From NCBI GenBank assembly GCA_034422735.1, contig DAOUJL010000039.1, positions 31,021 through 95,020 of the forward strand: DNA of 64,000 bases. Direction: 5' to 3'. A program made the translations under genes and the position numbers. Shown in pieces: positions 1-64,000 of this stretch (its first letter is position 1; every line of letters starts with the position of its first letter). The DNA is from Dehalococcoidia bacterium (lineage in GTDB: Bacteria > Chloroflexota > Dehalococcoidia > Lucifugimonadales > CATOSD01). The notes under the pieces were generated by a model. The model was not told where the DNA came from. It was given only the letters and a program-made list of their open reading frames with translations, and made no database searches.

Positions 1-965
1 CCGCCCTCGGCCGTCAGGGAGTGGAACACGTCCTCGAGGCGAGCCCGGTCCTCGTGGAGCTCCCACAGCACCCAGTCCCGCTCCTTTGCCAGAGCGAAAA
101 TCTGGGGGCGCAGATCCTCTTCGCCCGCCACTGAGACGACGTAGCGCTTGCGGCCTTCCACGGGAGCCAGGCGGTCTACGTCCCCCACGTTGGGCAGGCG
201 CTTGAGTCCGGTCTCGACCTCGTTGCCCTCGATCTCGACGTGGACCTGTCGCTGGCCCCTGGCGCGCACCAGCAGCTCTTCGACAGGACTGTCGGTGACG
301 AGCTTGCCGCGGTTGATGAGCAGCACGCGCTCACACGTGGTCTCGACCTCCTGCATCACGTGGGTGCTGAGCAGCACGGTGCGCTCCTGGCCCAGCGAGC
401 GAATCAGATCGCGAATGGTCAGGCGCTGGTTGGGGTCCAGACCCTCGGTGGGTTCGTCCATGATGAGAATGGACGGCCTGTGAAGGATGGCCTGGGCGAG
501 CCCGACGCGCTGCCGGTAGCCCTTGGAAAGCTGGCTGATGGGCCGGTAGTAGTACTCCTGGAGGCCGGTCTCCTCGACGGTGCGGTCCATGTTGTCGCGG
601 CGCTCGGCGCCGGTAAGGCCCCGGAGATCGGCGACGAAAGAGAGGTATTCCCGCACGAGCAGGTCGCCGTAGAGGGGGTTGTTCTCGGGCAGGTAGCCTA
701 TGCTCTGCCGGGTGAGCCTGTCCTGGGCCAGCGTGTCGACGCCGTCGATGAGAATCGACCCGGTGTCCTGGGTGTAGAACGAGGTGAGCAGGCGCATGGT
801 GGTGGACTTTCCGGCGCCGTTGGGGCCGAGAAATCCCACCACCTCGCCGGTGGCGATCTTGAACGTCAGGTCGTCGACGGCAGTGTGGGAGCCGAAGCTC
901 TTGCTGACGCCGGTGGCCTCGATCGTGTAGCGGGCATCACCGTTCGAGCGTTCGTCTATAGCCAA
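1..965 (-). CDS. ABC transporter ATP-binding protein (3' end runs off the window)
   Basis: Absent from the ORF track because no stop lies inside the window. My own minus-strand translation from TTG at 965 reads LAIDERSNGDARYTIEATGVSKSFG..GFLGPNGAGKSTTMRLL (Walker A)..LSKGYRQRVGLAQA (signature)..ILIMDEPTEGLD (Walker B). GGAAGAGG Shine-Dalgarno lies 6 nt upstream of the TTG. Track ORFs 148..483 and 240..971 are its antisense shadows. Confidence 0.85.
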   Translation of the reverse strand, partial: MAIDERSNGDARYTIEATGVSKSFGSHTAVDDLTFKIATGEVVGFLGPNGAGKSTTMRLLTSFYTQDTGSILIDGVDTLAQDRLTRQSIGYLPENNPLYGDLLVREYLSFVADLRGLTGAERRDNMDRTVEETGLQEYYYRPISQLSKGYRQRVGLAQAILHRPSILIMDEPTEGLDPNQRLTIRDLIRSLGQERTVLLSTHVMQEVETTCERVLLINRGKLVTDSPVEELLVRARGQRQVHVEIEGNEVETGLKRLPNVGDVDRLAPVEGRKRYVVSVAGEEDLRPQIFALAKERDWVLWELHEDRARLEDVFHSLTAEG

Positions 966-1001
966 GCCTGACCTCTTCCTGGATGGTAGCCAGCGCGCGG
1001 G

Positions 1002-2603
1002 CTAGTCGTCGAACGGGGCGGGCAGCTTCATGGGGTTGAGCTCGGTGATGAGCGACTCGGTGGTCAGCACCATACCGGCCACGCTCGCGGCGTTCTCCAG
1101 GGCCGAGCGGGCAACCTTTGCCGGGTCGATGATGCCCATCTCCAGCATGCTGCCGTAGCGCTCGGTCTCGGCGTCGAAACCGTAGTCTCCGGAGCCTCCC
1201 TTGACGCCGCTGAGCACCACGTTTCCGCTGAGCCCGGCGTTGTCGACGAGGAGCACCAGGGGGGACTCCACGGCCCTAAGCAGAATGCCGACGCCCGTGG
1301 ACTCGTCGCCCTCGGCCTCCAGTTTGGAGCCTGCGGCCTGCGCGGCGCGCACCAGCGAGGTGCCGCCGCCGGCGACTATGCCTTCCTCGATGGCCGCGCG
1401 GGTGGCCGCGAGCGCGTCCTCGAGCCGCTGGCGCTTCTCGCGGAGCTCGACCTCGGTGTAGGCGCCCACCTTGAGCACGGCCACGCCGCCGGAGAGCTTG
1501 GCCGCGCGCTCATCCAGCTTCTCGCGGTCGTAATCGGACGACGTGTCCTCGGCCTGCGACTTGAGCTGGGCGATGCGGGCGGCGATGGCGTCCTTGTCGC
1601 CGACGCCCTCTACGAAGGTGGTGTTGTCCTTGTCGGCGACTACCCTGCGGCAGCGGCCCAGGTCGGCCATCTCCGCCGAGTCGAGCTTGCGCCCGATGTC
1701 GGCGCTGATGACGTTAGCGCCGAAGAGCACGGCCATGTCTTCCAGGATGGCCTTGCGGCGCTCGCCGAAACCGGGGGCCTTGATCGCGAGGCAGTTGAGC
1801 GTGCCGCGCAGCTTGTTGACGACCAGGGTCGCCAGCGCCTCGCCCTCCACGTCCTCGGCGACGATGACCAGCGTGCGGCTGACTGCGGTGAGCTTCTCAA
1901 GCAGCGGAAGCAGGTCTGCCATGGAGGTTATCTTCTCAGAGGTGATGAGCACGTAGGGGTCTTCGAGCTCGGCGGCCATCTTGGTGGCGTCGGTGACGAA
2001 GTAGGGGGAGATGAAGCCGCGGTCGATCTGCATGCCCTCGACGTACTCGACCTCGTATCCGACTCCCTTGGACTCCTCGACGGTGATGATTCCCTCGCTG
2101 CCGACGTCGTCGAGCACGTCGGCGAGTATCCGGCCCATCTCCTCGTCGTGGGCGGCGAGGACGGCGACCTGCTCTATTTGCTCCCTGCCATCCACGGGCC
2201 GGGCCATGGACTCGATCTCGGTCCTCATGGCGGCGACGGCTTTTTCGATGCCGCGCTTGAGGGCCAGGGGGTTGGCGCCGGCGGTAATGTTCTTGAAGCC
2301 CTCGCGCACGATGCTCTGGGCGAGAATGGTGGAGGTGGTGGTGCCATCGCCAACGGCGTCGTTGGTCTTGCTGGCCGCCTCCTTGAGGAGCTGGGCGCCC
2401 ATGTTCTGGAACGGCTCCTTGAGCTCGATCTCCTTGGCGATGGTGACGCCGTCGCTGCACACCTGCGGCGGACCGAAGTCGTCGTCGAGGATGACGTTGC
2501 GGCCCTTAGGCCCCAGCGTGACGCCGACGGCCTTAGCGAGAACGTCGAACCCTTCCATTAGCTGGCTTCGGGCGTCCTGACTGTACTGAAGCTGCTTAGC
2601 CAT
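1002..2603 (-). CDS. groEL: Chaperonin GroEL (60 kDa)
   Basis: 533 aa with MAKQLQYSQDAR..VGVTLGPKGRNV..AVGDGTTTSTILA..AVLKVGA motifs. GGGAGGGG SD upstream. No groES ORF is adjacent on either side. Confidence 0.97.
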   Translation of the reverse strand: MAKQLQYSQDARSQLMEGFDVLAKAVGVTLGPKGRNVILDDDFGPPQVCSDGVTIAKEIELKEPFQNMGAQLLKEAASKTNDAVGDGTTTSTILAQSIVREGFKNITAGANPLALKRGIEKAVAAMRTEIESMARPVDGREQIEQVAVLAAHDEEMGRILADVLDDVGSEGIITVEESKGVGYEVEYVEGMQIDRGFISPYFVTDATKMAAELEDPYVLITSEKITSMADLLPLLEKLTAVSRTLVIVAEDVEGEALATLVVNKLRGTLNCLAIKAPGFGERRKAILEDMAVLFGANVISADIGRKLDSAEMADLGRCRRVVADKDNTTFVEGVGDKDAIAARIAQLKSQAEDTSSDYDREKLDERAAKLSGGVAVLKVGAYTEVELREKRQRLEDALAATRAAIEEGIVAGGGTSLVRAAQAAGSKLEAEGDESTGVGILLRAVESPLVLLVDNAGLSGNVVLSGVKGGSGDYGFDAETERYGSMLEMGIIDPAKVARSALENAASVAGMVLTTESLITELNPMKLPAPFDD

Positions 2604-2666
2604 CTGTGAATCTACCCCTCCCAGGTCGTTTGTCAGGGCCGCTTGGGCGGCGCTGCTGCAGTTCGT

Positions 2667-2675
2667 ATTCTACCA
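2667..2675 (-). promoter_or_regulatory. Possible extended -10 promoter (TGgTAGAAT) for groEL
   Basis: Minus strand reads tgTGgTAGAATacgaac about 65 nt upstream of the groEL ATG. No good -35 element. Confidence 0.3.
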
Positions 2676-3003
2676 CAAAGGCTTTCTCCAAGGTGGCGGC
2701 GGGCCACATGGATTTGCCAGGGGCCGGAGCGCGGCATGGGGGGCCTTGTCAGGTTCCCGGCTGCACTCGGAATGCGTGGATCAGGGTCTTTGGGCGCGGC
2801 ACTCCGAAAAATCTGCTCAGTTCTGCTACATTCTGCCCATTCCGTAGCTGGGCGGGTTCGATTTTCTGTTCAGTCGCTGTACCAGCGGTGGTAGGTTCTG
2901 TCACAGGAACCGCGCGGAATGTCGCAGATCGTGACGGCGGTCCCGCGCCGGAGGCGGGCGGGTTTGAAACCCTACCCTACCGGCGGCTACAGCGCCTATG
3001 CAG

Positions 3004-3032
3004 TTGACGGTAGCACATGCGTGCTGTAGATT
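3004..3032 (+). promoter_or_regulatory. Orphan sigma70-like promoter (TTGACG-17-TAGATT) with a palindrome in the spacer
   Basis: TTGACG at 3004..3009, a 17-nt spacer containing AGCACATGCGTGCT (inverted repeat), and TAGATT at 3027..3032. No convincing CDS follows for about 360 nt. Confidence 0.3.
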
Positions 3033-3293
3033 CAAGAGCGTTGTCACGGCCTACTCCTCGGTTGCGAAATGCGGGGCTACTTGACATAAGGTCGTGGAGA
3101 GGGCCTGAGAGTGGGAATTTTTGTGGCATGAATAGGGAAGATCTGAGCGCCGGCGAGAATGGAAATGGCGTCGGAGTTACGCGATTGGGAAGACTTGAGA
3201 CACGAATTCTGGATGATGTGGGGTATCGCAGAGACGCACGTGAGCACTCTTGCGACGGATAGTGAACAGGCCCTGCGGCCGGCGCGAGCCAAG

Positions 3294-3322
3294 TTGACAC
3301 CCTAACCGTCGCACATTAGCAT
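3294..3322 (+). promoter_or_regulatory. Sigma70-like promoter (TTGACA-17-TAGCAT) for the NHL-repeat gene
   Basis: TTGACA at 3294..3299, a 17-nt spacer, and TAGCAT at 3317..3322, about 75 nt upstream of the ATG at 3397. Confidence 0.4.
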
Positions 3323-3396
3323 AAGCCCGAGCCGTTTCGGGGCGGTTGCGCAGCGCGCGCCGCACCAAATTCGCACATCAATTAAGGAGGCTGACC

Positions 3397-4347
3397 ATGG
3401 CCGTTATTCTGGGCGAAGGGGACTTCCGGTACGAGGCGCTCGCCGAGTGGGAGAAGCTGCCGGACGGGATGGAACTGCTGGAGACGCCGGGCGTGGCCGT
3501 GGACTCCAAGGACCAGGTGTACGCCTTTACACGCAACCCCGACAATCCGGTCGTCGTGCTGGATGCCGACGGCAACCTGGTGCGCACGTTCGGCCAGGGC
3601 ATCTTCGGCAAGCGGTCGCACGGCATACTGATAGGCCCGGACGACTCGGTGTGGTGCGCCGACGACGGCATCCACACGATCACCAAGTTCTCCCCGGAAG
3701 GAGAGCTGCTGCTGACGATAGGCACCACGAACAAGCCGGCACCGATATGGAGCGGCCAGCCCTTCAACCGGCCCACGCACGCGGGCGTGTCGCCGAACAC
3801 GGGCCACATTTTCGTCACCGACGGCTACGGCAACTCGCGGGTTCACAAGTACACGCCGGAGGGCGAGCTTGTGCTGTCGTGGGGCGAGCCGGGCATCGAC
3901 GCGGGCCAGTTCATCCGGCCGCACAACGTCGCGGTGGACTCGGACGACCTGGTGTACGTGGCGGACCGGGAGGCGCACCGGGTGCAGGTGTTCGACGCGG
4001 ACGGCAACTTCGTCACGATGTGGAACAACATACACCGGCCCGACGGCATGACGCTGGGGCCGGACGGCAACATCTACGTGGGCGAGCTGAACGGCATGGG
4101 CGGCGTGGACGACGCGCCGGGCCTGGGACACAGGGTCAGCATCCTCAATCGGGACGGCAAGCTGCTGGCGCGGTTCGGCGATCCCGAGGAGGGCGAGGAG
4201 CCGGGCAAGTTCATCGCCCCGCACGGAATCGCGGTGGACTCACGCGGCGACATCTACGTTGGCGAGGTAGCCTTCACAATCCGGGGCAGCCACATGGACC
4301 CGCCCCGGTATCCCAAGAGCCTGAAGAAGCTGCGCAAGCTGGGCTAG
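3397..4347 (+). CDS. NHL-repeat six-bladed beta-propeller protein (peptidylamidoglycolate-lyase-like)
   Basis: Repeated YVxD / GxFxxPHGxAVD units (FIRPHNVAVDSDDLVYVADR, FIAPHGIAVDSRGDIYVGE). Start moved to ATG 3397, which is preceded by AAGGAGG. The track start at 3346 is a TTG extension. Confidence 0.8.
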   Translation: MAVILGEGDFRYEALAEWEKLPDGMELLETPGVAVDSKDQVYAFTRNPDNPVVVLDADGNLVRTFGQGIFGKRSHGILIGPDDSVWCADDGIHTITKFSPEGELLLTIGTTNKPAPIWSGQPFNRPTHAGVSPNTGHIFVTDGYGNSRVHKYTPEGELVLSWGEPGIDAGQFIRPHNVAVDSDDLVYVADREAHRVQVFDADGNFVTMWNNIHRPDGMTLGPDGNIYVGELNGMGGVDDAPGLGHRVSILNRDGKLLARFGDPEEGEEPGKFIAPHGIAVDSRGDIYVGEVAFTIRGSHMDPPRYPKSLKKLRKLG

Positions 4348-4378
4348 GGGTGACGGGGGCGGCCAAGCGAGCCGTCCC

Positions 4379-4855
4379 CTACCGGCTCTGCTCGGCCAGT
4401 AGCGTCTCGTGGGCCCTATCTTCTATCACCAGAGAACGACCGACAGAGCGCAGGGCCTTCTCAACTGACGTCATGTGTGAGCCGTAGCCTGGATCCAGCA
4501 GCCTGCGGATAGCGTTCTCGTGCAGGCCCAAGCGGCCGCCAAGGTCCGCGTTCGTAATGCCTTGTTCTCGCATCGCCTTGTAAAGGGCCAGCTTTGCGGC
4601 GACGACGGGCGACACCGTGATCAGCACCTGGCCGTCTTGCAAGGGGCTGGGTGAGGGGATGTCTTCGTCGTTGCTGGCGTACATGCTCAATGCGACGCGC
4701 AAGCAGTCGCCGGCCGCCTCGAGGGCATCCTCCCACGACCACGCGCCCGAGTTGGCGCCGTACACGTCCGGGAACGTCACATTGTAGGCTTCCCTTCCGG
4801 TCACGCGTTCCTCTTCTCTATCACGGACTATGTTGCATGGATAGGCGTAACGCAC
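4379..4855 (-). CDS. hicB: HicB-family antitoxin with C-terminal HTH
   Basis: 158 aa. The N-terminal domain is HicB/UPF0150-like (YNVTFPDVYGANSGAWSWEDALEAAGDCLRVAL). The C-terminal part is XRE-type HTH (ITNADLGGRLGLHENAIRRLL). Lies 3 nt downstream of hicA. Confidence 0.8.
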   Translation of the reverse strand: MRYAYPCNIVRDREEERVTGREAYNVTFPDVYGANSGAWSWEDALEAAGDCLRVALSMYASNDEDIPSPSPLQDGQVLITVSPVVAAKLALYKAMREQGITNADLGGRLGLHENAIRRLLDPGYGSHMTSVEKALRSVGRSLVIEDRAHETLLAEQSR

Positions 4856-4858
4856 GGC

Positions 4859-5065
4859 CTAAAGCTCCCTTCTATCGAGATGCAAGTCTCTCAGCATCGA
4901 GGCCAGTGTGCCGACAGGAATTTCACCATGAGGGACCGTAGTCCTGTAGGGGCCGAGCCACAACTGTCCGTGACTACCCTTGCCGCGTGAGGCGGAGTAG
5001 TTGAAATTTAGCCTGCGCCTACGGGCATATCTACGGACTCTCCTGAGAAACTCCCTGTCGTTCAC
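4859..5065 (-). CDS. hicA: HicA-family mRNA interferase toxin
   Basis: 68 aa with the RGKGSHGQLW..TTVPHGEIPVGTLASMLRDL HicA pattern. GTG start. Confidence 0.8.
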   Translation of the reverse strand: MNDREFLRRVRRYARRRRLNFNYSASRGKGSHGQLWLGPYRTTVPHGEIPVGTLASMLRDLHLDRREL

Positions 5066-5071
5066 AAGGTC

Positions 5072-5100
5072 ATTTCAGCAGATGGTCGGGCAAATATCAA
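5072..5100 (-). promoter_or_regulatory. Possible promoter (TTGATA-17-TGAAAT) giving a leaderless hicA mRNA
   Basis: Minus strand reads TTGATA (5100..5095), a 17-nt spacer, then TGAAAT (5077..5072). Only 6 nt separate the -10 from the GTG start at 5065. Confidence 0.3.
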
Positions 5101-5160
5101 GGCAGTCCTGCCATCCCGAACCGTGCCACGACTCCACCGTGGGCGGTCCGCGAACCGCCC

Positions 5161-6101
5161 CTACGTCTGCGCGGTGGCCAGCAGCGTCTCGACGTCCGCG
5201 CGCGACGGCATGGCGGCCTGCGCGCCGGGGACGGTGACGGCGAGCGCGCCCGCGGCCGCGCCGAAGCGCACCGACTCGCCGAGCGATAGACCCTCGGCGG
5301 CAGCGACCGCGAAGGCAGCGCCGAAGGCGTCACCGGCGGCCACGGTGTCCACCACATCCACGGTGAACGCCGGCACGTGGCCCGATTCGTCCTCGGAGGC
5401 GTAGTACGCTCCCTGCTCGCCCAGCTTGACCAGAGAGACGGGCGCGCCCGTGGCGCGGAGCCGAGTGGCGGCGTCCGCGGCCGACGCCAGGTCGGTGACC
5501 TCGACGCCGGACAGCATGGACGCCTCGGTCTGGTTGGGGGTCAGCACGTCTGCGGCGGCGTGGATGCCCGGGGGCGCCATCTGTGCGGGAGCGGGGTCCC
5601 ACACGACGCGAACGCCGCGCCGCCGGGCCGCGGCGGCGGCCTCGAGGGTGAGCGCGGCGGGCGTTTCGAGTTGCAGGAGAAGCGCGTCCGCGCCGTCGAG
5701 GGCGCGCTGCACGGCGCGGAGCTGCGCCTGGTCGCAGGCGAGGTTGGCGCCGTACACGGCCACGATGCGGTTCTCCCTGCTGGCGTCCAGCCATATCATC
5801 GCCACGCCGGAGGCGTTGTCGGGATCGACAGCGACGCCCCCGACGTCGATTCCCTCCGAGCGCAGGCCGTCGAGCAGGGCCGCACCGAACGGGTCGTCGC
5901 CGACGCGGCCCACCATGCGCACCTCCGCGCCGAGCCGAGCCGCGGCGACCGCCTGGTTGGCGCCCTTGCCGCCCGGCAGCGTGTAGAAGAGATCGCCCAC
6001 GACCGTCTCACCGGCCTGCGGCAAGGTCTCGGCGAGAGCCGTGAGGTCCATGATGATGCTGCCGAACACCACGATGACGGGGCGCTTGCGAGTCTGGTTC
6101 G

Positions 6102-6105
<4 letters not shown>
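5161..6105 (-). CDS. rbsK: Ribokinase (PfkB family)
   Basis: Real start is MTNQTRKRPVIVVFGSIIMDL at 6105; the upstream 71 aa of the track ORF are Arg-rich junk. Carries GGKGANQAVAAARLG and the C-terminal DTVAAGDAF anion-hole motif. ATGA overlap with the upstream HAD gene. Confidence 0.85.
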
Positions 6106-7243
<1,138 letters not shown>

Positions 7244-7391
7244 TCAGTTCGCCCTGTTTACTCGCATCGGGAGTTAACGACCCTAGCTACAAAGCGAAGC
7301 GCATGGTCGGCGTGCCGGGAGATCATCGTGAAACTAACGCCTCGCAGGGTGTGGTGGCTCATCGTGCTGCCGGTGGCGCTGTTCGTGCTCA

Positions 7392-8456
7392 TCATGGCGC
7401 TGAGGTCGGCGCCGCCTTCGTAACCCTCGCCCGCTGCCGCAGCATCTCCGCCAGGCCGACGTTGATCTCTCTGGCGATGCCGGGACCTCGGTAGACCATG
7501 CCGGTATATAGCTGCACGGTGGTCGCTCCAGCGAGCAGCGCGGCGTAGGCTTCCCCGGCGGATGATATGCCCCCGCAGGCGTTGATGGCGAGACTCGGGC
7601 CGACCTCGGCCCTGACGTCCGCCACCATGCGCAGCATGTCCCCGAACACCACCCTACCGCTTACACCGCCGGACCCGACGGCCAGTCGGGAGTCGCGTGC
7701 GGGCCAGGTGTTGGAGACGGTCAGGGCGTCGGCGCCCATGTGCTCGCAGACGCCCGCGAGGGCCAGAACCCGCTGCCTCGCGGCGTCGTCATCGGGGCGG
7801 GCAGGCGCGTAGGGAGGCAGCTTGACGAACAGCGGCTTCGAGCGGCGCTCGTTTACCCTGTCGAGCAGATCGGTGAGGGCCGCGGGCTGCTGGAACACTC
7901 GTATTCCCTGCGTGTTGGGCGAGCTGATATTGACCTCGACGGCGTCGCAGAACGGCTCGGCGGCGCGATGGCACGCCACAACCTCCTCGGGCGCGACGCC
8001 GGACACGCTCACGACCACGGGGGCGTCCCCCAGCCGCCCGCGGTCGCGACGCAGCCGGCTTACGGCGTACTCGACACCCATGTTGGGGAATCCCATGGCG
8101 TTGATGAGCGACTCGTCGGCTTCGTAGCGCAGCACGCGCGGCGAGGGGTTGCCGGGCCGCGGCTGGAGGGTGACGGTGCCGCCGGTGACGTAGCCGAAAC
8201 CGAGCGCGGCGAGGGACGGCAACATCTCGCAGTTCTTGTCGAAGCCGGCCGCGACGCCCACCGGGTTACGCAGGGGCAGACCGGCGATATCGGTTCGCAG
8301 GGCCGGGTCGCGGACCGTCAGGAAGGGCGAGAGCCTCTCCCACAGCCAGTGCTGCCGGAGTGCGGCGGCGCTCACGCCGTGGGCGGTCTCCGCGTCGACG
8401 CGGAAGAACAGGCCCCGGGCGAGGGCGCGGAACGAGCTAGGTTTGAGGATTAGCAA
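7392..8456 (-). CDS. pyrD: Dihydroorotate dehydrogenase, class 2 (quinone)
   Basis: Motifs NPVGVAAGFDKN, VEVNISSPNT, TVSNT and GGISS. Start trimmed to TTG 8456 (MLILKPSSFRALARGLFFRVDAETAH), with GGGAGG 9 nt upstream. The track ORF extends into the upstream gene. Confidence 0.85.
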   Translation of the reverse strand: MLILKPSSFRALARGLFFRVDAETAHGVSAAALRQHWLWERLSPFLTVRDPALRTDIAGLPLRNPVGVAAGFDKNCEMLPSLAALGFGYVTGGTVTLQPRPGNPSPRVLRYEADESLINAMGFPNMGVEYAVSRLRRDRGRLGDAPVVVSVSGVAPEEVVACHRAAEPFCDAVEVNISSPNTQGIRVFQQPAALTDLLDRVNERRSKPLFVKLPPYAPARPDDDAARQRVLALAGVCEHMGADALTVSNTWPARDSRLAVGSGGVSGRVVFGDMLRMVADVRAEVGPSLAINACGGISSAGEAYAALLAGATTVQLYTGMVYRGPGIAREINVGLAEMLRQRARVTKAAPTSAP

Positions 8457-8473
8457 GTCGGAGTGCCTCCCAG

Positions 8474-9019
8474 CTACGGCAGGCGGGGCGCTCCGGCGTC
8501 CGGCTCGACCTGGAAGGCGTTCAGCGCGCAGGCCAGCATGCCGTAGTAGCCCATGGTGGCCGTGAGCTCGGTGACGCCCTGCTCGCCGAATCGCGCCTTG
8601 GCCGCCTCGAAGGTGGCGTCGGAGACGCGCTTCGAGCGGAACAGCTCGCGCGCGTAGCCCACGATCACTGCCTCGTCCTCGGTCAGGTCGTTGAGCGAGC
8701 CGCGCTGCGCCACGACCTCCACGGCCTCGGGGCGAACGCCGGCGTCCAGCGCGAGGCCCCGATGCGCCGACCACTCGTAGTCGCAATCGAACTCGCGCGA
8801 CGTGGAGATGATGGCCAGCTCGCGGTCGGCGGCGCCGAGCGTGGATTCGAAGCGGATGTAGGCGCCGAGATGCGCGGCGCGTCCGGCGACCTCGGGCGAG
8901 TTGAGCAGCACCGAGAAAGGGCCGCTGATCTGGCCGCGGCTGGAGGCTATCGAGTCTACGATGGAAGCCTTTCCCGCGGGGACCTGGTCTTTGCTGGTTA
9001 TGATGGGCACTCGGGTCAT
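8474..9019 (-). CDS. Carboxymuconolactone decarboxylase (AhpD-like) family protein
   Basis: 181 aa of all-helical CMD-type sequence (RELAIISTSREFDCDYEWSAHRGLAL). Confidence 0.75.
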   Translation of the reverse strand: MTRVPIITSKDQVPAGKASIVDSIASSRGQISGPFSVLLNSPEVAGRAAHLGAYIRFESTLGAADRELAIISTSREFDCDYEWSAHRGLALDAGVRPEAVEVVAQRGSLNDLTEDEAVIVGYARELFRSKRVSDATFEAAKARFGEQGVTELTATMGYYGMLACALNAFQVEPDAGAPRLP

Positions 9020-9047
9020 GTGTTGCTTCTCCCGTGTAGGTTTCGCG

Positions 9048-10790
9048 CTACGCGCCCGCCGGTATGACCGGCAGCAGCACGTGCGACGGCCGCTCGCTGT
9101 CGTGGTAGATGGTCTGGGTGGCTATCTGCGTCTCGCTGTCCTTGCCGAACTCGTTGCCGGTGTTGGGATTGCGGTCGAACTGGGGGAAGTTGCTGCTTGA
9201 TATCTCGACGCCTATGCGGTGTCCCGCCAGGAAGCAGTTGCTGGTGGACCAGAGGTCGATGGTGAACTTGTACACCTGCCCCGGCGTCATCAGCTCGGGC
9301 TTCTCCCACGAGTCGCGGTAGCGCGCGCGTATGATGCCCTGGGCCACGTTGATGGCCTTGCCGCCGGGGTGGACGTCGACGAGCTTGGCGGTGAAGTCGG
9401 TGTCAGGCGCGGTGGACGATGCGTACAGCACCACGGAGACCGGACCTGTCACCTCCACGTCCTCCTCCAGAACATCGGTGGTGTACACCAGCACGTCCGG
9501 GCGCCACTCCGCCTGCTGCTGGTCGCGCGGCCCCATCGACACGGGCGTGACGTCCTCCGAGCAGCAGGTGCTGCCGCCGATGGTCATCACGGGGTGCTGC
9601 GGGTCGTAATCGTAGCTGTCCGTAGGCTCGTCCGCAGGGGCGTCCGTGCTCAGGCTGCCGTCGCCGAACGAGGAGTTGGCGTTGCCGCCGCCGCGCAGGT
9701 AGAAGGGCGTATACTCGGTGCCGGGGATGGGCCAGTCGGCGGCACGGCGCCACTGGTTCCTGCCCATCACGAACACGTTGACCGGCGGCTCGTCGGTTAT
9801 GCCGTTCCCGATCCCCTTCAGCCAGTAGTCGAACCACCTGACGTGCTCCTGCCGCAGGTCGACTTTCACGTCCTCGCCGAAATCGACCTCGCCGGTGACC
9901 CGGTTCGCGCCCTTGTTGCCGCAGTTGTGAATCCAGGGACCGATGGTGATGCGCTGGTTGCCCTTGCCGGGTGCGCGTCCGTGTTCGTTGACGCCCATGA
10001 AGTTGTTGAGCGTGGATTGGAGGAACACGTCGTACCAGCCGCCCAAACCGTATGCGGGCACCGACACGTCGGCGTAGTGCTCCTCGACGGGCCGGAGGTC
10101 GCGCCAGTAGTCGCCGTAGCTGGGGTTCTGGATCCAGTCCTTCCAGAGCTTGGAGTGGCGGCCGGCCTCTTCGTCCATGGTGATGAGCGGCAGGTGCCAG
10201 TGGAGCGTGGTCAGGTGGTTGCTCTCGGGCATCCACAGGTACTGCACCTGGTTGGTGCGCGTGTGCATCTGGATTGCGCCCCAGCGCAGGTTGAAGGCGA
10301 GCTGGAACGCGCCGCCGGTGTACACCCAGTTGTGGTAGAAGTTGGAGTACCCGACCTGGGGCACCATGGCCTTGAGGAACTGGCTGCGCAGCGGGGCGGC
10401 CTGCCACTGCACCATCGCCACGTAGGAGCCGCCTGCGGTGCCGACGTTGCCGTCGCACCAGGACTGCGTGCCTATCCACTCCTGGGTGTCGTAGCCGTCC
10501 TGGGCCTCGTGTACGAACGGGTACCACTCGCCGCCGGAGTCCCAACGGCCGCGCACGTCCTGGGAGACCACGGCGTAGCCGCGCGAGGCGAAGTAGAGGC
10601 AGTCCTGCACCACGCCCTCGGCGTTGTTGTTATAGGGCGTGCGGATGAGGATGGCCGGAAACGGTCCTTCCGCGTCGGGAAGGTAGACGTCGGTGGAGAG
10701 GCACACACCGTCGCGCATGGGCACTTCGAGGGCGTACATCATCCTGACTTCGTAGATCGGCTGTGAGATTTCGACTTTTTCGGCGACCAT
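9048..10790 (-). CDS. CocE/NonD family hydrolase (S15 X-Pro dipeptidyl-peptidase-like)
   Basis: Contains PAILIRTPYNNN..GYAVVSQDVRGRWDSGG..GTAGGSYVAMVQW (GxSY nucleophile elbow) and a C-terminal jelly-roll domain. Start set at MVAEKVEIS, which is preceded by AGGAGG. Confidence 0.8.
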   Translation of the reverse strand: MVAEKVEISQPIYEVRMMYALEVPMRDGVCLSTDVYLPDAEGPFPAILIRTPYNNNAEGVVQDCLYFASRGYAVVSQDVRGRWDSGGEWYPFVHEAQDGYDTQEWIGTQSWCDGNVGTAGGSYVAMVQWQAAPLRSQFLKAMVPQVGYSNFYHNWVYTGGAFQLAFNLRWGAIQMHTRTNQVQYLWMPESNHLTTLHWHLPLITMDEEAGRHSKLWKDWIQNPSYGDYWRDLRPVEEHYADVSVPAYGLGGWYDVFLQSTLNNFMGVNEHGRAPGKGNQRITIGPWIHNCGNKGANRVTGEVDFGEDVKVDLRQEHVRWFDYWLKGIGNGITDEPPVNVFVMGRNQWRRAADWPIPGTEYTPFYLRGGGNANSSFGDGSLSTDAPADEPTDSYDYDPQHPVMTIGGSTCCSEDVTPVSMGPRDQQQAEWRPDVLVYTTDVLEEDVEVTGPVSVVLYASSTAPDTDFTAKLVDVHPGGKAINVAQGIIRARYRDSWEKPELMTPGQVYKFTIDLWSTSNCFLAGHRIGVEISSSNFPQFDRNPNTGNEFGKDSETQIATQTIYHDSERPSHVLLPVIPAGA

Positions 10791-10863
10791 AGCCCGATTT
10801 TCCTCCTGAACTTCCGGGACGGGCGCGGCGCGCCCTAGCGGTGGGTGTAAATGTAACACACGC

Positions 10864-12285
10864 CTAGCTCGGACGCGCGCCCCTGTAAGGCATGCTGTTC
10901 ATGAAAGCTTGGCCGAAGCCGCCATAGGGCTTGATGTCATTGCATATGCGCCCTATCTCGTCGGTCCGCTCGGCTATCTCGGCCGGGTCTTCCACCTCGT
11001 TGCCGTAGAGCAGGTCATAGGCGGCGTCAGCATGGAGAAAGGGCGCTTCGCGGCTTATCACTTCCAGGTATTGGCGATGGGAACGACGCACCGCTTCTTC
11101 GGCGCTGACGGCTGGATACAACGGCACGTCCACGTCTTCAGGAATACGAATCCTGGAGCCGCGCGTGGCGTTCTCGGTGAATGCGAAACAATTGCCGAAG
11201 TTCAGCGTGTACAGAAACTTCTGTATCACCTGCCGTGAGACATTCAGGTTGTTGTCGTCCGCGTGAAACTGCAGGCTCTCGCGTATAGCGTCGAAGTGAA
11301 TGCCGTAGGTGCCGCGCTCCTCGAAGTGCTCCCACACTACGTCGATGAACTCCCGTCGCGTTCCCCACGGCAGCAGGGGGATTCTCCTGTACTGAAGTAT
11401 AGCTCTGTAGCTAGCCGTGATGGCAGCTACAGAGGAATCGAAGTCGTACTTCGGCAAGGCCGCTTGCGGCCTCGCAATTGCCGGGGAGAATGTCTGTGCG
11501 GCGACGCTCAGCGTAAAGTCGGACCCCGGTATTTCCATCACACGCACGTAGCCTTCTTCCTGAGCGCCCATGGCCAGTTCCTTCATGTTTCGCCGATAGC
11601 GCGCCAGGTCGTATGCCGGAGAAAGCTGGCGCATCATCGAGTTCACCGAAGCCCCGGTCGCCACCCTTCCCTCGCGACTCAGCGCCTCGACGGCCCGGCG
11701 CATCAGTGAGTATGCTTCCGACGGGTCCGGCATGGAAATCGACTCTTGAGCCTCTTCGGGATCCTCTTCTGGAGCCGGTGGCACCATGTCGTCGTAGAAC
11801 ACGAACGAATCGCACGCCTCAACCAGTACCTTGCTGACGCCCGCCTCCACTCCCATGCCCAGCACGTACACTCCGTATCTCTTCAGCTTCTGGACCAATG
11901 GAACGTAGTCTCTGTCTCCTCCGGCGATTACAATGGTCTCGGGCCGAACCGGTGAGAACACCATCTCGAGCGCGTCAACGGCGAGTTGAATATCGGCGGT
12001 GTTCTTGTGCTCCTGGCTCACTCCCGTTGTCATAAGCTGAACGGTTTCGATAGCGTTGGCCCTGAAGTCTCCCAGTACTGGTCTCAATAGATTGGCCGTC
12101 CAATCCGCATATGCCCTGGATGACATAACGACGCCATGTTGTCTGGCGCGGTCAATGATCAGCGAGAGATCGAAAGGTAGGCCAGAATTCTGGGCCAATA
12201 TCATGATGTTGTCTACGTCGATAAAGAGAGCCACGCGCCTGATGGCCGCCTGTGTGCCTGACTCCACTGTGCCTGATTCCATCAT
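10864..12285 (-). CDS. NYN (LabA-like) ribonuclease domain plus OST-HTH/LOTUS domain protein
   Basis: VALFIDVDNI..ADIQLAVDALE..IVIAGGDRDYVPLVQKLKRYG is the NYN core, followed by an OST-HTH-like segment (AYSLMRRAVEALSREGRVATGASVNSMMRQL). Confidence 0.75.
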   Translation of the reverse strand: MMESGTVESGTQAAIRRVALFIDVDNIMILAQNSGLPFDLSLIIDRARQHGVVMSSRAYADWTANLLRPVLGDFRANAIETVQLMTTGVSQEHKNTADIQLAVDALEMVFSPVRPETIVIAGGDRDYVPLVQKLKRYGVYVLGMGVEAGVSKVLVEACDSFVFYDDMVPPAPEEDPEEAQESISMPDPSEAYSLMRRAVEALSREGRVATGASVNSMMRQLSPAYDLARYRRNMKELAMGAQEEGYVRVMEIPGSDFTLSVAAQTFSPAIARPQAALPKYDFDSSVAAITASYRAILQYRRIPLLPWGTRREFIDVVWEHFEERGTYGIHFDAIRESLQFHADDNNLNVSRQVIQKFLYTLNFGNCFAFTENATRGSRIRIPEDVDVPLYPAVSAEEAVRRSHRQYLEVISREAPFLHADAAYDLLYGNEVEDPAEIAERTDEIGRICNDIKPYGGFGQAFMNSMPYRGARPS

Positions 12286-12400
12286 GGGGGCATCACCTCC
12301 TGATTCCAGGGTCGAACTAAGCTCCGCGAGTGTGGGAGCCGCGGCTCCATTGTATCAAGCGCAGGCTATCGGCGTAGCGGCCCGCAAGCTCGTTTTAGTC

Positions 12401-12428
12401 TTGACACTTCCGCGTTACGTGTGATAAT
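12401..12428 (+). promoter_or_regulatory. Sigma70-like promoter (TTGACA-16-GATAAT, TGn-extended) for the ACIII operon
   Basis: TTGACA at 12401..12406, a 16-nt spacer ending in TGt, and GATAAT at 12423..12428. Lies 57 nt upstream of the first + strand ORF. Confidence 0.45.
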
Positions 12429-12484
12429 TTTCACGCGGCGGCTGGAAGGGCCGGATTCCAACTTTGGGTTAGGAACTGTACTAA

Positions 12485-12775
12485 ATGGATCCAGCGGTGT
12501 TGGGGCCTTCCGAGTGGAGCGAGATAAGCAAACTGCTTATCAACCTCTGGTTCGTGGTGCTGTTCGTGGTGATATTCGCCACCAACATGCTGTTGGGCCA
12601 CAACTTCATACCTTCCCTGGTGGCCTCCGGCGACGTTCCCGCAAGCCTTCAAAAGGTCCGGCCGCTCTTCTACGCGATAGCGATAGCGTCCTTTGGCGCC
12701 GCCATCTACTTCCTCGTGCAGGTCATAGACTACGCCGGCGTGCTCGAGCGCGTCTTCGACTCCTACTGGATCTAG
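12485..12775 (+). CDS. Small integral membrane protein, first gene of the ACIII transcription unit
   Basis: 96 aa with three hydrophobic segments (LLINLWFVVLFVVIFATNMLL, FIPSLV.., LFYAIAIASFGAAIYFLVQVI). No family recognised. Confidence 0.5.
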   Translation: MDPAVLGPSEWSEISKLLINLWFVVLFVVIFATNMLLGHNFIPSLVASGDVPASLQKVRPLFYAIAIASFGAAIYFLVQVIDYAGVLERVFDSYWI

Positions 12776-12814
12776 CGGGTTGCGCATGGCCGAAACAAGT
12801 GAGGTTGACCCGAT

Positions 12815-13420
12815 TTGATTCCGGGTGACTTTCAAATCAACAAGCCCCCTCTCAAGAAGCTGCTGGGGTTTGGGCTGCTTGGCCTCGTGGGCCTGGGTGG
12901 GCTGGTCGTAGCCGTGCTGGTCGGGATATTCGTTATCTCGGCCTGGTTCGGCAGGCCGGTGATCTTCGGCTACGACGAGGGCCCCGACCAGCCGATCGCC
13001 TTCCCGCACACCACGCACGTGCAGGACCTGGGCATGGACTGCACGTTCTGCCACCGCAACGCCACCAAGGACGCGGCGGCCACCGTGCCCGCGACCGGCC
13101 TTTGCCTCACCTGCCACATGACCGTGGGCGACGGGCTGGCGGAGGTGGAGAAGCTCAGGGACTACGGGGAGCGCGGCGAGCCGATAAACTGGGTGCGCGT
13201 GCACAGGCTGCCCGACCACGTGCAGTTCGTACACGAAGCGCACATCAGGTTCTTCACCGAACGCGATAACATATCGGCTTCCGAGGTCTGCTCCACCTGC
13301 CACGGCGACGTGGGCAACATGGAGAAGGTGAGGCAGGTGCGTTCGCTGAAGATGAGCGACTGCGTGGACTGCCACCGCGAGTACGAGGCCCCAACCGACT
13401 GCACCACGTGCCACTACTAG
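12815..13420 (+). CDS. actA: Alternative Complex III subunit ActA, pentahaem cytochrome c
   Basis: N-terminal TM helix plus five CxxCH motifs (CTFCH, CLTCH, CSTCH, CVDCH, CTTCH). TTG start. Confidence 0.85.
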   Translation: MIPGDFQINKPPLKKLLGFGLLGLVGLGGLVVAVLVGIFVISAWFGRPVIFGYDEGPDQPIAFPHTTHVQDLGMDCTFCHRNATKDAAATVPATGLCLTCHMTVGDGLAEVEKLRDYGERGEPINWVRVHRLPDHVQFVHEAHIRFFTERDNISASEVCSTCHGDVGNMEKVRQVRSLKMSDCVDCHREYEAPTDCTTCHY

Positions 13421-13435
13421 AGGCTGACTAAAAGC

Positions 13436-15700
13436 ATGGCGCTAACAAGACGACAATTCCTGACGCTCGCCGGCAGCTCCGCAACCGGGGCGATTATCTT
13501 CGCGGCCTGCGGCGTCCCCGAGGAAGAGCAGTACGTACAGGGCCCGCTGCAGATGCCGGAAGACATGGTGTCGGGCCTGTCCAACTGGTACGCCACGCTC
13601 TGCCGAAGCTGCGCCACCAGCGAGGGGCTGGTGGTGCGCGTGATGGAGGGCCGCGCCAAGAAGATCGAGGGCAACGTCGACTACCCCATCAACCGCGGCA
13701 AGCACAGCGCACGTTGCGAGGCGGGCCTGCAGGCGCTCTACCACCCCGACCGCATTCGCGGACCGCTGGTGCGCACCGGAGAGCGCGGCACGGGCCAGTA
13801 CGAGGAGATTAGCTGGACCGACGCCATAGGCCGCCTGACCTACCAGCTTGAACAGCTGCGCGACGTTCGCAACCAGAGTGCCGCCGTACTCATAACCGAG
13901 CCGACGGGCGCGCACATGGGCACCGTGGTCGAACGCTTCGTGGCGCGCTACCGGAGCCGCCACATGACCTACGAGGCGCTCGAGCAGACCAACCTTCGCA
14001 GGGCCATCAAGCAGGTGTTCAACGAGGACCGCCTGCCAGACTTCGACATCGACAACGCGGGCTACGTGCTGTCGTTCGGCTCCGACTTCCTCAACACGTG
14101 GGTATCGCCCGTGCGCTACGGACGGGGCTATGGCAACTTCCGGCAGGGCGACCGCGAGCGCGGCACGCTGGTGCAGGTGGAGTCGCGCTTTTCGATGACC
14201 GCGGCCAACGCCGACGAGTGGCTGTACGTGCGGCCCGGCCAGGAGGGCCTGCTGGCCCTGAGCATGGCGCACGTGATCGTCGCGGACGGCCTGGCGCGGC
14301 CGGGTTCCGTGGAGGAGCTGACGGGAGGAGACCCGTCGATACTGGACCAGTACGCGCCGGAGCTAGTAGAGGCGAGAACCGGCGCGCCCGCCGTGAAGGT
14401 GCGCAGAATCGCCCACGACTTCGCGGCCGCCGGCAACGGGCTGGCCATCGGCGGAGGCAGCGCCGGGGCGCACTCCAACGGCCTGTCCAATCTCACGGCC
14501 ATCTACTCGCTCAACCACTTGGTGGGCGCCTTTGGCCGCGACGGGGGCGTGATACCCAATCCGGGGCCGCCCGTCCGGGGACTGGCGGGGCCGCCGGAGG
14601 CCGCGACCTACGACGAGTGGCAAGAGCTGATAGCGGAGATGAAGCAGGGCGACGTGCAGGTGCTGATGGTTCGGGGCGCCAACCCGATGTACGGCCTGCC
14701 CAACGCATCCGGCTTCAGGGACGCCAGCTACGACGTCCCGTTCATCTTCAGCTTCTCGGGCTTCATGGACGACACCACCGCGATGTCCGACCTGATTCTG
14801 CCCGAGCACAACTACCTGGAGGACTGGGGCAGCGACATCCCCATGGCGGGACCGGGCCACCAGGTGGTGGGCTTCCAGCAGCCGGTGGTGCGCCCGTTCT
14901 TCGAAGGGCGCGGCGAGCATCTGGGGACGCGCAACTTCGGCGACATCCTGATGACGATAGCGCAGGGTCTGGAGCTCGACCTGGAGCTAGAGGCGGACAC
15001 GTTCAAGGACTTCCTTCAGGACGGCGCCCGGCAGTTGTTCGTTCTCAACCGCGGATCGGTCCAGGCGGGCGCGTTCCAGGAGTTCTGGCACGGCGTGCTG
15101 CAGCGCGGCGGCTGGTGGGACGTGAACGCGAAGGCCATGCCCGCGCTTGCGGAGCTTTCCCCTCTACCGGAGCCGCAGGAACCGGAATTCGACACCGACG
15201 ACCGCTTCAGGTTCAACCTGATACCGTTCGCCTCCACGTCGCTCGGCGAGGGGCCGGGCGCGTACCTGCCCTGGCTGCAGGCTACGCCGGACCCGGTCAC
15301 GACGGCAACGTGGCAGACGTGGGTGGAGATTAACCTGGAAGTGGCGAAGGACATGGAAATATCCGAGGGCGACGTCGTGCGGGTCACTTCCGCCAACGGC
15401 TCGCTCGAAGCGCTGGCCTACCCGCACCCGGGCGTTTCGCCCGACGTGGTGTCGATACCGATAGGCCAGGGCCACACCGGGGGCGGGCGCTACGCCGATG
15501 GACGCGGCGCGAACGTGCTCTCGATAATCTCGCCGTCGGTGAAGGACAGCGAGACGGGCGCGCTCGCCTGGGCCGCGACCCGCGTGAACATAGAAAAGAC
15601 GGGCGAATGGATCAGGCTTCCCAAGTTCGAGAACACCGTGCCCTACAGGCCGGCGGACGAGCACCGGGAGGTTATCCAGTTGACCCGGTTCGACAGCTAG
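13436..15700 (+). CDS. actB: ACIII subunit ActB1, molybdopterin-oxidoreductase-like domain with a Tat signal
   Basis: MALTRRQFLTLAGSSATGAIIFAAC is a twin-arginine signal. 754 aa of MopB-superfamily-like sequence. It is a separate gene from the FeS domain. Confidence 0.85.
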   Translation: MALTRRQFLTLAGSSATGAIIFAACGVPEEEQYVQGPLQMPEDMVSGLSNWYATLCRSCATSEGLVVRVMEGRAKKIEGNVDYPINRGKHSARCEAGLQALYHPDRIRGPLVRTGERGTGQYEEISWTDAIGRLTYQLEQLRDVRNQSAAVLITEPTGAHMGTVVERFVARYRSRHMTYEALEQTNLRRAIKQVFNEDRLPDFDIDNAGYVLSFGSDFLNTWVSPVRYGRGYGNFRQGDRERGTLVQVESRFSMTAANADEWLYVRPGQEGLLALSMAHVIVADGLARPGSVEELTGGDPSILDQYAPELVEARTGAPAVKVRRIAHDFAAAGNGLAIGGGSAGAHSNGLSNLTAIYSLNHLVGAFGRDGGVIPNPGPPVRGLAGPPEAATYDEWQELIAEMKQGDVQVLMVRGANPMYGLPNASGFRDASYDVPFIFSFSGFMDDTTAMSDLILPEHNYLEDWGSDIPMAGPGHQVVGFQQPVVRPFFEGRGEHLGTRNFGDILMTIAQGLELDLELEADTFKDFLQDGARQLFVLNRGSVQAGAFQEFWHGVLQRGGWWDVNAKAMPALAELSPLPEPQEPEFDTDDRFRFNLIPFASTSLGEGPGAYLPWLQATPDPVTTATWQTWVEINLEVAKDMEISEGDVVRVTSANGSLEALAYPHPGVSPDVVSIPIGQGHTGGGRYADGRGANVLSIISPSVKDSETGALAWAATRVNIEKTGEWIRLPKFENTVPYRPADEHREVIQLTRFDS

Positions 15701-15728
15701 GGGACAAGCAGAGAGAAGGGATAGGCAT

Positions 15729-16466
15729 ATGGTGACTCCAAGCTGGGGAATGGTAATAGACGTGGACAAGTGCACCGGGTGCCAGGCCTGCGTCGTGGCG
15801 TGCCAGTCCGAAAACAACATCCCCATAAACGAGGAGGGCCACTTCAACCAGAGGCGCGCGATAGAGTGGATTCGCATCGAGCGCTACTGGGAGGGCGAGT
15901 TCCCGGACGTCAAGGCCAGGTTCATCCCTGTGCTCTGCCAACACTGCGGCGACGCTCCCTGCGAGCCGGTCTGCCCGGTGTACGCCACCTACCAGAACCC
16001 GGAGGGGCTCAACGTGCAGGTTTACAACCGCTGCGTGGGCACCCGCTTCTGCTCGAACAACTGCCCATACCACGCCCGCTTCTTCAACTTCTGGGAGCCA
16101 GCCTGGCCCGACACGCTCAAGAACCAGCTCAACCCGGACGTGACGGTGCGCAGCCGGGGCATCATGGAGAAGTGCACCTTCTGCATTCAGCGCATACAGC
16201 GCTCCAAGCGCGAGTCCGCGCGGGACGGCGAGGAGCTCGACGACGGCTCCCGGGGACTGAACCCCGCCTGCGTCAACGCCTGCCCCACCGACACGCTGTT
16301 CTTCGGGGACTTCAACGACCCCGACAGCAAGGTGTCGCAGATGCGCGACAAGGAGATGGGCGAGGAGGGCCGCGGCTACCACATGCTGGAGAAGCTCGGC
16401 ACGCATCCGAGCGTGATCTATCTGAAGAAGGTCGACAAGCAAGCCGAGGAAGTCGCGCATGGCTAA
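15729..16466 (+). CDS. actB: ACIII subunit ActB2, 4Fe-4S ferredoxin-type iron-sulfur protein
   Basis: Cys clusters CTGCQACVVAC, CQHCGDAPCEPVCP, CVGTRFCSNNCP and CTFCIQR..CVNACP (PsrB/NrfC-like). Confidence 0.85.
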   Translation: MVTPSWGMVIDVDKCTGCQACVVACQSENNIPINEEGHFNQRRAIEWIRIERYWEGEFPDVKARFIPVLCQHCGDAPCEPVCPVYATYQNPEGLNVQVYNRCVGTRFCSNNCPYHARFFNFWEPAWPDTLKNQLNPDVTVRSRGIMEKCTFCIQRIQRSKRESARDGEELDDGSRGLNPACVNACPTDTLFFGDFNDPDSKVSQMRDKEMGEEGRGYHMLEKLGTHPSVIYLKKVDKQAEEVAHG

Positions 16467-17880
16467 CGCCAACGGCAACGGGCCGCACGGCGGCCACGGA
16501 ACGCCCGGTACGGCCGCGGAGGTTTCCGCCGACCTGCTGACACGGCACGCGCGCACCAGCGACACGTTCTGGCGTGTGGCGGCGGTGCTCGCGATCCTGT
16601 TCGTGCTCGGCATCATCGGATTCGTGATGCGGCTGATGGACGGCTTCAGCGACAAGGCGGTGTGGGGCTACTACGCCGCGATGTTCGCCTTCCTGCTCAC
16701 CACCGCGCAGGCGGCGCCCATGGCCGCCATCGCGCCGCGCATCGCCAAGGCGCACTGGCGGCGGCCGTTCTCGCGCGCCGCCGAGCTTTGGTCGCTGGTA
16801 GGGCTGTTCAACCTGCTGCTGTTCATCCCCATGCTGTGGCTGCTGCCCAGCCTGGAGGACGGACGGCGCACGCTGTGGTTCTTCCACCCCGGCGAAGTGC
16901 CCGCCTACTCGCCGCACATCTGGGCGACGCTGGCCCTGCTGGGCCTGGTGGCCATCGGCGTGGCGCTGGTGTGGGTGTCGGCGCTGCCGGACCTGGCGCT
17001 GGTCCGCGACAAGGGCAGCGGCTGGCGGCAGCGGCTGGCGCGCAGGCTTTCGGGCAGGTGGATCGGCACGTCGGAGCAGTGGAACATCCAGTACCACCGC
17101 ATGGGCATACTGGGCGCGTTCTACTTCATGATGCTCGTGTTCGTGCACTTCCTGATAACGGTCGACTTCGCGATGGCGCTCATCCCCGGCTGGATCGACG
17201 CGCTGTATCCCGCAACGCACGCGGCGAACGCGCTGCAGGCGGGGGCGGCGACGATGGTGCTGACGATGTTCGCGCTGCGCCAGTGGGGCGGCTACAAGGA
17301 GTACTTCACGCTGGACCAGTTCTGGGGCCTGGGCAAGCTCATGTTCGCCCTCTCTCTGCTGTGGTTCTGGTTCTGGTTCTCGAGCTTCATCATCCTGTGG
17401 TACGGCAAGAAGCCGAGCGAGCAGGCGGTGCTGGAGCTCATCATGGTCGGCCCGTACCTGCCCGCCTTCTACGCGGCGTTCATCATGAGCTTCCTCGTTC
17501 CGCTGTTCACGATGATCTGGAACCCGCTGCGCAAGAGCATCTGGGGTCCAACGATAATCGCGGTGTCGGTGCTTATCGGCGCGTTCTTCGACCGGCTGCG
17601 CGTGTTCGTCGCCGCCTACACGGTGCCGGGCATCGGGGACTCGCACGTCGACAAGCACGAGATGAAGCTGGACATGGTGAAGGCGCTGCCGGCCAACATA
17701 CCGGACGCGGCGGACATATTCATCATCTTGGGCACTATCGCGGGCTCGCTGCTGGTCTTCATGCTCGCGACCAGGGTGTTCCCCGTGGTGAACATCTGGG
17801 AGCAGCGCGAGTTGTTGCTGTACAGGTTCCACAAGCCGTTCTTCCGGACGGAAGTCCAGATATTGGGCAAGCGCGACTGA
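16459..17880 (+). CDS. NrfD/PsrC-like polytopic membrane subunit of ACIII (ActF-like)
   Basis: 473 aa with about 10 TM segments. Overlaps the actB2 stop by 8 nt. More divergent than the next gene from the ActC pattern I recall. Confidence 0.7.
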   Translation: MANANGNGPHGGHGTPGTAAEVSADLLTRHARTSDTFWRVAAVLAILFVLGIIGFVMRLMDGFSDKAVWGYYAAMFAFLLTTAQAAPMAAIAPRIAKAHWRRPFSRAAELWSLVGLFNLLLFIPMLWLLPSLEDGRRTLWFFHPGEVPAYSPHIWATLALLGLVAIGVALVWVSALPDLALVRDKGSGWRQRLARRLSGRWIGTSEQWNIQYHRMGILGAFYFMMLVFVHFLITVDFAMALIPGWIDALYPATHAANALQAGAATMVLTMFALRQWGGYKEYFTLDQFWGLGKLMFALSLLWFWFWFSSFIILWYGKKPSEQAVLELIMVGPYLPAFYAAFIMSFLVPLFTMIWNPLRKSIWGPTIIAVSVLIGAFFDRLRVFVAAYTVPGIGDSHVDKHEMKLDMVKALPANIPDAADIFIILGTIAGSLLVFMLATRVFPVVNIWEQRELLLYRFHKPFFRTEVQILGKRD

Positions 17881-17949
17881 GGCTAACCCGCCCTCACCGC
17901 CGCAACAGGCGCGGGAGGGCGAAACCGGGGGGAGGTCCCCAGAGAAGCG

Positions 17950-19329
17950 ATGCAGGAACACGTTCAACTAACGCAGAAGCAAATCAACAGAGATCTGCTC
18001 GACTCCGTTCTGAAGACACCCAACTGGTGGCTTCCGTCGGTGCTGTTTCTGCTGCTCGTCTTCCTGACCGCCGCGGGCGCGTTCGGCTACATGCTGAACA
18101 AGGGCGTCGGCGTAACCGGCCTCAACCGTCCCATCATGTGGGGCTTCTTCATGACCAACTTCGTGTTCTGGATCGGCATCAGCCACGCCGGAATCATGAT
18201 TTCGGCCATACTGAGGCTGACGCAGGCGGAGTGGCGCAGGCCGATCACGCGGGCCGCCGAGGTGATGACGGTCTTTTCGCTGACAGCCGCGCTCATGGCG
18301 GCGCCGCTCGTACACGTGGGCCGGCCCTGGCGCGCCGCGCTGTGGGTGTTCCCTTACGACTTCGCGCGTGGGGTCTGGATAAACATCCGCTCGCCGTTCA
18401 TCTGGGACCCGAGCGCGGTTATGACCTACCTGACCGCGAGCACGTTGTTCGTGTTCATATGCCTGTTGCCCGACCTCGCCATAGTGAGGGACCGGGCCAT
18501 CAACCCGTTGGTGAAGCGCATCTACTCGGTCCTGTGCCTGGGCTGGCGCGGGACGCCGCGCCAGTGGAAGCTCCAGACGGTGGCGGGCATACTGCTGTCG
18601 GCGCTGGTGCTGCCGGTGTTCGTCTCGGTGCACAGCATAGTCTCGTGGGACTTCGCGGTGCAGATAGGCGTAGAGGGTTGGCACTCCACCATCTTCGCGC
18701 CCTACTTCATCATCGGCGCGATCCACTCCGGCGTCTCCGCCGTGGCGATGCTCATGGCCCTGATGGTGTGGCTGTACAAGGCAGGCAATTACATACGCCC
18801 CGACCACTTCGACTCGATAGGTCGACTGTTGATCATCGTCGCCACCACCTGGTTCTTCTTCTTCTTCCTGGAGTGGATTTTCGCGCTCTACACGCTGGAG
18901 GGCCCGGAGATAGTGCTGCGCGACCTACAGGTGTTCCAGGCGCCCTACTGGTGGCTGTTCATGCTGTTCCTGGTGACGGCCTACTTCATACCCGTGCCGA
19001 TGTGGTTGTTCAAGGCGGTGCGCCGCAGCCCATTCTGGATGTTCGTGACCACGGTGTTGGTCAACATAGGAATGTGGTTGGAGCGCTTCTTGATAATCAT
19101 ACCCGGCATCGCCCGCAAGACTCCGATGGAGTTCAACTGGGGCAGCTATCATCCCAGCCTGGTGGAGATACTGATGGTGGCGGGCACGTTTGCGTGGGTA
19201 GCGCTGGGAATGCTCGTGTTCGCCAAGGTGTTCCCGCTCATACCGCTGTTCGACATCAAAGAGGGCATGGTGTTCAGAGACGAAATCAAGATTGGCAGGC
19301 GCACGGTCGCCGCCAGCATCCGAGAGTGA
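17950..19329 (+). CDS. actC: NrfD/PsrC-like quinol-interacting membrane subunit of ACIII (ActC-like)
   Basis: GLNRPIMWGFFMTNFVFWIGISHAGIMISAILRLTQAEWRRPITRAAEVMT matches the conserved ActC N-terminal region as I remember it. Confidence 0.75.
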   Translation: MQEHVQLTQKQINRDLLDSVLKTPNWWLPSVLFLLLVFLTAAGAFGYMLNKGVGVTGLNRPIMWGFFMTNFVFWIGISHAGIMISAILRLTQAEWRRPITRAAEVMTVFSLTAALMAAPLVHVGRPWRAALWVFPYDFARGVWINIRSPFIWDPSAVMTYLTASTLFVFICLLPDLAIVRDRAINPLVKRIYSVLCLGWRGTPRQWKLQTVAGILLSALVLPVFVSVHSIVSWDFAVQIGVEGWHSTIFAPYFIIGAIHSGVSAVAMLMALMVWLYKAGNYIRPDHFDSIGRLLIIVATTWFFFFFLEWIFALYTLEGPEIVLRDLQVFQAPYWWLFMLFLVTAYFIPVPMWLFKAVRRSPFWMFVTTVLVNIGMWLERFLIIIPGIARKTPMEFNWGSYHPSLVEILMVAGTFAWVALGMLVFAKVFPLIPLFDIKEGMVFRDEIKIGRRTVAASIRE

Positions 19330-19336
19330 GGCCCCC

Positions 19337-19855
19337 ATGGCAAAGCGAAGCATCATAGGGATGTTCACGGACGAGAACGTGGTCGCCGACGCGATGGACA
19401 CGCTCAACGCGGAAGGCTACACGCAGACGGAGTACGAGGTGCTCACGGGCACGCCGTACCCTGAGGGCACCTTCGGCGAGGCGGAGCCTGTGCACAAGCT
19501 GTTCAGGTGGCCGCTCATCGGCGCGGCCTGCGGCTTCATCATTGGCCTGATGCTGACCACCGGAACGCAGATAGCCTACCCGCTCGTGACCGGCGGCAAG
19601 CCGGTGCTGGGCATCCCTCCCATGGCGATAATCATGTACGAGGGCACCATGCTGGGGGCGATCCTCTTCACGATAGTGGGCATCATCTTCGAGTCCAGGC
19701 TGCCGAGGCTGTTCATGGGCGCGTACGACACACGAGTCACCGAGGGCTACATCGGCATCACCATCACGGTGGACGAGGACCGTATCGGACAGGCAGAGGA
19801 AGTGCTGAAGAGCGCCGGCGCGGAGGACATCAAGCGCGGCTGGGAGAGCAACTAA
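19337..19855 (+). CDS. actD: ACIII subunit ActD (DUF3341)
   Basis: Contains MAKRSIIGMFTDENVVADAMDTLNAEGY and then two TM helices. Start trimmed to ATG 19337, 7 nt after the actC stop. Confidence 0.8.
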   Translation: MAKRSIIGMFTDENVVADAMDTLNAEGYTQTEYEVLTGTPYPEGTFGEAEPVHKLFRWPLIGAACGFIIGLMLTTGTQIAYPLVTGGKPVLGIPPMAIIMYEGTMLGAILFTIVGIIFESRLPRLFMGAYDTRVTEGYIGITITVDEDRIGQAEEVLKSAGAEDIKRGWESN

Positions 19856-19859
19856 CCTG

Positions 19860-20567
19860 ATGGCCGCTTACGACAAGGGCGCACGCGGGAACAAGGGCGC
19901 AGGCCGCTTCGGAAAGCGAGCCGGTATCGTCGCGCTTGCGGCGCTGGCCGCGCTGACGCTGGCCGCGCTGGGCTGCTACAACAACAACACCGGCGAGACC
20001 AGCATAGGCGGGTCGATCAACTTCACCCTTCCCGCCTTCCCGGAGACCGGCCCTCACGCCGTGCAGGTGTTCACCGAGATGCACTACCAGCCCTCCTACG
20101 AGGAGCAGGAGATCCCCAGGCTGTTGCCGCCTCCGGACTCGGTGCCTGTGACGGGCCGGGAGCTCCGCTACGGCTCGATCGAGGAGTACCAGGCGCTGGC
20201 GGTTCCAGAGGCGTCCGCGCAGTCTTACGACGACGCGCACGCGGCAGTGCTCTACGACATCAACTGCGCGGTGTGCCACGGCGTGGCGCTGGACGGGCTG
20301 GGCCCGGCGGCGACCATGATAGGCGCGGACGGCCAGAAGGCCTGGGACAAGGACCCTGTTCCCGTGAACCTGACCCTCGCCGAAACCGTGTCGGCCACGG
20401 ACGGCGAGCTGTTCGGGTACATATCGCTGGGCGGCAGGCAGGGTCTGTCCGCAAGACTCAGGGACCGCGAAACCACCTCGCCGATGCCGGAGTTCATGAA
20501 GCTGCTGTCGGAAGACGAGCGCTGGACGCTGGTGCAGTACCTTAGAGCCCGCATCGGCGGCCCGTAG
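19860..20567 (+). CDS. actE: ACIII subunit ActE, monohaem cytochrome c lipoprotein
   Basis: Signal peptide with lipobox-like LAALGC, and a single CAVCHG haem motif with a distal Met region (TTSPMPEF). Confidence 0.8.
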   Translation: MAAYDKGARGNKGAGRFGKRAGIVALAALAALTLAALGCYNNNTGETSIGGSINFTLPAFPETGPHAVQVFTEMHYQPSYEEQEIPRLLPPPDSVPVTGRELRYGSIEEYQALAVPEASAQSYDDAHAAVLYDINCAVCHGVALDGLGPAATMIGADGQKAWDKDPVPVNLTLAETVSATDGELFGYISLGGRQGLSARLRDRETTSPMPEFMKLLSEDERWTLVQYLRARIGGP

Positions 20568-20611
20568 CGGAGTCGGCCCTGCGGGGCGCAAAGCACATCG
20601 AGCACAAGCGA

Positions 20612-20641
20612 AGGGCGGGTTTATCACCCGCCCTCAGTTTT
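20612..20641. terminator. Intrinsic terminator hairpin between the convergent ACIII operon and the J-domain gene
   Basis: AGGGCGGG-tttatca-CCCGCCCT followed by cagTTTT. Overlaps the stop codon of the minus-strand gene. Confidence 0.5.
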
Positions 20642-21239
20642 GCATCAAGGCGGAGAGTCTCTTCAGGACGTCCTGGACGGCAACGTCGGCTCTCCATTTC
20701 AGGTCGTAGATCAGACCGTCTCCATAGGACTCGACAGGCCAGAGGGCGAACGCGCCCACAACCGCAAGGACAACGGCGGCTACCAACAAAATCACGTTCC
20801 TGATTCGGGTGACGCGGCGGTGGGACCTGGCCCAGGCATCGAACCTCGCCTGCGAGAACGGCTGATCATACGTTTCTCGCGCTTTGGCACACTCCGCGCA
20901 CGCACAACTGGAGGGATGACTCTGGACGTTCGCAGGACGCTGCGTCCGCAGGATATCCTCGACGTAGGCCGTGTAGAACTCCACTTCTGTATCGGTCAGG
21001 TGGTTGCTGTGTCGCGCGGCCACCGTGCGGCGGCTCTTCAGCTCTTCCTCGGAGCAGGCCATGAGAACCGCGCGGGCCAGGTTCCCTCTGACCATGGTAT
21101 CGTGGCTCCCTCCCCTATCTGGGTGGTTGCGGAGCACGTAGGCCCGGTAGTGAGCGTCTACGGCGGCAAAGTCGGTGGGGCGACTGAGTCCGAGCAGCGC
21201 AAGAGCCGTAGTGACGGACATCGAGTCGCCTGGAGGCAT
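20634..21239 (-). CDS. J-domain (DnaJ N-terminal) membrane-anchored protein
   Basis: Contains ALALLGLSRPTDFAAVDAHYRAYVLRNHPDRGG (HPD motif) and a C-terminal TM helix (VILLVAAVVLAVVGAFALW). Confidence 0.75.
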   Translation of the reverse strand: MPPGDSMSVTTALALLGLSRPTDFAAVDAHYRAYVLRNHPDRGGSHDTMVRGNLARAVLMACSEEELKSRRTVAARHSNHLTDTEVEFYTAYVEDILRTQRPANVQSHPSSCACAECAKARETYDQPFSQARFDAWARSHRRVTRIRNVILLVAAVVLAVVGAFALWPVESYGDGLIYDLKWRADVAVQDVLKRLSALMQN

Positions 21240-21251
21240 AGCTGTACCTGC

Positions 21252-21470
21252 CTACCTTCTCGAGCCGACGGCGATCCGGATCCTCAAGGGACTCGCTAAC
21301 CGCTGGCCGAGGCGTATGCCCACACGAGCGACGCTGCAGCTGAACACTACCTCGCCGCCGCCGCACTCCAGCGAGATGACGCCGCGGGACGTGGATGCCT
21401 CGCGGACGACGACCTCTCGTCCGGGCGCCAGCCTGTTTTCGATGTCCAGCCCCAGCAGGTCGACCACCAT
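21252..21470 (-). CDS. Hypothetical 72-aa protein
   Basis: Sits between rpsI and the J-domain gene on the same strand. Good GC3 bias in the first half. No SD and no family recognised. Confidence 0.3.
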   Translation of the reverse strand: MVVDLLGLDIENRLAPGREVVVREASTSRGVISLECGGGEVVFSCSVARVGIRLGQRLASPLRIRIAVGSRR

Positions 21471-21496
21471 GCGCGGGCCAACCCTGGGGCGGCCGG

Positions 21497-21895
21497 CTAG
21501 CGCTTGGTGTACTGCTGGGCCTTGCGAGCGCGCTTGAGGCCGTACTTCTTGCGCTCCTTCTCCCGCGCGTCGCGCGTGAGGAAGCCCGCCCTCTTGAGCG
21601 GCCGCCTCAGGTTCGGGTCCGCGACGGAGAGCGCCCTGGAGATGCCATGGCGCATCGCGCCCGCCTGGCTTACGATGCCGCCGCCCACCACCTTGGCCAC
21701 CACGCGGAACTGGTTGCGCGTGCCGGTGACCTCGAAGGGCTGGGTGACAAGGCGCTGCCAGGAATTCCAGGGGAACGCCTCTTCCACGGGCTTGCCGTTC
21801 ACGACGATGGGCCCCGGCTCCATGTAGACGCGGACGCGCGCGATGGAGGTCTTGCGCCTGCCGGTACCGTAGTAGTAGTTCTTCTGCTCGTTCAA
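21497..21895 (-). CDS. rpsI: 30S ribosomal protein S9
   Basis: YYGTGRRKTSIARV...GLKRARKAQQYTKR. TTG start abuts the rplM stop. Confidence 0.95.
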   Translation of the reverse strand: MNEQKNYYYGTGRRKTSIARVRVYMEPGPIVVNGKPVEEAFPWNSWQRLVTQPFEVTGTRNQFRVVAKVVGGGIVSQAGAMRHGISRALSVADPNLRRPLKRAGFLTRDAREKERKKYGLKRARKAQQYTKR

Positions 21896-22345
21896 CTAGG
21901 CCTCCTTCGCCCCGTGGCCGACCCTCACCTGCGCCTCGTGCGGATGCTGATCGCCCGCGTATAGCTTCAGGCGGCCCAGCATACGGCGCCCGAGCGCGTT
22001 CTTGGGAAGCATGCCCTTCACGGACTGCTGAATAACCCTGGTGGGTGACTTCTCGAGCACCTGCGACAGCGTGCGCTCCTTCAGGCCCCCGTGGTATCCG
22101 CTGTGGCGGTAGTACATCTTCTGTTCGAGCTTCCTGCCCGTCACACGCACCTTCTCCGCGTTGATGACGACCACGTAATCACCCGTGTTGAGATGCGGCA
22201 CGTAAATGGGCTTGTGCTTGCCCTGGAGCAGCGTGGCTATCTCCGAGGCCAGCCTGCCCAGCGTCTTGTCCTTCGCGTCGATCACGTGCCATTCCGGGTT
22301 GAGGTCGGCGGCCCGCGTCGTGTGCGTCTTGCCACTTGTTGCCAT
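21896..22345 (-). CDS. rplM: 50S ribosomal protein L13
   Basis: Real start is [34 protein letters not shown]. The first 50 aa of the track ORF are spurious. Confidence 0.95.
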
Positions 22346-22362
22346 TTCGTCTAACGACCCTT

Positions 22363-23169
22363 TCACAAAGCCTTCGTTTCGCGGCCTCCGGTGAGGCCGC
22401 CTTCCCGGTCCGGCTGCGCGGCCGGCGGAAAGTCTGCGTATTCTACTCTCATCAGGCACAGTCCGTGCGGCGGAAGTGAGGGAGCGCCTCCGCATCCTCG
22501 CTTCCCGTCCAGCAGTGCCGCGAAGCCCTCAATCGGAAGCTTGCCTCGCCCCACCTCAACCAGCGCGCCCGCCATTCTCCTCACCTGGTGCGGAAGGAAG
22601 GCGTTGGCCGAAACGTCGAACGTAATCAGCCTGCGCTTTCGCCGCACCTCCGCCTCGTACACCCGGCGAACGGTGCTCGCCCGCCTGTCCGGCAGCGGCC
22701 CCGCGAACCTGGCGAAGTCGTGCTCGCCGACCATCAGGGCCGCGGCCTCGCGCATCCGGTCCGTGTCCAGAGGCTGCCCAACCAGGCAGGCGCACCGCCT
22801 GAGCAGCGGGGACCTCGTCCTCCGGTTCAGCACCGTGTACCTGTAGGACCGGCCCAGGGCGCCGCGACGAGGGTCGAAATCCGGTCCCACGGGGTGGGCC
22901 TCCCTCACGGCGACGTCGAGCGCGAGATGGTGATTGAGCGCGTCTACGACGGTGCCCGGGGGCAGCGTCGAGCTCGTGTCGAACGCCACCACCTGTCCCA
23001 GGGCGTGGACGCCGGCGTCGGTTCTGCCCGCCGCCTTCACTCTCACCCGTTCGCCGGTTAGCTTGTGTATCGCCTCCTCTAGCGTCCCCTGCACGGTGGG
23101 GGCATTCGGTTGAAGCTGGAACCCATGATAGCCGGCACCGTCGTATTCTACGATTAGGGCCAGCCGCAT
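22363..23169 (-). CDS. truA: tRNA pseudouridine(38-40) synthase TruA
   Basis: [33 protein letters not shown] (catalytic Asp). Confidence 0.93.
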
Positions 23170-23186
23170 TCGGGAGGGAGACTCCT

Positions 23187-23540
23187 CTAGGGAACCAGCT
23201 CGATAACGGCCATCTCCGCGGCGTCTCCCTTACGCTGGCCGAGCTTGACTATTCTGGTGTAGCCGCCGTTGCGCTCTTCGTACCGCGGCGCGAGCTCGTC
23301 GAACAGCTTGCGCACGACATTCTCGTCCGTCAGCAGCGCGAGCGCCTTGCGCCGGCTGTGCAGGGTACCCTTCTTGCCCAGCGTGATCGTCTTTTCGGCC
23401 ATGCGCCGGATCTCTCGCGCCTTCGCGTCGGTGGTGCGAAGCGTCTCGAAGCGCAGCAGGTCCGTCACCTGGCCGCGCAACATCAGCATGCGGTGCGCGG
23501 TGGGGCGGGACAGCTTTCTGCCCGCGATTCGGTGTCTCAT
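23187..23540 (-). CDS. rplQ: 50S ribosomal protein L17
   Basis: [22 protein letters not shown]...[15 protein letters not shown]. Confidence 0.95.
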
Positions 23541-23552
23541 CTCAGGTTCTCC

Positions 23553-24812
23553 TCATTCAGCCTGGCTTACAGGCTCGGCCTCGGCCGGGGTGGCATCGGG
23601 ATCGTCGGACGGAGCATCGCCGTTCGCCAGCGCCGCGGCGGGCTGGACTTCGACGGCCTCGGACTCGTCCGTCGGCTCGCCTTCGTCCTGGTCGCCTCCG
23701 TCATCGCCCTCGGAGACGTCGCCGTAGTAACCCTCCACCTCCTGTGGCATCAGGTCGCGGGTCATCATGCTCTCCATCAGCTCGGAGTAGGACTTCTCAC
23801 CGAAGTTGCGAATCTCCAGCAGCTCATTCTTCGTCCGCTCCAGCACCTCGCCGACCACGTTCACGCCTGCGCGCTTGAGGCTGTTGAGGGTGCGGGAGGA
23901 CAGATCGAGCTGTTCCACCGGGAACTGGTACTTCTCGGCGGGTATGGCCGGCACGCGCAGCTTGGCGGCGGTGGCGCTCTCCACGATCCTGTCGACGTTG
24001 GACAGCAGGAAGAACTGGTCCACCAGGATGCGGGAAGCCTCCTTCACGGCCTGCACCGGTGTCAGGCAGCCGTCGGTCCACACTTCCAGGATCAGCCGCT
24101 CGAAGTTGGCGAAGCTCGCGCGTCTGCCGACACGTACCTTCTCTACGTGGTACTCGACCCTGGTGATGGGCGTGAACACCGCGTCCAGCGGCAGTTGGCC
24201 TATGTCGCGGCCCTCGCTGATGATGGCGGAGGTGTTACCCCTGCCGAGGTCGAGCAACACCTTCTCGCCCGGCGCGTCGGCCTCCTGCTGCTTTACCAGC
24301 ACCGCCTCGGCGCCCTGGCCGGCGGGCACGTAGCCCTTGCCGCGCTGCACGTTGAACTCCACCGACAGCCTGGCCTCAGCCGAGTCGAGCGTCGCCAGGT
24401 GAAGCTCGGGGTTGACCACTTCGATGTCCGAGGGCGCCATTATGTCGGCGGCGCTGACCTCGCCTTCGCCGGCAACCTCGAGCCTGAGCTTGCCCTGGCG
24501 GTTGACGTCCGAGCGCAGCCGGATGCCCTTGACGTTCAGCAGAAACTCGAGCACCTCTTCCTTCACGTGGGGCATCCGGTCGTACTCGTGGACCACGCCC
24601 TCGATCTTCACCCAGGTGATTGCGGTGCCCTGCAGGGAGTTGTAGAGGGCGCGCCTCAGGGTGTTTCCCACGGTAACCCCGTGCCCCGGCTCCAGCGGTT
24701 CCATGACGAACTTGCCGTAGCGTTCCTCGGCGACCTCTACCTCAATCTTCGGGGCGTCTATTCTCTCTCCGTCTTCGTCCGCGGTCTCGATGGGGGGAAA
24801 GTCTAGCACCAT
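23553..24812 (-). CDS. rpoA: DNA-directed RNA polymerase subunit alpha, with a long acidic C-terminal tail
   Basis: Real start is MVLDFPPIE..GKFVMEPLEPGHGVTVGNTLRRALY at 24812. The 683-aa track ORF runs on through rpsD out of frame. The alpha-CTD (LDLSSRTLNSLKRAGV) is followed by about 75 acidic residues. Confidence 0.93.
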   Translation of the reverse strand: MVLDFPPIETADEDGERIDAPKIEVEVAEERYGKFVMEPLEPGHGVTVGNTLRRALYNSLQGTAITWVKIEGVVHEYDRMPHVKEEVLEFLLNVKGIRLRSDVNRQGKLRLEVAGEGEVSAADIMAPSDIEVVNPELHLATLDSAEARLSVEFNVQRGKGYVPAGQGAEAVLVKQQEADAPGEKVLLDLGRGNTSAIISEGRDIGQLPLDAVFTPITRVEYHVEKVRVGRRASFANFERLILEVWTDGCLTPVQAVKEASRILVDQFFLLSNVDRIVESATAAKLRVPAIPAEKYQFPVEQLDLSSRTLNSLKRAGVNVVGEVLERTKNELLEIRNFGEKSYSELMESMMTRDLMPQEVEGYYGDVSEGDDGGDQDEGEPTDESEAVEVQPAAALANGDAPSDDPDATPAEAEPVSQAE

Positions 24813-24871
24813 ATGGGGTTCTCTCCTGTCCTGTCCTGTGGGATAGCTGGGTTGACGAATCGGAGGAGGAG

Positions 24872-25501
24872 CTACTTGGAGTAGAACTCGACGATGAGCC
24901 GGACGTCTATGCCGGTGTCGATCTCGGCGCTGTCGGGCAGACCCATGACCTCGCCGGTAAGCTTCCCGGTGTCCATCCTGAGCCAGGTGGGCACAGGGCG
25001 CTTGGGCAGCCCGTCGGTGAGCGTCTGGATGAACTCCGGCGTGGAGTCGCCCACGCGCTTCCACGAGACCACGTCGCCCTGCTTCACGAGGTACGAGGGA
25101 ATGTCCATGCGCCCGCCGTTCACGAAGAAGTGGCCGTGGTTGACGAGCTGGCGGCCCTGGCGCCGCGAGTCGACGAACGCCAGCCTGTAGACCACGTTGT
25201 CGAGCCTGCGCTCCAGTATCTGGAGCAGGTTTTCGCCGGTCACACCGGGGCGTTCGCGCGCCATCTCGAAGTAGTTCCTGAACTGGCGCTCCAGGACGCC
25301 GTAAATGAACCGGGCCTTCTGCTTCTCCCTGAGCTGGAACGCCCAGTCCGAGGGCCTGCGCCTGCGCGGCGTCTGCGCTCCGGGCGGCCTTCTGCGGCGC
25401 TCGATGGCGCAGCGCGGCGTGTAGCAGCGGTCGCCCTTCAGAAACAGCTTCTCGCCAATCCGGCGGCACTGGCGGCAGACCGGGTCTGTATATCTTGCCA
25501 T
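24872..25501 (-). CDS. rpsD: 30S ribosomal protein S4 (Cys4 zinc-finger form)
   Basis: MARYTDPVCRQCRRIGEKLFLKGDRCYTPRC.. Confidence 0.95.
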   Translation of the reverse strand: MARYTDPVCRQCRRIGEKLFLKGDRCYTPRCAIERRRRPPGAQTPRRRRPSDWAFQLREKQKARFIYGVLERQFRNYFEMARERPGVTGENLLQILERRLDNVVYRLAFVDSRRQGRQLVNHGHFFVNGGRMDIPSYLVKQGDVVSWKRVGDSTPEFIQTLTDGLPKRPVPTWLRMDTGKLTGEVMGLPDSAEIDTGIDVRLIVEFYSK

Positions 25502-25557
25502 GTCGTTCTGTGTTCCCCCGAATCCGGTTGGGTTTGATGTTTACGGAGTCTGTTTCG

Positions 25558-25620
25558 CCCTCACCCTTCGGCAGGCTCAGGGCAGGCTCTCCCTCCTCTC
25601 CCATCGAGGGAGAGGAGGGT
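25558..25620 (-). repeat. Composite hairpin repeat (long form), rpsD-rpsK spacer
   Basis: cgccctcacccttcggcaggctcagggcaggctctCCCTCCTCTCCCatcgaGGGAGAGGAGGG. It is the reverse complement of the unit at 51615..51681. Confidence 0.8.
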
Positions 25621-25628
25621 TGCAGGAA

Positions 25629-26015
25629 TCAGACGCGGCGACGCTTTCTGGGCCGGCAGCCGTTGTGCGGGATAGGCGTGACGTCGCGAATGCTGGTCAC
25701 GAACAGTCCCGCCGCCTGCAGCGAGCGGATGGCCGCCTCGCGGCCCGCTCCCGGCCCTCTCACGTAGACCTCGATCTGGCGCAGCCCGTGCTCCATCCCC
25801 TTGCGGGCGGCGTCCTCGGCCGCGCGCTGGGCGGCGAAGGCGGTGGACTTGCGCGAGCCCTTGAAGCCCACGGTGCCGGCGCTTCCCCAGGCGATTACGT
25901 TGCCGCGCGGGTCGGTCAGCGTGATGATGGTGTTGTTGAACGTGGACTGGATGTACGCCCGGCCCACGGGGACCGACTTGCGTTCCCTGCGCCTAGTTCG
26001 CGCTCTTCTCGGCAT
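25629..26015 (-). CDS. rpsK: 30S ribosomal protein S11
   Basis: [36 protein letters not shown]. Confidence 0.95.
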
Positions 26016-26041
26016 GATTCGCTCTCTTTCGACTAGCTCGA

Positions 26042-26082
26042 GTCCCTTCCCCCTCGCAGGGGGAAGGTTAGGATGGGGGTGA
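26042..26082 (+). repeat. Hairpin repeat, rpsK-rpsM spacer
   Basis: GTCCCTTCCCCCTCGCAGGGGGAAGGTTAGGATGGGGGTGA. Confidence 0.85.
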
Positions 26083-26087
26083 CCCCA

Positions 26088-26477
26088 CTACTTGCGCGTA
26101 ACGCTGTGCCTGCGCCCGGCGACGGTACGCTTCGCGCCCCGCTTGGTCCTCGCGTTGGTCTTGGTGCGCTGGCCGCGCACCGGCAGGCCGCGGCGGTGGC
26201 GCAAGCCGCGATAGCAGTTGATGTCGATGAGGCGGCGAATGTTCATGTTCACCTGGCGGCGAAGGTCGCCCTCTACCAGGTGCTCCTTATCGCCGTCCAC
26301 AATCTCGCGTATGCGGTTGAGGTCGGCGTCCGAGAGGTCCCGCACGCGGGGGTTGTCCTCCAGGCCGGCCTGCGACACTATCTCGGCCGCCCGCGTGGGG
26401 CCTATGCCGAATATGCTCCGCAGCGATATGGACACTCGCTTGTTGTCCGGTATGTTGACGCCAGAGATTATCGCCAT
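26088..26477 (-). CDS. rpsM: 30S ribosomal protein S13
   Basis: Real start is [30 protein letters not shown] at 26477, preceded by AGGAGG. The track ORF over-extends through rpmJ. Confidence 0.95.
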
Positions 26478-26490
26478 GTTCTTCCTCCTG

Positions 26491-26530
26491 CACCCCCGTC
26501 TTAACCTTCCCCCTGCGAGAGGGAAGGGAC
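26491..26530 (-). repeat. Hairpin repeat (inverted orientation), rpsM-rpmJ spacer
   Basis: Reverse complement reads GTCCCTTCCCTCTCGCAGGGGGAAGGTTAAGACGGGGGTG. A second short hairpin, CTTCCCCaaaGGGGGGAG, follows at 26538..26555. Confidence 0.85.
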
Positions 26531-26566
26531 TTTTGGTGCTTCCCCAAAGGGGGGAGATAACCGGGT

Positions 26567-26680
26567 CTAGCCCTGCCTCTGCTTGTGCTTGGCGTTCTCG
26601 CAGATAACGAGCACGCGCCCGCGCCTTCTGACTACCTTGCACTTGGCGCAACGCCTCTTGACCGATGCCGATACCTTCAT
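26567..26680 (-). CDS. rpmJ: 50S ribosomal protein L36 (zinc-binding form)
   Basis: Below the ORF-track size cutoff. My translation is [37 protein letters not shown]. The ATG overlaps the map stop (ATGA). Confidence 0.93.
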
Positions 26681-27522
26681 TTGCGGTCTCCGCTCTGTGT
26701 GGCCTTCCGCTGGTCTTCGAGCCGGGTGAGCACCTCGGCGCCCTTCGCGGTGATGGCCACCGTGTCTTCGAAGTGGGCCGACAGGCTGCCGTCGGCGGTC
26801 GCGACGGTCCAGCCGTCCGGTAGCACCTTCGTCTCCCAGCCTCCAATGTTAAGCATGGGCTCTATGGCCACGGCCATGCCCTTGCGCAGCAGGTAGCCCT
26901 TCCGCGGCGACCCGTAGTTGGGCACCTGCGGCTCCTCGTGCATGGCGCGGCCTATGCCGTGGCCGACGTACTGGCGCACCACCGAGTATCCCAGGCCCTC
27001 CCCATAGGTTTGGATGGCGTGGGATATGTCGCCCACTCTCGCGCCGGCGCGCACCTGCTCGATGCCCCGCTCCAGGGCTTCGAGGGTGGCATCCATGAGG
27101 CGCTGGGCGTCCTCGGAGATTTCGCCCACGCCCATGGTGAAGGCGCTGTCGCCGTGGAATCCCTCAACTATCGCGCCCACGTCCACGCTCAAAATGTCGC
27201 CTTCCCGGAGCGCCCTCTTTCCCGGTATGCCGTGAACGATCTCCTCGTTGATCGACGCGCATATCGTAGCGGGGAAGGGACTCATTCCGTAGGGCGCGTA
27301 GCCCTTGAACGACGGGACCGCGCCCAGGCCGCGAATCGTCTCCTCGGCCACCCGGTCGAGCTCGCGGGTCGTCACGCCCGGGCGCACGGCATCGCGCACG
27401 CTGGCCTTGGCCTGGGCTACCACCCTGCCCGCCTGGCGCATCAACTCGATCTCCTTGTCGGACTTGATCGTTATTCCGCTCGGCCCCACTGCCTTCATCA
27501 CCCTCGTTCTGGTCCGGTTCAC
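26677..27522 (-). CDS. map: Type I methionine aminopeptidase
   Basis: Contains [35 protein letters not shown] and AIEPM. The start is ambiguous: GTG 27522 has a GAGG SD, and ATG 27498 is the alternative. Confidence 0.92.
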
Positions 27523-27524
27523 GA

Positions 27525-28187
27525 CTACCTCGCCGGCGCGGTCCGGCGACGTCGCACCACATACATCAACCTGCTGGCCACCTGTTCCATCGACCCTTCG
27601 CCGTCGATGTCCGCCAGGTTGCCCCGTTCGCGGTAGTAGGCCACCAGCGGCTCCGTCTGCTCCTGGTAAACCTCGATGCGCGTACTCACGGCCTCCGGCA
27701 TGTCGTCCGGGCGGCGGAACAACTCACCGCCGCACTGGTCGCACTCCCCTTCCCGCGCGGGCGGCGAGAAGCTCTCATGGTACGGCGTCTGGCATCTGCG
27801 GCATAGCAGCCTGCCCGTGAGCCGGCGGGTCAACTCCTCGGTGGAGACATCCATGTACAGCACGGTGTCTATCGGCTCCGCTTCCCCGAGCCGGTCGTCG
27901 AGTGCCTGGGCTTGCGCCAGATTCCTGGGGAATCCGTCGAGCACGAACCCACGCCTGCGGTCCGGGTCGTCTATCCAGTCCATCACCATATCTATGGTGA
28001 CGTCGTCCGGCACGAGCGCGCCGCGGTCCATGTACGAGCCGGCCAGCCGGCCCAGCTCGGTGCCGCGACTGCGGTGTTCGCGCAGCAGGTCGCCCGACGA
28101 AACGCGCGACACCGACAGCGCGTCGGCTACGCGCTGCGCCTGCGTTCCCTTGCCCGCTCCCGGCGGCCCCAGCAGAACTACTCGCAC
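27525..28187 (-). CDS. adk: Adenylate kinase (zinc-lid form)
   Basis: MRVVLLGPPGAGKGTQA. The lid carries CRRCQTPYH..CDQCGG. Confidence 0.95.
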   Translation of the reverse strand: MRVVLLGPPGAGKGTQAQRVADALSVSRVSSGDLLREHRSRGTELGRLAGSYMDRGALVPDDVTIDMVMDWIDDPDRRRGFVLDGFPRNLAQAQALDDRLGEAEPIDTVLYMDVSTEELTRRLTGRLLCRRCQTPYHESFSPPAREGECDQCGGELFRRPDDMPEAVSTRIEVYQEQTEPLVAYYRERGNLADIDGEGSMEQVASRLMYVVRRRRTAPAR

Positions 28188-28209
28188 TGTCCGGTTTGTC
28201 CTCCCACCC

Positions 28210-29547
28210 TCACCTGATAAAGCCTTCGTAGTTGCGCATGAGCAGTTGCGCCTCGAGTTGTCTCATCGTGTCCAACGCCACGCCCACCATAATGAGCAGG
28301 CTGGTGCTGCTGAGCGTGAGCGCACGCACGTCCGTGGCCTGCGACACGAAGTAGGGCGCGATGGCCACGAACCCAAGGAACAGCGCGCCGCCCCAGGTGA
28401 TGCGCACGAGCACCCGGTTGAGATACTCCTGCGTCGGCCTGCCCGGACGAATGCCCGGAATGAACCCGCCGTTTCGTTGCAGGTTCTCCGCCAGGTTCTG
28501 CTGCTGGAAAATCACGAGCGTGTAGAAGAACGTGAAAATGACGACCAGAAAGAACACCGCGATCCAGTAGGGCAGATTCGTAGGGTCCAGCGTGTCGGAC
28601 ATGAAACGCGCGAAGCGCGATATGAAGTCATCGCTGAGCGGACTTCGGAAGTAGCTCGCGATAGTCGCCGGCAGGATGATGATGGAGAAGGCGAAGATCA
28701 GCGGGATCATACCCGCGGAGTTCACCCGCAAAGGCAGGAACGTCGCGCCGCTCTGCCGCTGCATCCGGCCTCCCCTGAACACGCTCCGCCCGTACTGTAC
28801 CGGCACTCGGCGCTGCGCCTCGTTGAACAGCACTATCAGGTAGATTATCGCGAGGCCGATCAGAGCCAGCAGCAGAAGCCCGGAGGCGTTGTCGCTGTCC
28901 AGGAAGCCCTGGCCGACTATCTGGGGGAACGTGGCGACGATACCGCCGAATATGATCAGCGAGATGCCGTTGCCCAGTCCGCGCTCTGTAATCAGCTCGC
29001 CCAGCCACACCAGGAACATGGTGCCCGCCACCATGGACGCGACCATGGCGAACGTGTGGATGTTAAGGCCGAAGTCCACTCCCGGCAGTACACCCGACTG
29101 CCTGAGAATAGTGAGCTGCCCCCACGCCTGCAAGAACGCGATCGGCACCGCCAGATAGTGCGTCATCTGGTTGAGCCGCTGGCGCCCGCTCTCGCCCTCC
29201 TGTGACAGCGCCTTGAGGCTCGGTATGACCGGCGTGAGTATCTGCATCACGATGGACGACGTGATGTAGGGGTAGACGCCCAGCGCGGCCACGCTCAGGT
29301 TGGCGAGCGCGCCGCCGCTGAACAGGTCGAGGAAGCCGAGCAGCGCCTGCTGCTCGAACGCCTGGGAGAGCGCCTGTGTATCCACGCCGGGCACGGGCAC
29401 GTGCGCGACGAACCTGAAGATGACCAGCATCCCCAGGGTGAAGAGGATCTTACCGCGAAGATCCGGAATCCGGATCGCGTCGATCATCGACTGGATGAGC
29501 TGGGGCCGGGAGCCCTGCTGGGCTCTCGCCGCCTGCGCCTGGCGCAT
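28210..29547 (-). CDS. secY: Preprotein translocase subunit SecY
   Basis: 445 aa with 10 TM segments. Contains GVYPYITSSIVMQ..ERGLGNGISLIIFGGI. Confidence 0.95.
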   Translation of the reverse strand: MRQAQAARAQQGSRPQLIQSMIDAIRIPDLRGKILFTLGMLVIFRFVAHVPVPGVDTQALSQAFEQQALLGFLDLFSGGALANLSVAALGVYPYITSSIVMQILTPVIPSLKALSQEGESGRQRLNQMTHYLAVPIAFLQAWGQLTILRQSGVLPGVDFGLNIHTFAMVASMVAGTMFLVWLGELITERGLGNGISLIIFGGIVATFPQIVGQGFLDSDNASGLLLLALIGLAIIYLIVLFNEAQRRVPVQYGRSVFRGGRMQRQSGATFLPLRVNSAGMIPLIFAFSIIILPATIASYFRSPLSDDFISRFARFMSDTLDPTNLPYWIAVFFLVVIFTFFYTLVIFQQQNLAENLQRNGGFIPGIRPGRPTQEYLNRVLVRITWGGALFLGFVAIAPYFVSQATDVRALTLSSTSLLIMVGVALDTMRQLEAQLLMRNYEGFIR

Positions 29548-29993
29548 TAGGCGATCTCCCTCACGCTGCCGCCCGCGGCCTCGATCTTGGCCTGTGCCGA
29601 CTTCGAGAACCGGTGGGCCTCGACCTCCAGCGGGACGTCGAGTTCACCGCGACCGAGAATCTTCACCAGCTTGGCGTTCCTTCGGACCGCGCCGGTTTCG
29701 GCCAGCACGGCCGGGGTTATGTGCGTGCCGGCGGGGAAGTGCGCGAGGAAGTCCAGGTTCACCACGCTGTACTCCTTGCGGAATATGTTGGTGAACCCGC
29801 GCATCATCGGCAGCGACTTGATCAACGGGAGCTGTCCGCCCTCGAATCCGAGCCGGACGCCTCCGCCGCTGCGGGCCTTCTGGCCCTTCATGCCCTTGCC
29901 GGAGTAGCTGCCGTATCCGCTGCCGTCGCCGCGTCCCACGCGTCGGCGCTTTTTTCTCGCGCCTTTGGCCGCTTGTAGTTGATGCTGTTGCAT
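29547..29993 (-). CDS. rplO: 50S ribosomal protein L15
   Basis: Real start is [44 protein letters not shown]. The stop overlaps the secY ATG by 1 nt. Confidence 0.93.
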
Positions 29994-30075
29994 ATTTGGA
30001 CCTGACTCGTTGCCTTGAGATTGGGCGCCGAAACCGCACGTCCACTGCCGGCGCGATGCCGGCCGTCCGCGCCGT

Positions 30076-30273
30076 CTAGCCTTCGTCTTCGCCTTCCACA
30101 AGTTCTACCTCCACCAGGTGCCTCACCTTGTGAAGCATGCCCCTGATGGAGGGCGTGTCGTCGTGGACGACGGTGTGATGGAGACGCCGTAGGCCGAGGC
30201 TGTCGATAGTTCGGCGCTGCGTGCGATTGAAGCCTATGGCGCTCTTCTTCCAGGTGACTTTAACTCTGCCCAT
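30076..30273 (-). CDS. rpmD: 50S ribosomal protein L30
   Basis: [36 protein letters not shown]. Confidence 0.92.
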
Positions 30274-30293
30274 GTCTTGCGATTCCTGCGGTT

Positions 30294-30854
30294 CTAGCTC
30301 GTCTGCTGCCGCGGCTGGCGGCGCTGGTTGAGGATGCGCTGCTCGCGCTCCTGCACCGCCTGCACGAGCTGGCGGCGCTTGGCCAACTCCACCTCGGGGT
30401 CGCGCATCTGCTTGAGCGCCTCGAAGGTGGCCTTGACCACGTTTACGGGGTTGGTGCTCCGGCGCACCTTGGTGAGAATGTCCTTTACGCCGGCCAGCTC
30501 CACCACCGCTCTCACCGATCCTCCGGCTATGACGCCGGTGCCGGGCGAGGCGGGCTTGAGCATGACGACGGAGCCGCCGTACTTGGAAACTATCTCGTGC
30601 GGAATGGTGTTGTCCTTTAGCGGCACGGTGATCATGTTCTTCTTGGCCGCCGCCGCGCCTTTGCGGACGGCGTCGGGAACGGCAGTGGCCTTGCCCATCG
30701 CAATGCCCACCCGGCCCGCGCCGTCGCCCACGACGACCACCGCGTTGAAGCGCATGTTGCGTCCGCCCGCTACCACTTTGGCCACGCGGGATATCCGCAC
30801 CACCTTTTCGGTAAGAGGCAGCTCTTCTGTCTGCATATCGGTTGCTTGTACCAT
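30294..30854 (-). CDS. rpsE: 30S ribosomal protein S5
   Basis: [33 protein letters not shown].. Confidence 0.95.
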
Positions 30855-30886
30855 GTTATCTCCGTGGCAGTGTCGGCGCGTCGCGC

Positions 30887-31255
30887 CTAGAAGGTCAGGC
30901 CGCCCTCTCTGGCGGCGTCCGCGAGGGCCTTCACCCTGCCATGATACTTGTACCCGCCGCGGTCGAACACGACGGACTGTATGCCGTTGTTCCTGGCGCG
31001 CTCGGCCACCAGCGCGCCGACGCGCTTGGAGACCTCGGCCTTCTTCTGCCCGTTCCGGTCCGACCGAAGCTCGCTCTCGAGACTCGACGCCGCAGCGAGA
31101 GTCACGCCGCGCGTGTCGTCGATCACCTGGGCGTATATGTGGTGCAGGCTGCGGAACACGGACAGCCGGGGCCTTTCGGAGGTTCCGACCACCTTGCGGC
31201 GCACTCGCGCGTGCCGCGCGATCCGCCTCGCCTTGCCGTTGCGTGCGCGTGGCAT
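30887..31255 (-). CDS. rplR: 50S ribosomal protein L18
   Basis: [46 protein letters not shown]. Confidence 0.95.
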
Positions 31256-31257
31256 CC

Positions 31258-31800
31258 CTATGCCCTCCTGGCGCTCTTGCCGGGCTTGAGCCTCACCTGC
31301 TCGCCCAGATAGCGTATTCCCTTGCCGGTGTACACGTTGGGCGGCCTCACCTTGCGTATCTGCGCCGCCAACTGCCCCACGGCCTGCTTGTCTATGCCGT
31401 GAACGTGAATGCGGTTGTTGCCTTCCACTTCCAGCGTTACGCCGTCGGGCGGCATCACGTCCACGGTGTGGCTCAGCATCACGCTGAGCGTTATGCCGGG
31501 ACCGTTCTGCTGGGTGCGGTAGCCCACGCCCACAAGCTCGAGCGACTTGGTGTAGCCGTCGGTGACGCCGGTGACCATGTTGGCCAGGAGACTGCGCGAC
31601 AGGCCGTGCAGCGAGCGATGCTCGCGCGCGTCCGAAGCCCGCTCGACCACCACTTCGTCATCCCGCCGCGAAATGGAAATCGCGGGGTTGAACGACTGGC
31701 TCAGCGTGCCGCGGGGTCCGCGCACGGTAACGTCGCCGCCCTCGATGTTCACCTGGACGCCGGCGGGAACGGTTACGGGTTGGTTGCCTATTCTGGACAC
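31258..31800 (-). CDS. rplF: 50S ribosomal protein L6
   Basis: [34 protein letters not shown]. Confidence 0.95.
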
Positions 31801-31810
31801 GAACGCCCCC

Positions 31811-32212
31811 TTACCAAACGTAGCACAGCAACTCGCCGCCGAGCCCCTTGCGCCACGCGTCCCTGCCGGTCATGACCCCCTGGGACGTGGACATTATCGA
31901 CACGCCCAGGCCGCCATAGTAGCGGGGAATCTCATTCTTCTTCACGTACACCCGAAGGCCCGGCTTGCTCACCCGCTTCAGCCCGGTGATGGCCGGCTCC
32001 TCCTTGCTGCGGTAATGCAGGAATATCCTGATGTTCGGCTGCGGGCCACCGCTCCGAATGATGTCGTAGGTGCGAATGAAGCCCTCGTCCTTGAGGATCT
32101 TCGCGAGCGACACCTTCATGTTGGACGCGGGCACCTGCACGGTCTCGTGCCTTACGGTTACCGCATTCCGAATTCTCGTCAACATGTCCGCTATAGCGTC
32201 TGTTACTGCCAT
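31811..32212 (-). CDS. rpsH: 30S ribosomal protein S8
   Basis: [26 protein letters not shown]. Confidence 0.95.
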
Positions 32213-32248
32213 ACTCTTGCCCTATCTTAGAGTGCGTTTTTCCTATCT

Positions 32249-32280
32249 TCCTCCTCCCCCATGACGGGGGGGAGTTAGGT
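32249..32280 (+). repeat. Variant hairpin repeat, rpsH-rpsN spacer (first of a tandem pair)
   Basis: tcCTCCTCCCCCatgacGGGGGGGAGTTAGGT. Confidence 0.6.
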
Positions 32281-32294
32281 CAAGCGGTCCAGAA

Positions 32295-32333
32295 GTCCCT
32301 TCCCCCTCGCAGGGGGAAGGTTAGGATGGGGTG
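32295..32333 (+). repeat. Hairpin repeat, rpsH-rpsN spacer
   Basis: GTCCCTTCCCCCTCGCAGGGGGAAGGTTAGGATGGGGTG. Confidence 0.85.
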
Positions 32334-32351
32334 CTGCCTGCCATTACCCCT

Positions 32352-32537
32352 CTACCAGCTAGCCTTGCGCACGCCCGGAAGAAGGCCGTTCAAGGCCATT
32401 TCCCTGAAACAGATGCGACACAGCCCGAAGTGGCGTATGTAGGCCCGTGGCCTGCCGCACTTGTTGCAGCGGTTCCTGTACCTCACCTTGAACGGCTGAG
32501 GCCTCTTCCATCTGGCTACCTTGGATACCTTCGCCAA
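32352..32537 (-). CDS. rpsN: 30S ribosomal protein S14, type Z (zinc-binding)
   Basis: 61 aa with [17 protein letters not shown]. Confidence 0.95.
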
Positions 32538-32589
32538 AAGAACTCACCTTGCGCCCCGGCCGGGGCGTTGGAATAATGCGCTGTCGCGG

Positions 32590-33216
32590 CTAGAAGGCGC
32601 GCGCGGCGTCTCTACCCCTCGTAAACGGCATGCCCAGTAGCTCGAGCAGGCGCAACCCCTCGCGATCAGTGGGCGCCGTCGTCACTATCACCACCTGCAA
32701 GCCCCGGATGCGGTCGATAGAGTTGTACTCGATCTCGGGGAAGATCACCTGCTCGCGGATTCCCAGCGAGAAGTTGCCCCTGCCGTCGAACGCCTCACGC
32801 GACACGCCCTGGAAGTCCCGGATTCTGGGCAGCGCGGAACTGACGAGCCGGTCATAGAACTCGTACATGCGCCGTCCCCGCAGCGTCACGCTCAGGCCGA
32901 TGGGCATGCCTTCGCGGATCTTGAATCCCGCGACCGACTTCCTGGCCCGCGTGGTAACCGGGCGCTGACCCGAGATAAGCGTAAGGTCGCGGGTCGCGCT
33001 CTCCATCGCGCGCGCGTTCTGGAGCGCCTCGCCCATGCCTATGTTGAGCACTATCTTGGAAAAGCGCGGCACCTGCATGGGACTGGTGTAGCCGAACTCG
33101 CTCATGAGCTGCGGGCCAATCTCGTCCCGGAGCTTCAGGAGCACGCGCGGCGAACCCATCGCGGCGGACACGCCGTTCGACTCGTTCGAACCACCGTTGC
33201 GGGCTTCGGTCGTCAT
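32590..33216 (-). CDS. rplE: 50S ribosomal protein L5
   Basis: [31 protein letters not shown] 33216 forms an ATGA overlap with the rplX stop and gives a roughly 20-aa N-terminal extension. ATG 33159 is the alternative start. Confidence 0.9.
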
Positions 33217-33524
33217 TCGATCACTTCCTGGCACTTGCGGCAGGCGCGGGCCTTCGTGCCGTCGGCCAGGCGCCTGCTCGCTATCTTGGTGGGCTGCTGG
33301 CAATGATTACAGATGAGCATCACTTTGGACGCGTGTATCGGCATCTCCTTCTGAATTATGCCGCCCTGGCGCACCTGCGTGGTGGGCTTGGTGTGGCGCA
33401 TCACCACGTTCACGCCGTCCACCAGCACCATGCCGGATACGGGCATCGTGCGCTGGATGCGTCCCTGTTTGCCTCGATCTTTGCCCTTGGTGACGACCAC
33501 GTTGTCGTTGGAGCGCAGACGCAT
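33213..33524 (-). CDS. rplX: 50S ribosomal protein L24 with a C-terminal CxxC..CxxC ribbon
   Basis: [21 protein letters not shown] (KOW), then ..[27 protein letters not shown]. The track ORF over-extends through rplN. Confidence 0.93.
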
Positions 33525-33892
33525 CACAGCACCTCCGGCGCCAGCGAGACTATGCGCATGAAGTTCTTCTCGCGCAACTCCCTCGCCACGGGCCCGAAAA
33601 TGCGGGTGCCCCTGGGCATCTGCTCGTCGTTTATGAGCACGGCGGCGTTGTCGTCGAACCTGATATGCGATCCGTCCGGCCTGCGGTGCGGCTTGACAGC
33701 CCGCACGACTACGGCCTTCACCACGTCGCCCTTCTTCACGGCGGCGGCGGGCGCGGCCTCCTTGACCGAGGCCACCACGACGTCGCCCAACCAGGCGTAG
33801 CGGCGGCCGCTGCCGCCCGGAATGCCTATGCAACTGATCGTCTTCGCGCCGGAATTGTCGGCCACCCTCATGCGGGTGTACTTCTGAATCAT
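33524..33892 (-). CDS. rplN: 50S ribosomal protein L14
   Basis: [17 protein letters not shown]... Confidence 0.95.
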
Positions 33893-33894
33893 GG

Positions 33895-34272
33895 CTATGC
33901 AGGCTCCTGGCCGGCGTCCGGGCCGACCTCCGCCGCCGCGGTCTCGAGCACGGGCTCGGGCGCCGCGTCATCCTCGGCAATCTCATCGACGACGATCTCG
34001 TCGGGCTGGATATCGGCCACGTCTCCGCGCTGTATCAACTCCACGACGCGCCATCGCTTCGTCCTGGAGAGCGGCCTCGTCTCCCTTATCCTCACCGTGT
34101 CGCCGATCTTGTACTCGTTGTTCTCGTCGTGCGCCTTGAACTTGGTCCGGCGGCGCACCGACTTGCGATAGAGCGCGTACGGACGCCGCCACTCGACGGA
34201 CACGACGACTGTCTTGTCCATCTTGTCGCCTACGACCACACCCACGCGGACTTTTCGTCTTTCGAAGCTCAT
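33895..34272 (-). CDS. rpsQ: 30S ribosomal protein S17 (acidic C-terminal extension)
   Basis: [45 protein letters not shown]. Confidence 0.93.
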
Positions 34273-34273
34273 G

Positions 34274-34471
34274 TCAGGCCCTTGCCAACTCCCTCTCCCG
34301 AACCACCGTGTGGATTCGGGCGATGCGCTTTCTCGCCTTGCGTATTTCGTTGACGTTCGCCAACTGCAAGGTGGCGATGCGGAACCTGAGGTTCATCAAC
34401 GCCCGATGGGTGGCGTCGAGGTCTTCCTGAAGCTCCTCGTCGGTCATTGTCCTGATGTCGTCTATTTCCAT
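34274..34471 (-). CDS. rpmC: 50S ribosomal protein L29
   Basis: [26 protein letters not shown]. Confidence 0.93.
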
Positions 34472-34493
34472 GCCGTTTCGTCCCGCGTGCCTG

Positions 34494-34907
34494 CTAGGCG
34501 GCGTGCCTGCTTATGATCTTGGTTGCCATGGGCAGCTTGGAGGAGGCCAGGCGCAGCGCCTCCAGCGCCATGTCCTCGGGCACCCCCGCCATCTCGAACA
34601 TGATCCTGCCGCGCCTTACGACGGCGACCCAGTGGTCCACCGACCCCTTGCCGGAGCCCATGCGGGTCTCGGCGGCACGGGCGGTCACCGACTTGTCGGG
34701 GAAGATGCGGATCCAGATTCGGCCGCCCCTGCGGGCGTAGCGCGTCATTGCGCGGCGCGCGGCCTCTATCTGGCGCGACGTCACCCACGCCGACTCGGTG
34801 GCCTTGATGGCGTACTCGCCGAAGTTCATAGTGCTTCCGGCGACCGCCATTCCCTTTCGCCTACCCCTATGTTGGTTGCGATACTTGACCCGTTTCGGTT
34901 GGAGCAT
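34494..34907 (-). CDS. rplP: 50S ribosomal protein L16
   Basis: [19 protein letters not shown]. The start overlaps the rpsC 3' end by 41 nt. Confidence 0.95.
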
Positions 34908-35619
34908 TGGTAGTCTCCGTCTCTTCGTCCGCTCTCACGGTGACTTCGATGGGCGGCATGTCCTCTACGGACGGCTCAGCCGAGGACGGCTTGAGAACCT
35001 CGCCCTTGTATATCCAAACCTTCACGCCAATGCGGCCGAACTCGGTGGCCGCCTCCGCCATGCCGTAATCTATGTCGGCGCGAAGAGTGTGCAGCGGCAC
35101 CCTGCCCTCCATCGCCTTCTCTTTGCGCGCGATGTCGGCGCCGCCGAGCCTGCCGGCTATGAGTATCTTGATGCCCTCCGCCCCGGCCTGCATGGTGCGC
35201 GAGACCGCCTGGCGTATGGCCCTGCGGAACGCGATGCGACGCACGAGCTGGTCGGCCACGTTGCGGGCCACCAGGTAGGCGTCCAACTCCGGCTGGCGTA
35301 TCTCCTGCACGTTGAGCCGCACGCGCCTGCTGGTGAGCCGCTCCAGGTCGCGCCTGAGCTGCTCCACCCGCTGGCCGCCCCGGCCGATGACGATGCCCGG
35401 CCGCGCGGTATGGATTGTGACCGTCGCGTCGCTGCTGCCCCGCTCGATGTCGATGCGCGACACGCCCGCGTCCGGAAAGCGCTCGTTGATCGTATCCCGC
35501 ACGGCCATGTCCTCTTTGACAAGGTTGCGGTAATCGTCGGGCCGCTGGGCGAACCATGTGGTCTGCCACTCCTTTATCACGCCGAGGCGAAAGCCAATTG
35601 GATGTGTCTTCTGACCCAA
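34867..35619 (-). CDS. rpsC: 30S ribosomal protein S3
   Basis: [19 protein letters not shown].. Confidence 0.95.
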
Positions 35620-35620
35620 G

Positions 35621-35965
35621 CTAGTTGACCTCCTCCTCGTCGTCTACCACGACGGTTATATGGCTGCTGCGCCTGATGATCCGGGCCATGCGGCCCCGCG
35701 CCCTGGCCCTCACGCGCTTGGTGCGCGGGGCCTCGTTCGCGTAAATCTCCACGATCCGCAGGTCCTCGCTGCGCGCGAGCAGCTCGTTCTCGGCGTTCGC
35801 CGTCGCCGACCTCACGGCCTTCGCGACGTGCCCCGCCGCGGGCGATGGCATGAACCGCAGAATGGCGAGCGCCTCCTCCACGTTCATGCCGCGTACCAGG
35901 TCCACAATCGGCAGCAGTTTCTTTACCGAGACGCCGGTATTTTTTGCCGTCGCTGAAACAGCCAC
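35621..35965 (-). CDS. rplV: 50S ribosomal protein L22
   Basis: SVKKLLPIVDLVRGMNVEEALAILRF.. Confidence 0.95.
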   Translation of the reverse strand: MAVSATAKNTGVSVKKLLPIVDLVRGMNVEEALAILRFMPSPAAGHVAKAVRSATANAENELLARSEDLRIVEIYANEAPRTKRVRARARGRMARIIRRSSHITVVVDDEEEVN

Positions 35966-36014
35966 GTTTATTCCGTCCTCATTTTGGTGCTTGTCTTCTG
36001 TCTTTCGGCGGACC

Positions 36015-36299
36015 CTACCTGATGGAGCTGCTGCGCTCCGACTTCGAGGAGTGGCCCCGGAAGGTTCGCGTGGGAGCGAACTCCCCCAGCTTGTGGCCGA
36101 CCATGTTTTCGGTAATGAACAGGGGCACCATCCTGCGTCCGTCGTGAACGGCGATGGTCAGCCCGAGCATGTCGGGCATGATCACCGACGCGCGCGACCA
36201 GGTGCGGATCACCGCCCGGCTGTTCGTGCGCCGCGCCGCGTCCACCTTCTTGGACAGCTTCTCATGTACGTACGGCCCCTTCTTTATCGACCTCGACAT
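36015..36299 (-). CDS. rpsS: 30S ribosomal protein S19
   Basis: [31 protein letters not shown]. Confidence 0.95.
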
Positions 36300-36317
36300 A
36301 TGCTCAGCCCTCCAGGC

Positions 36318-37151
36318 CTACCTCTGGTACCTCCGCCGCACGATGAACTTGTTCGACGACTTCTTCCGCTTCCTGGTCCGGTAGCCCAGCGCCGGCTTGC
36401 CCCAGGGCGTCTTGGGCCCGGGCATGCCGATGGGAGAGCGTCCCTCGCCGCCGCCGTGCGGATGGTCGCGGGGCGACATGACCACGCCGCGCACCGACGG
36501 GCGCCTGCCCATGTTGCGCTTGCGGCCCGCCTTGCCCAGCTTAACGTTCTTGTGATCGATCGCGCTCACCTGGCCCACGGTGGCCATGCACTCGCTCAGC
36601 ACGTACCGCACCTCGCCGGAGGGCAGCCTGAGCAGCGTGTACTTGTCCTCGCGTGCGAGCACCTGCGCGGAGCTTCCCGCGCTGCGCACTATCTGGCCTC
36701 CCCGGCCCACCTTCAGCTCCACGTTGTGCACCGTGGTGCCGGGGCGAATCGCCTTGAGCGGCAGGGCGTTGCCGGGCCTCAGCTCGGCGCCCTCGCCGGC
36801 CATCACCTTGTCACCCACTCGCAGGCCGTTCGGGGCCAGGATGTAACGCCAGTCGCCGTCGGCGTACTTTATCAGCGCGATGCGAGCCGAGCGGTTCGGG
36901 TCGTACTCGATGGACACGGCCTCGCCCGGCACGCCGGGCTTGTCGCGCTTGAAGTCGATAACTCTCAGCCGCCGCTTGTGGCCGCCGCCGCGGTGGCGCA
37001 CCGTGATCTTGCCGCTGGAGTTTCTGCCGCCCCGTTTCTTGATCGGCTTGACCAGCGACTTCTTCGGCTTTCGGGTGGTGATGTCGTCGGAAGTCTGAAG
37101 CACAGCTCCCCGTTGGCCCGGGGTGATGGGCTTACGCGCTTTGAGTGGCAT
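36318..37151 (-). CDS. rplB: 50S ribosomal protein L2
   Basis: [32 protein letters not shown]. Confidence 0.95.
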
Positions 37152-37436
37152 CTATACCCCCTCGAATATGGTGATCGTCTGGCCCGGGGCCAGCGTCACC
37201 AACGCCTTCTTCCGGGAAGGCAGCACCGACGTGCGCGGGCCGTAGCGCTTGCGCTTACCCCGCACGTTCATCGTGTTCACTTTGACGACCTTGACCCCGA
37301 ACGCCTCCTCCACCGCCTGCTTGATCTGCAGCTTGGTGGCGGACGTGGCGACCTCGAAAGAGTACCTGCCGCTTTCCTGCATGATGGTGCTCTTCTCGGT
37401 GATTATGGGCCGCCTGAGAGTGTCCAGTATATGCAT
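37152..37436 (-). CDS. rplW: 50S ribosomal protein L23
   Basis: RPIITEKSTIMQESGRYSFEV.. Confidence 0.93.
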   Translation of the reverse strand: MHILDTLRRPIITEKSTIMQESGRYSFEVATSATKLQIKQAVEEAFGVKVVKVNTMNVRGKRKRYGPRTSVLPSRKKALVTLAPGQTITIFEGV

Positions 37437-37442
37437 GGCGCG

Positions 37443-38102
37443 TTACACCTCCACCGCCTGCGGCTTGTGCCGGGTGAAGGGCGCGCCCCACAGCTCCTCG
37501 GCCTTCCTCACCGCATCCAGCGTCATCACCACCCTGCGGTGGTTGAGCAGGTCGCGGGTGTTCAGCAGCGCCGCCGGGAGCGGCTTCACGCGCGGGATGT
37601 TGCCGATGCTTCTCAGCGTGGCCTCGTCCGCGCCGTCGGCGACCAGCAGCGCGGAGGACGTGACACCCAGCGCGCCCAGCACCCTGGCCATCGCCCGCGT
37701 CTTCGGGGCCTCCGGCGCCAGTTCGTCCACCACCACCAGCTCGCCCTCGCGCGCCTTGTCCGAGAGCACCGCCAGCGTGGCCTTGCGCCTCATGCGTACC
37801 GGCGTCGCGTGGCGGTAGCTTCGGGGCGCGGGGCCGAACACCACGCCGCCGCCCTTCCACTGCGGCGAGCGTATGGACCCCTGGCGGGCGCGGCCGGTGT
37901 ACTTCTGCGGCCGCGGCTTAGCGCCGCCGCCAGACACCTCGCTGCGCGTCTTCACCTTTGCGGTGCCCTGCCGCGCGTTGGCAAGCTGCCCCACCATCAC
38001 CTGGTGCACCAGGGCGGCGTTCATGGGCGCGCCGAACACTCGGTCGCTAACCTCGACGCTGCCGATTACGTCGCCCCTGGAATTGTGTAGTCTCAGTTTC
38101 AC
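37443..38102 (-). CDS. rplD: 50S ribosomal protein L4
   Basis: GTG start at 38102 (VKLRLHNSRGDVIG..), overlapping the rplC stop (GTGA). Contains GGGAKPRPQKYTGRARQGS. The track ORF of 399 aa over-extends. Confidence 0.93.
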   Translation of the reverse strand: MKLRLHNSRGDVIGSVEVSDRVFGAPMNAALVHQVMVGQLANARQGTAKVKTRSEVSGGGAKPRPQKYTGRARQGSIRSPQWKGGGVVFGPAPRSYRHATPVRMRRKATLAVLSDKAREGELVVVDELAPEAPKTRAMARVLGALGVTSSALLVADGADEATLRSIGNIPRVKPLPAALLNTRDLLNHRRVVMTLDAVRKAEELWGAPFTRHKPQAVEV

Positions 38103-38740
38103 GTCGCGCGCTCTCTCTTGCGGCCGGTCCTTCTGATCATCAGAAACGAGTTGCGTGCGCCCGGAAGCGCGCCCTTGATGAAGAGCAGGTGCTTCTCCGC
38201 GTCCACGGCAACCACTTCCAGGTTGCGTATCGTCACGCGCCTGTCGCCCATGTGGCCGGCCATCTTCAGGCCCTTTATCACGCGCCCGGGCGTGGTGCCG
38301 GCGCCGATCGAGCCGGGGGCTCGGTGCCGGTCCGACTGCCCGTGCGTCTTGGGGCCACCGTGGAAGCCGTGGCGCTTGACGCCGCCCGCGAATCCTCTGC
38401 CCTTGGTGTGGCCTATCGCGTCCACGATCTCGCCGGGCTCGAACTCGCTCGCGTCTATCTGCTGTCCGACCTCGTACCCCGACACGTCGTCGGCCTTGAC
38501 CTCGCGCAGAAAGCGGAACAGCCCCTGCGCTCCCTTCAGATGGCCCGACCTCGGCCTGTTCAGCTTGCGAACCTGCTCGTAGCCGATCTGCACGCTGTCG
38601 TAGCCGTCGGACTCGACCGTCTTCACCTGCGTCACTGTGCACGGTCCTGCCCGCACGGCGGTCACGCAGTACGACTCCCCGCTCTCGAGGAATGTCTGCG
38701 TCGTTCCTATCTTCTTACCCAGAAGGGCCGATACCGTCAT
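38099..38740 (-). CDS. rplC: 50S ribosomal protein L3
   Basis: LLGKKIGTTQTF..GHTKGRGFAGGVKRHGFHGGP. Confidence 0.95.
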   Translation of the reverse strand: MTVSALLGKKIGTTQTFLESGESYCVTAVRAGPCTVTQVKTVESDGYDSVQIGYEQVRKLNRPRSGHLKGAQGLFRFLREVKADDVSGYEVGQQIDASEFEPGEIVDAIGHTKGRGFAGGVKRHGFHGGPKTHGQSDRHRAPGSIGAGTTPGRVIKGLKMAGHMGDRRVTIRNLEVVAVDAEKHLLFIKGALPGARNSFLMIRRTGRKRERAT

Positions 38741-38818
38741 TTCGGTTCGCCTGTCCTCGTCTAAACCGTCCGTACTTCGCTCACGCGCCGCTTGTGGCGC
38801 CTGTTCGGACGGACGTCG

Positions 38819-39130
38819 TTACAGCTTGATGGAAATATCCACTCCGGCGGGCACGTTCAACCGCGTGAGCGAGTCGATGGTGTTGGCCGTCGGCTCCAGG
38901 ATGTCGATAAGCCGGTTGTGCGTCCTCAACTCGAAGTGCTCGCGCGAGTCCTTGTCGATGTGGGGAGAGCGAATCACGCAGAAACGCTTTATCGACGTGG
39001 GCAGCGGCACAGGTCCTGAGACGCGCGCGCCGGTGCGCTCGGCCGCCTCCACGATGTGGCCCGCCGACATGTCGAGTATCTTGTGATCGAACGCCTTGAG
39101 AATTATCCGGATTTTCTGTCGATTCACCAT
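38819..39130 (-). CDS. rpsJ: 30S ribosomal protein S10
   Basis: [38 protein letters not shown]. Confidence 0.95.
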
Positions 39131-39164
39131 TTGTCGCGTCTACGTCCCCTGTTCGCCTATTCGC

Positions 39165-41254
<2,090 letters not shown>

Positions 41255-41261
<7 letters not shown>

Positions 41262-41725
41262 CTGTAGTGGACGAACGCCCGGTTGGCCTCGGCCATCCGG
41301 TGCAATTCCTCGCGCCGCCTCACGGCGGAGCCCTGGCCGCGCGCGGCCTCCAGCAATTCTTGGGCCAGCCGCTCCGAAATCGGCCGGCCGCTCCTGGTGC
41401 GTGCGCCGCGGATGATCCAGCGCATCGCGAGGGTGACGCGGCGGTTGGGCCTCACCTCGGTCGGCACCTGGTACGTCGCGCCTCCCACCCTTCGGCTTCT
41501 AACCTCCAGCATGGGCGTCGCGTTCTTCACGGCCAACTCGAACAGCTCCAGACCCGGCCTGTGCGCCTCGCGCTCGATGTTGTCCAGCGCGTCGTAGACT
41601 ATACGCTGGGCCGTGGTCTTCTTTCCGTTCAGCATCACCTTATTGATGAAGCGACTCAGCTCCACGCTCCCGAACTTCGGATCGGGAATCACGACGCGCC
41701 GTTCCGCCCTTCTTCTTCGCGCCAC
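41255..41725 (-). CDS. rpsG: 30S ribosomal protein S7
   Basis: [20 protein letters not shown].. Confidence 0.95.
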
Positions 41726-41728
41726 GGG

Positions 41729-42139
<411 letters not shown>

Positions 42140-42227
42140 AACGCATCCTCGGCGGGTTCACGGCCCCGGCCCGGCCATACTCGTATGCACACGAAAAGAT
42201 GGCCGCAACAAGTTGCGACAAACGCGC

Positions 42228-42256
42228 ATTATAATCCGGGGCTTGGTCAGTGTCAA
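42228..42256 (-). promoter_or_regulatory. Perfect-consensus sigma70 promoter (TTGACA-17-TATAAT) of the str/S10/spc/alpha cluster
   Basis: Minus strand reads aaatTTGACActgaccaagccccggatTATAATgcg. -35 at 42256..42251 and -10 at 42233..42228, about 88 nt upstream of the rpsL ATG. Confidence 0.7.
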
Positions 42257-42330
42257 ATTTCCGCGCGCGCCCACAGCGCGGTGCAAGACAGGGTACAACG
42301 CTTGATTTCCCGCATTGTGGGGCCGCCGCG

Positions 42331-42359
42331 TTGACAACAGGGTATACTAAGTATATATA
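42331..42359 (+). promoter_or_regulatory. Sigma70-like promoter (TTGACA-17-TATATA) driving the low-G+C cassette
   Basis: TTGACA at 42331..42336, a 17-nt spacer, and TATATA at 42354..42359. Lies 47 nt upstream of the ATG at 42406 and is back-to-back with the rpsL promoter. Confidence 0.55.
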
Positions 42360-42405
42360 CTCCACCTGAATCTCGCAGACAGAAAGTGGTGGGAAGCAAG
42401 AGTAA

Positions 42406-43059
42406 ATGATACTTAACCTAGCTGCATCAAACTTCCGAAGTCTCTCACTACGCATTGATTTTGACCCGCAATTTACCGATAGGGTCAAAGGGATATTGGA
42501 TGCGCATCAGGTGCCTTACAATGATGCTCTCCTACGGTACATCCTAGTTGGGGCGGGTTATCGAGAAGCTGGACAGAGTTACTCAGTTTCGTTGACTGCT
42601 GACTTCACCGGCGCATTGCAATGGCCCATTGTACGGGTGTGGTACAACCTTGATGTTCGCGATGGTGGATTGGAGCCTGACCGCCACAACAACTTAGCCA
42701 GAATTCAGCAAGTGTTAGATGCGGTAGGCTTTGGAGCATTCGTCACCTGTTCTTTTCAGCTCGAAACGCTATCCCTTGACGACTTTGAGCCAGTCTTGGA
42801 GCTTCCGCTCATTGTCTTCAATGGGAAGAATTCGTACTTTCAAGAAATCAGTGGAGTCCAGCTCGCCCGATTGGAGAATGAGCAAACTGTTGAGAGCATA
42901 AGCCTGGATAAGTGGTCTGGCGAGTCGATATCCTCTAATGGGTGGGTATCGTTTCAGACCCCTCGCGTCAGTTCTGAGTTAGTCTTCACTGCGTTTGGGC
43001 GAGTGGTAAACCTGCAAAACCAAGCCATTGTTAGAGTCAGTCATGGAGGCAGTCAATGA
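42406..43059 (+). CDS. Hypothetical protein P1 of the low-G+C cassette (217 aa)
   Basis: Long ORF in an AT-richer segment. Its stop overlaps the next start (ATGA at 43056..43059). I recognise no motif or family. Confidence 0.65.
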   Translation: MILNLAASNFRSLSLRIDFDPQFTDRVKGILDAHQVPYNDALLRYILVGAGYREAGQSYSVSLTADFTGALQWPIVRVWYNLDVRDGGLEPDRHNNLARIQQVLDAVGFGAFVTCSFQLETLSLDDFEPVLELPLIVFNGKNSYFQEISGVQLARLENEQTVESISLDKWSGESISSNGWVSFQTPRVSSELVFTAFGRVVNLQNQAIVRVSHGGSQ

Positions 43060-43682
43060 CGACACCAACGCCTGAGGAAGCCCACGTTCGCAGGCAGGAA
43101 GAACTGCATTTCACAAGCACTCACCTTGATTGGATGTCCTTCCCTGGTGAGCAAATAGGATTGTATGAGGGCGATGAATACATGACTGCTTCATCGCATC
43201 CCCGCGTCATGTTTGTAAGCATGTCCCCTTGGGACGACCCTGACTGGCGTTCAAAACTCGGTCAGCCGAACGAGCCGTCCCGCAGCAGAGGGCGAACCGA
43301 AACTCAGCTGGCCGACCTTGCAAGCAAGCTGGCCGAGGTTGAGAGTAAAGTCGAGGAAGTTCAGAGACTTCTCACCGAAGTGCTTGAAACGCCCAAGAGG
43401 GGACTGGGGGCTATTCACACATTGAACGAGGGCAGAGTGCGTCTAGTTCAGCCTGTCATGTATTCCACCCAAGAATTCGAGGACGAAGTTCTGGTCGGTG
43501 TTGAAGAAGTAGGCGTTTACGGTGTGGGCGTGACCGAACATGAGGCAGTTCTAGAACTGCAAGAGGAACTCTGGGCGCTTCATCAAGAACTCAGTCAGAC
43601 ACCGGACAGCGACTTGGGGCCAGAATTGCAGTCCGAGAAGCGGATTTTGCAAGGGTGGATCAGCAATGCCCTGGATGCCTAA
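43056..43682 (+). CDS. Hypothetical protein P2 (208 aa): unknown N-terminal domain, coiled coil, HicB/UPF0150-like C-terminal domain
   Basis: The central heptad-like stretch is QLADLASKLAEVESKVEEVQRLLTEVLE. The C-terminal LVGVEEVGVYGVGVTEHEAVLELQEELWALHQEL follows the xGxxGxGxTxxEAxxxxxEA pattern of HicB-type antitoxin N-domains. Confidence 0.65.
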   Translation: MTTPTPEEAHVRRQEELHFTSTHLDWMSFPGEQIGLYEGDEYMTASSHPRVMFVSMSPWDDPDWRSKLGQPNEPSRSRGRTETQLADLASKLAEVESKVEEVQRLLTEVLETPKRGLGAIHTLNEGRVRLVQPVMYSTQEFEDEVLVGVEEVGVYGVGVTEHEAVLELQEELWALHQELSQTPDSDLGPELQSEKRILQGWISNALDA

Positions 43683-43980
43683 CGGGCCGGAAGTGCAAAG
43701 GGCATTCGATAAACTGGAGCGTGTCAACGCTCGAGATTCGCAGCAAGGACTGGTGATACGTTCATCCTCTGAAAAATTTGGATACTATCTCATTGATGGT
43801 GAGAGAGCATTCAAGGTTTCATCTAAAGCTAGGCAGAGAGGCGGCATCGGTAGTGGTCGGTTGAAATCCCTCTTGACCTACCTGAGGTTGAGCCGAGAAG
43901 AGTTCAAACAACTTTGCGAGTGCCCTATGTCCGGTCCTGATTACCACAACCTGATTAAGAGCCGGACTCAACACAACTAG
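43666..43980 (+). CDS. Hypothetical small basic protein P3 (104 aa), possible toxin partner
   Basis: Overlaps the P2 3' end by 17 nt. Lys/Arg-rich (KVSSKARQRGGIGSGRLKSLLTYLRLSREEFKQL). No family assigned. Confidence 0.6.
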   Translation: MPWMPNGPEVQRAFDKLERVNARDSQQGLVIRSSSEKFGYYLIDGERAFKVSSKARQRGGIGSGRLKSLLTYLRLSREEFKQLCECPMSGPDYHNLIKSRTQHN

Positions 43981-44184
43981 GCGAAGAGAGGCCCGTGGCC
44001 GAAAGTCAGCACACCTTGATGCGTAATGTGTTCCCGCTGCATCACATTCTCTTCGCCCGAAAATGCCCCCATTGACCGAACACCAGCGGTTTTGCGCCCC
44101 TGTCGTGCGGCCAAATCTTCAACAGTTCAGCCGGCGGCGGCGTCATGCGCTGACAACCCCCTCGGTGCGAGTTATGGTTCTATT

Positions 44185-44246
44185 ACCCCCTATCGATTCG
44201 ACGGTAGGGTCGAGACCGCCCACCGAGGCGGTTTCTGTCTTTATGC
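44185..44246 (+). ncRNA. Candidate small RNA, copy 1 (double hairpin plus U-tract)
   Basis: CTGACA (44150..44155)-17-TATGGT (44173..44178), then CCCUAUCG-auucga-CGGUAGGG and GAGACCGCC-caccga-GGCGGUUUC, followed by UGUCUUUAU. A paralogue lies at 45826..45888. Confidence 0.35.
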
Positions 44247-44404
44247 GGCAGGTCTGTAACCTGCCTCCGGGGCGCGAATCGTACACCTGTGCCCTACAAA
44301 GGCGCACGAACGCCTAGCCGAACAATCCCCCACCGTTGGTATGCTGCAGCACACAACTGCGCCATACCCTGTAAATCCCGCGCGCAATTTTGTGAGGTCC
44401 GCCC

Positions 44405-45151
44405 ATGAAGCGCCTATTCGTCGCACTGCTGCTGCTTTGCCTGGCCGCCGCCTGGAGCTGCGCGGGCGAACCCGAACCGGAACCGGCCGCCGCCACACCC
44501 CAGCAGGTGGCGCAGACCACGCCAAGCAGCACGCCCACCACGCAGCCCGAACAGCCCACGCAGGGCAGCGCGTCCTCGGGCCAGAGCGGACAATCCTCCT
44601 CTGCCTCTTCCGAAGACGACGATGACGATTCGGAGGACGACGACAACGGCGACTCCGGCGAACATTCTTCAAAGAAGGACTCGGACGATGACGCGACGGT
44701 CAGCCACGCCAACCCCGGCCTGGCGGGAACCGCCTTCGACAGCAGCCGCAACGACGCGCTGTTCGACACCGAGCCGCTGAACGCCGTGACCTGGAGCGTG
44801 GAGCCCACCATATCGGCCGGCGCGCTGGACGCCGCGGGCACGCTCAGCGGCGGCGCTATGCTCTTCAACCCGATGGTGGACGGCGAGGGTGCGGGCTTCA
44901 TCGTCTATTTCGGCGACTTCACGGAGCCTATGGCGCTGCTGCTGCCCGACCTGGGGCCTATGTACGTCTGGGACAGCGAACACACCATCGCGCCGATGGA
45001 GCACGAGTTCGAAGGGTCGTCGTTCACCATCCGAGCCTACTCCCCCCTGTTCATGGACGTAGGCCCCGGCGACCTGGTCATTCGCGTGTTCGGCGTGGAC
45101 GGCGACGGCAACGACGCGCTGCTCGCCGTAGCGCCGGTAGGCTCCCAGTAG
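44405..45151 (+). CDS. Secreted or lipoprotein-like protein with an acidic low-complexity linker
   Basis: Signal peptide MKRLFVALLLLCLAAAWSCAG, then a Pro/Thr/Gln-rich and poly-Asp/Ser tract (SSEDDDDDSEDDDNGDSGE), then a roughly 150-aa globular domain with no family recognised. Confidence 0.7.
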   Translation: MKRLFVALLLLCLAAAWSCAGEPEPEPAAATPQQVAQTTPSSTPTTQPEQPTQGSASSGQSGQSSSASSEDDDDDSEDDDNGDSGEHSSKKDSDDDATVSHANPGLAGTAFDSSRNDALFDTEPLNAVTWSVEPTISAGALDAAGTLSGGAMLFNPMVDGEGAGFIVYFGDFTEPMALLLPDLGPMYVWDSEHTIAPMEHEFEGSSFTIRAYSPLFMDVGPGDLVIRVFGVDGDGNDALLAVAPVGSQ

Positions 45152-45193
45152 CACCGTCCTGACCTGAATCGAGCTGTCAGCAGGAGCACAAGG

Positions 45194-45683
45194 ATGACCA
45201 CCTCAAAGGGCGCGTTCGACTTCGGAAGCAATTGGCATAGCTTCCTATCAACAATCACAGACGAACGTATCGCCACAGCCGAACAACACCTGCAAATCGT
45301 GTTGCAGACCGGAGGGACAACTGTTTCTGGGCCTATACAACGACCAGGGAATGCGCTCTCGAATGTGGAGGGCTGTGAAACAGACATATTGCGCCGGAAC
45401 CGCCGGCAGGCTACTCATTGAAGGCGTGTTTTTGCCCTACTACTTTACGCGCTTTTGCGTCGCGAGCGTACTGCGCCGCAAGAACTTTTTCGCGGAGTAC
45501 AAGAAGAACCGGGGTATGAGCCCGTTCCACGACTGGAGAGACTGGCTGGGAGGATACCCGTTCGAAGTGGCGTCCTATGATGCCGTCACGAATGCTGTTT
45601 GCGATACGGGCTTTGAACTGGCGTGGTCCATGCCAACGAAGGGAGGAGGAAACAATCAGTGGACGTTCGTTAAGGACGGCTAA
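45194..45683 (+). pseudogene. Degraded class I SAM-dependent methyltransferase (core deleted, frameshifted)
   Basis: ORF 45194..45421 keeps the N-terminal FDFGSNWHSFLSTITDERIATAEQHL. ORF 45351..45683, in another frame, keeps the C-terminal KKNRGMSPFHDWRDWLGGYPFEVASYD..GFEL. The Rossmann SAM-binding segment expected between them is absent. Confidence 0.6.
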
Positions 45684-45825
45684 CGACCTACGGAGCGTTC
45701 TCCCCGTTCCTGGCATTGTAGTAAGGCACTGCTTTCGCCTGCCTGACTCAAATGGTGCAGAATTGTACAACTACATCAACACGTCAGACGTTGACAGCCG
45801 GCTCTTCACATGATACATTCATGTA

Positions 45826-45888
45826 ACCACCCCTATCGCTTCGCCGGTAGGGCCGAGACCGCCCACCAAGGCGGTCTCTGTCTTTATG
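45826..45888 (+). ncRNA. Candidate small RNA, copy 2 (double hairpin plus U-tract)
   Basis: TTGACA (45791..45796)-17-TACATT (45814..45819), then CCCUAUCG-cuucgc-CGGUAGGG and GAGACCGCC-caccaa-GGCGGUCUC, followed by UGUCUUUAU. Differences from copy 1 fall in loops or keep pairing (C to U gives a G-U pair). Confidence 0.35.
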
Positions 45889-45966
45889 TGCGAGCAGCGA
45901 TTGATTACCAACCTGCAAGTACAAGCCGCAAGACTTTAGCTTTGAGAAGGTGACAACCGCACCCCC

Positions 45967-47280
45967 TTACCCCCGCGCCCCCACCCGCGCCGGCGCCGCC
46001 GGCCGCCGCACGAACAACATCAGCACCGCGCCCAGGAAGCTCAGCGCCGCGAACACCGTGAACGGCACTATGTAGGTGCCCGTGGTGTCGAACATGTACC
46101 CCGCGAACAGCGGCGCGAAGATCATCCCCACGTTCATCGGAAGCTGCGACACCCCCATGATCGTCGCGAACGCCCGCCGCCCGAAATACTCGCCCCGTAT
46201 CGCCGTGGTCAGCGGCATCCGTCCCCCGAAACCGATGCCGTAGAAGAACGCGAACACCCAGGGCAGGTACGTCGTCTCGGTCTCGTTCAGCGCCAGCAGC
46301 AGAATCGCGCAGGACTGCAAGAACAGCAGGAACGCGATCAGCGGCGGCTTGGGCAGACGGTCGGCGACCAGCCCCGCCAGGATCATCGACGGCAAGGCAG
46401 TCAAGGTGTACGCCAGGGTGACAAATCCCGCGTGAGTGAGCGACATTCCCATGTCCGTCAGCTTCGGCGAAAGGTGCAGAGACAGCGAAACTATGGCCAC
46501 GCTCGAGGTGACCTGCGCGATCGTGAGCAGCCAGAACGCCGATGTCCGCAGCGCCTGCCGCACCGTAAACTGCGGCTCCGCCGCTGCCGCGGCGTGCGCC
46601 TCCCGGTCGGAGCCGTCCGCCTCGCCCTCCGGAGGGTCGCCGTCCGGCCTCATGCCGTACTCCTCCGGGTGATTGCGGATGGCCTTGGTCACCGGCCCGA
46701 TGATGACGAACATCAGCACCCCGATGCCCAGCGACACCCATCGAAATCCGAAAGACTCTATGCAGAAGGCGAACAGCGGCACCAGGAATCCACCGAACTG
46801 CGCGCCCGACATCGCCGACGCCATGGCTATGGACCGCTTGCGGTTGAACCAGTTGTTGACCATGGCGATCATCGCGAGCCAGCCGCCCAGTCCCGCCCCC
46901 AGCGAAATCACGATGAACGCCGCGTAGAACTGCCACAGCTCGTTGACCCGGGACTGCAGGACGAAGCCGACCGCCATGATGAGGTAGCCGATCAGCGTCA
47001 TGCGCCGGCTGCCCAGCCGGTCTATCAGGAAGCCCTCGATCGGACCCAGCACCGCGCCCTCGGCCCTGGAGAGCGCGAACGCGCCGGACAGCGCCGTGCG
47101 GCTCCATCCGAACTTGCGCTCCAGCGCCACCATCATCGTGCCCAACCCCTGGAACACCGTGAGCGACATGAGCGTGAGCATGAACGCCGCGATCCCGACC
47201 AGCCACCAGCCGTAGAACACGCCGCGCACCGACGTGACCAGACCTCGCCGGGGTGCGGAAACCGAATCTCCTTCACGCAT
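45967..47280 (-). CDS. MFS transporter (oxalate/formate-antiporter-like)
   Basis: 437 aa with 12 predicted TM segments. Contains GFLIDRLGSRRM (the MFS loop 2-3 motif). Confidence 0.85.
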   Translation of the reverse strand: MREGDSVSAPRRGLVTSVRGVFYGWWLVGIAAFMLTLMSLTVFQGLGTMMVALERKFGWSRTALSGAFALSRAEGAVLGPIEGFLIDRLGSRRMTLIGYLIMAVGFVLQSRVNELWQFYAAFIVISLGAGLGGWLAMIAMVNNWFNRKRSIAMASAMSGAQFGGFLVPLFAFCIESFGFRWVSLGIGVLMFVIIGPVTKAIRNHPEEYGMRPDGDPPEGEADGSDREAHAAAAAEPQFTVRQALRTSAFWLLTIAQVTSSVAIVSLSLHLSPKLTDMGMSLTHAGFVTLAYTLTALPSMILAGLVADRLPKPPLIAFLLFLQSCAILLLALNETETTYLPWVFAFFYGIGFGGRMPLTTAIRGEYFGRRAFATIMGVSQLPMNVGMIFAPLFAGYMFDTTGTYIVPFTVFAALSFLGAVLMLFVRRPAAPARVGARG

Positions 47281-47470
47281 GGCGCCAAGTGTACCAGTTT
47301 GGCCGCCCCTCTAGGCGCATCTTCTCGCATTGACGCCAATTCCCTGCCTGCTCTATCCTCTGCGAGTGCAGGCTGCACCAATACATAGGGTACGAATCGC
47401 GGCGGGGCGTGCTCGGGATGAGAACCATCGAGTACGTCATCGAAAAGAGATATCCAGCGGAGGCGCAACC

Positions 47471-47749
47471 GTGACCATAGAGAGAAAACACTACCGGTTG
47501 CTTTGCGTGCTATATCCCCCTTCCGAATCTACCGAACCGGACAAGTACATGGCGGAGACGCCTGCTTTCCCCAACTGCGTCGCGTGGGGGGACACCCCAG
47601 ATGAGACCATCGAGATTCTCGAGAGCGTGGTGGCGGCCACCATACAGACCTACGAAGAGCGGGGCTACGCACTGCCACCCGGAGTATCGCCAATGGAAAC
47701 CGAGGCCGCCCGCTCAGCCCAACCGAGGGTTCTGGAGATCTCAGTTTGA
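47471..47749 (+). CDS. HicB-like antitoxin (N-terminal domain only)
   Basis: GTG 47471 has GGAGG 7 nt upstream. YRLLCVLYPPSESTEPDKYMAETPAFPNCVAWGDTPDETIEILESVVAATIQTYEERG is the UPF0150/HicB pattern. Confidence 0.6.
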   Translation: MTIERKHYRLLCVLYPPSESTEPDKYMAETPAFPNCVAWGDTPDETIEILESVVAATIQTYEERGYALPPGVSPMETEAARSAQPRVLEISV

Positions 47750-47946
47750 CCCACCGAGAACTTACACGCAAGCTCAGAAGACTGAAAATTCCGCACCAAA
47801 ACCGCGCAACCGAGTCTTACTCGCACCCTAGCATGTCCCCAGAGTTTCCTCACAGACGCGCAACAGCGTACCTGTCTTGTGTCAGCTCTAACGACTGTCA
47901 AGAAGTCGAACGCGGTAGAATTACCCAACTTTGCCAACGGGCTTGA
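47746..47946 (+). CDS. Divergent HicA-like toxin (possibly decaying)
   Basis: TTG start overlaps the hicB-like stop by 4 nt. THRELTRKLRRL..SYSHP..RGRITQLCQRA loosely follows the HicA layout, but the GSH motif reads YSH and the core is poorly conserved. Confidence 0.35.
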   Translation: MTHRELTRKLRRLKIPHQNRATESYSHPSMSPEFPHRRATAYLSCVSSNDCQEVERGRITQLCQRA

Positions 47947-48268
47947 TTCTACCGCACATACGTGCTACTATCCACACCATGACGTACTCGCACCGGCATA
48001 CGGCGACCAGAAACGCGGCCTCAGGACGATCACGCCGCCTGTCCCATTTCCAGGTATTTTGGAGCATTTTCGGCCACTTTGTAGCGCCAGGTGACACTGA
48101 TAGGACAGAGATTTCACACCGCTCCCAGCTACGAATGAGACATTATGGCGCAGTTTGACGCACATTTCGGCTATAACCCCTACCACAAGCGGCCCTTCTA
48201 CCCGCCGATGAGCTCAGTCCAGCCGCGATGCCGACCGGGCCGGAGCCGGTCCAGGCGCTCCGCGGATA

Positions 48269-48297
48269 TGGACAAGGTTTCGAGTCTTGGCTATAAT
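48269..48297 (+). promoter_or_regulatory. Sigma70-like promoter (TGGACA-17-TATAAT) for the tRNA-Leu/tRNA-Cys pair
   Basis: TGGACA at 48269..48274 and TATAAT at 48292..48297, about 65 nt upstream of tRNA-Leu. Confidence 0.5.
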
Positions 48298-48361
48298 GGG
48301 CGGACGTGGTTTGGCGTGCCCCGAGCGGTAGCGCTGCCGACGCCGAATCAGGCCCAGACAG

Positions 48362-48448
48362 GCCGAGGTGGTGGAATTGGTAGACACGCAGCGTTGAGGG
48401 CGCTGTGGCCGCAAGGCTGTAGGAGTTCGAATCTCCTCCTCGGCACCA
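48362..48448 (+). tRNA. tRNA-Leu (anticodon GAG), CCA encoded
   Basis: Hand-folded. Acceptor GCCGAGG/CCTCGGC. Anticodon stem CAGCG/CGCTG with loop TTGAGGG. Long variable arm. T-arm GGAGTTCGAATCTCC. Very similar in layout to E. coli tRNA-Leu. Confidence 0.9.
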
Positions 48449-48464
48449 CCGGAGCCACAGTCGA

Positions 48465-48540
48465 GGCGACGTAGCCAAGTGGTTAAGGCGGGGGTCTGCA
48501 AAACCCCTATTCGGCGGTTCGAATCCGCCCGTCGCCTCCA
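48465..48540 (+). tRNA. tRNA-Cys (anticodon GCA), CCA encoded
   Basis: Hand-folded to 76 nt. Acceptor GGCGACG/CGTCGCC. Anticodon stem GGGGT/ACCCC with loop CTGCAAA. T-arm GGCGGTTCGAATCCGCC. Confidence 0.9.
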
Positions 48541-48597
48541 CCACACACCACCATTTCCGATAAGTCCCTTCCCCCATCAAAGCAGGGCCTTTTCAAA

Positions 48598-48638
48598 GTC
48601 CCTTCCCCCTTGACGGGGGAAGGTTAGGATGGGGGTGA
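48598..48638 (+). repeat. Hairpin repeat downstream of tRNA-Cys
   Basis: GTCCCTTCCCCCTTGACGGGGGAAGGTTAGGATGGGGGTGA. A truncated 5' arm, GTCCCTTCCCCC, sits at 48563..48574. Confidence 0.85.
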
Positions 48639-48676
48639 CGAACCGGCTGTCGGACAAGCTCTTCAAGGAGGCCCCC

Positions 48677-49087
48677 GTGTCAACCGTAAGCATCGACCAC
48701 ATCGCCATGCCGACCGAGAACGCCGAGCGGCTCATCGAGTTCTACAAGCGCCTGGGCTTCCACATCAACGACGAGGAAGCGTGGCGCTCAGGCCAGGCCC
48801 CCGCCTTCTCCATCCAGGTCGGCAACGACTCCAAGATCAACGTCCACCCAGAGGGCCATGTCGCCGGACTGCGCGGTCCGACCGCCGTGCCCGGCTGCGC
48901 CGACATCTGCTTCGTCTGGGACGGCACCGTCGAGGAGTGCCAGGCCATGCTGGACAACGCGGGCGTGGAGGTTATCGCCGGACCGGGCCCGCGCAAGGGC
49001 GCGCGCGGCGGAGGCGGACAGCCCTCGCTCAGCCTGTACGCCCGCGACCCGGATCAGAACCTGCTCGAGTGGATGATCTATTCCTAA
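48677..49087 (+). CDS. VOC/glyoxalase-bleomycin-resistance family protein
   Basis: VSTVSIDHIAMPTENAERLIEFYKRLGF... Start moved to GTG 48677 (AAGGAGG 6 nt upstream) because the track start at 48629 lies inside a repeat element. Confidence 0.75.
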   Translation: MSTVSIDHIAMPTENAERLIEFYKRLGFHINDEEAWRSGQAPAFSIQVGNDSKINVHPEGHVAGLRGPTAVPGCADICFVWDGTVEECQAMLDNAGVEVIAGPGPRKGARGGGGQPSLSLYARDPDQNLLEWMIYS

Positions 49088-49090
49088 ACC

Positions 49091-49900
49091 ATGCCTATCA
49101 AAGAGCGCAGGCTCGGCCGCACCGGCCTGGTGCTCCCGGAGCTCGGCCTGGGCGCGATGGACACGCCGCAGGCGGCGGAGGGCGCCGACACCCTCCGCGC
49201 CGCGCTCGACCTGGGCGTCCGTTTCGTCGACACCGCCAGGGATTACCAGGGCAGCGAGTACCTCTTGGGCCAGGTGGTGCGCGAGTGCGGCGCGGACTTC
49301 TGCATCGCGTCCAAGACGTTCAGCCGCACCATCAACGGCAGCCAGGCCGACGTGGACCGGAGCCTGGCCGTGCTCGGTGTACCGAGCGTCTGCCTGTACC
49401 AACTTCACGACGTGTCGACCCCGCGCGACTGGGAGCAGGTGATGGCCCCCGGCGGCGCGCTGGAGGGACTGCGGGTCGCCCAGTTCAGGGGACTGGTCAG
49501 CCACGTCGGCATCTCCTCACACAGCCTGGAGATTGTGGAGAAGGCCATCACCTGCGGCGAGTTCGACACGGTGATGCTGGAGTACTCCGCCTTCTACACC
49601 GAAACCGAAGCCCTGATCGACCTGGCCGCGGAGGCCGGCGTGGGGGTCATCGTCATGCGGCCGCTGGGCGGGTCGGGCCGCATGAGCACCCTGCGCACGC
49701 TGAACGCGCAAGGCGATACCGACCTGACGCCCGAACTGCTGCTGCGCTACGTGCTGTCCAACCCCGGCGTCTCAGTGGCCATACCCGGCGCGCGCTACCC
49801 CGACAGGGTGCGCCGCAACGTCGCCCTGTGCATGGAATACGAGCCTCTCACCGACGCCGAGAAGCGCCGCTGCGAGCGGGCAGCGGAGGCCCTATATTAG
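49091..49900 (+). CDS. Aldo/keto reductase family oxidoreductase
   Basis: RRLGRTGLVLPELGLGAM..FVDTARDYQGSE..GISSHS. Confidence 0.85.
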   Translation: MPIKERRLGRTGLVLPELGLGAMDTPQAAEGADTLRAALDLGVRFVDTARDYQGSEYLLGQVVRECGADFCIASKTFSRTINGSQADVDRSLAVLGVPSVCLYQLHDVSTPRDWEQVMAPGGALEGLRVAQFRGLVSHVGISSHSLEIVEKAITCGEFDTVMLEYSAFYTETEALIDLAAEAGVGVIVMRPLGGSGRMSTLRTLNAQGDTDLTPELLLRYVLSNPGVSVAIPGARYPDRVRRNVALCMEYEPLTDAEKRRCERAAEALY

Positions 49901-50005
49901 GTGCGCTGGCGAGGCGCGCGCAGGCTGTTGCGCGCCGCTCACCCACACACTAGAATATGCCCACGCTGCGCCCGACACACACCGGCGCCGCCGCGAGGTT
50001 CGACG

Positions 50006-50245
50006 ATGCCGATTTACGAGTACACCTGCACAACCTGCGAGCACCGGTTCGAGCGGCTCAGGCCAATGGACCGCATGGACGACGACGCGCCGTGCCCCGA
50101 GTGCGAGGGCGAGGCTGAGCGCAGCCTGTCCGTGTTCGTGTCGTTCTCGTCGTTTGACGAGGGCGGCTTCATGCCCGTCGCCGGCGGGGGTGGCGGATGC
50201 GGTGGGTGCGGCCCGGGCGGCTGCGCCTGCGCGTCCGGCTTCTAA
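50006..50245 (+). CDS. FmdB-family putative regulatory zinc-ribbon protein
   Basis: MPIYEYTCTTCEHRFERL..APCPECEG followed by a Gly/Cys-rich tail. Start trimmed to ATG 50006. Confidence 0.8.
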   Translation: MPIYEYTCTTCEHRFERLRPMDRMDDDAPCPECEGEAERSLSVFVSFSSFDEGGFMPVAGGGGGCGGCGPGGCACASGF

Positions 50246-50257
50246 CCTTCCTAAGTT

Positions 50258-50297
50258 GTCCCTTCCCCCTCGCAAGGGGAAGGTCAGGATGGGGGTG
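50258..50297 (+). repeat. Hairpin repeat between the FmdB-like gene and the selenoprotein gene
   Basis: GTCCCTTCCCCCTCGCAAGGGGAAGGTCAGGATGGGGGTG. Confidence 0.85.
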
Positions 50298-50332
50298 CAT
50301 CGCCCGCCCCCTTCATACGAAAGGAGCACGAT

Positions 50333-50899
50333 ATGACCACCGCAGTCCGAGGCAGCCTTACGCTGGTCGACCCGACGACCCAGCCCATCATCGCCGACTT
50401 CACCGGCGCGCCCAGGCTGAGGGACCTGGCCAACAAGCGGGTCGGCATCATCGATGACAGCAAGGTGAACGCCAGGGAGTTCCTACACACGGTGACGGAG
50501 CTGCTCGACGAGCGCTTCGGAGTCACGGGCGTCAAGTACCACCGCAAGCCCTCCGCGTCCAAGCCCGCCGATCCCGCCGTCATCAGCGAGATGGCAGAGG
50601 AGTGCGACTACGTGCTTGTCGGCATAGGCGATTGAGGGTCCTGCAGCGCGTGCAGTGTGCACGACGGGATCCACGTGGAGAAGGCCGGCACCCCCTCCGT
50701 TACCATTTGCACAGACCTGTTCACCCGAACGGCTGAGGGCATGGCGAGCATGTGGGGAACGCCTGACTATCCCACCATCTTCACCAAACACCCCACCGCC
50801 CCGCTGGACGCCGAGGAGCTGCGGGGAAGAGCCGAAGAGATGCTCGGACAGATAGTGTCCATCCTCACCGGCGTCGATTCCTCCACCGACTACTCCTAG
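50333..50899 (+). CDS. UGSC-motif selenoprotein (in-frame UGA = Sec at 50633..50635)
   Basis: Track ORFs 50333..50635 and 50657..50899 are in the same frame (offset 324 nt) and separated only by TGA. The read-through gives ..YVLVGIGD-U-GSCSACSVHDGIHVEKAG... Hairpins CUGCA-gcgcg-UGCAG and CGUGCA-gug-UGCACG lie 5-28 nt after the UGA. AGGAG SD precedes the ATG. Confidence 0.7.
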
Positions 50900-50927
50900 C
50901 GCTTCAACTCAACGGAGACGGACAGCG

Positions 50928-51593
50928 ATGGACAAGCCGCGGCTGGATCGGGAAGTTATCGCGATGAGGGTCGCGCTCGAACTGCGCGACGGCGACGTCG
51001 TGAACCTGGGCCTCGGCATTCCGACGCTGTGTTCGCAGTTCATCCCCGAGGGGCGCTCGGTGATGTACCACAGCGAGAGCGGCGTGCTCAACTACGGGCC
51101 GATGGCCGAGCCGGGCGAGGAAGACATCGACCTGATCAACGCCGGCGGCCAGTTCCTGGCGATGTCGCCCGGCATGTCGTTCTTCAGTTCGGCGGACGCC
51201 TTCGCCATGATCCGGGGCGGCCACGTGGACGTCGCGGTGCTCGGCGCGCTCCAGGTGTCCGAGCGCGGCGACCTCGCCAACTGGATGCTGCCCGAGCGCG
51301 GCGTGGGAAACGTCGGCGGCGCGATGGATCTCGCCGCCGGCGCCAGGCGCGTCATCGTCGCGATGGAGCACACCGACCGCAACGGCGAGTCCAAGCTGGT
51401 GCGCGAGTGCGCCTATCCGCCCACAGCAATGGAGTGCGTCAGCCTGGTGGTCACCGACATCGCCGTCGTCGAAATCGGCCCCGACGGCGCCATACTCACC
51501 GAGGTCGCCCCAGGCTGGACCGCCGACGAAGTGCTAGCCCAAACCAACGCCCGCCTCACCGTCTCCCCCCACCTCAAGGAGATAACGCTGTAA
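50928..51593 (+). CDS. 3-oxoacid CoA-transferase, subunit B
   Basis: NLGLGIPTL..YHSESGVLNYGP (catalytic Glu)..DLINAGG..FAMIRGGHVDVAVLGALQVSERGDLANWM..GGAMDL. Close to the ScoB/AtoA pattern. No A subunit is present in the window. Confidence 0.88.
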   Translation: MDKPRLDREVIAMRVALELRDGDVVNLGLGIPTLCSQFIPEGRSVMYHSESGVLNYGPMAEPGEEDIDLINAGGQFLAMSPGMSFFSSADAFAMIRGGHVDVAVLGALQVSERGDLANWMLPERGVGNVGGAMDLAAGARRVIVAMEHTDRNGESKLVRECAYPPTAMECVSLVVTDIAVVEIGPDGAILTEVAPGWTADEVLAQTNARLTVSPHLKEITL

Positions 51594-51614
51594 GGGAAGG
51601 GGGCCTCCGATTAG

Positions 51615-51681
51615 CCTCCTCTCCCTTCGATGGGTGAGGATTGAGCGCCTGCCCTGAGCCTGTCGATAGGTGAGGGTGAAG
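51615..51681 (+). repeat. Composite hairpin repeat (long form) upstream of the Fic gene
   Basis: CCTCCTCTCCCttcgatGGGTGAGGAttgagcgcctgccctgagcctgtcgataggtgagggtgaag. Confidence 0.8.
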
Positions 51682-51722
51682 TTGTCCGCAACGCCAAGCG
51701 AGATAATCGGAGGTTCAATCAG

Positions 51723-53231
51723 TTGATAGCTCACGGGTGGCAACCCATAACGCGCCTTGACCCACAGTCCTGCGACGTGGACTTTCAGGAGATAGACTCT
51801 CTTCAATGGCAATGGTTGAGTTTCAGAAGGCAGAGAGAGGAAACGGACCCCGAAGCCTACACCGCATTTCTGGAGCGCGTGTATCGCCATTGGGCGATCG
51901 AGACGGGCATCATCGAAGGCATATATGACATCGACAGGGGAACAACTCAGATTCTGGTGGAAAATGGCCTGTCCGCGGACCTGATTGACCGTTCGGCTAC
52001 AAACCACGATCCCAACGAACTGGTCAAGGTGCTGCAAGACCATAAGGCGTCAGCAGAATTCGTGACCGATTCCATCAGAATCGAAAGACCGCTCTCTAGA
52101 CACTTCATTGTTGAGCTACACCAACTGCTAACTCGTAACCAACGTACCTATAGCGCTGTAGATCAGTTTGGAAGCGTCTTCGAGACTGAATTGCATCCGG
52201 GGGCATTCAAGACGCAGCCCAACAATCCCACGCGGCCAGACGGAGAGATCCACGAATACTGCCCGCCAGAGCAAGTGGCGAGCGAACTAGACAACCTCGT
52301 TGAGTATTACCATAGTACACCAGACTCGCAGACCGGCTATCACCAGTTACTGGTGGCGGCTTGGTTACATCACAGGTTCACACAGATCCACCCATTCCCA
52401 GATGGCAACGGACGGGTGGCACGCGCGCTCCTCACCTGGCATCTGGCAAAAGAGGAGTATCTGCCCGTAGTAGTGTCCAGAGACGATCGCTCGGAGTACA
52501 TCAAGACGCTGGAGTCGGCGGACGCCGGCTGTCTTGATCCGCTTGTCACGTTCATCCTGCGTCTGGAGAGACGAACCATCCTCGAAGCGCTGCGCGAGCC
52601 CGCCCCGGTCGCGGACTCGGGCCTAGTCAGCCAGGTTCTGAGCCACATAGGTGAGCGGGTCAGTCAGCGGCGGGTGGAGAGGCTCAAGGAGCTACGCTCA
52701 GTGAATGCTGTCGCGGCATCCTTACAAGAAACTGCGAGGACTTTCCTGCAGTCTCAAGCCGATTCCATCGGTAACCAGCTTGGCCAAGCCGGGCTGAACG
52801 TCTATTGCCCGGTTGATTCGGGCGGCCCCGGCAACAGGGAGCACTGGTATCACGCTCAGGTGATCCAGACGGCGAAGGACGCGAACCACTGGGCCAACCT
52901 GAACGAAAACAGGTACTTCATCAAGTTGTCCGTCAATCCAGACTACCAGTCGGACATGCCGCGCCTCGTGTTCGTCGTTTCCCTACATCACGTCGGGCGA
53001 CAGTTGACGGGTATAATGGCCGCCACCGCGTTCGCCCAGATAGTCCGGCGCGAGGACTCCAATGACGAAGACTCCGAAGAACCGACTGATCCCGATTTCA
53101 GAAACTGCGCTGTCGAATCCTTCACATTCACGTCGGAAGATAGCGCCGAACGAGTAGCGCCAAGATTCGGAGCCTGGATAGAGGGTTCACTGAGCGTCGC
53201 ACTGCGCCACTGGAGCGAGTTCATATCGTAG
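51723..53231 (+). CDS. Fic-domain protein (class II, N-terminal inhibitory helix) with an uncharacterised C-terminal domain of about 250 aa
   Basis: HPFPDGNGRVARAL is the Fic motif. TGIIEG matches the [ST]xxxE[GN] alpha-inh motif upstream of it. TTG start. G+C is visibly lower than in the neighbours. Confidence 0.85.
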   Translation: MIAHGWQPITRLDPQSCDVDFQEIDSLQWQWLSFRRQREETDPEAYTAFLERVYRHWAIETGIIEGIYDIDRGTTQILVENGLSADLIDRSATNHDPNELVKVLQDHKASAEFVTDSIRIERPLSRHFIVELHQLLTRNQRTYSAVDQFGSVFETELHPGAFKTQPNNPTRPDGEIHEYCPPEQVASELDNLVEYYHSTPDSQTGYHQLLVAAWLHHRFTQIHPFPDGNGRVARALLTWHLAKEEYLPVVVSRDDRSEYIKTLESADAGCLDPLVTFILRLERRTILEALREPAPVADSGLVSQVLSHIGERVSQRRVERLKELRSVNAVAASLQETARTFLQSQADSIGNQLGQAGLNVYCPVDSGGPGNREHWYHAQVIQTAKDANHWANLNENRYFIKLSVNPDYQSDMPRLVFVVSLHHVGRQLTGIMAATAFAQIVRREDSNDEDSEEPTDPDFRNCAVESFTFTSEDSAERVAPRFGAWIEGSLSVALRHWSEFIS

Positions 53232-53246
53232 CTCGCCGCCAGCCCC

Positions 53247-54491
53247 CTACTTGGGCAGATTACACACGTCCAGCGCGGTCAGCGCGAGCACCTTGGCAAC
53301 CTGCTCCATCTCGCTGATGGGCGCATACTCGTCGGGAACGTCCGGCGACTCCTGGGTTCCGGCAGGGCCAATCAGCACACAGGGCACTCCCGCAGCCCAG
53401 AGGTGGCAGCTATCGTTGCCCGTGTATGAGTTCGGCAGCACCACGCCAACGTTCTCAGGCTCCCTATCCGTCACGGCCCGTATCTGGCGGGCCACCGCCT
53501 CCACGATGTACTCGTCGCGCGGCAGGTCGAACGGCTCCATCACCTCCTTGTTGGCCTTGAACACCGGCGGCGCCGGCACCTCGATCTCGTATACGAAGTC
53601 CGGGTCCTCGGCGCCCAGTTCGCTGAGTGCGCGGTCGAGGTCCGCGACGACCGAGTCGGACGTCATGCCCGGCAGGAATCGCACGTCGACCAGCACGGTG
53701 CAGAAGTCGCTAACGAAGTTCGGTCCCTTCAGGTCGTAGTCCCGGCCCATGCCGCCCATGATGACGCCGATGTTCACCAGCGGCAGCGCGGGCAGGTCGG
53801 CCCGGCGCTCGCAAGTGAACTCGACGTCCCGTATGGCAGGGATGGCTTTGCGCATATTCTCGATGGCGTCCACCGAACCTTGCTTACGGCTGGTGTGCCT
53901 GGACTTGCCGATGGTGTGCACCGCTATGTTGACAACGCCCGCGTGCACCGTCATAACGTTCGCCGGGCCGTGCGGCTCCGTGATGACCGCCATGTCCGTG
54001 AGCGGCCCGTGCTCGGCGAGGTACGACGAGCCGACTCCACCCTGCAGCTCTCCGACGACGCACGCCAGCACGAGGTCGCCCTTCAGCCGGACGCCGGAGC
54101 GGCGCACCGACTCGGCGGCCTGCACCATCGACGCGACCCCGGCCTGCATGTTGCGCACGCCCGCCCCGAAGAGGCGGTCGCCCTCCACGCTCGGCTCCCA
54201 AGGGTCGCGCTTCCAGCCGAACGCCAGCGGGTCTATGTCCAGATGCCCGTTGAGCATCAGCGACTTGCCGCCGCCCTCACCCGTGAGCGTGGCGATCGTC
54301 TGGAATCGGCCTGGCTCCACCTCCTGGAGCTGCACCTCGTAACCCCGCGCGCCCAGATAGTCGGCCATGAACCTCGCCAATTCCGTCTCCTCGGTCTTGA
54401 AGCTCGGAATCCTGAGCATCTGCTTGGCAAGCTCCAACATATCCTCTCGGTCGACGGCCGCCAGCACGGCCTGCGTGTCGCTCTGTGTCAA
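53247..54491 (-). CDS. M20 family metallopeptidase (ArgE/DapE/ACY1-like)
   Basis: 414 aa with LMLNGHLDIDP, a GAGVRNMQAG region and VVGELQGG. TTG start with AAGGAGG 6 nt upstream. Confidence 0.85.
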   Translation of the reverse strand: MTQSDTQAVLAAVDREDMLELAKQMLRIPSFKTEETELARFMADYLGARGYEVQLQEVEPGRFQTIATLTGEGGGKSLMLNGHLDIDPLAFGWKRDPWEPSVEGDRLFGAGVRNMQAGVASMVQAAESVRRSGVRLKGDLVLACVVGELQGGVGSSYLAEHGPLTDMAVITEPHGPANVMTVHAGVVNIAVHTIGKSRHTSRKQGSVDAIENMRKAIPAIRDVEFTCERRADLPALPLVNIGVIMGGMGRDYDLKGPNFVSDFCTVLVDVRFLPGMTSDSVVADLDRALSELGAEDPDFVYEIEVPAPPVFKANKEVMEPFDLPRDEYIVEAVARQIRAVTDREPENVGVVLPNSYTGNDSCHLWAAGVPCVLIGPAGTQESPDVPDEYAPISEMEQVAKVLALTALDVCNLPK

Positions 54492-54914
54492 CTCGTTCCT
54501 CCTTCGTGAACCTGTTACAGTTTAGTCGGTCCCCTACATTCGTCCATTCCCGCGAAGTTTGCCCCCGCGAAAGCGGGGAGCGAGAATCCAGGGGCAGGGC
54601 CATTGACACTCCAGCACATCCGTGCTACGCTCCCTTCATCACAAACAACCGGCCACCGACCACCAGCCACCAACGTAACGTAACAGCCGTGACAACAATC
54701 TGTCAGGCAAAATCCCATCCAACCGTAATCCGTTCCATCCGTAACCAGAAACCCAGACCGTCCAGCTACGAAATCGGAGGTGATAAGACAAAAGAAACGA
54801 AACGGGACACTTTTTTCTAGCTGAATTGTCCCACCCGGCAGTTTGGCCGCTGCCACTGCCCGGACGCTACTCCGCTTGGTAGTCCGTCACCCACCCGTAT
54901 CGCCCCTACTGCTG

Positions 54915-54951
54915 GTCCCCTCTCCCTTGATGGGAGAGCGCCAGGGTGAAG
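54915..54951 (+). repeat. Hairpin repeat variant in the 54.5-55.3 kb non-coding region
   Basis: GTCCCCTCTCCCttgatGGGAGAGcgccagggtgaag. Confidence 0.7.
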
Positions 54952-55217
54952 CTAGAACGTGGGTGAGCGAGCGAAAAGCCAGCCCCGACCCGTACCGCGC
55001 ACGCCGCCAGGCCGGCGCGGAGTTCCGGTCCCGGCTCCGCATCACCTTGCCGACGGCGTCCCTGGCCCAATCACGCGGCAGCAGGCCGAGAGGTGCTGCG
55101 CGGTCTGTCCTCGTGGCCACCGCGCGAGCCAGTCCCGGCCCTGCCGCGCCGCCAACCCGTACTCGCTAACCGCGAGCCTTTAACAATTGAATCGCAGGCT
55201 CTTCGAGACCGCCGATA

Positions 55218-55247
55218 TTGACCGTCGGACTTGCCCGGTGCTAGAAT
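55218..55247 (+). promoter_or_regulatory. Sigma70-like promoter (TTGACC-18-TAGAAT, TGn-extended) for tRNA-His
   Basis: TTGACC at 55218..55223 and TGcTAGAAT ending at 55247, 16 nt upstream of the tRNA. Confidence 0.5.
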
Positions 55248-55262
55248 CGCTTCTGCGCAGAT

Positions 55263-55340
55263 GGTGAGCGTGGCCAAGTTGGTTAAGGCGCCAGGTTGTG
55301 GCCCTGGAGATCGAGGGTTCAAATCCCTTCGCTCACCCCA
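55263..55340 (+). tRNA. tRNA-His (anticodon GTG) with encoded G-1 and CCA
   Basis: Hand-folded to 78 nt. G-1 plus GTGAGCG/CGCTCAC acceptor with a C73 discriminator. Anticodon stem CCAGG/CCTGG with loop TTGTGGC. T-arm GAGGGTTCAAATCCCTT. Confidence 0.9.
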
Positions 55341-55396
55341 TCCCATCTGAGGCGCCGCCTTCTCCGCACTCTATCCCGGTAATGGAGGATGCCCGA

Positions 55397-56548
55397 ATGC
55401 CCCACGCTTACGAGGATGTCCTGGTCGTGCGCGACGGCGACGCCAGGGGTAACCGCATGGTGGTCAGACTCACGACGTCGGCGGGTCGCCGCATATTCGC
55501 CATCGGCGTGCCGCAGCCCGACATCGAGGACCGCCTCGGGCCGACCTGGGCCTACCTGTTCGAGTGCGAGGGCATGAACCTCGTCGACGCGGGCGCCCAC
55601 GGCACCCTCGCAGACCTGGCCGACGGCATCGAGACGGCCGGCTACTCGCCCCGCGACGTCGACCGCGTCATTATCACTCACGGCCACTCCGACCACGATG
55701 GCTCGGCCTTCCGGTTCGTGCGCGAGAACGACGCCGAGCTGTGGGCGCACGACGTTTACGCCCGCACGCTGCCCTTCGACGACTGGCGGATACAGCGCGG
55801 CCTGAAAACGCCGCTCGCCGCCCAGATGGACGCTATCAAGTCCCGCAACGGCCGCTCGCGCGAGTCCGACTTCTCATGGCGCACCGAGCCCGGCTACCAC
55901 GAAGCCAAGAAGGCTGCCGAGGTGGACAGGCGGGTGCGCGGCGGAGAGCGTGTGGGAGCCATGACGCTCATGCACACGCCCGGCCACTCCCCCGACGAGC
56001 TGTGCATGGTGCTGGACGACGTAGTCTTCACCGGCGACCACGTGCTGCCGGAGATCACGCCCCATCCCACGTGCAGGGTGCGATTCTCCGTTGAGGTCGA
56101 GCGGGCGCTTTCGCCAGAGTACACCGACGCCGACGCGCTGTACGGCCTCGAGACCTACATCCGGTCCCTCCGCATCGTGGAGGAGCTTGGCCGGCAGGTC
56201 CAGGTGCTGCCCGCCCATCGGCTCTTCAACAAGGGCCGCTTCAACTTCACCGACGTTGGACGGATTGGGGAGATCATCGAGCACCACGCCGAGCGCCTGG
56301 AGATGGCGCTGGACGTCGTGGACGGCGCGGGCGGCACGCTGACCGACGTGACCCGCGCGCTCTTCCCCAGGCAGACGCCGGAGAGTCCCGTCTACCATCT
56401 GGCGCTGACGGAAGCGGTGGCCCACCTGGAGCTGCTGCACGAGTCCGGCGACCTGGATATAACCGGTGACGGCCGGCTGCGCGCCACCGGCTCGCGCAAC
56501 CACCTGCGCATCGTGGGAGAATCGGCCGCGGCCAAGCTCGCAAAGTAA
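55397..56548 (+). CDS. MBL-fold metallo-hydrolase
   Basis: ITHGHSDHDGSA (HxHxDH) and HTPGHSPDE. Start set at ATG 55397 (GGAGG 8 nt upstream). The track ORF starts inside tRNA-His. Confidence 0.82.
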   Translation: MPHAYEDVLVVRDGDARGNRMVVRLTTSAGRRIFAIGVPQPDIEDRLGPTWAYLFECEGMNLVDAGAHGTLADLADGIETAGYSPRDVDRVIITHGHSDHDGSAFRFVRENDAELWAHDVYARTLPFDDWRIQRGLKTPLAAQMDAIKSRNGRSRESDFSWRTEPGYHEAKKAAEVDRRVRGGERVGAMTLMHTPGHSPDELCMVLDDVVFTGDHVLPEITPHPTCRVRFSVEVERALSPEYTDADALYGLETYIRSLRIVEELGRQVQVLPAHRLFNKGRFNFTDVGRIGEIIEHHAERLEMALDVVDGAGGTLTDVTRALFPRQTPESPVYHLALTEAVAHLELLHESGDLDITGDGRLRATGSRNHLRIVGESAAAKLAK

Positions 56549-56555
56549 CCGGCGC

Positions 56556-56631
56556 GCGCCTGTAGCTCAACGGACAGAGCATCGGTCTTCGGAACCGAGG
56601 GTTGGGGGTTCGAATCCCTTCAGGCGCGCCA
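56556..56631 (+). tRNA. tRNA-Arg (anticodon TCG), CCA encoded
   Basis: Hand-folded to 76 nt. Acceptor GCGCCTG/CAGGCGC. D-arm GCTC..GAGC. Anticodon stem TCGGT/ACCGA with loop CTTCGGA. T-loop TTCGAAT. Confidence 0.88.
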
Positions 56632-56638
56632 CCCACTT

Positions 56639-56678
56639 CCACCCTCACCTCAATCCTCTCCCATCGAGGGAGAGGAGG
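56639..56678 (-). repeat. Hairpin repeat variant downstream of tRNA-Arg
   Basis: ccaccctcacctcaatCCTCTCCCatcgaGGGAGAGGagg (inverted orientation). Confidence 0.75.
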
Positions 56679-56712
56679 CCACAAGTCTCTAAGCCTGCCG
56701 GGGGTCGCTACG

Positions 56713-57915
56713 ATGGGAGCGCTGAACGACATAACCGTCCTCGACCTCTCCCGCATACTCGCGGGCCCCTTCTGCACGCAGATGCTGTCCGACCTCGGCG
56801 CCACCGTGTGGAAGGTCGAGTCCCCCTGGGGCGACGACACCCGGCGCTGGGGCCCGCCGTTCGTGGAGGGGGAGAGCGCCTACTACCTGTCCACCAACCG
56901 GGGCAAGAAGAGCGTCGCCGTCAACCTCAAGGACGAGCGGGGGCAGGAACTGGTGCGCGAACTCGCCCGCAAGGCCGACGTGCTGGTCGAGAACTTCAAG
57001 GTCGGGGACCTGGCCCGCTACGGCCTCGACTACGCCAGCTTGTCGAAGTCCAACCCCGGCCTCGTCTACGCGTCGGTGACCGGCTTCGGGCAGACCGGCC
57101 CCCGGGCCTCCGAACCCGGCTACGACGCCGTCCTCCAGGGCATGACCGGCCTGATGAGCGTGACCGGCGCACCCGACGGCCCCCCGATGCGCGTGGGCGT
57201 CGCCGTCGTCGACCTGATGACCGGCCTGACCACCGCCATCGGCGTTCTCAGCGCGCTGCACGAGCGCGCCCGCACCGGACGCGGCAAGCACCTGGACCTG
57301 TCGCTGTTCGACGTGGGCGTGATGGCCATGGTCAACCTGGCCCAGAGCTACCTCGCCGACGGTGTCACCCCGCCCAGGCTAGGCACCGCCCACGCCCAGA
57401 TAGTGCCGTACCAGGCATTCGAGGCGTCGGACGGCTTCTTCATGCTCGCGGTGGGCAACGACGCCCAGTTCGTGAGGATGGCCGAGGCCGTCGGCCTGCC
57501 GGAGCTTGCGCAGGACGACCGGCTCAAGACCAACGCCGGCCGCGTCGCCCACCGCGACGAGGTTGTGGCTGCCCTCAGCGCCGCGTTCGCAGCCTGGCCG
57601 CGCGAGGACCTGCTGCGGACCCTGGAGCGCGCCACCGTGCCCGCGTCGCCCATCTACGACGTCCCCGAGGTGATGCGCGACCCGCAGTCCGACGCCCGGG
57701 GCGTGCTCTGGGACGTGGACCACCCGACGCTGGGGCAGCTCTCGCTCATCGCCAATCCTCTGCGCCACGCCAGCGAGAGTCCCGCAGCGCCCGCGAGTCA
57801 CCCGCCGCTGCTCGGCGAGCACACCGCCGAGACCCTGCGCTCGGCGCTCGGCCTGAGCGAATCGGAGATCGCCGCGCTGGCGGGAGACGGCGTAATCAAC
57901 CTGGGAGCAGAGTAG
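56713..57915 (+). CDS. Family III CoA-transferase (CaiB/BaiF)
   Basis: MGALNDITVLDLSRILAGPFCTQMLSDLGATVWKVE..DVLVENFKVG. Start trimmed to ATG 56713. Confidence 0.88.
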   Translation: MGALNDITVLDLSRILAGPFCTQMLSDLGATVWKVESPWGDDTRRWGPPFVEGESAYYLSTNRGKKSVAVNLKDERGQELVRELARKADVLVENFKVGDLARYGLDYASLSKSNPGLVYASVTGFGQTGPRASEPGYDAVLQGMTGLMSVTGAPDGPPMRVGVAVVDLMTGLTTAIGVLSALHERARTGRGKHLDLSLFDVGVMAMVNLAQSYLADGVTPPRLGTAHAQIVPYQAFEASDGFFMLAVGNDAQFVRMAEAVGLPELAQDDRLKTNAGRVAHRDEVVAALSAAFAAWPREDLLRTLERATVPASPIYDVPEVMRDPQSDARGVLWDVDHPTLGQLSLIANPLRHASESPAAPASHPPLLGEHTAETLRSALGLSESEIAALAGDGVINLGAE

Positions 57916-57936
57916 GGGAGACGTGACCATTCCGAA

Positions 57937-57977
57937 GTCCCCTCTCCCCAACGTGGGAGAGGGTTAGGGTGAGGGGG
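57937..57977 (+). repeat. Hairpin repeat variant between the CoA-transferase and RidA genes
   Basis: GTCCCCTCTCCCCAACGTGGGAGAGGGTTAGGGTGAGGGGG. Confidence 0.8.
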
Positions 57978-57982
57978 TTAAA

Positions 57983-58495
57983 GTGGCTCTTACACTACAA
58001 GATCTGGACGCAATGACCATCGAGCAGGCGCAGGCGCTGCCGTTCGAGGAGCGCGACGCGTTGCTAGACCTGGCGATCGCCGACGGCCGCAGCGAGGCCA
58101 CGGACGCGGTGTCCTACCGCACCGGCCTCTACTGCGACTACTTCGAGGAGGACCTGACCCGGATGCTCAAGCTCCGCGCGGTCCGCGTCCTGTGCCGCGG
58201 CACCACGTCGTCCGGGTTCGACGGCGTGGTGGTGGGCGACACCGACGAGGAGCAGTACCGCGCCGCGTTCCGTCACATCCAGACTTCCCTCCACGCCGCC
58301 GGCGCCGACTTCCACCGCGTCGTCACGCTCGTCGTCTTCCTGACGGACATGGACAACTGGCCGCTGTTCAACCACGTCTACCGCGAGTTCATCCCCAACC
58401 CGCCCTGCCGCGCCGTCATCGGAACCACCGGCCTCGCCCAGAAGTCCATCACCATCGAGCTGGTCGAGTGCGTGGCCTACAAGGTGGCGCCGTAG
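57983..58495 (+). CDS. RidA/YjgF/TdcF-like family protein with an N-terminal extension
   Basis: The C-terminal VVTLVVFLTDMDNWPLFNHVYREFIPNPPCRAVIGTTGLAQKSITIELVECVA is typical of the RidA fold. Confidence 0.7.
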   Translation: MALTLQDLDAMTIEQAQALPFEERDALLDLAIADGRSEATDAVSYRTGLYCDYFEEDLTRMLKLRAVRVLCRGTTSSGFDGVVVGDTDEEQYRAAFRHIQTSLHAAGADFHRVVTLVVFLTDMDNWPLFNHVYREFIPNPPCRAVIGTTGLAQKSITIELVECVAYKVAP

Positions 58496-58496
58496 C

Positions 58497-59273
58497 TCAC
58501 TGCAGGAACCAGCGGGCCAGGTACTCTTCCAGTTCGGCAGGATTGTCGTACACGTAGGCCACCTGGCCCACCATGTTCTCGGCGCGCTGCCGTCTCGGCT
58601 GAAGGCGTTTGACCCAGAATCCGATGTCGTGGGCCGAGCGCCCGCCGGTGGGCAGCACCTCGTCCAGCCTGAGCACGTCGGTGTTGCGAAGCCGGAGGGC
58701 GCGGGCGTACACGCGGCGGTAGATGCGTGGGTCGTAGCCATCGCTGTCGATGGCTACACCCAGCTCCCCGGCGGCCCGCAGCACCTCGTCCCACAGCCCG
58801 CTCACAACCCGGGGCGCGGCGTCGGCGGTCTCGCGCTCGTGCTCCGGCGACGCGGACGTGCGAGCGCGGGCGCGCTCGATCTCGCGCCGCACCTTCACCG
58901 AAGGCACGACCACCACGAAGCGTATGATCGGCAGACTCAGCTCGTCCTTGGGTCCGCTTCCGAGGGACATTGTCAGTTCCCCGAACCGGCCCCCGACCAG
59001 TGGCGCCTCGACGGCCAGCAGGCAATCATCTCCGTTGTGCCTCGCGAGCCACTCGATGATAGCCGTCCTCGCCCACACCCCGGCGGCGCGCCGGATGACC
59101 GCGTGCGTGACGCCGTCGACCTCCGGGAACCGGGCCAGTACCGTGGGCGTCTCGAATGCCAGCCGCACGACGTCCCATTGCAGCAGGTGGACCGGGCGGC
59201 CCGCCGCGTGCGCGAGCCGCGCGACCTGCCCCAGCATCAGGCTCTTGCCCGATCCGGGGATACCGCACAACAC
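58497..59273 (-). CDS. P-loop NTPase/kinase-like protein (true 5' end unresolved, may extend to about 59372)
   Basis: Walker A is LCGIPGSGKS. The first canonical in-frame start (GTG 59273) lies just 3 codons before the P-loop. The conserved-looking sequence ..GIVLRPGSALHQEVERLALNARIA.. continues upstream with no ATG, GTG or TTG. Confidence 0.6.
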   Translation of the reverse strand: MLCGIPGSGKSLMLGQVARLAHAAGRPVHLLQWDVVRLAFETPTVLARFPEVDGVTHAVIRRAAGVWARTAIIEWLARHNGDDCLLAVEAPLVGGRFGELTMSLGSGPKDELSLPIIRFVVVVPSVKVRREIERARARTSASPEHERETADAAPRVVSGLWDEVLRAAGELGVAIDSDGYDPRIYRRVYARALRLRNTDVLRLDEVLPTGGRSAHDIGFWVKRLQPRRQRAENMVGQVAYVYDNPAELEEYLARWFLQ

Positions 59274-59358
59274 CGCGATCCTCGCGTTGAGCGCGAGGCG
59301 CTCGACCTCTTGGTGCAGAGCCGAGCCGGGTCGCAGGACTATGCCGTCCGCGCCGCCG

Positions 59359-60591
59359 CTACTGGCGATGACGGGCCTCCCGGTTCGACTTGGCGTCGCG
59401 CTCGGCGGTGTAGGCGTCGAGCGCCTGGGCGAGCCGGCGCACGCCCTCTCGCAGGCCGTCGGCGTCGTAGAGCGCGTAGCTGATGCGCAAGCAGGTCGAA
59501 GGCTCGTCGTCCACCGAGAACAGGCTGCCCGGCAGATATGAGACGCCCGCCTGATGCGCGTGGGGCAGGAGCGCCTCGGTGTCCACGCCCTCACCCAGGT
59601 CCAGCCAGAAGAAGTAGCCGCCCGTCGGAGTTGCGTAGTCGCAGCGCCCGGCGAGCAGTTCGCGCAGGGCGGCATCGACCGCACGGATGCGCTCGGCGTA
59701 GGTGTCCCGCAGCCGCGCGATGTTCTCGCCCAGCAGGCCGAGATCGATGGTGGCGTGGGCGATGTTCGACGCGAAGTGGCTTATCCCGCCGCCGCTGATA
59801 GCGAACCCGGACCCGGTGAAGCGCGACGCCAGCGCCGGATTCGCCTGCACCCAGCCGGCGCGCAACCCCGGCGACAGTATCTTGGAGAACGACCCGAACG
59901 ACACCACGCGGCCTCCCGGTGTGTCGTCGAAGGCGGCGATAGGCGGAGGAGGGGGAGATGAGGCGTGCAGCAACTGGTACACCTCGTCGGCGAACACCAG
60001 GAAGCCGTGCTCTTCGGCCAGTTCCACCAGCCTGCGCCGCCTGTCCTCGGGCAGCACGCGGCCCGTGGGATTCTGATACGTGGGGATGACGTACAGAGCC
60101 GCCGGCTTGAGACTTCCCGTGTTGGTTAGCTGTTCCTCAAGCGCGTCCATCCGCATCCCGTCGCTATCGGTGGCGACGCCAACGACGTTCAGCCGGTGGT
60201 CGCGGAATATGCCGTGCGCCAGGTGGTAGGTCGGCTCCTCGACGTAGACGGTGTCCTCCGCCTGGGTGAACAGCGTGCAGGCCATGTCCAGCCCCTGGGA
60301 GGCGCCGCTCGTCAGGAACAGGCTCTCCGGCAGCACGCTCATCCCGTAGGCCGGCTGGTTGGACAGGAAGGCGGCAAGGGACTCGAGCAGCGGCCCGTAG
60401 CCCTGCACGGCGCCGTACTGGAGCGCGGCGGGAGACTCGCCGCCCAGCACGAAGCCGGCTGCGCGGCGCACGTCCGCGAGGGGGTGCAGCGCCTCCGACG
60501 GGTGGCCCCAACCGAGGTCGATCACGCCGTCCGCTATGGAGACGAGCAGCGCGGGCAGGCTGCCTTCGCCTGGAGTCTGGGCTGAGCTCAC
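59359..60591 (-). CDS. PLP-dependent aminotransferase, class I/II fold (2-aminoadipate/aromatic type)
   Basis: 410 aa. YVIPTYQNPTG and SFSKILSPGLRAGW (PLP lysine). Confidence 0.85.
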   Translation of the reverse strand: MSSAQTPGEGSLPALLVSIADGVIDLGWGHPSEALHPLADVRRAAGFVLGGESPAALQYGAVQGYGPLLESLAAFLSNQPAYGMSVLPESLFLTSGASQGLDMACTLFTQAEDTVYVEEPTYHLAHGIFRDHRLNVVGVATDSDGMRMDALEEQLTNTGSLKPAALYVIPTYQNPTGRVLPEDRRRRLVELAEEHGFLVFADEVYQLLHASSPPPPPIAAFDDTPGGRVVSFGSFSKILSPGLRAGWVQANPALASRFTGSGFAISGGGISHFASNIAHATIDLGLLGENIARLRDTYAERIRAVDAALRELLAGRCDYATPTGGYFFWLDLGEGVDTEALLPHAHQAGVSYLPGSLFSVDDEPSTCLRISYALYDADGLREGVRRLAQALDAYTAERDAKSNREARHRQ

Positions 60592-60598
60592 GCGGTCC

Positions 60599-61933
60599 TC
60601 ACTCTATGCTCTCGTCGTAGTCCATGCCGATGTGACCTTCCGCCTCGAGGCGGGCGTACTCGTCGTCCGAGTAGCCGAGCAGGTCCTTGTAGACGTACTC
60701 GTTGTCCTCGCCCAGCCGGACCGGCCCGCGCCGGAACCGGGGGTACGATCCCGACCGTCGGTAGGGCGCGCCGGGGTAGAGATGCGTGCCGGTATCCTCC
60801 TGGTGCGCCTCCTGGAAGAAGCCGCGCTCGCTAAGCTGCCGGTCGGCGTAGGCGTCGGCCTGGTCCAGCACCGCGCCCGCGGCGATACCGGCGGCCTGGA
60901 GCGCCTCCATCGCCTCGACATGGCCCCGCGCCGACGTCCACCCGGCGATGCGGGCGTCGAGCGCGTCCTGGTTGCGCAGCCGGGACTCGTGATCGGCGAA
61001 CGCCGCGTCGCGTGTCCAGTCCGGCTCGCCCAGCGCGGCGCGGAAGCGGCGCCAGTCCTGCTCATCGTACAGCGTGACGACCACCCAGCGGTCCTCGCCC
61101 TTGCAGGGGTAGCAGCCCTGGATGGCGGAGGGGTGCCGGTTGCCGCGCGTGCCGCGGTTGCGGCCGTTCATGGAGTAGTCCATGAAGTGCGACCCCAGCA
61201 TGGGAATGAACGCCTCGGCCTGCGGCAGCTCGATGAGCTGGCCCTCGCCGGTGCGCTCGCGGTGGTTCAGGGCAGCCAGCACCGCGAAGGCGCCGTGGGT
61301 GCCGCCCGCCGCGTCGCACACCAGCACCGGGGTCACGGTGGAGGCGTCCATGTCCGCGTAGCCCCTCAGCACGGTGTGGCCGACGACGCTGTCCATGTGC
61401 AGGCCGAAGCCGCGGTAGTCGCGGTAGGGGCCGGAGTTGCCGTAGGCGGGCATTCGCATCATGATGATGCGCGGGTTGATCGCCCGGAAGCGCTCGTAGG
61501 AGATCGACAGGCGCTCCATCGTGCGGGTCGGGTTGTTCTCGACGAACACGTCGCTCACCTCGACCAGCCGGTCCAACACCCGCTGGCCCTCGGGCCGCAG
61601 CAGGTCGACGGTCATGCTGCGCTTATTGCGGGCGTGCGCGTTGAAGAGGGGAGTGCGGTTCCAGGGCCGGTCCCCGGGCACGCGGCCCGGCAGCCCGCCC
61701 AGGTAGAGCGCGGTGTTGTCGAGCTGCTGCTGGGTCGGGCGCGCCCGGGCGCCGCGAGTGGGCGCGGGCGGGAAGGTCTGAGTGGACTCGATGCGGATGA
61801 CCTCGGCGCCCATGTCGGCCAGGAAGGACGTGCAGTAGGGGCCTGCCCACACGATGGTCAGGTCGAGCACGCGAACGCCCTCCAGCGGCAGGGTACCGAT
61901 GCGCGGCTCCGCGCCGCCTCGCTGCTCAGGCAA
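60599..61933 (-). CDS. Family III CoA-transferase (CaiB/BaiF), long form
   Basis: LEGVRVLDLTIVWAGPYCTSFLADMGAEVIRIE..DVFVENN. The start overlaps the upstream paralogue stop by 8 nt. Confidence 0.85.
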   Translation of the reverse strand: MPEQRGGAEPRIGTLPLEGVRVLDLTIVWAGPYCTSFLADMGAEVIRIESTQTFPPAPTRGARARPTQQQLDNTALYLGGLPGRVPGDRPWNRTPLFNAHARNKRSMTVDLLRPEGQRVLDRLVEVSDVFVENNPTRTMERLSISYERFRAINPRIIMMRMPAYGNSGPYRDYRGFGLHMDSVVGHTVLRGYADMDASTVTPVLVCDAAGGTHGAFAVLAALNHRERTGEGQLIELPQAEAFIPMLGSHFMDYSMNGRNRGTRGNRHPSAIQGCYPCKGEDRWVVVTLYDEQDWRRFRAALGEPDWTRDAAFADHESRLRNQDALDARIAGWTSARGHVEAMEALQAAGIAAGAVLDQADAYADRQLSERGFFQEAHQEDTGTHLYPGAPYRRSGSYPRFRRGPVRLGEDNEYVYKDLLGYSDDEYARLEAEGHIGMDYDESIE

Positions 61934-63134
61934 CGCCGTCTGCCCTCAGCGCGTCGACGTCCGCGGCGGTGTAGCCAAGCTCCTCGAGCACATCCGGCGT
62001 GTGCTGGCCCAGCAGCGGAGCGGGCGCGCGTATCGACCAGGGAGTCCGCTCCATGAGGAACGGCCGGCCGGGATAGCGCAGCGGCCCCGCGGAAGGGTGC
62101 TCGGCTTCGGCGAACACGCCGCGCTCGGCGAACACCGGGTCGGCGTGCAGGTCCTCCATGGTGTTGATTGGCGCGCTCAGAACGCGCGCGGCCTGCGCGG
62201 CGGTCCACACCTCCCGCTTGGTGCGGGACAGCACCCAGGGATAGAAGAACTCTTCAAACTCGGCCTTCAGGTCGGGGTCCTGCTGCGCGCCCGGCGCGTG
62301 CCAGCGCTCCTCCGTGAGGAATTCCGGCTCGCCCAGCATCCTGACCGAGCGGGGGAAGTAGATGCCGCCGCCGGTGATCTCCACGTAGCCGTCCTTGCAG
62401 GGAAACACGCCCTGGGGATAGCCGCCGGTATTCTCCACCGGTCGCCTGCCGCTGGTGCCGCCGGTGTACTGGTAGGCGATGAGGGTGCTCATGCGGCGGT
62501 CGATCGAACCGGCCTGCGTCTCGAATATGGAGACGTCGACGTGCTGGGCCTCGCCGGTGCGACGCGCGGCGAACAGGGCGCCCATGGCCGCCACCGCGCC
62601 GACCGCGCCCGCCTGGTAGAGCATCACGTCGTCGGCCATCTTCAGCGGCTCTCGCTCGTCAAGGCCGGTCGAGTACATCTCGCCGCCCATTGCGTAAAAG
62701 ATTGCGTCCGAGCCTCGCCAGTCGCGGTAGGATCCGTCCTGCCCGAAGTTGGATATGGACACCATCACCAGGCGGGGGTTGGACTCCACCAGCGAATCGT
62801 AGCCGAGACCCAGCCGCTCCATCACGCCTGGGCGGAAGCTCTCGACTACGACGTCGGCGGACTCGGACAGCCTGCGGGCGATGCTCGCGCCCTCCGGATT
62901 CTTCAGGTTGAGCGTGACGCTGCGCTTGTTTGTGTTGAGGTGCAGGAACAGGCCGCTCCTCTCGGGGTGCGGCGCGTCATCGGGGAAGGGGCCCAGACGG
63001 CGCGCGGGGTCGCCCGCCTGGGGGCGCTCGACCTTCAGCACGTCAGCGCCGTAGTCGGCCAGCAGCTTGGTGCAGTAGGGGCCGGCGACGTAGTGCGTGA
63101 AGTCGAGGACTCGCACGTTCGAGAGAGCTTCCAA
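61926..63134 (-). CDS. Family III CoA-transferase (CaiB/BaiF)
   Basis: LEALSNVRVLDFTHYVAGPYCTKLLADYGADVLKVE. Start placed at TTG 63134 (GGAGGA 9 nt upstream). The track start at 63197 is a less likely extension. Confidence 0.82.
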   Translation of the reverse strand: MEALSNVRVLDFTHYVAGPYCTKLLADYGADVLKVERPQAGDPARRLGPFPDDAPHPERSGLFLHLNTNKRSVTLNLKNPEGASIARRLSESADVVVESFRPGVMERLGLGYDSLVESNPRLVMVSISNFGQDGSYRDWRGSDAIFYAMGGEMYSTGLDEREPLKMADDVMLYQAGAVGAVAAMGALFAARRTGEAQHVDVSIFETQAGSIDRRMSTLIAYQYTGGTSGRRPVENTGGYPQGVFPCKDGYVEITGGGIYFPRSVRMLGEPEFLTEERWHAPGAQQDPDLKAEFEEFFYPWVLSRTKREVWTAAQAARVLSAPINTMEDLHADPVFAERGVFAEAEHPSAGPLRYPGRPFLMERTPWSIRAPAPLLGQHTPDVLEELGYTAADVDALRADGVA

Positions 63135-63255
63135 GCCGAGAGGTCCTCCGGTGTCGGGGCGAAGTTGCGGGCGTCCCCGGTAGTGCGGGCGCCGCAACGA
63201 GTCTATTTTCGCCGCCGCCCGATGTCAAACGCGGATTGGGGTCGAGCGCGAGCGG

Positions 63256-63289
63256 CACCCCATCCTAACCCGTTCGACAAGCTCAGGGC
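63256..63289 (-). repeat. Partial repeat (tail module only) at the SRAP gene 3' end
   Basis: Reverse complement reads gccctgagcttgtcgaacgggttaggatggggtg. It matches the tail of the long form and has no hairpin. Confidence 0.5.
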
Positions 63290-63948
63290 TGCCGGGCGAT
63301 GAGGTCCGGCCCCTCGTTGGCGACCGAGTTGACCAGGGGGGACACCGCATGGACCTCCAGCGCATCGTCGGCGTAAGGGGCAAGGACGCTACTGAGCACG
63401 GCGGGATCGTCGACGTTCCCGTCCAGCCACAGTTCTTCGGCGTCTCTGGGCAGAATGGCCGGCATACGGTGGTATATCGGCCTGAGCAGGTTGTTGGCCG
63501 AGGTCGTGATGATGGTGCACGACGGTATGCGGTTGCCCTCCGGGTCCTTCCAGACGGACCATAGGCCCGCGAAAGCGAATGGCTGCCCCGACCGCATGGC
63601 GACGCGCATGGGTCTCTTGGTCCCGCCGCTCTTCTGCCACTCGTAGAAGCCGTCTGCGAGCACGAGGCACCGCCGCCGCCTCAGCGCATCGCGGAAGGCG
63701 GGTTTCTCGGCCACGGTTTCCGCCCTTGCGTTGATCATCCGGCGCCCAATCTTGGTGTCCTTGGCCCAGTGGGGAATCAGTCCCCACCGCATGAATCCCG
63801 CGCGGCGTGTTTCGCCGCCCACCACGGTCAGGACCTCCTGGGTGGGAGCGATGTTGTACCTCTTGTCGAAGGCGTCGATGTCGCCGTCGAACTCGTACTG
63901 CCGCGCGAGCTCGCTCAGGTCCGCTATCAGGCTGTATCTTCCGCACAT
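63283..63948 (-). CDS. SOS response-associated peptidase (SRAP/YedK, DUF159)
   Basis: MCGRYSL (Cys2 nucleophile)..YNIAPTQ..MRWGLIPHWAKD..NARAETV..RRCLVLADGFYEW. Start trimmed to ATG 63948. Confidence 0.88.
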   Translation of the reverse strand: MCGRYSLIADLSELARQYEFDGDIDAFDKRYNIAPTQEVLTVVGGETRRAGFMRWGLIPHWAKDTKIGRRMINARAETVAEKPAFRDALRRRRCLVLADGFYEWQKSGGTKRPMRVAMRSGQPFAFAGLWSVWKDPEGNRIPSCTIITTSANNLLRPIYHRMPAILPRDAEELWLDGNVDDPAVLSSVLAPYADDALEVHAVSPLVNSVANEGPDLIARQP

Positions 63949-64000
63949 AACCCCCTTATGATGAACCACCCGAGGTCGTCTGTGCAATGGCCGGTTCGCG

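Follow-up and report, generated by a model that had tools for sequence, protein, structure and literature searches.

Organization of the cassette

The window considered here is the whole stretch of 64,000 nucleotides that was analysed in a Dehalococcoidia bacterium. On its plus strand, close to the promoter of rpsL, three open reading frames, named P1, P2 and P3 in their 5′ to 3′ order, are preceded by a promoter-like site and followed by a conserved non-coding region:

42331..42359, plus strand, promoter-like site (TTGACA at 42331-42336, 17-nt spacer, TATATA at 42354-42359)
42406..43059, plus strand, P1 gene (open reading frame of 217 aa)
43056..43682, plus strand, P2 gene (open reading frame of 208 aa)
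43666..43682, plus strand, 17-nt dual-coding overlap ATGCCCTGGATGCCTAA (P2 ends with ...LDA*, P3 starts with MPWMP...)
43666..43980, plus strand, P3 gene (open reading frame of 104 aa)
43981..44105, plus strand, conserved non-coding 3′ region with a closing stem GCGAAGAGA...TCTCTTCGC, which accompanies the cassette in the related loci L003 and L006

The three open reading frames, the ATGA sequence shared by the P1 and P2 genes (43056..43059) and the 17-nt overlap of the P2 and P3 genes had been described in the initial annotation and were all confirmed. The ribosome-binding sites are embedded in the preceding genes, with GGAGG ahead of the P2 start and GGGTGGA ahead of the P3 start. Translational coupling of P2 and P3 is implied by the 17-nt overlap together with this preceding GGGTGGA. 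Both features are conserved among the related loci, designated below by L numbers. Of the 15 loci that were tabulated, 12 have this 17-nt overlap between genes 2 and 3, the ATGCCNTGGATGCCT sequence of which is near-identical across the core family.

It had also been proposed that the cassette is driven by its own promoter. The site is present as described, 46 nt ahead of the P1 start codon. It is not listed by a stricter consensus promoter scan, because its second hexamer has a final A, and it is therefore to be called promoter-like only; it would be the putative promoter of the cassette. On the minus strand, the rpsL promoter is a perfect TTGACA-17-TATAAT (42256..42228). The two −35 boxes are separated by 74 nt (42257..42330), in agreement with the distance of about 75 nt first given.

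The G+C content of the whole cassette is 51 %, as compared to 65 % for the window. The difference is much larger at the level of GC3, which is 0.50-0.57 in the three cassette genes and 0.85-0.90 in rpsL, rpsG, fusA and the MFS gene. The G+C values that the initial annotation had counted by hand were exact (45.0 % for 42421-42480, 48.3 % for 42841-42900 and 75.0 % for 41281-41340). Comparison with the L003 copy gives dN/dS ratios of 0.15-0.29 for the three genes (0.25 for P1 and 0.15 for P3). All three genes are real and under purifying selection.

Downstream of P3, the 3′ region is 79 % identical to that of L003 over 125 nt, and the following 125 nt are 51 % identical; for comparison, P3 has a dS (synonymous divergence) of 0.89. 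No Rfam match was found for 43981..44105. A structured RNA or an attC-like site was considered at this place and rejected, the fold z value of −1.28 being not significant and the three available sequences carrying no informative covariation. A 3′ stabiliser, a terminator and a regulatory site are candidates for the role of this region.

Genomic setting and distribution

The surroundings of the cassette were delineated by synteny with the relative L001, which defines one further feature:

42271..45977, no strand assigned, variable island that holds the cassette and separates the rpsL promoter from the MFS transporter gene

The alignment with L001 shows 91 % identity up to 42270 and 83 % from 45978, the content between these positions being replaced. 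Such syntenic flanks around exchanged content, together with a GC3 far from that of the host genes, uphold the foreign origin deduced earlier from base composition. The view that the vicinity of the rpsL promoter is an odd place for foreign DNA went too far: the island located between rpsL and the MFS gene is variable, and in L001 it is likewise occupied by a cassette, the rpsL promoter being left intact. A 59-nt repeat was examined as a possible cassette boundary and discarded, because the repeats flank another segment (44246-45829) and are absent at all other loci. Candidate small RNAs are located at 44187 and 45830.

The pair formed by genes 2 and 3, or the complete trio, was found in 13 distinct genomic contexts, with an architecture kept down to 22 % identity. 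The conservation of these genes as a unit in unrelated contexts, by which the initial annotation had proposed to judge its reading, is supported. One of the contexts is the inside of an ATP synthase operon, with the insertion between atpF and atpH, and another is the sucCD operon, with the insertion downstream of sucD. Several cassettes are located beside restriction-modification genes (L003/L006, L011 and L020). In high-G+C hosts, the G+C content of the cassette is 7-17 points under that of its flanks. Two-gene forms devoid of P1 and having a short gene 2, found at L007, L015, L016 and L021, represent a mobile two-gene unit. Between L003 and L006, gene 3 is identical and gene 1 has a dS of 0.58. 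All four genome matches are Dehalococcoidia MAGs.

Open reading frames located near the cassette in the window, at 45194-45683, resemble gene remnants, and phage-capsid-like genes are found near the cassettes of L009 and L011. These observations and the low G+C content would fit a cassette that is itself a decaying remnant of a phage, a plasmid or another mobile element, with no current function. Such an origin appears very improbable in view of the intact open reading frames, of their dN/dS ratios and of the preservation of the architecture over the 13 contexts. Moreover, no integrase or transposase was found adjoining the cassette in the window. With P3 as the query (E up to 0.1), tblastn of 50,697 phage and 72,556 plasmid records gave no match; the plasmid records also gave none with P0036, a distant relative, at E up to 0.001.

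P3, a HicA-type toxin-like protein

P3 is a basic protein (pI 9.8) made of a dsRBD-like part (approximately residues 1-82) followed by a C-terminal LCECPMSGPDYH extension. It matches no model of Pfam, NCBIfam, PADLOC or PHROG at a meaningful E-value. However, an exhaustive profile search of 1.84 billion representatives yielded 71 distant relatives. Among the 68 of these that were scanned, 27 match the Pfam family HicA_toxin (PF07927; best E 1.4e-5) and no other family recurs. The joint profile of the relatives matches the HicA structure 1WHZ over its full length (E 1.8e-4).

A closer counterpart is offered by Class 8 of the hicBA systems, the sequences and description of which are available (Gerdes, 2024, mBio 15:e03293-23, PMC10865869). 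Class 8 modules, such as that of Thermococcus litoralis (WP_004069337/WP_004069339), are bicistronic. Their HicB proteins, of 331-376 aa, have two domains within the first ~250 residues, one N-terminal and one in the middle, the latter being OB/LysRS-like, and their HicA proteins, of ~95 aa, carry two further helices C-terminal to the dsRBD (PMC10865869). Using hhalign, the P3 family was matched to Class 8 HicA at 94 % (E 1.4e-7), and the wide P3 family at 99.3 % (E 3.7e-20). In the Class 8 HicAs (~95-105 aa), the two extra helices carry a C-terminal motif, F..L..CP(M/L)..xY, that aligns full length in P3. On the basis of these profile matches, P3 is assigned to the HicA superfamily as a divergent member of the Class 8 type, which substantiates the toxin-type partner first suspected from its size and charge.

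Because neither P3 nor P2 gives a direct database match, their assignment to families relies on transitive and profile-profile evidence. The AlphaFold model of P3 (13 sequences, pLDDT 51.6) has a helix at 7-23 and strands at 30-33, 40-43 and 47, followed by helices, an order that would be compatible with the dsRBD-like fold; additional helices are modelled with low confidence at 77-85 and 90-102. Foldseek searches of the PDB with this model gave no match at E ≤ 0.001. As the pLDDT of both the P3 and P2 models is near 50, the HicA and HicB folds are deduced from homology. For the close P3 family, eL37 emerged from marginal PDB matches (E ~0.01); it was rejected as noise arising from basic composition, the zinc-ribbon cysteines being unaligned.

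P2, a HicB-type antitoxin-like protein

Three parts can be distinguished in P2:

43056..43292, plus strand, P2 residues 1-79, variable N-terminal extension, probably disordered (model pLDDT <50, almost no secondary structure)
43293..43388, plus strand, P2 residues 80-111, long helix, probably a coiled coil (modelled helix, weak coiled-coil Pfam matches)
43389..43682, plus strand, P2 residues 112-208, antitoxin-type core (hhalign to the Class 8 HicB C-terminal domain)

The N-terminal extension cannot be aligned between subgroups, and the helix at 80-111 is conserved across the family. The core is made of three strands followed by two helices and bears the motif YGVG.TE.EAV.ELQEELW. Residues 80-208 are acidic (pI 4.4). 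At meaningful E-values, P2 has no model match in Pfam, NCBIfam, PADLOC or PHROG. Weak matches of the core to the antitoxin family PF12910 are recurrent. A profile search of the PDB with the core gave nothing but designed helical hairpins or part of PE5, which were dismissed. The AlphaFold model of P2 (5 sequences) has a pLDDT of 49 and gave no Foldseek match in the PDB at E ≤ 0.001.

Profile-profile comparison was more informative. The Class 8 HicB C-terminal domain was matched by the P2 core at 98.4 % (E 7.3e-15) with a broad profile and at 93.1 % (E 3.2e-7) with the close family. The two domains share a G.G.T..EA...L helix followed by a DE.L....LK..L helix. Hence, as far as alignment can tell, P2 shows homology over its last ~95 residues to the HicB-fold domain, which in Class 8 neutralises HicA, and the HicB pattern proposed in the initial annotation for this part of the protein was recovered by hhalign after having been missed by direct Pfam and PDB searches. 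In addition, the homologs of the P2 core, linked by a pairwise chain, are always encoded directly upstream of a P3-like gene.

With P3 resembling Class 8 HicA and the P2 core resembling the HicB domain of the same class, genes 2 and 3 correspond to a divergent hicBA pair. The order of the genes, antitoxin then toxin, and their overlap are those of Class 8, at variance with the opposite order of classical hicAB. In all 9 loci for which it was computed, the pI is 4.4-5.1 for gene 2 and 9.2-10.5 for gene 3. A small basic toxin of dsRBD fold facing an acidic antitoxin is likewise encountered in the canonical HicAB systems (E. coli, B. pseudomallei; 1WHZ, TTHA1913). The cassette and Class 8 also have in common that no DNA-binding domain can be recognised for autoregulation, P2 having no HTH or RHH.

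Differences with Class 8 are nevertheless marked. P2, with its 208 residues, does not have the ~250-residue N-terminal domains of the Class 8 HicBs; in their place it has the probably disordered segment and the long coiled-coil helix described above. When residues 1-111 of P2, as well as P1, were compared by hhalign to the N-terminal and middle domains of Class 8, no match was obtained (0.2 %). The idea that P1 is the split-off N-terminus of a Class 8 HicB was rejected on this ground, at the sequence level. Finally, the cassette has three genes, starting with the unrelated 217-aa P1, whereas Class 8 has two, and the Class 8 listing contains no member from Chloroflexota (PMC10865869).

The active site of P3

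In B. pseudomallei HicA, Gly22 and His24, located in the β1-β2 loop, are required for toxicity (PMC3969222). The canonical catalytic Gly-Ser-His is replaced in P3 by Ser34-Ser35-Glu36, Gly being changed into Ser34 and His into Glu36, and P3 lies below detection by the Pfam model. The Glu is placed opposite the His both in the alignment to 1WHZ and in that to Class 8 HicA. The Class 8 HicAs that are listed have the catalytic His, except for one aberrant entry from T. sibiricus. Since these two essential residues are substituted, the toxicity of P3 is uncertain, and its RNase activity may be altered or lost.

Accordingly, a pair of hicBA descent that no longer works as a toxin-antitoxin system has to be weighed. 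P3 would then be a non-catalytic RNA binder, and P1, P2 and P3 would form a regulatory or RNA-handling complex causing no growth arrest. Apart from the replaced residues, this would agree with the tolerance of the cassette in essential operons, such as that of the ATP synthase, and with the strong conservation of P3, the 38 invariant columns of which are what a precise binding surface would have. It would also agree with the outcome of the search of defence-system models called for by the initial annotation, which was negative: none of the PADLOC-DB 2.0 models matches P1, P2, P3 or ten proteins of related loci. Against it, Glu36 is invariant in the 13-sequence P3 family and the same position in the wider family (68 members) is occupied by Glu in 44 cases, alternating only with His (16) and Asp (4). 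Glu is a general base in other small RNases such as barnase and RNase T1, so this pattern fits a functional catalytic position. Furthermore, the pairing of an acidic with a basic protein, the tightly coupled genes, the patchy and mobile distribution and the proximity of restriction-modification genes are traits typical of active toxin-antitoxin systems. Loss of the toxin function therefore seems rather unlikely.

P1 and a possible accessory module

P1 is an acidic protein (pI 4.8) belonging to an orphan family, which has no more than 3 clusters among 5.8 billion proteins. It has no match in Pfam, NCBIfam (E up to 1), PADLOC, PHROG or a PDB profile search. Homologs of P1 are found at L001, L003, L006, L009, L010, L013, L014 and L019. 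A first gene is present at 11 loci and absent at 4. In L011 and L017 its product has no detectable similarity to P1; in L020 the similarity is weak (E 0.003).

The relation of the first gene to the pair can be envisaged in several ways. P1 might be outside the mechanism, either as an independent gene sharing the transcript or as an effector in its own right, for which the HicBA-like pair would be an addiction or stabilising module. The persistence of the pair without P1 at the four two-gene loci would be understandable in this case, as would the occupation of the first-gene slot by dissimilar proteins in L011 and L017 and the absence of any recognisable domain in P1. Several features make this quite improbable. 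Among the 11 trios that were tabulated, 5 have P1 and P2 genes overlapping by 4 nt, and one more has an overlap of 17 nt between them. P1 is under purifying selection. The product of gene 2 has 178-219 aa at loci with a first gene, as opposed to 121-165 aa at the others, and the longer form of gene 2, with the N-terminal extension, is restricted to the former.

The organization of L001 also speaks against an uninvolved P1. There, a P1 homolog is joined to a gene 2 the N-terminal and coiled-coil region of which is weakly similar to that of P2 (32 % identity with the N-terminal extension, E 6e-4), with a different C-terminus and an exchanged toxin core. Gene 3 of L001 is probably RelE-like: its top three PDB matches are RelE toxins, with marginal E-values (0.036-0.39), and the best of them is aligned full length across the GxYRxxY motif. 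Neither Pfam, searched at E up to 0.1, nor NCBIfam, at E up to 10, gave a RelE/ParE match for this gene.

Because the long gene 2 occurs only with a first gene, and because the core is swapped in L001, an accessory module can be proposed. A precedent exists in TAC systems, some of them based on HicAB, where a chaperone and an antitoxin extension form a transferable module (Bordes et al., 2016, PMC5105189). One example is the HicAB/SecB-like TAC of Methylomonas methanica. In these systems, the third protein and a short unstructured extension of the antitoxin behave as an autonomous module added to different toxin-antitoxin cores (PMC5105189). In architecture, P1 and the N-terminal extension of P2 may be the parallel of such a module, the core being HicA-like here and probably RelE-like in L001, and, as in TAC, the antitoxin extension is missing from the two-gene homologs. 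Nonetheless, the chaperone of TAC is SecB-like and P1 is not (no Pfam or NCBIfam match, E up to 1). Besides, TAC has the chaperone gene last and the extension at the C-terminus of the antitoxin, whereas the cassette has P1 first and the extension at the N-terminus.

Tentatively, P1 and the first 111 residues of P2 (extension and coiled coil) may be imagined as a control module of a new sort, with no relation to SecB, that can be mounted on different toxin-antitoxin cores (HicA-like here, RelE-like in L001). The antitoxin would depend on P1 or respond to it, by chaperone addiction or by sensing of a trigger, and the location in essential operons or by the rpsL promoter would reflect hitch-hiking on host transcription. 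In the same tentative proposal, the toxin would belong to a HicA lineage with Glu in place of the catalytic His, which might therefore target RNA by another chemistry or with another specificity. A role of P1 as a sensor or effector, as put forward in the initial annotation, is pure inference.

A probable tripartite derivative of hicBA

Considering the above data, the cassette would best be explained as a horizontally acquired tripartite derivative of a Class 8-type hicBA type II toxin-antitoxin module, to which we attribute a probability of about 0.6. Of the earlier reading as a three-component toxin-antitoxin or defence module, the toxin-antitoxin part is strengthened by the HicA/HicB homology, and the foreign origin and the conservation of the trio are upheld; its defence part finds no counterpart among the PADLOC models.

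In such a derivative, the basic P3 would bind RNA, and probably cleave or sequester it, leading to growth arrest. The acidic core of P2 would bind P3 and hold it inactive. P1 and the extension and coiled coil of P2 would act as a separable accessory module governing the stability or availability of the antitoxin. P1 may be a dedicated chaperone, or may sense a trigger such as phage infection; its loss or titration would release P3. Transcription would start from the promoter-like site of the cassette in the window, and elsewhere the cassette rides in host operons.

Conclusion

Three orphan genes that were hypothetical, and unnamed in any source, are now tied to a described class of toxin-antitoxin systems, and the range of Class 8 hicBA is extended to Chloroflexota. 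Judging from the alignments, what is new relative to Class 8 would be the extra first gene, the altered active site of the toxin and the previously unannotated cassette itself. The occurrence of Glu in place of an essential His across a large HicA-like sublineage raises a direct and testable question on HicA catalysis. After the SecB-based TAC systems, the cassette would be a second independent case of a toxin-antitoxin core gaining a third component along with an antitoxin extension. In this respect, L001, from a sister genome, would be a swap made by nature, with a P1 homolog and a weakly similar gene 2 N-terminus placed on a probable RelE-like core. Finally, the presence of such a cassette inside an ATP synthase operon bears on the persistence of selfish or defence modules in streamlined environmental genomes.

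Organization and composition of the cassette

The cassette consists of three overlapping ORFs (positions without a locus handle are those of the window):

42406..43059, + strand: P1, 217-aa ORF
43056..43682, + strand: P2, 208-aa ORF
43666..43980, + strand: P3, 104-aa ORF

On rereading the sequence, the architecture described in the initial annotation was found as claimed: an ATGA is shared by P1 and P2, 17 nt are shared by P2 and P3, and a promoter-like TTGACA (42331-42336) is followed, after a 17-nt spacer, by TATATA (42354-42359). A stricter promoter consensus scan of the window did not return the TTGACA-17-TATATA element at 42331-42359; the same scan retrieved the rpsL promoter, a perfect TTGACA-17-TATAAT on the opposite strand (42256..42228). 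The two -35 boxes are separated by 74 nt, for a claimed value of about 75 nt, and the hand-counted G+C contents (45.0%, 48.3% and 75.0%) proved exact when recomputed. With 51% G+C versus 65% for the window, the cassette is the window minimum, and GC3 is 0.50-0.57 in P1-P3 as against 0.85-0.90 in rpsL, rpsG, fusA and the MFS gene. With respect to the copy in L003, one of the fetched loci carrying homologs (L001-L021), dN/dS is 0.25 for P1, 0.29 for P2 and 0.15 for P3. Ribosome-binding sites are embedded in the preceding genes (GGAGG ahead of P2, GGGTGGA ahead of P3). On these two grounds, P1, P2 and P3 are real genes.

Relationship of P2 and P3 to HicB and HicA

Searches of Pfam, NCBIfam, PADLOC and PHROGs with P1, P2 and P3 returned noise only. 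All three belong to very rare families: word-indexed searches of 5.8 billion proteins found only unnamed clusters (P1, 3; P2, 5; P3, 12), and the four reference-genome matches were all Dehalococcoidia MAGs. When 1.84 billion representatives were searched exhaustively with HMMER, the P3 profile retrieved 71 relatives (E up to 0.001), most of them 90-100 aa long and spanning P3 residues ~25-102. Pfam HicA_toxin was matched by 27 of the 68 relatives scanned (best E 1.4e-5), and no second Pfam family by more than one of these 68. The joint profile of the relatives matches 1WHZ over its full length (E 1.8e-4); this structure, of Thermus TTHA1913, is recognised as belonging to the HicA family (PMC3969222). 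The C-terminal signature F..L..CP(M/L)S..xY is near-invariant in the wider family. Judging from these profiles, P3 is a HicA-superfamily protein. The predicted structures of P3 and P2 were both poor (pLDDT 52 and 49), and fold searches using them were uninformative. Two other resemblances, of P3 residues 75-97 (window 43888-43956; motif LSREEFKQLCECPMSGPDYH) to the FEN1 H3TH region (E 0.1-0.3) and of the P3 profile to the ribosomal protein eL37 (E 0.01), are weak and probably reflect chance or composition.

HicA contexts have been sorted into 14 classes (Gerdes 2024; PMC10865869). In Class 8, hicB is upstream of hicA and there is no DNA-binding domain; HicA has ~95 aa with two additional C-terminal helices, and HicB (331-376 aa) is made of an unknown N-terminal part, a middle OB/LysRS-like part and a C-terminal HicB fold (PMC10865869). 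Using hhalign and the Class 8 sequences of Table S1 in that study, the P3 family matches Class 8 HicA at 94% (E 1.4e-7) and the wide P3 family at 99.3% (E 3.7e-20), the CP(M/L)..xY motif being common to both groups. The C-terminal domain of Class 8 HicB is matched by the close-family P2-core profile at 93.1% (E 3.2e-7) and by the broad profile at 98.4% (E 7.3e-15), the latter over the full length. As far as profiles can tell, the P2/P3 pair belongs with Class 8 hicBA. Pfam and PDB sequence searches with P2 left HicB unseen and gave only weak, recurrent matches to the PF12910 antitoxin. The initial by-eye assignment of the P2 C-terminus to HicB was right in substance, because of the profile-profile matches to Class 8, and homology supports the toxin-antitoxin reading of the cassette.

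The cassette also departs from Class 8 in several respects. HicA toxicity needs Gly22 and His24 (PMC3969222). In P3, these positions are occupied by Ser34 and the invariant Glu36, Glu36 being aligned opposite His with both 1WHZ and Class 8 HicA. Whereas the published Class 8 HicAs, one aberrant entry excepted, have His there, P3 has Glu; across the wider P3 family, the catalytic-His position holds Glu 44 times, His 16 times and Asp 4 times. Class 8 HicB has a ~250-residue N-terminal part that P2 lacks and, unlike in Class 8, an extra separate gene, P1, is found upstream of P2. Such a layout might be taken for a simple split of a Class 8 HicB. However, hhalign detected no homology of P1 to the Class 8 HicB N-terminal domains (0.2%), and the simple split is thereby rejected at the sequence level. 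Finally, the Class 8 listing is without any Chloroflexota member (PMC10865869), whereas the present host is a Dehalococcoidia bacterium.

A two-gene core and an accessory first gene

Across loci, the constant unit is formed by the C-terminal ~120 residues of gene 2 together with gene 3 (the counterparts of P2 and P3). The same 17-nt overlap between these genes is found in 12 of the 15 tabulated loci, and its sequence, ATGCCNTGGATGCCT, is near-identical within the core family. The gene 2 product is acidic, with a pI of 4.4-5.1, and that of gene 3 basic, with a pI of 9.2-10.5, in every locus computed. Gene 2 encodes 121-165 aa in the four pair-only loci (L007, L015, L016, L021) and 178-219 aa in the eleven loci having an extra first gene (207-226 aa). 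Thus, a longer gene 2 occurs only where the first gene is present. The low-confidence model of P2 has a disordered region at 1-79 and a long helix at 80-111, with three strands and a pair of helices beyond. Clear P1 homologs are encoded in L001, L003 and L006 (~50% identity) and in L009, L010, L013, L014 and L019 (22-31%). The first gene of L020 shows a weak collinear match to P1 (E 0.003), and no similarity to P1 was found for those of L011 and L017.

In L014 (4746-5397), the P1 homolog is broken into ORFs of 70 and 174 aa, reflecting either pseudogene formation by frameshift or an error in long-read assembly. Two paralogous pairs are present in L021 (331-937 and 2552-3678), a contig of 4.3 kb whose source organism has 33% G+C; one of the pairs is minimal (a 110-aa HicB-core-only antitoxin and a 94-aa HicA-like gene). 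The contig also encodes an additional 110-aa antitoxin-like copy.

Probable exchange of modules

The DNA of L001, a syntenic relative, matches the window at 91% identity as far as 42270, which is 14 nt past the rpsL -35 box; the match resumes at the MFS gene (from 45978, 83% identity), and all between differs. This rpsL-MFS gap, L001 5068-7841 (counterpart of window 42271-45977), harbours another cassette:

160-aa two-TM protein
P1 homolog, 51% identity
210-aa gene 2, N-terminal/coiled-coil part resembling P2 38-112 (32% identity, E 6e-4)
95-aa gene 3, unrelated to P3

The C-terminus of L001 gene 2 is unlike that of P2. The best three PDB matches of L001 gene 3 are RelE toxins (aRelE 1WMI, Rv2866 and RelE 9G12), with a full-length alignment to aRelE 1WMI (E 0.036); since neither Pfam nor NCBIfam gave confirmation, this gene is graded only as probably RelE-like. 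Between L003 and L006, gene 3 DNA is identical, gene 2 has a dS of 0.18 and gene 1 a dS of 0.58, a mosaic divergence which argues for recombination inside the cassette. Together, the L001 swap and the L003/L006 divergence suggest that gene 2 has recombined internally and that the cassette is made of two separable modules, P1 plus the P2 N-terminus on one hand, the P2 C-terminus plus the toxin on the other.

P0027, a distant relative of 112 aa from the P3-profile search, resembles an in-frame fusion of the P2 C-terminal helix (…ELWSLFQDL…) to the C-terminal half of P3, and probably arose by deletion within the overlapping pair.

Genomic settings

The tabulated homolog contexts bear out recurrence in unrelated places, the pair or trio being found in 13 distinct neighbourhoods.

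Settings of the cassette copies
Window: adjoins the rpsL promoter
L003/L006: MFS gene on one side, HSDR_N gene on the other
L009, 4752-6333: whole trio, co-oriented in the ATP synthase operon (atpF ends at 4687, atpH starts at 6340)
L010: upstream of transaldolase and rho
L011: adjoins Eco57I/N6_Mtase/ApeA genes
L013: directly 3' of a 200-aa gene, fumarate-hydratase beta-subunit-like by eye only
L015: directly 3' of sucCD
L020: adjoins hsdM
Other contexts among the 13: L007 (with L008, L012), L014, L016, L019, L017 (with L018)

In L009, the cassette stops 7 nt short of atpH. As the trio lies between atpF and atpH, a toxin-antitoxin-like cassette is embedded in an essential operon. In high-G+C hosts, cassette G+C is 7-17 points lower than that of the flanks. 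No integrase or transposase accompanies the cassette in the window, and tblastn gave no match for P3 in annotated phage and plasmid collections, nor for the distant relative P0036 in the plasmid collection only. As regards a putative role in phage defence, restriction-modification genes adjoin the copies in L003/L006, L011 and L020, but no PADLOC model matched the proteins.

The surrounding island

The 125 nt past the P3 stop (43981-44105) are 79% identical to L003/L006, as compared with 51% for the next 125 nt and a P3 dS of 0.89. This segment has a closing stem, GCGAAGAGA/TCTCTTCGC; its predicted fold falls short of significance (z -1.28). It looks like a constrained non-coding element travelling with the cassette.

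Further downstream, a 59-nt direct repeat occurs at 44187-44245 and 45830-45888 (92% identity). Two hairpins, CCCTAtCG/CGgTAGGG and a G+C-rich one, are found in each copy along with a TGTCTTTATG tail, and promoter-like hexamers lie ahead of each (CTGACA-17-TATGGT at 44150; TTGACA-17-TACATT at 45791). No further copy was found in the window or in the 15 loci L001-L015, and Rfam gave no match. Either a pair of paralogous small RNA genes of ~60 nt or a terminator that has been duplicated could account for the repeats. A 248-aa ORF (44405-45151) has a host-like GC3 of 0.86 within the otherwise low-G+C island. Its N-terminus resembles a signal peptide, and it contains a long low-complexity stretch that is acidic and rich in Ser/Asp. 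Two overlapping lower-G+C ORFs of 75 and 110 aa follow (45194-45683). Family searches with these three ORFs gave no match. The 110-aa ORF ends, by eye, in a DWLGGYPFE-type segment, which we take to be of the kind present in some SAM-dependent methyltransferases; the two ORFs may be a gene remnant.

Possible mechanism and classification

In the proposed mechanism, P3 would bind RNA and probably cleave or sequester it, and the P2 core would neutralise P3 as the HicB fold does HicA. Acting via the P2 extension and coiled coil, P1 would determine how stable or available the antitoxin is. By analogy, and with no membership implied, the closest functional precedent is the toxin-antitoxin-chaperone (TAC) system, where a SecB-like chaperone and a short antitoxin extension form an autonomous module, transferable among HigBA, MqsRA and HicAB cores (PMC5105189). 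The TAC chaperone is SecB-like whereas P1 is not and, unlike in TAC, the P1 gene comes first in the operon and the P2 extension is N-terminal. On the evidence of homology, the cassette is a tripartite hicBA of the Class 8 type in which the catalytic position is altered, and not a new category.

Follow-up and report, generated by a model that had tools for sequence, protein, structure and literature searches.

The window, by which we mean the whole 64-kb stretch of DNA analysed here, contains the same element of about 60 nt at two places. The question is whether these repeats are genes for small RNAs (sRNAs), as the initial annotation preferred, plain terminators, or the ends of an inserted segment, and, if they are genes, what their RNA does. 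The best explanation overall appears to be that they are sRNA genes of about 58 nt, partners of an NYN ribonuclease whose antidote the RNA probably is; we give this reading a probability of about 0.55.

The elements at 44187-44245 and 45830-45888 are direct repeats of 59 nt, 92% identical. A 34-nt degenerate pattern matches the 64-kb window at these two places (0 matches expected from shuffles), and a covariance model of the RNA, R1, run over the window with filters off, likewise returns two full-length copies only. The features are as follows.

44150..44178, plus strand: promoter of RNA copy 1, with -35 CTGACA (44150-44155), a 17-nt spacer and -10 TATGGT (44173-44178); 9 of 12 in the consensus scan
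44182..44244, plus strand: predicted small RNA gene, copy 1; model R1 77.3 bits, E 5e-23, with fold and repeat in agreement
44188-44209, 44212-44235 and 44236-44244, plus strand: hairpin 1 (loop AUUCGA), hairpin 2/terminator and tail UGUCUUUAU of copy 1
45791..45819, plus strand: promoter of RNA copy 2, with -35 TTGACA, a 17-nt spacer and a TG-extended -10 TACATT; 10 of 12 with TG in the consensus scan
45825..45887, plus strand: predicted small RNA gene, copy 2; model R1 87.4 bits, E 2.7e-26; orthologue at 5386-5448 of the syntenic relative L027
45831-45852, 45855-45878 and 45879-45887, plus strand: hairpin 1 (loop CUUCGC), hairpin 2/terminator and tail of copy 2

The initial annotation had read from the letters a pair of hairpins with a tail, substitutions confined to loops or preserving pairing, and -35/-10 hexamers spaced by 17 nt at the same offset from each copy, with unconserved sequence between them. 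This description holds at both sites. Hairpin 1 has the 8-bp arms CCCUAUCG and CGGUAGGG in both copies, and hairpin 2 the arms GAGACCGCC and GGCGGU(U/C)UC, followed by the U-rich tail UGUCUUUAU. The minimum free energy (MFE) fold of copy 1 contains both hairpins; that of copy 2 keeps hairpin 2 but replaces hairpin 1 by an alternative pairing. The folds have z-scores of -3.45 and -3.64, and equally good ones were obtained from none of 200 shuffles. Five differences separate the copies: two flank the UUCG of loop 1, the linker and loop 2 account for one each, and the fifth, C to U, turns a G-C pair into G-U. Both promoters end 8-10 nt 5' of the repeat, the spacer between their hexamers is not conserved, and they are the only two sigma-70-like matches in 43500-46500, where 0.5 would be expected by chance. 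That of copy 2 is conserved in the orthologous L027 unit. Compared with copy 2, copy 1 shows a weaker promoter, lacks two bases at its 5' end and carries the G-U pair in its terminator. The consensus scan calls hairpin 2 of both copies an intrinsic terminator (GC-rich hairpin plus U tract); the element as a whole is an RNA gene of which this terminator is one component.

A scan against Rfam had been suggested and was run; no Rfam 15 family matches the repeats. Over the 64-kb window at gathering thresholds only tRNAs reach threshold and no family does so at the element, while for the 2.2 kb of 43900-46100, with E values up to 10, the sole match is a chance lncRNA elsewhere in the stretch. At 31 loci of divergent homologues of the NYN protein described below, again no Rfam 15 family is found at the RNA, and RefSeq carries no small RNA annotation at the loci inspected.

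Further copies in relatives and covariation among them had been named beforehand as checks, and both were found. By exact-pattern scan, sponge-associated Dehalococcoidia and Acidimicrobiia carry the unit at more than 119 loci, and more than 130 further copies keep the promoter at the same distance while its spacer varies; across more than 100 homologous units the position of the promoter relative to the RNA holds, the distance being fixed in nearly every copy. When 72 divergent copies are aligned by fitting to the model, 96.5% of cells pair, compared with 77% after shuffling and at most 51% with the partner slid; compensatory changes occur in 16 of 17 pairs, and the covariation score (0.524 versus 0.185) is matched by none of 500 shuffles. 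An independent treatment with MAFFT and RNAalifold predicts the same two hairpins, with compensatory changes in 17 of 18 pairs. The many G-U pairs of the 72-copy alignment fix the strand and indicate an RNA rather than a DNA structure. Covariation thus demonstrates the two hairpins, strong in both, and their strand. At the sequence level hairpin 1, the 5' C-run and the junction are conserved; variation falls in paired positions or the terminator loop. The bases around the UUCG of loop 1 occur as A..A, C..C or C..G. Arrays of two to four whole promoter-RNA-terminator units occur, and the unit is multicopy and has moved between phyla, the NYN proteins of one Acidimicrobiia and one Dehalococcoidia metagenome-assembled genome being 82% identical.

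At most of the exact-pattern loci, the RNA lies about 22 nt upstream of a gene for a 209-aa NYN-domain protein. Among distant, metagenomic homologues of this protein (44-88% identity), the RNA is present at all 77 of the 77 genes with usable flanks. The converse does not hold: 24 of 79 RNA copies lack any NYN similarity within 1.5 kb, and a further 11 have fragments only. These counts cover a single clade and, because the pattern matches intact RNAs alone, do not extend to decayed ones, which counts against their use as evidence for an antidote. NYN is thus never found without the RNA, whereas the RNA is often found without NYN, and orphan promoters are as good as linked ones (8.5 versus 8.85 of 12). 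The asymmetry resembles that of a toxin and its antitoxin and lends an antidote role indirect support. These genome comparisons show the RNA as the obligatory genetic partner of a predicted stand-alone 209-aa NYN (PIN-like) ribonuclease, which corresponds to PADLOC candidate HEC-09.

The partner protein of the relatives scores 40.9 bits against Pfam NYN (PF01936; cut-off 24.2) and matches PADLOC HEC-09 with E 1.7e-33 over profile positions 6-202 of 203. Its AF2 model (pLDDT 96) has as best PDB folds LabA-like 2qip and the MARF1 NYN domain, and residues D8, D114, D139 and D141 are invariant in 30 divergent NYN sequences. Sequence, fold and acidic residues therefore all agree with a putative NYN ribonuclease of the HEC-09 type, in the relatives, the gene being absent from the window. 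No NCBIfam family matches the protein, and a sequence search of solved structures returned no significant relative, the NYN domains emerging from the fold search alone. The family comprises more than 5,000 clusters at 50% identity, and homologues occur on 402 plasmids (203 in Klebsiella), some of only 3.4-4.6 kb. Members are annotated just as "NYN domain-containing protein" or are mis-named HspA. A search of IMG/VR gave 0 exact-pattern matches to the Dehalococcoidia-type RNA; more distant NYN-RNA pairs are present on viral or prophage contigs.

What became of the NYN gene in the window can be read from L027, which is 92% identical. There, an intact 209-aa NYN ORF (5462-6091) stands exactly where copy 2 of the window keeps five codons. 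Two further features are needed here.

45901..45915, plus strand: NYN gene remnant, TTG ATT ACC AAC CTG (M I T N L), the same five codons that open the L027 ORF
42269..45157, no strand assigned: segment of 2.9 kb absent from L027 by blastn, with three unknown low-GC ORFs, RNA copy 1 and a lipoprotein-like ORF

The NYN deletion junction lies between 45915 and 45916, and L027 5477-6103 has no window counterpart. By tblastn, the 64-kb window has no NYN similarity, and copy 1 is followed by no NYN gene or remnant. Both window units are thereby shown to be orphans, copy 2 through deletion of its NYN gene and copy 1 alone in a segment missing from the nearest relative. That segment provides the setting of copy 1 and does not itself belong to the RNA module. 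GC content is 49-55% over 42250-44050 and about 65% around it. Neither Pfam nor PADLOC returns a match to the three ORFs upstream of copy 1, so nothing ties them to the RNA and they were rejected as an alternative partner; the lipoprotein-like ORF has a sub-threshold Pfam match only. The comparison also bears on the second proposal of the initial annotation, that the repeats are the ends of an inserted segment, 44250-45830. Presence and absence in a relative had been named beforehand as the check, and that proposal is not supported: neither the 42269-45157 indel nor the NYN deletion at 45915/45916 is bounded by the repeats.

The orientation of the RNA relative to NYN is variable. Among 88 classified units at the distant loci, 61 are co-oriented with NYN and upstream of it, 0-40 nt ahead of its start; 15 directly follow the NYN stop in convergent orientation, at a distance of -1 to 20 nt; and 10 are upstream and divergent. 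Divergent and convergent units each carry their own TTGACA/TAnnnT promoter, and the convergent layout is found, for instance, in Paenarthrobacter. Because an own promoter is found in the upstream, divergent and convergent layouts alike, the unit is best viewed as an independent sRNA gene and not just a leader or terminator. Promoters, covariation and orientations together support the initial preference for independently transcribed, structure-constrained sRNAs over plain terminators, as far as comparative evidence can.

The idea that the units are not RNA genes at all, and are instead terminators of upstream genes or DNA repeats such as insert ends, recombination sites or a MITE-like element, could appeal to the fit of hairpin 2 and its tail to the terminator consensus and to the multicopy, phylum-crossing distribution. 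It is already contradicted, however, by the fixed promoter distance, by the conservation of hairpin 1 and the 5' end whatever the upstream gene, by the abundant G-U pairs, which on the other strand or in DNA would be A-C mismatches, by the weaker minus-strand folds of the repeats, and by L027 indels that the repeats do not bound. If the unit is transcribed, it might still be purely a cis-acting 5' leader or attenuator that sets the NYN mRNA level, perhaps with NYN autoregulating on its own leader and the short RNA a by-product. The same-strand position just before NYN in 61 of 88 loci, and in the window's clade, suits such a role, as does the conserved GCGAG junction, which forms the foot of the terminator stem, so that protein binding there could alter termination. 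A cis-regulatory leader would nevertheless always lie in the 5' UTR on the same strand, and the 25 of 88 units that are divergent or convergent cannot be leaders; nor would one predict orphans that retain their promoters, 24 of 79 copies without a partner within 1.5 kb, or arrays of complete promoter-RNA-terminator units. No alternative antiterminator pairing was noticed either. We regard this explanation as unlikely.

It is similarly improbable that the RNA is a positive partner of NYN, whether structural or targeting subunit, activator or dedicated substrate, in a working ribonucleoprotein. Tight linkage and the conserved hairpin 1, 5' C-run and junction are what any specific RNA-protein complex would lead one to expect, but the RNA has no variable single-stranded stretch usable as a guide, and a cofactor would not be expected to outlive its enzyme so often or to be tandem-repeated before the terminator. 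Some regulatory RNAs carry anti-Shine-Dalgarno motifs, and these resemble the C-rich 5' end AUCCCC; the sRNA might accordingly act as an antisense RNA, in the manner of type I systems, that pairs with the ribosome-binding region of the NYN mRNA or with another mRNA and blocks translation. Predicted duplexes between the RNA and the NYN initiation region, however, are no better than shuffled controls at 21 divergent or convergent loci (mean -34.0 versus -35.3 kcal/mol), and membership in type I toxin-antitoxin systems was rejected for this reason. Moreover, three of the C's are paired inside hairpin 1, and in the same-strand layout the mRNA has the sequence of the RNA, not its complement, which makes antisense action very improbable.

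The favoured reading, an RNA antidote to the NYN ribonuclease, draws on the resemblance to type III toxin-antitoxin systems. These are recognised by a terminator palindrome before the toxin gene, upstream tandem repeats encoding the antitoxic RNA, a toxin of the ToxN/AbiQ fold, toxicity neutralised by direct RNA binding, and processing of the RNA by the toxin (Blower et al. 2012, PMC3401426); orphan, truncated-toxin and swapped loci, the last with the RNA downstream, have also been reported (PMC3401426). NYN-RNA loci, like ToxIN, CptIN and TenpIN, present a promoter, a non-coding RNA, an intrinsic terminator and an endoribonuclease gene in order, lie on small plasmids and in defence contexts, and include orphan RNAs and truncated toxin genes. 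In relatives the terminator directly precedes the toxin gene: within the window's clade its stem stops 19-25 nt short of the NYN start at 49 of 51 intact loci, and the terminator also comes just before NYN in 61 of 88 distant units. The window, from which the toxin gene is missing, does not have this order. Tandem RNA units are present in some members: the E. coli plasmid pRHB40-C03_3 has 33-nt repeats (2.6 perfect copies, about four hairpin units), one terminator, a ribosome-binding site and NYN, and pKMi006_5 has two RNA units. In CP057030.1, the record of pRHB40-C03_3, NYN occupies 727-1389 and the RNA about 570-725.

In other respects the NYN loci depart from type III. The effector has an NYN/PIN-like nuclease fold and not that of ToxN/AbiQ, and this counts against the antidote reading. 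So does the single RNA unit at most loci, where a classical type III system has a tandem array: mostly there is one hairpin RNA with its own terminator, or an array of whole units, in place of a pseudoknot-repeat array. The NYN-linked RNA is also often on the opposite strand with its own promoter. A literature search, with most subscription journals outside it, found no paper that pairs "NYN" with "type III toxin-antitoxin". Single small RNAs encoded beside the effector gene are used by the AvcID and AbiF systems. As described in two articles (PMC10511110, PMC12373285), the RNA antitoxin AvcI controls a protein toxin, a deoxycytidylate deaminase, and C. difficile AbiF is a phage-defence locus with RNA-based regulation and an Abi protein effector. 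RNA control of a protein effector is thus shared with them, while the effector families differ and the RNAs are unrelated. HEC-09 itself, Hma-embedded candidate 09 of PADLOC-DB v2, is presented in the relevant passages of its preprint as an NYN domain protein that resembles MARF1, and these describe a protein with no RNA component (Payne et al., bioRxiv 10.1101/2024.01.29.577857). The NYN-linked RNA falls outside the PADLOC definition. One representative in E. coli gave, according to the same text, no defence against the phages tested, which counts against the antidote reading, and the clone was viable though the native upstream region was included (bioRxiv 10.1101/2024.01.29.577857).

If the RNA is an antidote, the module might work as follows. 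From the sigma-70-type promoter, transcription would start a few bases before the conserved A(U/C)C-CCC 5' end, both RNA ends being predicted, and the transcript would fold into an 8-9 bp hairpin with a UUCG-type loop, a conserved G-rich junction GGG-YGC-GAG and, last, a GC-rich intrinsic terminator whose U tract is short and interrupted. By analogy with type III systems such as ToxIN, the RNA would bind the ribonuclease and keep NYN inactive. It would be produced in excess over the nuclease: in the upstream layout the NYN gene would be reached only by transcripts reading through the RNA terminator, and in the window's clade translation would begin at a weak UUG codon (TTG opens 43 of 51 intact NYN genes there). 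Should transcription cease, for example when a phage attacks or the element is lost, the RNA would decay and the nuclease be freed. We infer this antitoxin function from the comparisons set out above. Orphan RNAs might provide a reserve of antidote to NYN genes located elsewhere in the genome or brought in by mobile DNA. They may instead be simply the last part of the module to decay, and both window copies may be inert remnants, a point that counts against the antidote reading.

For the window, the event that orphaned copy 2 is located to the base, and its sRNA genes would be the orphaned halves of a mobile two-part module. For the HEC-09 family, a defence candidate without a phenotype comes with a conserved sRNA absent from Rfam 15, and a covariance model is now available with which the RNA can be annotated. 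An RNA antidote to a ribonuclease offers a concrete mechanism, and a possible reason why assays of NYN, by itself or together with its native upstream region, are difficult to read. More tentatively, at a little under even odds, HEC-09 NYN proteins checked by a hairpin sRNA of about 60 nt may constitute a very widespread RNA-protein module, serving as a toxin-antitoxin system or in defence, that has so far gone unrecognised; orphan RNAs such as the two in the window would then confer immunity against incoming NYN toxins. The NYN-RNA pair occurs in many bacterial phyla, in sponge symbionts as well as in Leptospira, Klebsiella and E. coli plasmids. If true, this reading would bring a second nuclease superfamily into type III toxin-antitoxin biology, in effect as a fourth type III family structurally unlike the other three.

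Two direct repeats of 59 nt, 92% identical to each other, occupy positions 44187-44245 and 45830-45888 of the window. A degenerate 34-nt pattern derived from both matches these two sites only in 64 kb, where the chance expectation is none. The elements of the two units are as follows.

44182-44244, plus strand: small-RNA gene, copy 1
CTGACA-17-TATGGT, ending at 44178: promoter of copy 1, from a sigma-70-like consensus scan
45825-45887, plus strand: small-RNA gene, copy 2
TTGACA-17-TACATT with TG extension, ending at 45819: promoter of copy 2, from the same scan
Each copy, hairpin 1: 8 bp, CCCUAUCG / CGGUAGGG, with a loop of six bases
Each copy, linker from hairpin 1 to hairpin 2: two bases
Each copy, hairpin 2: 9 bp, GC-rich, followed by the tail UGUCUUUAU

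Plus-strand folding of both copies is much stronger than that of shuffled controls (z = -3.45 and -3.64); the minus-strand fold of copy 1 has no significance. The five differences between the copies fall in loops or linker, or turn G-C into G-U. These promoters are the only sigma-70-like matches within 43500-46500, at an identical offset to each copy, with an unconserved spacer between the hexamers and about 10 conserved nt 5' of the -35 element. The direct repeats, the pattern of substitutions, and the equidistant hexamers with 17-nt spacing and unconserved spacer, all proposed from sequence alone in an initial annotation, are therefore upheld. The Rfam scan it suggested, with Rfam 15, found only four tRNAs in the window (48362-48537, 55264-55337, 56556-56628), unrelated to the small RNA, and nothing at the element at E up to 10. 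The conserved 10 nt (GCRTCRNGCGTTGACAGCC; within window 44134-44155 and 45775-45796) are kept in many units, including many of the comparison loci L002-L120, and form with the -35 element an imperfect inverted repeat, CGTCA..TGACA, that could be an operator or UP-like element.

An exact-pattern scan of species-representative genomes (CCCTATCG-N6-CGGTAGGG-N2-GAGACCGCC) found at least 119 stretches with the unit. Among the matches listed, nearly all are Dehalococcoidia MAGs, with sponges the source of many, and some are Acidimicrobiia (Aldehydirespirator, Poriferisocius, Spongiisociaceae), a different phylum. Almost all copies listed carry TTGACA and, after about 17 nt that are unrelated between copies, a (TG)nTAnnnT -10 element at constant distance. 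Most are followed 3' by a ribosome-binding site and a conserved ORF opening TTG ATC ACC AAC, whose length is 209 aa in 40 loci among the matches listed. The bases flanking UUCG in loop 1 covary (C..C in 78, A..A in 33, and C..G in 16 of 137 copies, mixed pairs being rare). This pair is the very difference between the window copies (44196/44201 versus 45839/45844; loci L002-L120); it is A..A in the unit of the syntenic relative L027 orthologous to copy 2, which has C..C, and almost always C-G in distant homologues. The copies may have exchanged this pair by gene conversion, or the pair may determine specificity.

The product of the 209-aa ORF scores above the curated cut-off for the NYN domain (PF01936) and matches PADLOC model HEC-09 end to end (E 1.7e-33). 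Its AlphaFold model (pLDDT 96) is closest to LabA-like 2qip and the MARF1 NYN domain, and aspartates D8, D114, D139, and D141 are invariant across 30 sequences 40-67% identical to the reference sequence. The partner protein is a member of NYN/HEC-09, and the NYN protein family is huge. One preprint (bioRxiv 10.1101/2024.01.29.577857) puts HEC-09 forward as a defence candidate on account of its embedding in Hma systems, and reports no protection against the phages tested.

To avoid circularity, loci were also fetched via the NYN protein: 80 metagenomic (44-88% identity) and 79 viral or prophage (25-48% identity). Most share, despite different sequence, one architecture of promoter, A(U/C)CCCC, hairpin with UUCG-type loop, GGG-YGC-GAG, terminator, and U-rich tail; in 31 of the divergent loci scanned against Rfam, no family matches the RNA. 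A covariance model built from the Dehalococcoidia copies found 88 units adjoining protein-retrieved NYN genes, arranged as follows.

Upstream, same strand: 61 of 88 units, 0-40 nt 5' of the start codon; a single second copy lies at 82 nt
Convergent: 15 of 88 units, on the opposite strand directly 3' of the gene, at -1 to 20 nt relative to the stop codon
Divergent: 10 of 88 units, upstream, nine of them at 62-114 nt

The two remaining units are weak same-strand matches more than 350 nt downstream. A broader model added ten metagenomic loci, and the RNA is present at 77 of 77 metagenomic NYN genes with usable flanks, three loci being left out where sequence ends just upstream of the gene. In the model-fitted alignment 96.5% of cells pair and 16 of 17 pairs show compensatory changes, every measure lying above that of each of 500 shuffles and of every slid control. 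Both hairpins also emerged from structure-blind MAFFT alignment with RNAalifold, where 17 of 18 pairs show compensatory changes. The frequency of G-U pairs shows that this strand, in the form of RNA, carries the structure. The initial annotation had favored structure-constrained small RNAs with their own promoters and named further copies in relatives and a covariation model as checks; the copies found by the scan, their promoter distance kept, these alignment tests, and promoters in all three layouts agree with it. The window elements belong to a conserved, structured, strand-specific small-RNA gene family with its own promoter, the invariable neighbor of one NYN ribonuclease gene family. The units can effectively be ruled out as plain terminators or DNA repeats.

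The syntenic relative L027 (OZ242014.1) is about 92% identical to the window and collinear with it through fusA-rpsG-rpsL, a methyltransferase-like gene, RNA copy 2, and an MFS transporter, and has an intact NYN gene (5462-6091) 3' of the copy-2 counterpart. The window differs in these features.

45901-45915: NYN remnant after copy 2, the first five codons
42269-44050: low-GC stretch with three co-oriented ORFs (42406-43059, 43056-43682, 43666-43980)

Because only five codons are left, and the window resumes after 45915 at DNA 12 nt past the L027 NYN stop codon, the alignment indicates that copy 2 lost its partner through a clean 627-bp deletion. At a third syntenic locus, L091, the NYN gene is internally deleted. 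Copy 1 lies inside 42269-45157, a segment without counterpart in L027 whose left part is 49-55% GC, compared with about 65% in its surroundings. The three ORFs match nothing in Pfam or PADLOC, and the low-GC stretch was probably acquired recently, by insertion next to the rpsL-rpsG-fusA operon. No NYN similarity was found 3' of copy 1. Both window copies are orphans, copy 2 through a defined deletion. The alternative in the initial annotation, an inserted segment with the repeats as its ends, fails: L027 lacks 42269-45157 and the window lacks NYN after 45915, so the indels are not delimited by the two repeats. The methyltransferase pseudogene it named is confirmed: the ORF is intact in L027 (4441-5244, 267 aa) and has a SAM-methyltransferase-like glycine-rich motif, LDVGSGSGLFSLAA, whereas window 45194-45683 lacks about 315 nt of it (L027 4555-4869), leaving two ORFs without a Pfam hit.

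We regard the RNA as a dedicated partner of NYN (probability about 0.85). That it is an antitoxin, by analogy with type III systems, has roughly even odds; it would then bind and restrain the nuclease. No NYN gene lacked the RNA at the 77 metagenomic loci, whereas of the 79 RNA copies that could be evaluated in the window clade, 24 lack any NYN similarity within 1.5 kb and 11 retain fragments only, and orphan promoters are as good as those of linked copies. Such asymmetry would be predicted for a protein that does harm unless the RNA accompanies it, the RNA being harmless by itself. Three features may keep the RNA in excess: read-through of the terminator, a weak start codon, and multiplication of the unit. 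The short U tract has interruptions, taking the form UGUCUUUGU in 35 of 51 loci; the NYN start codon is UUG in 43 of 51, and arrays of 2-4 complete units precede some NYN genes.

A purely cis-acting leader is an alternative for the same-strand layout, where the RNA terminator sits between promoter and NYN, but -35 and -10 elements of their own accompany the 15 convergent and 10 divergent of 88 units. The RNA might instead be a positive cofactor of NYN, although a guide role is opposed by the lack of any variable single-stranded segment in it, or might exert antisense control, against which stands the finding of no excess complementarity to the NYN translation-initiation region.

Altogether 402 plasmids carry NYN homologues; some of these, from E. 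coli, Klebsiella, and Serratia, measure 3.4-4.6 kb. In pRHB40-C03_3 (E. coli) the region 5' of NYN consists of 33-nt tandem repeats (ACCCC + 7-bp hairpin + CGAAG), then one strong terminator and a ribosome-binding site. Two hairpin units are found in pKMi006_5, a canonical single unit on a Leptospira plasmid, the convergent form on a Paenarthrobacter plasmid, and a more elaborate hairpin with the GCGAUUAAGUU motif on Klebsiella IncF/IncR, Pseudomonas, and Xanthomonas plasmids. Distant NYN genes (about 30% identity) have a different, longer hairpin RNA and terminator 5' (viral contigs L234-L243; Klebsiella, Xanthomonas, and Pseudomonas plasmids L283, L284, L285, and L288, with GCGAUUAAGUU or AUUAAGUU conserved, twice in a 4.5-kb Klebsiella plasmid). 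Most of these score weakly with the broad model, which misses L284 altogether; they may be a second RNA subtype. The only three annotated genes of the E. coli plasmid pKMi006_5 (L280, 3461 bp) are NYN, a VbhA-family antitoxin, and an HTH protein; other NYN modules lie beside HigA/RelE genes (Pseudomonas plasmid) or next to ParA (Mycobacteroides plasmid). These neighbors fit a plasmid-maintenance neighborhood.

The repeat-terminator-nuclease layout that pRHB40-C03_3 shares with type III toxin-antitoxin loci is their published definition (PMC3401426). However, the toxin fold here is NYN, not the defining ToxN, and only some members have a tandem RNA array, so 'type III-like' is the fitting description, and the system should not be placed in the ToxIN, CptIN, or TenpIN families. 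The RNA has no entry that we found in Rfam 15 and is unannotated in the RefSeq plasmid records inspected. The searchable literature holds no mention of it with NYN, though journals outside that set may contain an earlier description.

The same RNA type occurs in Acidimicrobiia (Actinomycetota) MAGs, mostly from sponges (L005, L006, L010, L017, L033, L044, L064, L065), with an intact 209-aa NYN gene in L005 and L017. The NYN proteins of L005 and the Dehalococcoidia MAG L027 are 82% identical, which, with the shared RNA type, implies that the module crossed phyla within the sponge microbiome. At least five assemblies in the exact-pattern scan have two dispersed RNA loci, and decayed copies are frequent. 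In its dispersal, decay, and close similarity across phyla, the module resembles selfish or mobile DNA.
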